Virus record (IMG/VR): IMGVR_UViG_2537561684_000007
Direction: 5' to 3' (one strand)
Length of the DNA: 15,142 bases
Source of the DNA: a virus
Lineage: Duplodnaviria; Heunggongvirae; Uroviricota; Caudoviricetes
A program made the position numbers and the translations under genes. Within the stretch, counting starts at the first letter, position 1. The number at the start of each line of letters is the position of its first letter. The notes under the pieces were generated by a model that made no database searches, was not told the origin of the DNA, and worked only from the letters and a program-made list of their open reading frames with translations. This document shows, in pieces, positions 1 to 15,142 of this stretch.

Positions 1-92
1 ATCTCAGTTAGTACCGCGGGAGTATTGGAATAGAGACTCATCCCTAGGTGATTTAGCACATTCAAATCAATTTTAATTTCGAAATCTGACAT
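1..92 (-). CDS. 5' end (first ~30 codons) of a cargo gene in the old/tin-equivalent slot; N-terminus resembles GHKL/Bergerat-fold ATPases; continues beyond the window start
   Basis: Minus-strand ATG at 92..90 preceded by AAGGAA 8 nt upstream. Translation MSDFEIKIDLNVLNHLGMSLYSNTPAVLTEI stays open to position 1. The LxHLxxSLYSNxxxxLxEI pattern resembles the HtpG/Hsp90-type N-terminal motif ([20 protein letters not shown], recalled). Lies in ~37% GC DNA next to cos. Too short for the supplied ORF track. Confidence 0.4.
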   Translation of the reverse strand, partial: MSDFEIKIDLNVLNHLGMSLYSNTPAVLTE

Positions 93-339
93 ATAGTCGT
101 TCCTTGCTGAGAGTTCATTTTAGTTTCATGCAATCAATAGCCACTTAGTGGTAAAGATAAAACCTTAAGATAACCAAAGCAAGTGTTCATTAGCGGCTTT
201 GTTTCATGACATGATGTGTGTCGCTTTTTGCATGAAACTGCATTTGTTTCTTATATCTGCTCTTTTTACATACTGCTAGTGTTGACATGGCTTTGACATG
301 GCTGTGCAACTGCATTAAAACCGCCCCATGAAGCGGGCG

Positions 340-358
340 GGCGAGGCGGGGAAAGCAC
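340..358. other. cos: P2-type cos site (19-nt cohesive end GGCGAGGCGGGGAAAGCAC)
   Basis: Exact match at 340..358 to the P2 cohesive-end sequence as I recall it; sits ~170 bp from the portal gene stop, as in P2. A GC hairpin (CCGCCC...GGGCGG, 321..339) lies directly to its left. Confidence 0.6.
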
Positions 359-500
359 TGCGCGCTGGCGGTGGTGCTGATTTTATTTTTTCAGCGTCTG
401 AGCGCGTCGTGATGGCGTTTAGATTGTTCGCCGGGGCGTTGGTGTGTCTGCGGGATGTTTTGTGCGGTGGTGAGCGTGTGAGGGCGTGATGACAGGGTGT

Positions 501-522
501 AAAAAAGCCGCCCGCAGGCGGC
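501..522 (-). terminator. Rho-independent terminator downstream of Q (minus strand)
   Basis: Perfect palindrome GCCGCC-CGCA-GGCGGC at 507..522 followed on the minus strand by a six-U tract (plus-strand A run 501..506), starting 5 nt after the Q stop codon (528..530). Confidence 0.7.
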
Positions 523-527
523 GATGT

Positions 528-1562
528 TCAGCCGTTGTCAGTGTCCAGTGAGTAGTTTTTAAAGCGGATGACCTCCTGACCGAGCCAGCCGTTTATCTCG
601 CGGATCCTGTCCTGTAACGGGATAAGTTCATTGCGGACAAAGACCTTTGCCACTTTCTCAATATCACCCAGCGACCCGACGTTCTCCGGCTTGCCACCCA
701 TCAACTGAAAGGGGATGCGGTGCGCGTCCAGCAGGTCTGCGGCACTGGCTTTTTTGATATTAAAAAAATCGTCCTTCGTCGCCACTTCACTGAGCGGGAT
801 AATTTTAATGCCGTCGGCTTTTCCCTGTGGGGCATAGAGAAACAGGTTTTTAAAGTTGTTGCGGCCTTTCGACTTGACCATGTTTTCGCGAAGCATTTCG
901 ATATCGTTGCGGTCCTGCACGGCATCGGTGACGTACATGATGTATCCGGCATGTGCGCCGTTTTCGTAATACTTGCGGCGGAACAGCGTGGCCGATTCAT
1001 TCAGCCAGGCAGAGTTAAGGGCGCTGAGATATTCCGGCAGACCGTACAGCTCCTGATTAATATCCGGCTCCAGCAGGTGAAACACGGAGCCGGGCGCGAA
1101 AGGTGTCGGCTCGTTGAAGGACGGCACCCACCAGTAAACATCCTCTTCCACGCCACGGCGGGTATATTTTGCCGGTGAGGTTTCCAGTCTGATGACCTTA
1201 CCGGTGGTGCTGTATCGCTTTTCCAGAAACGCATTACCGAACACCAGAAAATCCAGCACAAAGCGGTTGAAATCCTGCTGGGAAAGCCACGGATGCGGGA
1301 TAAATGTCGAGGCCAGAATATTACGTTTGACGTAAATCGGTGAGCTGTGATGCACGGCAGCACGCAGGCTTTTTGCCAGACCGGTAAAGCTGACCGGTGG
1401 CTCATACCATCTGCCGTTACTGATGCACTCGACGTAATCCAGAATGTCACGGCGGTCGAGTACCGGCACCGGCTCACCAAAGGTGAATGTCTCCATTTTC
1501 GGGGCGCTGGCGGTCATTGTTTTTGCCGCAGGTTGCGGTGTTTTCCCTTTTTTCTTGCTCAT
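528..1562 (-). CDS. Q: portal vertex protein (P2 gpQ-like)
   Basis: Intact 344-aa ORF, the same length as P2 Q; translation matches recalled P2 Q; ATG overlaps the stop of the upstream terminase gene (TGATG). Confidence 0.93.
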   Translation of the reverse strand: MSKKKGKTPQPAAKTMTASAPKMETFTFGEPVPVLDRRDILDYVECISNGRWYEPPVSFTGLAKSLRAAVHHSSPIYVKRNILASTFIPHPWLSQQDFNRFVLDFLVFGNAFLEKRYSTTGKVIRLETSPAKYTRRGVEEDVYWWVPSFNEPTPFAPGSVFHLLEPDINQELYGLPEYLSALNSAWLNESATLFRRKYYENGAHAGYIMYVTDAVQDRNDIEMLRENMVKSKGRNNFKNLFLYAPQGKADGIKIIPLSEVATKDDFFNIKKASAADLLDAHRIPFQLMGGKPENVGSLGDIEKVAKVFVRNELIPLQDRIREINGWLGQEVIRFKNYSLDTDNG

Positions 1563-3332
1563 CAGTAAAACTCCAGAATGGTGGATGTCAGCGGGGTGCT
1601 GATACCGGCGGTGAGTGGCTCATTTAACAGGGCGTGCATGGTTGCCCAGGCGAGGTCGGCGTGGCTGGCTTCCTCGCTGCGGCTGGCCTCATAGGTGGCG
1701 CTGCGTCCGCTGCTGGTATGGTCTTGCGGATAGCCATGAACGAGCTGGTGATGTCGGTGGCGCTGACGTCATATTCCAGACAGCCACGGCGAATAACGTC
1801 TTTTGCCTTGAGCACCATTGCGGTTTTCATTTCCGGCGTGTAGCGGATATCGCGCGCGGCGGGATAGAACGAGCGCACGAGCTGGAACACGCCGACACCG
1901 AGGCCGGTGGCATCAATACCGATGTATTCGACGTTGTATTTTTCGGTGAGTTTGCGGATGGATTCCGCCTGAGTGGCAAATCCATGCCTTTCCACTGGTG
2001 ACGCTCAAGTATTCTGAATTTGCCACCGGCCACCACCGGCGGTGCCAGTACCACGCATCCGGCGCTGTCGCCACGGTGTGACGGGTCGTAACCAATCCAT
2101 ACCGGACGTGAGCCGAACGGATTGGCGGCAAACGGCGCATAGTCTTCCCATTCTTCCAGCGTGTCGACCATGCAGCGTTGCAGCTCCTCAAACGGGAACA
2201 CCGATGCCTTGTCGTCAACAAATTCACACATGAACAGGTTTTTAAAATCGTCGGCGCTGTTTTCGCGTTTGAGCTGCTCAATGTCGAACAATGTGCAGCC
2301 GCCTTTCAGGGCGTCCTCAATGGTGACAATCTGCCGCCACTGGCCGTCCGCACAGAGAAGACCACCGGCAAGGGCGTTATGACTGACGTCGATTTCCACA
2401 CGTTCGGCGGCGCTGGCGCGTCCCCGGTTGAACAGTTCACCCGACCAGAACGGGTAGGCGTCGTGCGCCAGCGTGGACGGGGTGGAGAAATAGGTCGAGC
2501 GCAGGTGACTCTGTGAGGCCATACCTGATGCCACCTTACGCAGTACCTGAAAATTCGGGATCCAGAAAATCTCATCGACGTACAGGTCGCCGTTATGGCT
2601 CTGTGCGGTGTTGGAGTTGGTGCCGAGAAAAATCAGTTTTGCGCCGTTATTGCCCAGGACAATCGGGTCACCGGTCAGGTCAACGTCAACCAGCCGGGCA
2701 AAGGCGATGATGTATTCGCGGAACACATACGCCTGCGTTTTACTGGCCGACAGAAAAATCTGGTTATGACCGGTTTTCAGGGCGCGCAGCAGCGCCTCGC
2801 GGGAAAAATAAAACGTCGCGCCAATCTGGCGGGATTTCAGGATATCGCGGATGCGGTGCTCAAGCCCGGCGCGATACCAGCGCAACTGATATTCGAAAGA
2901 CTGCTCAAAGAAAATCTGCTCCAGCTTTTCGATGGCCTCGTCACTGAAAAAATTCTTTTTCGGTTTGCGACGCCCGCCTTTGTTGCGGTTAGCAACGTTC
3001 GGATTAAGGTCTGCCTCGTTGCCGGTCTGGCTGTAACGGTTGACCCGCGCCAGTCGTTCAATCTGGCGTCCGAGCAGGTCAATTTCCTTGAAGTCACCGC
3101 CGGTTTTCTGCGGTTTGATGATGAGCTGGGTCAGCCGCGCTTCCAGACTCATTTCGACACGGCTGATGGGAGCAACGCTGTCCCAGCCGTCGCGCTGTTT
3201 CCAGCTCTGCACCGTCGGGCGCTTCATCTGCAACATGGCGGCAATCTGCGGCACGGAAAATCCCTGCCAGTACAGCAGCGCCGCCTGACGACGCGGGTCG
3301 TGTAAAAGAGTGGTGTCTGTGGTGATGGTCAT
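1562..3332 (-). pseudogene. P: terminase large (ATPase) subunit, P2 gpP-like; interrupted by at least two frameshifts as read
   Basis: ATG at 3332 (MTITTD...) with GAGG upstream. N-terminal ~450 aa lie in the 511-aa ORF 1827..3362; the frame breaks near 1980 (read GATTTGCC where GATTTTGCC would keep HQWKGMD-FATQAES in frame). The next part (FATQAESIRKLTEKYNVEYIG...) is in ORF 1624..1995, and the likely true C-terminus (...LLNEPLTAGISTPLTSTILEFY) is in a third frame ending at TGA 1564..1562. Total span ~1770 nt, matching a ~590-aa P2 P. Confidence 0.85.
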
Positions 3333-3505
3333 GAATACCTCGCCGTGATGAATACACGGCAAGGCTACTGAGTCGCGCCCCGCGATTCGCTAAGGTGCTG
3401 TTGTGTCAGTGATAAGCCATCCGGGACTGATGGCGGAGGATGCGCATCGTCGGGAAACTGATGCCGACATGTGACTCCTCTAATCACTATTCAGGACTCC
3501 TGACA
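3333..3505. promoter_or_regulatory. divergent intergenic region between P (leftward) and O (rightward); expected location of Ogr-dependent late promoters
   Basis: 173-bp non-coding gap between divergently oriented late operons; in P2 this gap carries the PP and PO late promoters. I could not find a clean TGT-N12-ACA activator site by eye. Confidence 0.4.
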
Positions 3506-4359
3506 ATGGCAAAAAAAGTCTCAAAATTCTTTCGTATCGGCGTTGAGGGTGACACCTGTGACGGGCGTGTCATCAGTGCGCAGGATATTCAGGAAATGGC
3601 CGAAACCTTTGACCCGCGAGTCTATGGTTGCCGCATTAACCTGGAACATCTGCGCGGCATCCTGCCTGACGGTATTTTTAAGCGTTATGGCGATGTGGCC
3701 GAACTGAAGGCCGAAAAGATTGACGATGATTCGGCGCTGAAAGGCAAATGGGCGCTGTTTGCGAAAATCACCCCGACCGATGACCTTATCGCGATGAACA
3801 AGGCCGCGCAGAAGGTCTACACCTCAATGGAAATTCAGCCGAACTTTGCCAACACCGGCAAATGTTATCTGGTGGGGCTGGCCGTCACCGATGACCCGGC
3901 AAGCCTCGGCACGGAATACCTAGAATTCTGCCGCACGGCAAAACACAACCCCCTGAACCGCTTCAAATTAAGCCCTGAAAACCTGATTTCAGTGGCAACG
4001 CCCGTTGAGCTGGAATTTGAAGACCTGCCTGAAACCGTGTTCACCGCCCTGACCGAAAAGGTGAATCCATTTTTGGCCGCAAACAGGCCAGCGATGACGC
4101 CCGTCTGAATGACGTGCATGAAGCGGTGACCGCTGTTGCTGAACATGTGCAGGAAAAACTGAGCGCCACTGAGCAGCGCCTCGCTGAGATGGAAACCGCT
4201 TTTTCCGCACTTAAGCAGGATGTGACTGACAGGGCGGATGAAACCAGCCAGGCATTCACCCGCCTGAAAAACAGTCTCGACCACACCGAAAGTCTGACCC
4301 AGCAGCGCCGCAGCAAGGCCACCGGTGGTGGCGGTGACGCCCTGATGACGAACTGCTGA
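3506..4359 (+). pseudogene. O: capsid scaffolding protein (P2 gpO-like); one frameshift as read
   Basis: MAKKVSKFFRIGVEGDTCDGRV... from ATG 3506 (inside ORF 3440..4108). Frame breaks near 4064 (GTGAATCC, where GTGAAATCC would continue as KVKSIFGRKQASDDARLNDVHEAV). C-terminal part is ORF 4114..4359. Span 854 nt versus 855 for a 284-aa protein. Confidence 0.85.
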
Positions 4360-4417
4360 CCGGCGTCAGTCAGTCCGGGAAAACCTTCACGATTAACCCT
4401 TAATTTCAGGAAAAACT

Positions 4418-5491
4418 ATGCGCCAGGAAACCCGCTTTAAATTTAATGCCTACCTGTCCCGTGTTGCCGAACTGAACGGCATCGACGCCGGTGATGTGTC
4501 GAAAAAATTCACCGTTGAACCGTCGGTCACCCAGACCCTGATGAACACCATGCAGGAGTCCTCTGACTTTCTGACCCGCATCAACATTGTGCCGGTCAGC
4601 GAAATGAAAGGGGAAAAAATTGGTATCGGTGTCACCGGCTCCATCGCCAGCACCACCGACACCGCCGGTGGCACCGAGCGTCAGCCGAAGGACTTCTCGA
4701 AGCTGGCGTCTAACAAGTACGAATGCGACCAGATTAACTTCGATTTTTATATCCGCTACAAAACGCTTGACCTGTGGGCGCGTTATCAGGATTTCCAGCT
4801 CCGTATCCGTAACGCCATTATCAAACGCCAGTCCCTTGATTTCATCATGGCCGGTTTTAACGGCGTGAAGCGTGCCGAAACCTCTGACCGCAGCAGCAAT
4901 CCGATGCTACAGGATGTGGCGGTCGGCTGGCTGCAGAAATACCGCAATGAAGCCCCGGCGCGCGTGATGAGCAAGGTCACTGACGAGGAAGGGCACACGA
5001 CCTCTGAGGTCATCCGCGTGGGTAAGGGCGGTGATTATGCCAGCCTCGATGCACTGGTGATGGATGCGACCAACAACCTGATTGAGCCGTGGTATCAGGA
5101 AGACCCTGACCTTGTGGTGATTGTGGGGCGTCAGCTACTGGCGGACAAGTATTTCCCCATCGTTAACAAGGAGCAGGACAACAGCGAGATGCTGGCCGCT
5201 GACGTTATCATCAGCCAGAAACGCATCGGCAACCTGCCGGCGGTACGCGTCCCGTACTTCCCGGCGGATGCGATGCTCATCACGAAGCTGGAAAACCTGT
5301 CCATCTACTACATGGATGACAGCCATCGCCGCGTGATTGAGGAAAACCCGAAACTCGACCGCGTGGAGAACTACGAGTCAATGAACATTGATTACGTGGT
5401 GGAGGACTACGCCGCCGGTTGTCTGGTGGAAAAAATTAAGGTCGGTGATTTCTCCACACCGGCTAAGGCGACCGCAGAGCCGGGAGCGTAA
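4418..5491 (+). CDS. N: major capsid protein (P2 gpN-like)
   Basis: Intact 357-aa ORF with AGGA upstream; length and sequence match recalled P2 N. Confidence 0.93.
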   Translation: MRQETRFKFNAYLSRVAELNGIDAGDVSKKFTVEPSVTQTLMNTMQESSDFLTRINIVPVSEMKGEKIGIGVTGSIASTTDTAGGTERQPKDFSKLASNKYECDQINFDFYIRYKTLDLWARYQDFQLRIRNAIIKRQSLDFIMAGFNGVKRAETSDRSSNPMLQDVAVGWLQKYRNEAPARVMSKVTDEEGHTTSEVIRVGKGGDYASLDALVMDATNNLIEPWYQEDPDLVVIVGRQLLADKYFPIVNKEQDNSEMLAADVIISQKRIGNLPAVRVPYFPADAMLITKLENLSIYYMDDSHRRVIEENPKLDRVENYESMNIDYVVEDYAAGCLVEKIKVGDFSTPAKATAEPGA

Positions 5492-5494
5492 CCG

Positions 5495-6228
5495 ATGACG
5501 AGTCCCGCACAGCGCCACATGATGCGGGTCTCGGCAGCGATGACCGCGCAGCGGGAAGCCGCCCCGCTGCGACATGCAACTGTCTATGAGCAGATGCTGG
5601 TAAGCTCGCCGCAGACCAGCGCACACTGAAAGCGATTTATTCAAAAGAGCTGAAGGCCGCGAAAAAACGCGAACTGCTGCCGTTCTGGTTGCCGTGGGTG
5701 AACGGCGTGCTGGAGCAGGGCAAAGGTGCACAGGATGACATTCTGATGACGGTCATGCTGTGGCGTCTGGATACCGGCGATATTGCCGGTGCGCTGGAGA
5801 TTGCCCGTTATGCCCTGAAGTACGGTCTGACCATGCCGGGAAACACCGCCGCACCCCGCCGTACATGTTCACCGAGGAGGTGGCGCTGCGGCCATGCGGC
5901 TCACGCTGCCGGTGATCGTGGATCCCGCCTGCTGACGGACACCCTTGAACTGACTGCCACGGCAGACATGCCTGATGAAGTGCGCGCAAAGCTGCACAAA
6001 ATCACCGGTCTGTTTCTGCGTGACCGGTGATGCCGCGGTGCGCTGGCGCACCTGCAACGTGCGACACAGCTCGACTGTCAGGCAGGCGTCAAAAAAGAGA
6101 TTGAACGACTGGAGCGGGAGCTGAAACCGAAGCCGGAGCCGCAACCCAAAGCGGCCACCCGTGCCACGCGTAAGACCCGGAGTGCGACACCGGCAAAACG
6201 TGGACGCCCGAAAAAGAAAACCAGTTAA
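5495..6228 (+). pseudogene. M: terminase small (endonuclease) subunit (P2 gpM-like); at least three frameshifts as read
   Basis: ATG 5495 (MTSPAQRHMMRVSAAMTAQREAAPLRHATVYEQMLV...), GGAG upstream. Frame breaks at ~5603 (TGGTAAGCTC where TGGTAAAGCTC would give KLAADQRTLKAIY). Middle is in ORF 5689..6030 with an internal garbled stretch; C-terminus (...KRGRPKKKTS) is in another frame ending TAA 6226..6228. Span is not a multiple of 3. Confidence 0.8.
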
Positions 6229-6327
6229 CAACCGAATGCGCCCCGCGCCAGGGCGGCACGCCGGTCAGTGAGGGTGAATCACCTGACACTGCACCGGCGT
6301 CCACCGCCCGACTTTTCTGAGGTAGTC

Positions 6328-6827
6328 ATGATGACGCTGATTATTCCGCGAAAGGAGGCTCCCGTGTCCGGTGAGGGTACGGTGGTCATCCCGCAACCGG
6401 CAGGCGACGAGCCGGTGATTAAAAACACGTTCTTTTTTCCCGATATCGACCCGAAGCGCGTCCGGGAACGTATGCGCCTTGAGCAGACCGTCGCCCCGCC
6501 CGTCTGCGTGAGGCCATCAAGTCAGGCATGGCGAACGAATGCGGAGCTGTACGAGTACCGCGAACAGAAAATTGCCGCCGGTTTTACGCGTCTGGCGACG
6601 TCCCGGCGGACGAATCGACGGTGAAAGCATCAAGGTTTTTTACTACGAGCGCGCCGTGTGTGCGATGGCGACCGCGTCGCTTTATGAGCGTTATCGCGGC
6701 GTGGATGCCAGTGCGAAAGGCGACAAAAGGCCGACAGCATGACAGCACCATTGATGATGTGGCGGGATATGCGCTGGGCGGTGGCGCGCATCCAGGACAA
6801 GCCGCGCTGCATCGTGAGTCAAATCTG
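6328..6827 (+). pseudogene. L: head completion/stabilisation protein (P2 gpL-like); several frameshifts as read
   Basis: ATG 6328 (MMTLIIPRKEAPVSGEGTVVIPQPAGDEPVIKNTFFFPDIDPKRVRERMRLEQTVAP...) inside ORF 6268..6624. Later segments in other frames (ESIKVFYYERAVCAMATASLYERYRGVDASAKGDK in ORF 6539..6742; ...CIVSQI ending TGA 6825..6827, overlapping the X start as TGATG). Confidence 0.8.
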
Positions 6828-7031
6828 ATGAAGACCTTTGCGCTACAGGGCGACACGCTCGACGCCATTTGTGTCCGGTATTACGGGCGCACTGAGGGCG
6901 TGGTTGAGACCGTGCTCGCCGCAAATCCGGGACTGGCTGAACTGGGTGCGGTGCTGCCACACGGCACCGCCGTCGAACTGCCCGACGTTCAGACCGCGCC
7001 CGTGGCTGAAACTGTCAATCTGTGGGAGTAA
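6828..7031 (+). CDS. X: tail protein X (P2 gpX-like)
   Basis: 67-aa intact reading frame MKTFALQGDTLDAICVRYYGRTEGVVETVLAANPGLAELGAVLPHGTAVELPDVQTAPVAETVNLWE; it is the 3' end of the longer artefactual ORF 6528..7031. Confidence 0.85.
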   Translation: MKTFALQGDTLDAICVRYYGRTEGVVETVLAANPGLAELGAVLPHGTAVELPDVQTAPVAETVNLWE

Positions 7032-7034
7032 CGC

Positions 7035-7316
7035 ATGACAGCAGAAGAAAAAAGCGTCCTGTCGCTTTTCATGATTGGGGTGCTGATTGTTGTCGGCAAG
7101 GTGCTTGCCGGTGGTGAACCCATCACCCCGCGTCTGTTTATCGGACGCATGTTGCTCGGTGGTTTTGTCTCGATGGTTGCCGGTGTTGTTCTGGTGCAGT
7201 TTCCTGACCTGTCACTGCCTGCGGTGTGCGGCATCGGCTCCATGCTGGGTATCGCCGGTTATCAGGTGATTGAGATTGCCATTCAGCGCCGCTTTAAGGG
7301 CAGGGGGAAACCGTAA
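7035..7316 (+). CDS. Y: holin (P2 gpY-like)
   Basis: Intact 93-aa ORF, hydrophobic, same length as P2 Y; stop overlaps K start (TAATG). Confidence 0.9.
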   Translation: MTAEEKSVLSLFMIGVLIVVGKVLAGGEPITPRLFIGRMLLGGFVSMVAGVVLVQFPDLSLPAVCGIGSMLGIAGYQVIEIAIQRRFKGRGKP

Positions 7317-7811
7317 TGCCGGTAATTAACACGCATCAGAATATCGCCGCCTTTCTCGACATGCTGGCGGTGTCCGAAGGGACGGCGAATCATCCGCTGA
7401 CGAAAAACCGGGGCTATGACGTGATAGTCACCGGACTGGACGGAAAGCCGGAAATTTTCACCGACTACAGTGACCACCCGTTCGCGCATGGCCGACCGGC
7501 GAAGGTGTTTAACCGTCGCGGTGAAAAATCCACGGCTTCCGGTCGCTATCAGCAGCTTTACCTGTTCTGGCCGCATTACCGCAAACAGCTTGCCCTGCCG
7601 GATTTCAGTCCGTTGTCACAGGACAGACTCGCCATTCAGTTGATCCGCGAACGCGGTGCACTGGATGACATCCGGGCGGGACGCATTGAGCGCGCCATTT
7701 CACGCTGTCGCAATATCTGGGCGTCCCTGCCGGGTGCCGGTTACGGTCAGCGTGAGCATTCACTGGAAAAACTGGTCACCGTCTGGCGTACCGCGGGGCG
7801 TACCGGCTTAA
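7316..7811 (+). pseudogene. K: endolysin (P2 gpK-like); frameshift near the 3' end as read
   Basis: MPVINTHQNIAAFLDMLAVSEGTANHPLTKNRGYDVIVTGLDGKPEIF... from ATG 7316. The reading frame runs through into lysA (ORF 7316..8041); the probable native stop is TAA 7809..7811 in a neighbouring frame (…TAGGVPA). Span 496 nt versus 498 for a 165-aa protein. Confidence 0.8.
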
Positions 7812-7825
7812 ACGGAGTAAACACC

Positions 7826-8241
7826 ATGAAGAAATTATCCCTTTCACTGATGCTGAACGTGTCGCTGGCGCTGATGCTGGCACTGTCCCTGATTTACCCG
7901 CAGAGCGTGGCCGTCAGTTTTGTCGCCACCTGGGCGATTCTGGGACGGTTATCTGTGTGGTTGCCGGTGGTGTCGGCGTGTATGCCACGAGTATGTACTG
8001 AACGCTACGGGCGGGAGCTGCCCCGGAATCGCTGGCCGTGAAGATTGTCACGCGCTGTTTTTGCAGCCGGTGCCGTGGCGCAGCGGCGGGCTCTGGTGTG
8101 ATGGTGGCGACATTTATCTCGCTGGTCGCTGCCGGGTGGATTTTTACCGCGCTGATTTATCTCGTGGCATCGGTGTTCTTCCGGCTGATACGTACGGCCT
8201 GCTGTCAGCGTTTTGAGGGGCGGGAACCATGTCAAAGCTGA
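7826..8241 (+). pseudogene. lysA: lysis timing membrane protein LysA-like; frameshifted as read
   Basis: ATG 7826 with GGAG 8 nt upstream; MKKLSLSLMLNVSLALMLALSLIYPQSVAV... Hydrophobic segments are split across three frames (ORFs 7316..8041, 7920..8216, 8038..8241); last fragment ends TGA 8239..8241. Confidence 0.65.
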
Positions 8242-8680
8242 TGATTGTGCTGGTGTGTTGTTATCCTGGCGGTGGCGGCTGTTTCTGGGAACAAAAAGCC
8301 AGCCTGCGCGCCTCGCTGGACAGGGCGAACAAGTCGCCAGCGGGCAGCAGACGACCATCACCATGCTGAAAAATCAGCTTCATGTTGCCCTCACCAGGGC
8401 AGACAAAAACGAGTGGCGCAGGTGGCACTGCGTCAGGAACTGGAAACGCCGCGAAGCGTGAAGCCAGCGCGAGAAAACCATCACGAGTTACTAATGAAAA
8501 CGAGATTTCCGCCGCTGGTATGGCGCTGACCTGCCTGATGCTGTGCGCCGGTTGCACCAGCGTCCGGCCTGCACCGACGCCAGTGATTGTCGCCAACGCC
8601 TGCCCGAAAGTGAGTCTTTGCCCGATGCCGGGCAGGACCCAGACGAACGGCGATTTAAGTGCCGATATCCGGCAGCTTGA
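8229..8680 (+). pseudogene. lysB: Rz-like i-spanin LysB; several frameshifts as read, 3' end uncertain
   Basis: ATG 8229 (MSKLMIVLV...); recognisable segments ASLRASLDRAN, ASGQQTTITMLKNQLHVALTRADKNE, VALRQELE, AAKREASARK are spread over three frames (ORFs 8213..8461, 8245..8529, 8382..8780). End coordinate is inferred from the expected ~141-aa length and the frame relationship to lysC. Confidence 0.55.
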
Positions 8681-8780
8681 GAACGCGCTGGCGCGCTGTG
8701 CCAGCCAGGTAAAAATGATTAAACACTGTCAGGACGAAAACGATGCTCAAACCCGACAGCCTGCGCAGGGCGCTGACTGA
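8520..8780 (+). CDS. lysC: Rz1-like o-spanin lipoprotein LysC (overlaps the 3' part of lysB in another frame)
   Basis: ATG 8520; MALTCLMLCAGC... has a lipobox (LCAGC) followed by a Pro-rich stretch (SVRPAPTPVIVANACPKVSLCPMPG); lies within ORF 8382..8780. Confidence 0.5.
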   Translation: MALTCLMLCAGCTSVRPAPTPVIVANACPKVSLCPMPGRTQTNGDLSADIRQLENALARCASQVKMIKHCQDENDAQTRQPAQGAD

Positions 8781-9199
8781 TGCCGTCACGGTGCTGAAAA
8801 CACCGAATGCTGCGGATATTCGTGGATACGGGAGTATTGCCTCCACCTGGCGCGTCGTTGTCATTCGAAAAGCGTTACACGCTCAATGTCATTGTGACCG
8901 ACTTTACCGGTGATTTTGACCTGCTCATCGTGCCGGTGCTGGCGTGGCTGCGGGTAAATCAGCCCGACATCATGACCACCGACGAGGCAGAAAAAGGGCT
9001 TCACGTTTTATGCAGACATCAACAATGACAGCAGCTTTGATATCAGATCAGCCTGATGCTGACCGAGCGCACGCTGGTCAGTGAGGTGGACGGCGCGCTG
9101 CATGTGAAGAATATCCCGGAACCTCCGCCGCCGGAGCCGGTCACCCGCCCGATGGAGCTGTATATCAATGGCGAACTCGTGAGTAAGTGGGATGAATGA
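8743..9199 (+). pseudogene. R: tail completion protein (P2 gpR-like); frameshifted as read
   Basis: ATG 8743 with AGGA upstream (MLKPDSLRRALTDAVTVLK...). Middle part is in ORF 8807..9028 (SFEKRYTLNVIVTDFTGDFDLLIVPVLAWLR); C-terminus (...PMELYINGELVSKWDE) ends TGA 9197..9199, overlapping the S start. Confidence 0.75.
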
Positions 9200-9644
9200 G
9201 TTTAAGCGTTTTGAAGACCGGCTGACCGGACTTATTGAATCGCTGTCACCGTCAGGGCGTCGGCGACTGAGCGCCGAACTGGCGAAACGTCTGCGGCAGA
9301 GTCAGCAGCGCCGGGTGATGGCACAGAAAGCCCCGGACGGCACACCCTACGCACCACGCCAGCAGCAGAGCGCCAGAAAAAAGACCGGTCGCGTTAAGCG
9401 AAAAATGTTTGCGAAACTTATCACCAGTCGTTTTTTGCATATCCGCGCCAGCCCTGAACAGGCATCAATGGAGTTTTACGGCGGGAAGTCACCGAAAATA
9501 GCCAGTGTGCATCAGTTCGGTCTGTCGGAAGAAACCCGGAAAGACGGTAAGAAAATTGATTATCCGGCGCGTCCTCTGCTCGGCTTTACCGGTGAGGATG
9601 TGCAGATGATTGAAGAGATTATCCTGGCTCACCTCGACCGTTAG
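9192..9644 (+). CDS. S: tail completion protein (P2 gpS-like)
   Basis: Intact 150-aa ORF, same length as P2 S; translation matches recalled P2 S. Confidence 0.9.
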   Translation: MNEFKRFEDRLTGLIESLSPSGRRRLSAELAKRLRQSQQRRVMAQKAPDGTPYAPRQQQSARKKTGRVKRKMFAKLITSRFLHIRASPEQASMEFYGGKSPKIASVHQFGLSEETRKDGKKIDYPARPLLGFTGEDVQMIEEIILAHLDR

Positions 9645-9710
9645 TTGTGCCATTCCCGACACCTCATCGTTACATTGCCGCCGGTATGACCCGGCGGCAT
9701 CCTTCCCGTT
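9645..9710 (+). promoter_or_regulatory. S-V intergenic region; expected position of the late promoter for the V-W-J-I-H-G operon
   Basis: 66-bp gap. Contains a partial dyad TGT-N10-ACA (9646..9661) and an 8-bp GC hairpin GCCGCCGG/CCGGCGGC (9677..9698). In P2 a late promoter lies in front of V. Confidence 0.3.
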
Positions 9711-10333
9711 ATGAACACTCTCGCAAATATCCAGGAACTCGCGCGCGCACTGCGCAACATGATCCGCACCGGCCTTGTCGTCGAAACCAACCTTAAAGCC
9801 GGTCGCTGCCGTGTGCAGACCGGCGGCATGTGCACCGACTGGCTTCAGTGGCTGACTCGTGCCGGGCGTTCGCGCACTGGTGGGCACCTTCCGTGGGGGA
9901 CAGGTGCTGATTCTGGCCGTGGGCGGTGAACTGACACGGCGTTCGTTCTGCCGGGGATTTATTCCGGGATAACCCCGCGCCGTCTGCGTCGGCGGATGCC
10001 CTGCATATCCGTTTCCCTGACGGGGCGGTGATTGATATGAACCGAAACCAGCGCACTCACGGTAAGCGGAATTAAAACGGCCAGCGTGACGGCTTCTGAT
10101 TCTGTTACTGCCACGGTGCCGGTGGTCAGGTGAAAGCATCAACCCGCGTACCCTGGACACACCGGAGGTGGTTGCACCAACAGGCTGATTACGGCACGCT
10201 GGAAGTGCAGAAGGGCGGGACGATGCGCGGCAACATTGAACACACCGGCGGTGAACTCTCATCAAACGGTAAGGTACTGCATACCCATAAACACCCCGGC
10301 GACAGCGGCGGCACAACCGGGAGCCCTCTATGA
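9711..10333 (+). pseudogene. V: baseplate spike/assembly protein (P2 gpV-like); frameshifted as read
   Basis: N-terminus in ORF 9711..9929 (MNTLANIQELARALRNMIRTGLVVETNLKAGRCRVQTGGMCTDWLQWLTRAGRSRT), C-terminus in ORF 10130..10333 (...TLEVQKGGTMRGNIEHTGGELSSNGKVLHTHKHPGDSGGTTGSPL); the middle is out of frame. Confidence 0.8.
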
Positions 10334-10677
10334 CAGCGCGTTATCTCGGAATGAATCGCAGTGATGGCCTGACGGTCACTGACCTTGAGCATATCAGCCA
10401 GAGTATCGGCGATATCCTGCGCACACCGGTCGGCTCACGGGTGATGCGTCGTGATTACGGCTCGTTGCTGGCGTCAATGATTGACCAGCCGCAGACCCCG
10501 GCGCTTGAGTTGCAGATTAAGGTCGCCTGTTACATGGCGGTGCTGAAATGGGAACCCCGCGTCACGCTGTCATCTGTCACCACGGCGCGCAGTTTTGACG
10601 GGCGAATGACGGTCACGTTAACCGGCCAGCACAACGACACCGGCCAGCCACTTTCATTAACCATCCCTGTGAGTTGA
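10330..10677 (+). CDS. W: baseplate wedge protein (P2 gpW-like)
   Basis: Intact 115-aa ORF, same length as P2 W; ATGA overlap with V stop. Confidence 0.9.
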   Translation: MTARYLGMNRSDGLTVTDLEHISQSIGDILRTPVGSRVMRRDYGSLLASMIDQPQTPALELQIKVACYMAVLKWEPRVTLSSVTTARSFDGRMTVTLTGQHNDTGQPLSLTIPVS

Positions 10678-10681
10678 AACC

Positions 10682-11581
10682 ATGCCGATTATCGACCTGA
10701 ACCAGCTACCCGCACCGGATGTGGTCGAGGAGCTGGACTTTGAAACCATTCTTGCCGAACGCAAGGCGACACTGATTTCTCTTTACCCGGAAGACCAGCA
10801 GGAGGCGGTCGCCCGTACCCTGACGCTGGAATCTGAGCCTCTCGCCAAACTGCTGGAGGAAAATGCTTATCGTGAGCTTATCTGGCGTCAGCGTGTGAAT
10901 GAGGCCGCACGGGCGGTGATGCTGGCCTGTGCCGCCGGTAATGACCTTGATGTGATTGGTGCCAATTACAACACCACGCGCCTGATTATTACTCCGGCAG
11001 ATGATTCGACCATCCGCCGACACCGGCAGTGATGGAATCTGACACGATTATCGTCTGCGTATTCAGCAGGCGTTTGAGGGCTTAAGCGTCGCCGGGTCGG
11101 TGGGTGCTTATCAGTATCATGGTCGCAGTGCCGACGGGCGTGTCGCGGATATTCTGTACCAGTCCGTCTCCGGCCTGCGTCACCATCTCGTGCTGTCACG
11201 TGAAAATAACGGTGTGCATCCGAAGACTGCTGGCGGGTGCGTAACGCCCTTAATGGCGAGGACGTCAGGCCGGTGGCCGACCGCGTGACCGTGCAGTCTG
11301 CCGCCATTGTTGAATACCAGATAAACGCCACGCTTTACCTTTACCCTGGTCCCGAAAGCGAACCCATCCGCGCTGCCGCCGTGAAAAAACTGGAAGCGTA
11401 TATCACGGCACAGCACCGGCTGGGGCGTGACATCCGTCTGTCTGCCATTTATGCCGCTTTGCATGTGGAAGGTGTGCAGCGTGTCGAACTGGCTGCACCA
11501 CTGGCCGACATCGTGCTCAACAGTACGCAGGCGTCTTTCTGTACCGAATACCGCGTCGTGACCGGAGGCTCGGATGAGTGA
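10682..11581 (+). pseudogene. J: baseplate protein (P2 gpJ-like); several frameshifts as read
   Basis: N-terminus in ORF 10682..11032 (MPIIDLNQLPAPDVVEELDFETILAERKATLISLYPEDQQEAVARTLTLESEPLAKLLEENAYRELIWRQRVNEAARAVMLACAAGNDLDVIGANYNTTRLIITPADDSTI), middle fragment in ORF 11100..11288, C-terminus in ORF 11237..11581. Confidence 0.8.
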
Positions 11582-12104
11582 TTCGCGACTGCTGCCGACC
11601 GGCTCATCACCGCTTGAGGTCGCCGCCGCAAAAGCCTGTGCGGAAATTGAAAAAACGCCGGTCAGTATTCGTGAGCTGTGGAACCCGGATACCTGTCCGG
11701 CAAATCTGCTGCCGTGGCTGGCGTGGGCGTTTTCGGTCGACAGGTGGGATGAAAAGTGGCCGGAAGCGACAAAACGCGCCGTTATCCGCGATGCCTATTT
11801 CATCCACTGTCATAAAGGCACAATAGGTGCAATCCGGCGTGTGGTGGAGCCGCTCGGCTATCTCATCAACGTGACGGAGTGGTGGGAAAACAGTGACCCG
11901 CCCGGCACCTTCCGGCTTGATATTGGTGTACTGGAAAGTGGCATCACAGAGGCAATGTATCAGGAAATGGAACGGCTGATTGCTGATGCCAAACCTGCAA
12001 GCCGCCACCTTATTGGCCTGAACATTACCCGGGACATTCCCGGCTACCTGTTCGCCGGTGGTGTGGCTTACGACGGCGATGTAATTACGGTTTATCCCGG
12101 ATAA
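11574..12104 (+). CDS. I: baseplate/tail fibre attachment protein (P2 gpI-like)
   Basis: Intact 176-aa ORF, same length as P2 I; overlaps J stop. Confidence 0.9.
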   Translation: MSDSRLLPTGSSPLEVAAAKACAEIEKTPVSIRELWNPDTCPANLLPWLAWAFSVDRWDEKWPEATKRAVIRDAYFIHCHKGTIGAIRRVVEPLGYLINVTEWWENSDPPGTFRLDIGVLESGITEAMYQEMERLIADAKPASRHLIGLNITRDIPGYLFAGGVAYDGDVITVYPG

Positions 12105-12114
12105 GTGAGGAATA

Positions 12115-14400
12115 ATGAGCACAAAATTCAGAACCGTTATCACCACTGCCGGTGCAGCAAAGCTGGCAGCGGCAACCGCACCGGGAGGGCGGAAGGTCAA
12201 TATTACCACGATGGCCGTCGGGGATGGCGGTGGTAAATTGCCTGTCCCGGATGCCGGACAGACCGGGCTTATCCACGAAGTCTGGCGACATGCGCTGAAC
12301 AAAATCAGCCAGGACAAACGAAACAGTAATTATATTATCGCAGAGCTGGTTATTCCGCCGGAGGTGGGCGGTTTCTGGATGCGTGACTTGGCCTGTACGA
12401 TGATGCGGGAACTAATTGCCGTGGCGAACATGGCCGAAAGTTATAAGCCAGCCTTGCCGAAGGCTCAGGGCGTTCGCAGACCTGCGCATGGTCATCATCG
12501 TCAGCAGTGTGGCCTCAGTGGGCTGACCATTGACACCACAACGGTGATGGCACGCAGGATTACGTTGATGACAAAATTGCAGACATGAACAGTCACGACG
12601 TCACCCGACGCCTCGCTGACCGCAAAAGGTTTTACTCAGTTAAGCATGCGACCAACAGCACGTCTGAAACACTGGCCGCAACGCCGAAAGCGGTAAAGGC
12701 CGCGTATGACTTGCTAACGGGAAATAACGCCAGGAGCCACCAAGCGCGAAAAGGCCTTGTCCAGCTCAGTAGGCCACCAACAGCACGTCTGAAACGCTGC
12801 GCAACCCAAAGCGGTAAAGGCAGCATATGACCTGCTAACGGGAAATAACGCACAGGAGCCACCACGCGCGAAAAGGTCTTGTCCAGCTCAGTAGCGCACC
12901 AACAGCGATTCTGAAACGCTTGCGGCAACGCCAAAGGCGGTTAAGACAGCGTATGACCTTGCTAACGGGAAATACACTGCACAGGAGCCACCACGCGCGA
13001 AAGGTCTTGTCAGCTCAGTAGCGCCACCAACAGGATTCTGAAACGCTGGCGCAACATCAAAAGCGGTGAAGTCTGCCTATGACAATGCTGAAAAACGTCT
13101 TCAGAAAGATCAGAACGGTGCGGATATTCCGGGAAAGGATACCTTCACGAAAAATATCGGTGCCTGTCGTGCTTATAGCGGCGCTTTGAGCACTGAAGCC
13201 GGAAACTGGACAACCGCTCAGTTTATTGAATGGCTGGATTCCCGTGGTGCATTTAATCATCCGTACTGGATGTGCAAAGGCTCCTGGTCATATGCAAATA
13301 ACAAAATCATTACGGATACCGGATGTGGTGATATCCACCTGGCTGGTTGTGTCGTCGAGGTCATGGGAACTAAATCTGCAATCACTATCCGAGTGACCAC
13401 GCCGACAACATCAAGCGGTGGCGGTACAACCAGCGCGCAATTCACTTACATTAATCATGGGGACGGCTACTCCCCCGGCTGGCGTCGTGACTGGAATCGT
13501 CAGGGCGACGCAATGACCGGAACGATTAATCAGGATGGCGGAAGCCAGAATGCCTATATGTCTACGGCCTTATGTTCAGGCACCAGAGGCGGCAAAAAAT
13601 ATCTCAGAAAGTTTCGTGGTGGAGAAGGAGACACTATCTGGCATGAAACAGTACAGGGCGGGGTAATTCGCTGGGCGACAGGAAACTATGACGCTCAGGA
13701 AGAATTATCACTCAGCTCCGCTTATGGTCTCCGTTCAAGAGGTGAGATTACATCACTCAGTGCTAATGGTCTGCGCATTGCTTATGGCAATTATGGATTC
13801 TTTATCAGGAATGATGGCGGCAGCACATATTTAATGCTGACGGCCTCTGGCGATAAATTTGGGACATGGAACGGTTTAAGGCCGCTGACTATCAATAACG
13901 CTAATGGCGGAGTATCAATGGGGCATGGCCTGAGTGTTACTGGTGATATTGCCTCAAGTACCAAAGTACGTGCCGGTAGCGGGAAAAAATTCACGGTCAG
14001 CAGCAGTAATACATCCACGAAGGAAGCCGCATTCAATTTGTGGGGAAACTCAAGTCGTCCGGTGGTGGCTGAATTAGGTGATGATGCAGGCTGGCATTTT
14101 TACAGTCAGAGAAATACAGATAACAGCATCACTTTTGCTGTTAACGGGCAGGTATCACCATCTAACTATGGCAACTTTGATTCACGCTATGTCCGGGATA
14201 TCCGGCTTGGTGGTGCTGCCACATACAAACCTGCGAACAATGGCATGACATGGACACATCAGGCACCGTCCGGGTGTGTATATTCCGGCATTATTGTTCA
14301 GGATACCGGCTCAAACTCTGCCGATAACATTGGTGGCATATATTACAGACCGGTGCAGAAATACATTAACGGGACATGGTATAACGTGGCGCAGGTATAA
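12115..14400 (+). pseudogene. H: tail fibre protein (P2 gpH-like), mosaic; 5' third frameshifted as read, 3' 444 codons intact
   Basis: N-terminus in ORF 12115..12588 (MSTKFRTVITTAGAAKLAAATAPGGRKVNITTMAVGDGGGKLPVPDAGQTGLIHEVWRHALNKISQDKRNSNYIIAELVIPPEVGGFWMR...). 12628..13060 is a tandem repeat block with frame-breaking length differences. ORF 13066..14400 is intact and ends ...YRPVQKYINGTWYNVAQV. Total ~2.29 kb, longer than the ~2.0 kb expected for P2 H. Confidence 0.8.
12628..13060 (+). repeat. about 3.5 tandem copies of a ~125-nt coding repeat inside H (SSATNSTSETLAATPKAVKAAYDL-type tail fibre repeat)
   Basis: Unit starts at roughly 12628, 12753, 12875 and 13003 (spacings 125, 122, 128 nt); each unit contains variants of ACCAACAGCACGTCTGAAAC...GCGGTAAAGGC...TATGAC. 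Confidence 0.8.
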
Positions 14401-14403
14401 TTT

Positions 14404-14931
14404 ATGCAGCATTTGATAAATATAACGGTGGGTAATCCAAAAACGGTTGAACAATATCAATTGACAAAGGATTTTGATGTTGTCTGGTTTTTTACAGAAG
14501 ATGGTAAGAACTGGTACGAAGAACAAAAGTATTTTGCTGATGACACGATAAAAATAGCGTACGACAAAGATAATATCATCCGCTATGTGGAAAAGGATGT
14601 GACAGCTATCAGACCGGATGGATTAAGTGTGGTTGAAGTGGCGGATATTACTGCTAACCGACGGGCGGATATTTCAGGGGGCTGGATGTTTAAGGACGGC
14701 AAAGTGATTAAACGCATTTATACGGCAGATGAATTGCGGCGGCAGGCAGAAATTCGGAAAGTCAGACTTCTTGCAGATGCTGAATCCGTGATTTTGCCGC
14801 TGGAGCGCGCTGTCAGGCTGAACATGGCAACAGATGAGGAGCGTAGCCGACTGGAAGCATGGGAGCGTTACAGCGTTCTGGTCAGTCGTGTGGATCCTGC
14901 AAATCCTGAATGGCCGGAAATGCCGCAATAA
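14404..14931 (+). CDS. G: tail fibre assembly chaperone (P2 gpG/Tfa-like)
   Basis: Intact 175-aa ORF directly after H; AT-rich like the 3' end of H. Confidence 0.88.
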
Positions 14932-14965
14932 GTTGTATGAGTTCTGGTGTGAGCTTACACATCTA

Positions 14966-15007
14966 TGGCACAGAGTAAAGCCTAATCTGACAGTTCGCTC
15001 TGTGCCA
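14966..15007. repeat. perfect 10-bp inverted repeat TGGCACAGAG-N22-CTCTGTGCCA just downstream of G
   Basis: Arms at 14966..14975 and 14998..15007; no T tract follows, so not a typical intrinsic terminator. Lies in the ~38% GC non-coding tail of the window. Confidence 0.6.
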
Positions 15008-15142
15008 GAAACAGACGTCACTTATATATTTCTGTATTAATCAATGAGGAAAGATTCAATTCTCTATAATGGAGGTTGCGTCCACTGTTTTCTCTAAGCA
15101 GACCAAGTTCCCTTAACGAAAAATTTAGTGTCAGAAACTAAT

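Follow-up and report, generated by a model that had tools for sequence, protein, structure and literature searches.

The left end of the contig studied here lies inside a gene that is read away from the cos site of a P2-like prophage, and the question is what this gene encodes and what it does in the slot it occupies. The window, meaning the whole stretch of DNA that was analysed, is the complete draft contig AQCB01000052.1 (15,142 bp) of assembly GCA_000359075.1, and the minus-strand gene at positions 1-92 thus truly runs off the available sequence. An earlier note, made from the letters alone, took it for the start of a GHKL-type ATPase gene in the P2 old/tin hotspot and for the best candidate for an undescribed anti-phage system. 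The evidence reviewed below makes it highly probable that positions 1-92 are the start of a restriction endonuclease gene belonging to a two-gene restriction-modification cassette in the gpA-cos hotspot of a P2-like prophage.

The Left Edge of the Contig

The GC content is 36.9% at positions 1-301 as opposed to 55.5% at positions 302-15142. In 200-nt windows, positions 1-200 and 101-300 both have 36.5% GC, while those farther along have 53-62%. As expected of cargo in the P2 tin/old hotspot, the segment is set off from the backbone by its composition (36.9% against 53-55%), and the earlier description of the left edge as about 37% GC and unlike the phage genes holds.

Translation of the minus strand from position 92 (ATG at 92-90) gives MSDFEIKIDLNVLNHLGMSLYSNTPAVLTE, which is 30 codons followed by the AT of codon 31. 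Direct reading of the same strand shows a Shine-Dalgarno-like AAGGAA at 105-100, with a spacing of 7 nt to the start codon. Both the translation and the AAGGAA agree with the start that had been proposed, and the gene does run out of the window, which is the whole contig. A bare open frame of 30 codons at an edge is in itself little evidence for a gene. This one is backed by the identity of positions 1-140 to the corresponding region of strain CFSAN061771, described below, and by the family-conserved peptide TPAVLTEI. By its translation and by this identity, the segment 1-92 (minus strand; codons 1-30 and two further nucleotides) holds the 5' end of a gene for a restriction enzyme of the BbrUII/HgiDII family, for which paraMORC3 is another name. 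Within it are the N-terminal strap, which is strongly conserved, and Glu30, with which GHKL motif I (E-x3-N-x2-D) opens.

Upstream of the gene, positions 93-301 (minus strand) form an AT-rich, cargo-specific region that matches solely genomes with the same cassette. The conserved right end of the P2 backbone is found at 302-339, beside cos and with a GC hairpin at 321-340, and it marks the boundary between cargo and backbone; P2-like phages with other cargo match the window from 302-305 onward only. P2 itself reads tgcattaaaaccgccccgtgaagcgggcgg in the region equivalent to 302-339. The P2-type cos with its 19-nt cohesive end GGCGAGGCGGGGAAAGCAC is located at 340-358 (plus strand) and agrees letter for letter with the cosR annotated in P2 (NC_001895). 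The portal gene gpQ at 528-1562 (minus strand), a 344-aa ORF matching Pfam PF04860 (Phage_portal) and annotated as portal in the relatives, is the conserved limit of the P2 hotspot on its right side.

The canonical record NC_001895 was used as the P2 reference for the old slot instead of NC_070906, which is labelled 'Peduovirus P2' and does not contain old/tin. In NC_001895 old is also encoded on the minus strand, with its start codon about 195 bp to the left of cosR, and is read in the direction away from cos. The slot and the orientation are thus those of old, the first gene to the left of cos, as had been suggested. With cos at 340-358, the portal gene at 528-1562 and gpA on the far side in the relatives, the cassette is located in the P2 tin/old hotspot, between gpA and cos/gpQ, and the placement made from the letters alone was correct.

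The Cassette in Near Relatives

Positions 1-520 have full-length matches in 30 of the 5,426 complete genomes searched, all of them E. coli, with 94-98% identity. Positions 1-339 are found in the same 30 genomes and in one phage record, Escherichia phage PhiR44_1, with about 98% identity. The relative from strain CFSAN061771 was aligned base by base, and bases 1-140 are 100% identical to it. In this strain the gene encodes the 652-aa protein WP_001279022.1, which is annotated as a "BbrUII/HgiDII family restriction enzyme" and is named "ATP-binding protein" in other RefSeq records. The order is gpA (replication endonuclease), a convergent gene encoding a 349-aa DNA cytosine methyltransferase (WP_000598783.1), the gene for WP_001279022.1, and cos. 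The part of the gene beyond codon 30 and the methyltransferase gene are known from such relatives, identical over the shared 140 bp. Among the matches listed, all ten contexts of the exact 652-aa protein show the portal gene, the restriction gene, a convergent Dcm and gpA.

The GenBank record of PhiR44_1 names the two proteins "ParaMORC3" and "Dcm protein"; a literature search found no paper on PhiR44. The exact pair WP_000598783 and WP_001279022 is also present among the P2 hotspot arrangements in Table S5A of Rousset et al. (2022), and the gpA-gpQ locus of P2 is an established anti-phage hotspot (PMC9122126).

The sole notable difference from CFSAN061771 within positions 1-339 is a 13-nt patch at 141-153, where the window has CCACTTAGTGGTA, with the palindrome CCACT-T-AGTGG inside, in place of GTTAGGCTG. 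When one genome per species was scanned for exact matches to the window variant of positions 125-170, no other copy was found.

Quality of the Contig and State of the Gene

In comparison with the closest E. coli prophage (CFSAN061771, 96.4% identity), about 98 single bases are missing from the contig, and there are no insertions on a comparable scale. The deletions are found within positions 1700-12400, for instance at 1717, 1980, 4065, 5601-6036, 6493-6757, and 7794-8802, and they are clustered, e.g., between 5,600 and 8,800. Many P2 late genes, such as those for terminase, scaffold and head completion, appear split into two ORFs by such deletions, which looks like consensus error in a draft assembly rather than gene decay. 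With a contig of this quality, the restriction gene need not be intact in this genome.

The copy might thus be a remnant, that is, truncated, frameshifted or recombined, and not a working system. The contig ends at codon 31, and a breakpoint or a truncation could sit just past the end; the single-base deletions and the many frameshifted P2 genes would also fit this explanation, as would the patch at 141-153 that differs from CFSAN061771. However, the deletions have the appearance of draft errors, positions 1-140 are without any difference from intact copies, and draft assemblies often have the cassette on short contigs, a pattern that agrees with breaks close to the repeated P2 backbone. When the rest of the gene was looked for in the same assembly by means of the exact 652-aa protein, none of the places returned were from GCA_000359075.1. 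We consider it rather unlikely that the gene is a remnant, and the copy in this genome is probably complete.

Some GC-rich palindromes are rare in the window as a whole. GCCGGC is found once, while 19 occurrences are expected from a maximal-order Markov estimate, and CAGCTG, GGCGCC, AGCGCT, CGGCCG, and TGGCCA are all absent, with 6-9 expected of each by the same estimate. Such strong avoidance of GC-rich 6-bp palindromes in the P2-like late region would fit selection over a long time against type II restriction sites.

Domains of the Full-Length Enzyme

The full-length relative WP_001279022.1, whose first 30 codons are identical to those in the window, scores 751.4 bits over residues 4-651 against NF050001, the NCBIfam equivalog model restrict_BbrUII, and this full-length score is above the cut-off of 550 bits that defines the family. 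The NCBIfam models for HtpG, MutL, and MzaB match the protein weakly. Pfam HATPase_c_3 matches residues 26-149 with an E-value of 2e-25, and HATPase_c matches too. The partner gene product matches Pfam DNA_methylase (PF00145) with an E-value of 9e-56, and PADLOC calls the pair a type II restriction-modification system (REase_II, 2e-91; MTase_II, 2e-88).

Conservation was studied in an alignment of 33 homologues with 44-100% identity. The first 31 residues belong to the best-conserved part of the protein, with D9, N11, L13-G17, L20, Y21, and T24-I31 being invariant. All four GHKL motifs (I, E-x3-N-x2-D; II, DxGxG; III, GxxGxG; IV, T) are present and invariant in 33 of the 33 sequences: E30, N34, and D37 in motif I, D58, G60, and G62 in motif II, G96-K102 in motif III, and G157 and T158 in motif IV. 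Of the motif I residues, E30 alone falls inside the window. Four residues of the C-terminal part, D532, E546, K548, and Q562, do not vary either. By the motif definitions of Gu et al. (preprint, 10.1101/2023.08.10.552793), D532, E546, and K548 constitute a predicted PD-(D/E)xK signature, and Q562 corresponds to the extra glutamine found in Shedu.

An AlphaFold2 model of the full-length protein has a mean pLDDT of 79.9, and a Foldseek search aligned it with the N-terminal and middle domains of Hsp90, TRAP1, and GRP94 over 400-470 columns, with E-values of 1e-13 to 1e-14. Residues 440-652 were modelled separately (pLDDT 76). The best PDB match of this model is the B. cereus Shedu nuclease (8ti9_C), and it is a weak one, with an E-value of 4e-3, a probability of 0.99 and TM-scores of 0.43/0.48; EcoO109I, EndoMS/NucS, and other PD-(D/E)xK enzymes are also matched. 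Pfam SduA_C (DUF4263, PF14082) gives no match to the E. coli protein even at E-values up to 10, and it matches nine of the 33 homologues, the best with an E-value of 1.8e-6. Searches of PDB sequences, both with the whole protein and with a profile of its C-terminal part, returned only the GHKL domains of Hsp90, TRAP1, and MutL, and nothing for the nuclease domain. Pfam searches with the C-terminal and middle segments taken separately had no informative result. Taken together, the enzyme is composed of a GHKL ATPase, an Hsp90/S5-like middle domain and a PD-(D/E)xK nuclease, probably of a divergent Shedu type. paraMORC3 has the same composition, with an S5-like domain between GHKL and a C-terminal nuclease of the RE fold that has D-ExK.

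The GHKL or Bergerat-fold assignment of the earlier note, which had been made from the N-terminal residues, is thus upheld by the HATPase_c_3 match of the full-length relative, by the weaker HtpG and MutL matches, and by the Hsp90-like model. The same applies to its impression that the protein is unlike P2 Old, as Pfam and NCBIfam give matches to GHKL-type ATPases only and the DNA similarity to P2 stops at the base pairs next to cos.

Linkage to a Methyltransferase

As mentioned above, the exact E. coli protein is found together with a convergent Dcm. Orthologues with 82, 77, and 68% identity occupy the same slot in P2-like prophages of Pantoea, Serratia, and Proteus, and these loci also have an adjacent m5C methyltransferase gene, some of them with extra small cargo genes. 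More distant relatives were found by scanning one genome per species for two conserved peptides, TPAVLTEI (residues 24-31) and MGRKGIGK; 579 of the 600 stretches that matched either peptide encode a relative. Eighty distant loci with 34-43% identity, from many bacterial phyla and from archaea, were kept. An m5C methyltransferase gene is found within 3.5 kb at 67 of these 80 loci and usually adjoins the gene for the enzyme, the methyltransferase gene being mostly directly upstream and co-directional. Most of these methyltransferases match the Dcm of the E. coli cassette with E-values of about 1e-100 to 1e-134. Of the 13 loci without an m5C methyltransferase, the upstream flank is cut short in four, and an N6/N4 methyltransferase is close by in one. 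The restriction-modification pair is an ancient, mobile two-gene module, and the cognate DNA methyltransferase expected beside a BbrUII/HgiDII enzyme is encoded next to the relatives of the gene studied here, i.e., outside the window.

Two cases deserve mention in their own right. The archaeal metagenome-assembled genome 'uncultured Cenarchaeum sp.' (OY282369.1) has at least five separate copies of the GHKL-nuclease family on one chromosome. None of the five is directly beside an m5C methyltransferase gene; four are without any within 3.5 kb, and the fifth has one 1.4 kb away. In V. cholerae (ABJTBP010000026.1, 6001-7979) a homologue with 60% identity is found beside a CI-type repressor and a gpA-like replication gene in a phage-like element. 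No methyltransferase gene was found in the 6 kb upstream of this homologue, and the contig ends at the gene.

The domain composition appears to be shared with Shedu type 1D proteins such as V. cholerae VcSduA, which have a GHKL domain, a middle domain and a DUF4263-like nuclease (10.1101/2023.08.10.552793; PMC12137116). The motif I glutamate and the ExK lysine are conserved in both. VcSduA defends on its own, its protection is non-abortive, and mutation of either the motif I glutamate or the ExK lysine, in the equivalent mutants E27A and K557A, abolishes defence (PMC12137116). The gene might accordingly encode a stand-alone nuclease of this type, where a GHKL sensor gates the DUF4263 nuclease and methylation plays no role in telling self from non-self, and the V. 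cholerae homologue with no methyltransferase gene in its 6 kb of upstream sequence would fit this reading. However, only the upstream side of that homologue is visible, and an m5C methyltransferase gene adjoins in all the E. coli contexts listed and in the Pantoea, Serratia, and Proteus orthologues, as well as being present at the 67 distant loci. VcSduA, in contrast, works as a single gene with no methyltransferase reported. Furthermore, the E. coli protein passes the restriction-enzyme equivalog model NF050001. A stand-alone Shedu nuclease therefore appears improbable, and the linkage across loci is the strongest argument for the logic of restriction-modification over that of a lone sensor nuclease.

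Relationship to Previously Described Enzymes

The restriction-modification cassette has been described from several sides. Orlowski and Bujnicki (2008; PMC2441816) reported a GHKL domain at the N-terminus of R.HgiDII, together with a C-terminal domain that could not be assigned at the time. The same year Iyer, Abhiman and Aravind (PMC2292703) named paraMORC3, with a GHKL domain, an S5 domain and an RE-fold nuclease, in restriction-modification operons. The E. coli enzyme shares with paraMORC3 both the order of the domains, with E-D-ExK motifs, and the occurrence in laterally mobile restriction-modification operons with cytosine methylases, and PhiR44_1 uses the same name. Nothing substantive separates the two, and paraMORC3 is a second name for the BbrUII/HgiDII family.

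The likeness to R.HgiDII and R.BbrUII comprises the end-to-end match of the relative to NF050001, the N-terminal GHKL domain as in R.HgiDII, and an adjacent m5C methyltransferase of the M.HgiDII type. There are also differences. The partner of BbrUII is an N6-adenine methyltransferase (PMC5829577), while that of the P2 cassette is an m5C enzyme, and the type of modification thus varies within the family. The two genes of the P2 cassette are convergent, while the methyltransferase gene of the distant loci is mostly upstream and co-directional. Unlike R.HgiDII and R.BbrUII, the P2 cassette is prophage-borne and not chromosomal.

P2 Old and the cassette enzyme are encoded in the same slot and orientation, as the first gene left of cos and transcribed away from it, and both are nuclease-type cargo for lysogenic conversion. 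Old, however, consists of an ABC ATPase and a Toprim nuclease, while the cassette enzyme combines GHKL with PD-(D/E)xK and does not belong to the OLD family. The DNA similarity between the two loci is limited to the last 35-38 bp beside cos.

The family, the cassette and its location in the hotspot have all previously been on record. That the gene should represent an anti-phage system with a GHKL ATPase that had not been described before, as the earlier note proposed with only the N-terminus visible in the window, is therefore extremely unlikely: a literature search found no mechanistic or biochemical study of GHKL-containing restriction enzymes, but NCBIfam, PADLOC and, according to the name of the model, REBASE all have a name for the family, it is described in two publications (PMC2441816; PMC2292703), the relative passes NF050001 and is called with its partner as a type II endonuclease and methyltransferase by PADLOC, the GenBank record of PhiR44_1 says "ParaMORC3", and the pair is present in the catalogue of P2 hotspot cargo (PMC9122126).

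Sequence Motifs Upstream of the Restriction Gene

The region between the restriction gene and cos contains several repeated motifs. A perfect 12-nt inverted repeat, AGTTTCATGCAA at 122-133 and TTGCATGAAACT at 228-239, has its arms 94 nt apart. The distal arm is included in an ATGCA-N5-CATGCA motif at 221-243, which can be aligned between the cassettes of E. coli, Pantoea, and Serratia. The cassette has no gene for a C-protein, and the inverted repeat together with the ATGCA-N5-CATGCA motif may be a candidate regulatory site. An exact tandem duplication of TTGACATGGCT is found at 282-303, on the boundary between cargo and backbone at about 302, and could be either a scar left by recombination or an element that resembles a promoter (TTGACA) and points towards cos. 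A scan of positions 1-560 for the sigma-70 consensus found no promoter.

The pentamer TGCAT/ATGCA occurs four times in positions 93-339, where 0.56 occurrences are expected (p about 0.01). Upstream of old in P2 (NC_001895, 6882-7075), where the cargo is unrelated, it occurs five times with 0.38 expected (p about 0.001). In the other prophages, where the stretches compared include 3750-4000 of loci L097 and L098, there are five occurrences between the first hotspot gene and cos in Pantoea, five in Serratia and one in Proteus. The enrichment could reflect an operator or an accessory site for packaging.

Proposed Mechanism and Significance

In the proposed mechanism the convergent 349-aa cytosine-5 DNA methyltransferase, encoded just outside the window, would mark a recognition site on the DNA of both the host and the prophage. 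The restriction enzyme would then bind unmethylated incoming DNA, and ATP-driven dimerization of the GHKL domains would close a clamp and license the C-terminal nuclease to cut. A lysogen would in this way be shielded against infection by other phages, and there may be a penalty for losing the prophage. A literature search found no measured recognition sequence, ATP dependence or anti-phage activity for the E. coli enzyme.

The enzymes that have given the family its name, HgiDII and BbrUII, recognize GTCGAC according to REBASE, and by analogy with these the site of the E. coli enzyme may be the same. GTCGAC is found twice in the window, at 2163 and 11736. If it is the site, the phage would need its own methyltransferase. 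Depletion of GTCGAC was considered as a means of deriving the recognition site and was abandoned, as two occurrences against the roughly 4-6 expected are uninformative.

R.HgiDII is classed in REBASE as an orthodox type IIP enzyme, and this would count against an obligatory ATP step. On the other hand, the catalytic residues of the GHKL domain are invariant from E. coli to archaea, and it can be argued from this that ATP turnover matters. For paraMORC it has been proposed that an ATP-controlled GHKL dimer clamp governs the nuclease (PMC2292703), and control of this kind has been suggested for VcSduA as well. We tentatively suggest, while regarding it as somewhat doubtful, that the HgiDII-family 'type II' enzymes are ATP-gated clamps, like those of MutL, MORC, and Hsp90, that close around unmethylated DNA and license a Shedu-type nuclease.

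The lead that the left edge offered is closed rather than opened by these results, since it points to a restriction-modification cassette that already has a name, in a hotspot that has been mined before. Their main value is in annotation: the edge of the contig can be labelled as the 5' end of a restriction gene of the BbrUII/HgiDII family (paraMORC3) in a P2-like prophage. For the family they emphasize the combination of an Hsp90/MutL-type ATPase with what is probably a Shedu-type nuclease, and the tight link to an m5C methyltransferase across bacteria and archaea. The P2-borne copy, carried by E. coli in 30 of the 5,426 complete genomes searched, would be a convenient model for the question of what the ATPase does. 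If the reading as an ATP-gated clamp is true, the family would be a mechanistic bridge between restriction-modification and Shedu immunity.

What the first reader, a model, noticed from the sequence alone, without database searches (positions are those of the whole stretch)
1562..13060. Frameshifts are clustered in specific late genes rather than spread evenly
P, O, M, L, K, lysA, lysB, R, V, J and the 5' part of H need about 25 frame changes to reconstruct P2-like proteins. The two junctions I traced base by base are single-base deletions in homopolymers (position ~1980 in P, ~4064 in O). Q, N, X, Y, S, W, I, G and the last 1335 nt of H (about 5.8 kb in total) have none. Uniform random sequencing error would be unlikely to leave the three longest genes untouched. 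Possible explanations are patchy read coverage or polishing, a decaying prophage partly repaired by recombination with an intact relative, or homopolymer-specific basecalling errors.
Basis: partly seen in the sequence, partly recalled or inferred. Interest (0 to 1): 0.5.

Follow-up and report, generated by a model that had tools for sequence, protein, structure and literature searches.

The report
Assembly artefact: dropped SNP columns in prophage
The clustered "frameshifts" in this P2-like prophage are almost certainly not real mutations: the draft assembly appears to have merged two nearly identical prophages and left out every base at which they differ.

Summary
The window is the whole contig AQCB01000052.1 of E. 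coli p0305293.6. This is an ETEC colony from Dhaka, sequenced on Illumina HiSeq at more than 200x and assembled with Celera Assembler. It carries the P2-type late genes Q to G.

Against the closest intact prophage there are 109 deletion events (119 bases), not about 25, and no genuine insertions. The clustering is real. There are no events in Q, N, X, Y, S, W, I, G or the 3' part of H (5,790 nt; P = 4e-24 if events were spread uniformly).

The deletions are not homopolymer errors: 68% hit single, non-repeated bases. They share the codon-position bias of natural SNPs (69% at third positions). They replace substitutions rather than adding to them. 104 of 109 fall on sites where indel-free relatives carry a substitution (null 19-31%; p = 8e-46).

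Taking two real haplotypes and deleting their discordant columns reproduces the window exactly in places. The closest complete genome carries two such prophages, 96-98% identical. Sibling colonies from the same patient show different deletion sets.

Verdict: this is a consensus artefact of a collapsed two-copy repeat. It has low biological interest but is useful as a data-quality warning.

The parts
1..15142 (.). Whole contig AQCB01000052.1 of GCA_000359075.1 (E. coli p0305293.6). Interpreted as the collapsed consensus of two P2-like prophage late regions.
   Evidence: The exact-protein look-up returns this contig with the same length. GenBank proteins ENH57883-ENH57906 equal the translations of the frameshifted ORFs. 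Homology to prophage copy A of strain 602354 runs from 305 to 15007, so the contig ends 135-305 nt past the shared region.
528..5491 (.). Q(-) 528-1562, P(-) 1562-3332, O 3506-4359 and N 4418-5491. This block is almost free of deletions. Three isolated dropped columns lie at 1718, 1978 and 4064.
   Evidence: Sites 1978 and 4064 are A/G SNP columns in relatives. Site 1718 is not polymorphic in the panel used.
5602..6037 (+). Ten single-base deletions in M (terminase small subunit, 5495-6228).
   Evidence: Site 5602 is a C/T SNP split 13:13 among relatives. Sibling L005 deletes or substitutes the same sites.
6498..6758 (+). Eight deletion events (9 bases) in L (6328-6828).
   Evidence: Stripping the discordant columns of L005 x L010 reproduces window 6471-6782 to edit distance 1, against 9 for the best single haplotype.
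7795..8098 (+). Twelve deletions in the 3' end of K and in lysA.
   Evidence: L005 x L045 stripped gives edit distance 2, against 12 for the best single haplotype.
8255..8641 (+). Sixteen deletion events (19 bases) in lysB/lysC.
   Evidence: The A-type 61-mer (found in 36 IMG/VR contigs) and the B'-type 61-mer (found in 19) differ at 9 columns. Removing those columns gives a 52-mer found exactly at window 8250.
8802..9047 (+). Nine deletion events (11 bases) in R.
   Evidence: Four deleted bases at 8802-8807 correspond to four L005 substitutions. The best pair gives edit distance 4, against 12 for a single haplotype.
9857..10192 (+). Eleven deletion events (13 bases) in V.
   Evidence: The best pair gives edit distance 10, against 15. 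Three sites (9878, 10150, 10192) are not polymorphic in the panel.
11014..11236 (+). Eight deletion events (9 bases) in J.
   Evidence: L014 x L045 stripped gives edit distance 3, against 9.
12387..13050 (+). Thirty-two deletion events in the 5' 950 nt of H. This stretch includes a 132-nt x 3.5 tandem repeat whose period shrinks to about 122 nt.
   Evidence: Window 12368-12678 is reproduced exactly (edit distance 0) by L060 x L002 with 10 discordant columns dropped. Within the repeat, the deleted columns match A/B differences and columns that vary between units.
13066..14931 (+). The 3' part of H (13066-14400) and G (14404-14931). There are no deletions here, but many substitutions against copy A.
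   Evidence: One search shows 40 and 18 substitutions and no events. This is read as a single haplotype, or as copies too divergent to be merged (inference).

Best explanation
The frameshifts are an assembly artefact, not mutations.

The sequenced ETEC strain most likely carries two P2-like prophages whose late regions form a mosaic. Some segments are (near-)identical and others differ by 3-5%. Celera Assembler merged the 100-nt Illumina reads from both copies into one contig. At each column where the copies disagree, the consensus emitted no base, so each inter-copy SNP became a 1-base deletion and adjacent SNPs became 2-3-base deletions. Segments where the copies are identical, or too different to be merged, came out clean. 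That produces the gene-by-gene patchiness.

Shown here:
- The deleted sites are SNP sites.
- Pairs of real haplotypes reproduce the window once their discordant columns are removed.
- The deletions are in the deposited record.
- Sibling assemblies differ in their deletion sets.

Inferred:
- Both haplotypes reside in one genome. This rests on the closest complete genomes.
- The base is lost at the assembler's consensus gap call. One possible route is that the two alleles are aligned as staggered gap columns which are then called as gaps.
For: (1) All 110 indels against the closest intact prophage are deletions. 43 relatives have 0-2 deleted bases each.

(2) The codon-position spectrum equals that of the substitutions: 69% at third positions, 86% when placement ambiguity is allowed. 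Alternative alleles at these sites show a transition:transversion ratio of 58:19.

(3) Deletions replace substitutions: 2.9 substitutions per kb in deletion-rich bins against 14.5 per kb in deletion-free bins.

(4) 104 of 109 events lie on sites substituted in at least one of 43 indel-free relatives. The null is 19% for any site and 31% for third-codon sites; binomial p = 8e-46.

(5) E. coli 602354, the closest complete genome and also a Bangladesh ETEC, has two P2-like prophages that align without gaps at 97.7% and 96.3%. 50 of 119 deleted bases fall exactly on their differences, where 3.4 are expected.

(6) The A-type and B'-type 61-mers both exist intact in many genomes. Deleting their 9 discordant columns gives the window's sequence at 8250 exactly.

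(7) Pair search: the stripped consensus of two real haplotypes matches the window with edit distances of 0, 1, 2, 3 and 4 in five clusters. The best single haplotypes give 9-12.

(8) In L002 8660-9160, all 21 window deletions correspond to substitutions in sibling L005.

(9) Other colonies of the same patient series are p0305293.13.3 and .5 (= L003, L004, L005). They have 57, 33 and 47 deleted bases, only partly shared with the window. Colony .5 has intact K, LysA and R where the window has more than 30 deletions.

(10) Methods for this strain series: Illumina HiSeq2000, more than 200x, Celera Assembler. P0305293.1 is listed as a GSCID ETEC isolate from Bangladesh, 2011.

(11) Only these drafts, out of about 65 related loci, show the signature.
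Against: No reads, coverage or mate-pair data could be inspected, so the doubled depth and 50:50 allele columns expected of a collapse are not shown.

No single pair of public haplotypes reproduces the whole contig. Four clusters are only partly reproduced, with edit distances of 6-21. Five events (1718, 6026, 9878, 10150, 10192) are at sites not polymorphic in the panel.

Copy B of strain 602354 explains only 42-56% of deleted bases, so the second copy in the sequenced strain is a different mosaic and was not observed directly. No A-type contig from a sibling assembly was found in IMG/VR.

I found no published description of Celera Assembler deleting discordant columns. P0305293 is not named in the main text of the methods paper and its Table S1 was not available.
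Confidence: 0.92

Rival explanations
1. The cause is the same merged haplotypes, but the base was lost at a different step. The consensus carried ambiguity symbols (IUPAC codes, N or gap characters) at discordant columns, and a post-assembly or submission script stripped them.
For: This predicts exactly the same sequence pattern as the main explanation. The window and the sibling contigs contain only A, C, G and T.
Against: Stripping after deposition is excluded. The submitter's GenBank proteins (ENH57891.1, ENH57883.1, ENH57903.1 and others) equal the translations of the deleted sequence. Stripping before deposition cannot be told apart from an assembler gap call with these tools.
Confidence: 0.1
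2. The DNA preparation was mixed. The two haplotypes come from two co-cultured strains or from a free-phage contaminant, not from two prophages in one chromosome.
For: The paper on this strain series reports mixed ETEC populations in 2 of 12 patients. Heterogeneous samples also give correlated SNPs (PMC2397507).
Against: At least seven separately picked and sequenced colonies (.2.3.5.6.8.11.13) show the effect in the same prophage. The related complete ETEC genomes 602354, 120899, 103605, 204446, 504237 and TW10722 each hold 2-3 copies of this lysis module. The two mixed patients named in the paper are others, P0299917 and P0299438.
Confidence: 0.05
3. This is a genuinely decaying, pseudogenised prophage. 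The 119 bases are truly missing from the chromosome, perhaps with intact segments restored by recombination.
For: Cryptic P2-like prophages are common. The deletions are in the deposited record.
Against: Real decay would not place 95% of indels on known SNP sites with a third-codon bias. It would not remove the substitutions from the same stretches. It would not differ by dozens of indels between colonies of one patient series. There are no insertions and no larger deletions.
Confidence: 0.02
4. These are platform basecalling errors (homopolymer undercalls) or low-coverage, unpolished stretches.
Against: The deletions are depleted in runs of 3 or more (8% against 15% background). The platform is Illumina at more than 200x. 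The same context is deleted in each H repeat unit, and the sites coincide with SNPs.
Confidence: 0.01

Closest known systems
Collapsed-repeat mis-assembly with correlated SNPs (Phillippy, Schatz & Pop 2008, Genome Biol 9:R55; PMC2397507)
   Same: Reads from two near-identical copies are stacked into one contig. The differences between copies appear at fixed, correlated columns. The contig ends close to where the copies stop being similar.
   Different: The classic description has the consensus picking one allele, so the error is hidden. Here the discordant column is omitted, which turns each SNP into a frameshifting 1-base deletion. Read depth and mate-pair signatures could not be checked.
Peduovirus (P2-like) late gene region, e.g. 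fiAA91-ss NC_022750.1 and the two prophages of E. coli 602354
   Same: The gene order is the same, cos-Q-P-O-N-M-L-X-Y-K-lysA-lysB/C-R-S-V-W-J-I-H-G. Nucleotide identity is 96-98%.
   Different: 119 bases are missing at SNP sites. As a result 11 of the 20 genes are broken in the record.
Homopolymer indel errors of 454, Ion Torrent or nanopore assemblies
   Same: These are single-base deletions that break reading frames in a draft genome.
   Different: They are not enriched in homopolymers, they came from an Illumina platform, and the sites are SNP positions.

Membership tests
Collapsed two-copy repeat mis-assembly | Two or more near-identical copies of the region exist in the genome. | tested here: inconclusive
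   This is shown only by proxy. The closest complete genome (602354) has copy A at 4.99 Mb and copy B at 2.015 Mb, 96-98% identical and gapless. Five other related ETEC genomes have 2-3 places each. The sequenced strain itself has no finished genome.
Collapsed two-copy repeat mis-assembly | Consensus anomalies coincide with the positions where the copies differ. | tested here: met
   50 of 119 bases fall exactly on 602354 A/B differences, against 3.4 expected. 104 of 109 events are on SNP sites, p = 8e-46. The stripped consensus of real haplotype pairs reproduces the window with edit distances of 0-4 in five clusters.
Collapsed two-copy repeat mis-assembly | About double read depth and biallelic read columns. 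| not testable with these tools
   No reads or coverage data are available here.
Collapsed two-copy repeat mis-assembly | Independent assemblies of the same clone give different results. | tested here: met
   p0305293.13.3 and .5 have 57, 33 and 47 deleted bases, and share 39 of 91, 30 of 34 and 44 of 116 of the window's deleted bases. Colony .5 is intact in K, lysA and R.
Genuine prophage decay (pseudogenes) | Indels are independent of codon position and of population SNP sites, are accompanied by substitutions, and are shared by clonal isolates. | tested here: not met
   69-86% of deletions are at third positions. 95% are at SNP sites. Substitutions are depleted five-fold where deletions occur. 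Sibling colonies differ.
Homopolymer sequencing error | Indels are enriched in runs of 3 or more identical bases. | tested here: not met
   8% of single-base deletions are in runs of 3 or more, against 15% of background bases. 68% are in runs of 1.
Peduovirus (P2-like) late region | P2 gene order and cos position, and close DNA identity to classified Peduovirus genomes. | tested here: met
   There is 95-97% identity over 87-96% of the window to many Peduovirus records. The annotated order Q to G is the same.

The most novel reading that the evidence does not exclude
The deletions are physically present in the chromosome. They arose biologically when recombination between two resident P2-like prophages formed heteroduplex DNA, and a mismatch-processing activity removed the mismatched nucleotide at each site, leaving a 1-base deletion at every inter-copy SNP. 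The differences between colonies would then reflect ongoing, independent conversion events.
Probability: 0.01. Interest if true: 0.8.

Novelty: not a real feature. Interest (0 to 1): 0.1.

Why it matters
Biologically it does not matter much. The prophage or prophages are probably intact, ordinary P2-like elements.

It matters for data quality. The artefact broke 11 late genes in the record, and the spurious fragments are now in GenBank, RefSeq, UniRef and IMG/VR. Examples are ENH57883-ENH57906, WP_001661073.1, WP_001670483.1 and WP_001669485.1, together with IMG/VR UViGs from sibling assemblies.

Anyone counting pseudogenes, calling prophages "cryptic" or "degraded", or building protein families from this strain series would be misled. 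Other colonies of p0305293 are affected, and one artefact ORF also appears in strain 2770900.

The signature is easy to screen for. It consists of deletions only, outside homopolymers, at third-codon SNP sites, with substitutions locally depleted.

Tried and rejected
- An exact 39-mer spanning four deletions was sought in the GTDB representative genomes and gave no match.
- A 56-mer specific to the window's lysB deletions was sought in IMG/VR and gave no match. The window itself is not in IMG/VR; only siblings are.
- I searched papers for the WGS accession AQCB and the assembly accession and found nothing. Table S1 of the methods paper is not held. So the link from P0305293 to the methods rests on the strain-name series and on PMC4309559.
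- I looked for an A-type contig from a sibling assembly in IMG/VR, to show both haplotypes in one strain. None was found; the siblings carry only B' there.
- Copy B of strain 602354 as the second parent explains only 42-56% of deleted bases. The real second copy must be a different mosaic.
- The pair search did not reproduce the H tandem-repeat zone (edit distance 21 against 23), because few haplotypes align there without gaps. A column-by-column comparison of the repeat units was used for that zone.
- Other loci with several "deleted" bases (L012, L015, L016, L022, L037 and others) turned out to be recurrent alignment compensations in divergent stretches, not the artefact.
- A literature search for a documented Celera Assembler behaviour of this kind found nothing specific.
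- I considered programmed frameshifting and rejected it, because all intact relatives read these genes in one frame.
Full report
**What the window is.** The 15,142-base window is 95-98% identical to many Peduovirus (P2-like) phages and prophages. It has the canonical order cos, Q(-), P(-), O, N, M, L, X, Y, K, lysA, lysB/lysC, R, S, V, W, J, I, H, G.

An exact-protein look-up shows that it is the complete contig AQCB01000052.1 of NCBI assembly GCA_000359075.1. GenBank names the strain Escherichia coli p0305293.6. P0305293.1 is listed as a 2011 Bangladesh cholera-like ETEC isolate sequenced at GSCID/IGS (PMC4309559).

The paper describing this multi-colony-per-patient ETEC series states Illumina HiSeq2000 paired-end reads, more than 200x coverage, and assembly with Celera Assembler (PMC4462620). 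P0305293 is not named in that paper's main text and its Table S1 was not available. The link to those methods is therefore strong but indirect.

**Checking the observation.** I aligned the window to the closest intact prophage, E. coli 602354 copy A (locus L002), which is 98.0% identical over window 305-15007.

- The alignment shows 110 indel events, every one a deletion in the window: 101 of one base and 9 of two or three bases. The single apparent insertion is a compensated pair at 13686/13689.
- Events per gene are P 2, O 1, M 10, L 8, K 2, lysA 10, lysB 16, R 9, V 11, J 8 and the 5' part of H 32.
- Q, N, X, Y, S, W, I, G and the 3' 1,335 nt of H have none.

The probability of 5,790 deletion-free bases under a uniform model is 3.6e-24, and the dispersion index is 6.5.

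Homopolymers are not the context. 68% of single-base deletions hit a base with no identical neighbour (background 56%). Only 8% lie in runs of three or more (background 15%).

**What the deletions really are.** Four independent properties identify the deleted positions as sites of natural polymorphism between P2-like lineages.

1. Their codon-position spectrum matches the substitutions in the same alignment: 69% at third positions, 86% when placement ambiguity is allowed, against 69% for substitutions. The alternative alleles seen in relatives at these sites show a transition:transversion ratio of 58:19.
2. Deletions and substitutions are mutually exclusive along the contig. There are 2.9 substitutions per kb in deletion-rich bins against 14.5 per kb in deletion-free bins. 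Deletions plus substitutions in the rich bins total 31 per kb, a normal divergence between P2 mosaics.
3. Against 43 relatives that themselves have 0-2 deleted bases, 104 of 109 events fall on a site where at least one relative has a substitution. The null expectation is 19% for any site and 31% for third-codon sites; binomial p = 8e-46.

**Reconstruction test.** If the contig is a merger of two haplotypes with discordant columns omitted, then real haplotype pairs should regenerate it. They do.

- The A-type 61-mer at the start of lysB occurs intact in 36 IMG/VR contigs and the B'-type in 19. They differ at 9 columns, and removing those columns yields a 52-mer found exactly at window 8250.
- I searched all pairs among about 65 fetched loci. 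The stripped consensus matches the window with edit distance 0 for window 12368-12678, where 10 discordant columns equal 10 deleted bases.
- The distances are 1 for 6471-6782, 2 for 7772-8130, 3 for 10997-11258 and 4 for 8781-9070. The best single haplotype is 9-12 edits away in each case.
- Four other clusters are only partly reproduced (edit distances 6-21). I attribute this to limited haplotype sampling and, in H, to a tandem repeat.
- In that repeat the unit is 132 nt x 3.5 in intact relatives and shrinks to about 122 nt in the window. There the deleted columns line up with A-versus-B differences and with columns that vary between units.

**Where the second haplotype comes from.** The closest complete genome, ETEC 602354 from Bangladesh, carries two P2-like prophages. 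Copy A is at 4.99 Mb and copy B at 2.015 Mb. Their late regions align without a single gap at 97.7% and 96.3% identity. Fifty of the 119 deleted bases coincide exactly with A/B differences, where 3.4 would be expected. Five other related ETEC genomes also hold two or three copies of this lysis module. The second copy in the sequenced strain is evidently a somewhat different mosaic, because the window keeps the A allele at many 602354 A/B sites.

**Sibling assemblies.** Three IMG/VR contigs sharing the window's deletion-bearing H sequence come from other colonies of the same patient series. L003 is p0305293.13, L004 is p0305293.3 and L005 is p0305293.5. The same artefactual ORFs also occur in colonies .2.8 and .11.

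Each sibling has its own set of single-base deletions (57, 33 and 47 bases), only partly shared with the window, and 88-97% of them are again at SNP sites. Where a sibling keeps a base at a window-deleted site, it carries the alternative allele about half the time: 37 of 72 for L005, against a 1.6% background. In L002 8660-9160, all 21 window deletions correspond one-to-one to L005 substitutions. Colony .5 has full-length K, LysA and R where the window has more than 30 deletions.

The source paper reports clonal populations in 10 of 12 patients and names two other patients as the exceptions. Dozens of real indel differences within one prophage between such colonies are not credible. Run-to-run variation of an assembler is.

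**Where the base is lost.** The deletions are in the deposited record. The submitter's proteins ENH57883.1, ENH57884.1, ENH57891.1, ENH57895.1, ENH57903.1 and ENH57906.1 are exact translations of the frameshifted ORFs. Later database processing is therefore excluded.

Two possibilities remain that I cannot separate, and I found no publication describing either. The assembler's consensus may have called a gap at discordant columns, for instance because the two alleles were aligned as staggered gap columns. Alternatively, a pre-submission step may have stripped ambiguity symbols. This step is inferred.

**Comparison with what is known.** Repeat collapse with correlated SNP columns is a textbook mis-assembly signature (PMC2397507). 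The unusual detail here is that the discordant column is omitted, not resolved to one allele. That turns silent SNPs into frameshifts. The read-depth and mate-pair hallmarks of a collapse could not be tested.

Genuine prophage decay, homopolymer error, patchy coverage and programmed frameshifting were each tested against the sequence and failed (and 38-44).

**Verdict.** I put about 0.92 confidence on a consensus artefact of merged prophage haplotypes. Most of the remaining probability goes to variants of the same idea (ambiguity symbols stripped, or a mixed template), and about 2% to real decay.

Interest is low (0.1). The main value is as a warning, because the spurious protein fragments have entered GenBank, RefSeq, UniRef and IMG/VR. 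The decisive test is to map the strain's own reads back to the contig. I expect double depth, two phased alleles at each junction, and no read supporting a deletion.

Noticed in passing
window 1-399 (partial gene at 3-92, minus strand): The left end, upstream of cos, is 98% identical to Escherichia phage PhiR44_1. There the adjacent minus-strand gene is annotated ParaMORC3, an anti-phage defence gene in the variable P2 hotspot next to cos. The contig cuts this gene after its last 30 codons. Copies A and B of strain 602354 carry different cargo at this position: an AAA ATPase in A, and Panacea-domain plus DUF2975 genes in B.
   Followed up: partly
window 12651-13083; L002 13443-13898: The tail-fibre gene H contains a 132-nt (44-codon) tandem repeat of 3.5 units at 89% identity in intact relatives. 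H length varies widely among relatives, with annotated genes of 2,079-2,760 nt.
   Followed up: partly
L007 11577-12362; also L008, L009, L013: A 786-nt minus-strand gene of unknown function sits between S and V in copy B of strain 602354, in strains JNU and MEI2BO-21, and in Yersinia phage vB_YpM_46. It is absent from the window and from copy A.
   Followed up: no
window 12115-12588, 8520-8780 and other ORFs: Artefactual protein fragments from this and sibling contigs have RefSeq or UniRef identifiers: WP_001661073.1, WP_001670483.1 (named LysC, 86 aa where relatives have 87) and WP_001669485.1. One 52-aa fragment is also annotated in E. coli 2770900, another strain of the same sequencing project. 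The artefact may therefore extend beyond patient P0305293.
   Followed up: partly
window 9489-10316, minus strand: A 275-codon ORF antisense to S and V is listed as a called gene in the public gene set for this contig. It has no Pfam hit and is probably a gene-calling by-product of the broken V frame.
   Followed up: no
L031 and L045 (IMGVR_UViG_2861048470_000003 and _000007): One IMG isolate genome yields two separate P2-like contigs. One is identical to copy A of strain 602354 over 10.9 kb and the other differs from it by 202 substitutions. This is another example of two resolved P2-like prophages in one genome of this lineage.
   Followed up: no

Follow-up and report, generated by a model that had tools for sequence, protein, structure and literature searches.

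The window, by which we mean the whole stretch of 15,142 nucleotides that was analysed, represents the late region, from the portal gene Q to the tail fibre assembly gene G, of a P2-like (Peduovirus) phage or prophage. It is collinear with the late genes of P2-like phages, and its DNA is 96-99% identical to that of IMG/VR contigs and of prophages in several E. coli strains, matching none of them exactly. Gene G (14404-14931, plus strand), taken from the list of open reading frames, encodes a tail fibre assembly protein that is 98-99% identical to the products of annotated G genes. It is the final gene of the late operon V-W-J-I-H-G, its TAA stop codon occupies positions 14929-14931, and the 211 bp considered here (14932-15142) lie directly downstream of it. 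When the window is compared with an IMG/VR contig of 98.8% identity, 32 deletion events (30 of them single-base, outside homopolymers) and 3 insertions are seen, clustered at 8444-9046, 9856-10149, 11012-11157 and 12386-13416, with none past 13416. These indels split the frames of lysA, lysB, R and V, and M is split too in comparison with another relative, which points to read errors or to a decaying prophage.

A first-pass annotation, made from the letters alone, had described the 211 bp as DNA of about 38% GC that contains no ORF leaving the window, a perfect 10-bp inverted repeat at 14966-15007 and a TATAAT-like hexamer. The measured GC content is 38.4%, compared to 55.1% for the window, and is divided unevenly between 14932-15019 (46.6%) and 15020-15142 (32.5%). 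The longest open frame at the right edge is at most 46 nt on either strand, as had been claimed. The inverted repeat TGGCACAGAG / CTCTGTGCCA is also there, with arms at 14966-14975 and 14998-15007 separated by a 22-nt loop, and when the 211 bp are shuffled, an inverted repeat of such length appears 3 times in 1000. The hexamer is present at 15065-15070 but carries no significance: it occurs on one or the other strand in 28% of shuffles and a promoter scan found no -35 partner for it, so that its reading as a promoter was rejected as being at the level of chance.

The 211 bp are made of two parts. The start of this DNA is matched in 593 of 5,426 complete E. coli genomes and its full length in only 6. 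In the 88 loci that were fetched, homology breaks 73-91 nt past the G stop, i.e., at window positions 15004-15022, the exceptions being those with identical cargo; the border was also judged from an alignment of 36 cargo classes. Since homology stops at 15004-15022 except in loci with the same cargo, 14932-15019 is backbone and 15020-15142 is tied to one cargo. The conserved backbone border (14932-15019; 88 nt, 46.6% GC) is common to hundreds of P2-like prophages and its end coincides with that of IR-L, the left copy of a boundary repeat of about 36 nt (AATCTGACAGTTCGCTCTGTGCCAGAAACAGACGTC; 14984-15019, plus strand), which came out of a repeat search of the full interval. The AT-rich cargo-linked spacer that follows (15020-15123) holds the TATAAT hexamer and no credible ORF, and is common only to eight identical loci and a rearranged P2-like remnant in Morganella. 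The last 19 letters of the window (15124-15142, plus strand) are the beginning of a degenerate second copy of the IR-L type (TTTAGTGTCAGAAACTAAT...), cut by the window end. This copy is exposed by a direct repeat, GTGCCAGAAAC at 15002 and GTGTCAGAAAC at 15128, and by the place where homology begins to two other copies of the cassette, one from Klebsiella and one from a lambdoid prophage of Enterobacter (loci L098 and L100): positions 12197 and 12194 of L001, a sequence with the same cargo, which correspond to window positions 15128 and 15125. In L100, the second left-type copy differs from the IR-L core by 5 mismatches.

The perfect inverted repeat belongs to the backbone part. As RNA, the hairpin of 14966-15007 (plus strand) has a folding energy of -18.4 kcal/mol (z = -2.5) and it is conserved in relatives, with no covariation (term -0.06). 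An intrinsic terminator, which has a GC-rich stem, a short loop and a U tract, was considered and rejected for it: the loop is 22 nt long, no T-run follows and the terminator scan did not call the hairpin. This hairpin, which lacks a U tract, is not the ancestral terminator of the operon. The inverted repeat that had been noticed is thus real, but it is part of the conserved border and not of the cargo. Nor is it a canonical terminator; it is best seen as a piece of the border that overlaps the left boundary repeat.

What follows G can be read from the relatives. Eight other sequences contain the 211 bp without a single difference; six of them are complete E. coli genomes and two are IMG/VR contigs, and all eight run on into the same cargo DNA. 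The sheath gene FI starts 1,719-1,720 nt past the G stop in all seven sequences that reach it; the eighth, a contig, stops inside the cargo gene. The order in the seven is a minus-strand gene of 327 aa, the inverted repeat partner, a conserved intrinsic terminator whose homologue in phage 186 is t45, the PF promoter region and FI, with PF and FI bounding the far side of the site. The 327-aa gene (L001 12365-13348, minus strand) is the sole credible gene of the G-FI interval. It starts with GTG, in agreement with the MKRKF start of its homologues, with GAGGA 9 nt upstream, and a terminator made of a hairpin and a T-run lies downstream of it (L001 12286-12258). Projected onto the frame of the window, the gene ends about 154 nt beyond the last base. 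Judging by the identity of the 123 cargo-linked bases, the same gene would sit just past the window end and almost certainly follows in the source genome. A promoter-like TTGACA-16-TAGTAT (10 of 12 positions) lies on the plus strand at L001 12213-12240, which is 1-28 nt past the window end; it points antisense into the 3' end of the cargo gene and is kept in the Enterobacter copy of the cassette and partly in the Klebsiella copy. The prophage of E. coli ETEC4088 (L004 4720-5335) lacks everything from within FI to within D; this defective prophage retains the cargo gene together with ogr, i.e., the accessory gene has been kept.

The G-FI (Z/fun) interval is a known hotspot and not a new one, and the assignment of 14932-15142 to its left border in a P2-like (Peduovirus) prophage is supported. 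In phage P2 itself, fun(Z) occupies the site. The interval has been described as the second defence-enriched locus of P2 (Vassallo 2022, PMC9519451) and as the Z/fun hotspot (Egorov 2024, bioRxiv 10.1101/2024.10.15.618418). In 69 complete G-FI intervals, all taken from phages in which G is at least 93% identical, we found 36 unrelated cargo classes, with interval lengths of 1,077-3,661 nt and a GC content of 31-42%. The content thus varies among collinear relatives and is low in GC, as in a hotspot of this kind. The first-pass annotation had taken the G-FI region for the second variable cargo site of P2, which agrees both with these 36 classes in 69 intervals and with the literature, where a second P2 hotspot is named, and it had predicted that a cargo insertion rather than the sheath follows G, which is borne out wherever it can be tested, in 7 of the 7 relatives with an identical border that reach FI. 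The layout that it had set against its own prediction, a sheath gene within a few hundred bp and no genes in between, was found in 0 of 69 close relatives, the shortest interval being 1,077 nt; we met it only in phage 186, which belongs to a different genus and has a gap of 128 nt. A scan with defence-system models, which it had suggested for the cargo, was run on the relatives with a divided outcome: 6 of 10 sampled alternative cargo proteins match such models and the 327-aa protein matches none. The six are a fused PARIS AriAB (2e-187), DarT (8e-53), PDC-S06 (1e-254), PDC-S71 (1e-218), a TIR protein and a LmuA/HamA-like protein. Confirming the hotspot mainly shows that its border can be recognised reliably from raw sequence.

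Other places in the window touch on variation among P2-like phages. The spacer between S and V (9645-9710) is just 66 nt long, and P2 and the prophage of E. coli 05-3629 hold there a minus-strand orf30-like gene of 786 nt; a third variable site is therefore empty here. Positions 1-527, beyond the end of the portal gene Q (528-1562, minus strand), correspond to the first P2 hotspot (old/tin); the first ~330 nt of them look AT-rich by eye, and the segment contains no ORF of at least 60 aa and no copy of the G-FI boundary repeat. The tail fibre protein H (12115-14400) is about 80% identical, with length differences, to its counterparts in prophages with the same cargo, and I and G are 98-99% identical, which implies that the receptor-binding gene has been exchanged independently of the adjacent cargo.

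The boundary repeat has an inverted partner, IR-R, past the cargo and outside the window (L001 13501-13536). In L001, the two copies are complementary over 35 nt at 77% of positions and lie 1,414 nt apart, and a consensus built from 37 distinct arm pairs is complementary at about 32 of 36 positions. In the 37 pairs, 75.5% of cells are paired, compared to 27-39% when the partner is slid. The left consensus, AATCTGACAGTCCGCTCTGTGCCAGGAGCGGACGTT, is followed by cargo, and cargo is followed by the right consensus, AACGTCCGCTCCTCGCTCAAAGCAGACTGTCAGATT; on its own, each copy can form a local hairpin as well, GTCCGCT-N10-AGCGGAC. At no more than 5 mismatches, the left repeat is found in 33 and the right one in 32 of the 36 cargo classes, with a chance expectation of about 0.06 matches over the whole 78 kb. 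A Yersinia phage with a G of only 80% identity retains both repeats; the repeat is absent from phage 186, where the G-FI site is empty, and was found neither at the other variable sites nor elsewhere in the window. Searched against Rfam, the G-FI interval as a whole gave nothing credible. Cargo inversion between the repeats was considered and rejected, as the 69 intervals contain no minus-strand matches between cargoes and never the same cargo in both orientations. A segment of the Gin/Cin/Hin kind, with 26-bp crossover sites, an invertase gene and both orientations, was likewise rejected, no cargo being seen in more than one orientation in the 69 intervals. The sequence of the boundary repeat is presumably unlike a gix/cix-type site. 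The Mu-like site annotated in the record of phage 186 lies inside the tail fibre gene and not in G-FI.

The repeats may be looked at in two ways. According to the reading that we prefer, they would mark the junctions where cargo cassettes are swapped. Alternatively, they may be inert relics, for example of an old palindrome or duplication, with cargo exchanged only by homologous recombination within G and FI. To this alternative we give something over one chance in three. Plain homologous recombination in these two genes could swap cargo without any repeats. The relic reading is consistent with the covariation analysis, in which neither the long-range pairing nor the local repeat hairpins rise beyond shuffles, with the lack of any cargo seen in both orientations, and with the gene content of the intervals, among whose large ORFs (up to four listed per class) no recombinase or integrase was seen. 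The distribution of internal copies argues the other way: repeats are found between cargo genes in 6 of the 10 classes with at least two large ORFs and in 0 of the 26 others (Fisher test, p ~1e-4, our own calculation), when about 0.06 matches are expected by chance over the whole data set. Moreover, the homology of the cassette with its Klebsiella and lambdoid prophage copies ends inside the repeats, and the repeats persist in the Yersinia phage. Apart from one flank duplication, different classes have no cargo segments in common. That duplication is seen in the G-FI interval of L058, where the final 178 nt of G and the left flank recur as an internal copy (1031-1283) that separates two cargo genes and ends exactly at the core CTCTGTGCC. 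It speaks for both sides: an array that arose by duplication of 178 nt of G and flank resembles illegitimate or homologous exchange, but its precise end at CTCTGTGCC counts against inert relics. If the repeats do separate cassettes and mark breakpoints, as in the preferred reading, they would give a concrete handle on cargo exchange in P2. The title of Nilsson et al. 2004 (MBE 21:1) reportedly speaks of site-specific recombination at these loci, and since the boundary repeats may already have been described there, novelty is not claimed for them. The major recent papers on P2 hotspots make no mention of inverted repeats, and a survey of P2 hotspots published in NAR in 2026 favours recombination and lists the mechanism of cargo exchange as open.

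It is also possible to go further than marked junctions and to regard G-FI as a cassette-array site, in which the repeats (GTCCGCT-N10-AGCGGAC) bracket each independent cargo unit, travel with the cassettes into unrelated prophages and act as substrates of recombination and the cargo protein represents a new defence family. Window positions 14984-15019 would then be one recombination site and the GIY-YIG protein described below one cassette, and the recombination activity acting on the repeats might be encoded by the host or by the phage. We hold this extended proposal to be rather unlikely, at about one chance in five. If true, it would account for how defence genes are swapped so rapidly, a point that recent surveys leave unexplained.

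The 327-aa cargo protein, which is uncharacterised, belongs with the single-gene nuclease cargoes. It matches no significant family in Pfam, NCBIfam or PADLOC, belongs in PHROGs only to the unannotated phrog_15714, and a literature text search with the protein accessions and the PHROG identifier found no mention of it. Its family comprises 139 clusters of homologues of about 330 aa from Enterobacterales, Pseudomonas, Xanthomonas, Acinetobacter and metagenomes, none of which carries a Pfam domain. Among 55 members with identities down to 29%, residues Y146, G148, R162, H166, E236 and N248 are invariant, and Y146, R162, H166, E236 and N248 are invariant again in an alignment of the domain only. 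YIG...R...H...E...N is the order of residues in GIY-YIG nucleases, and the Tyr of YIG, Arg, His, Glu and Asn of the catalytic set are all present. For the first tyrosine of the motif (GIY), expected on the preceding strand, neither candidate is firm: Y142, located four residues upstream, varies, and Y102 is nearly invariant in the alignment yet distant. Sequence searches of the PDB at E values up to 10 returned only the GIY-YIG domains of UvrC and Eco29kI, the best being UvrC at 0.015 with a profile of the central domain. Weak Pfam matches, to RE_Eco29kI in 16 and to GIY_YIG_2 in 4 of the 55 members, have best E values of 0.0077 and 0.015, both below the cut-offs, and curated GIY-YIG profiles likewise gave no match above their thresholds. 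The AlphaFold model (pLDDT 82, pTM 0.82) has an alpha/beta fold like that of GIY-YIG nucleases, and a Foldseek search of the whole model against the PDB gave no match at E <=0.001. In our reading, the protein starts with a beta-rich domain, has a GIY-YIG nuclease in its centre (residues ~136-258) and ends with a small C-terminal domain.

By analogy with CMoRE/PD-T4-3, a single-protein GIY-YIG type IV restriction enzyme of E. coli (PMC12923530), the cargo protein is most likely a single-protein anti-phage nuclease. It would be expressed from the prophage, with the flanking domains recognising the target and the GIY-YIG domain cutting it. Membership in CMoRE/PD-T4-3 itself was rejected, as the PADLOC model of PD-T4-3 is unmatched and the nuclease domain is central. 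The gene is found in 6 of 5,426 E. coli genomes, and a tblastn search of 50,697 phage records with the protein gave no match. Homologues reside at several kinds of sites. In Enterobacter, one follows the O/P replication genes of a lambdoid prophage directly; in Citrobacter, one adjoins an SMC/MComp1 system in a P4-like element (satellite); others are located in an ICE of P. syringae, next to umuC-like genes in Klebsiella, in the rearranged P2-like remnant of Morganella, and in Serratia, where the homologue is a fixed chromosomal gene beside an OLD-like ATPase.

A selfish nuclease of the homing type is the main rival to an anti-phage function. A single AT-rich gene that is patchily distributed, as the E. 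coli count indicates, and that occurs in several unrelated mobile elements is what one would expect of a free-standing GIY-YIG homing endonuclease spreading by cutting empty sites. We nevertheless consider it improbable, at roughly one chance in eight, that the cargo gene is such an element. Its nuclease domain is central and not N-terminal, and no NUMOD or HTH DNA-binding modules were detected in the protein. The G-FI site is always filled by other cargo, mostly of the defence type, and does not display the presence or absence of one gene; the boundary repeats flank every type of cargo and not this gene alone; and the fixed Serratia copy adjoins an OLD-like ATPase. On the anti-phage reading, this compact single-gene family of ~330-aa proteins, with an intact catalytic set, no match to defence models and at least five kinds of cargo sites, is a reasonable candidate for a new anti-phage nuclease. 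The overall explanation, in which the 211 bp are the left border of the G-FI hotspot, with the same gene presumably beyond them, a putative anti-phage nuclease as its product and the repeats of about 36 nt as proposed exchange junctions, appears to us quite probable, at some four chances in five.

The position of the ancestral operon terminator and the comparison with phage 186 bear on a last alternative. In all P2-like relatives a homologue of t45 (GCGGGCGAATTGCCCGC followed by a T-run; L001 13598-13614) lies on the far side of the cargo. The t45 terminator of phage 186 itself (L104 5059-5082) is homologous to this conserved hairpin upstream of FI. It follows that the ancestral operon terminator is downstream of the cargo, and late PV transcripts of P2-like phages probably must cross the cargo before terminating. 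That the 211 bp are an ordinary intergenic spacer, in which the hairpin ends the V-G late operon as a rho-independent terminator and after which the sheath gene soon comes, is hardly credible: the hairpin is indeed kept just past the G stop and is stabler than shuffles, and phage 186 shows precisely this layout, with t45 and the sheath gene within 128 nt, but the hairpin lacks a U tract and is missed by the terminator scan, t45 homologues are located beyond the cargo, the intervals of close relatives are all at least 1,077 nt long, and every sequence that carries the 211 bp contradicts it.

The t45/pJ region of phage 186 resembles the locus studied here in that a hairpin with a T-run upstream of FI is followed by an activator site and a late promoter. 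In 186, however, t45 comes directly after the tail fibre assembly gene and the site is empty, whereas in the relatives of the window about 1.6 kb of border, cargo and repeat intervene. Integron attC cassettes are similar as well, being promoter-independent modules stacked at a fixed site with imperfect hairpin-forming repeats between them. The G-FI cassettes, in contrast, have promoters and terminators of their own and point in either direction, and the repeats flank each unit in inverted orientation. An attC array was rejected for this site, since the junctions lack RYYYAAC / GTTRRRY cores and neither intI nor attI was seen in the intervals.

At the level of the protein, CMoRE/PD-T4-3 is likewise the product of a single gene in which a GIY-YIG nuclease domain is joined to non-catalytic domains. 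In CMoRE, the GIY-YIG domain is N-terminal and bears a GIYxY-YIG motif, and the C-terminal domain is a 5hmC sensor, while in the cargo protein the nuclease domain is central, the N-terminal domain is beta-rich and the GIYxY motif is absent. The N-terminal domain of UvrC and R.Eco29kI, for which structures have been solved, are the best matches in sequence and fold, and the EAxLIxxxxPxYN helix and the YIG...R...H spacing align with theirs. All scores are nevertheless sub-threshold, the domain context differs, and the cargo protein has about 80 residues between its R/H and E motifs.

The closest comparison is with the Z/fun hotspot of P2. The cargo of the relatives with an identical border is neither fun(Z) nor any PADLOC system, and it is rare, being present in 6 of 5,426 complete E. 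coli genomes and 0 of 50,697 phage records. In its other properties the locus is like that of P2: the cargo lies between G and FI, is AT-rich and often encoded on the opposite strand, and varies among collinear phages, and relatives carry known defence genes at the same position.
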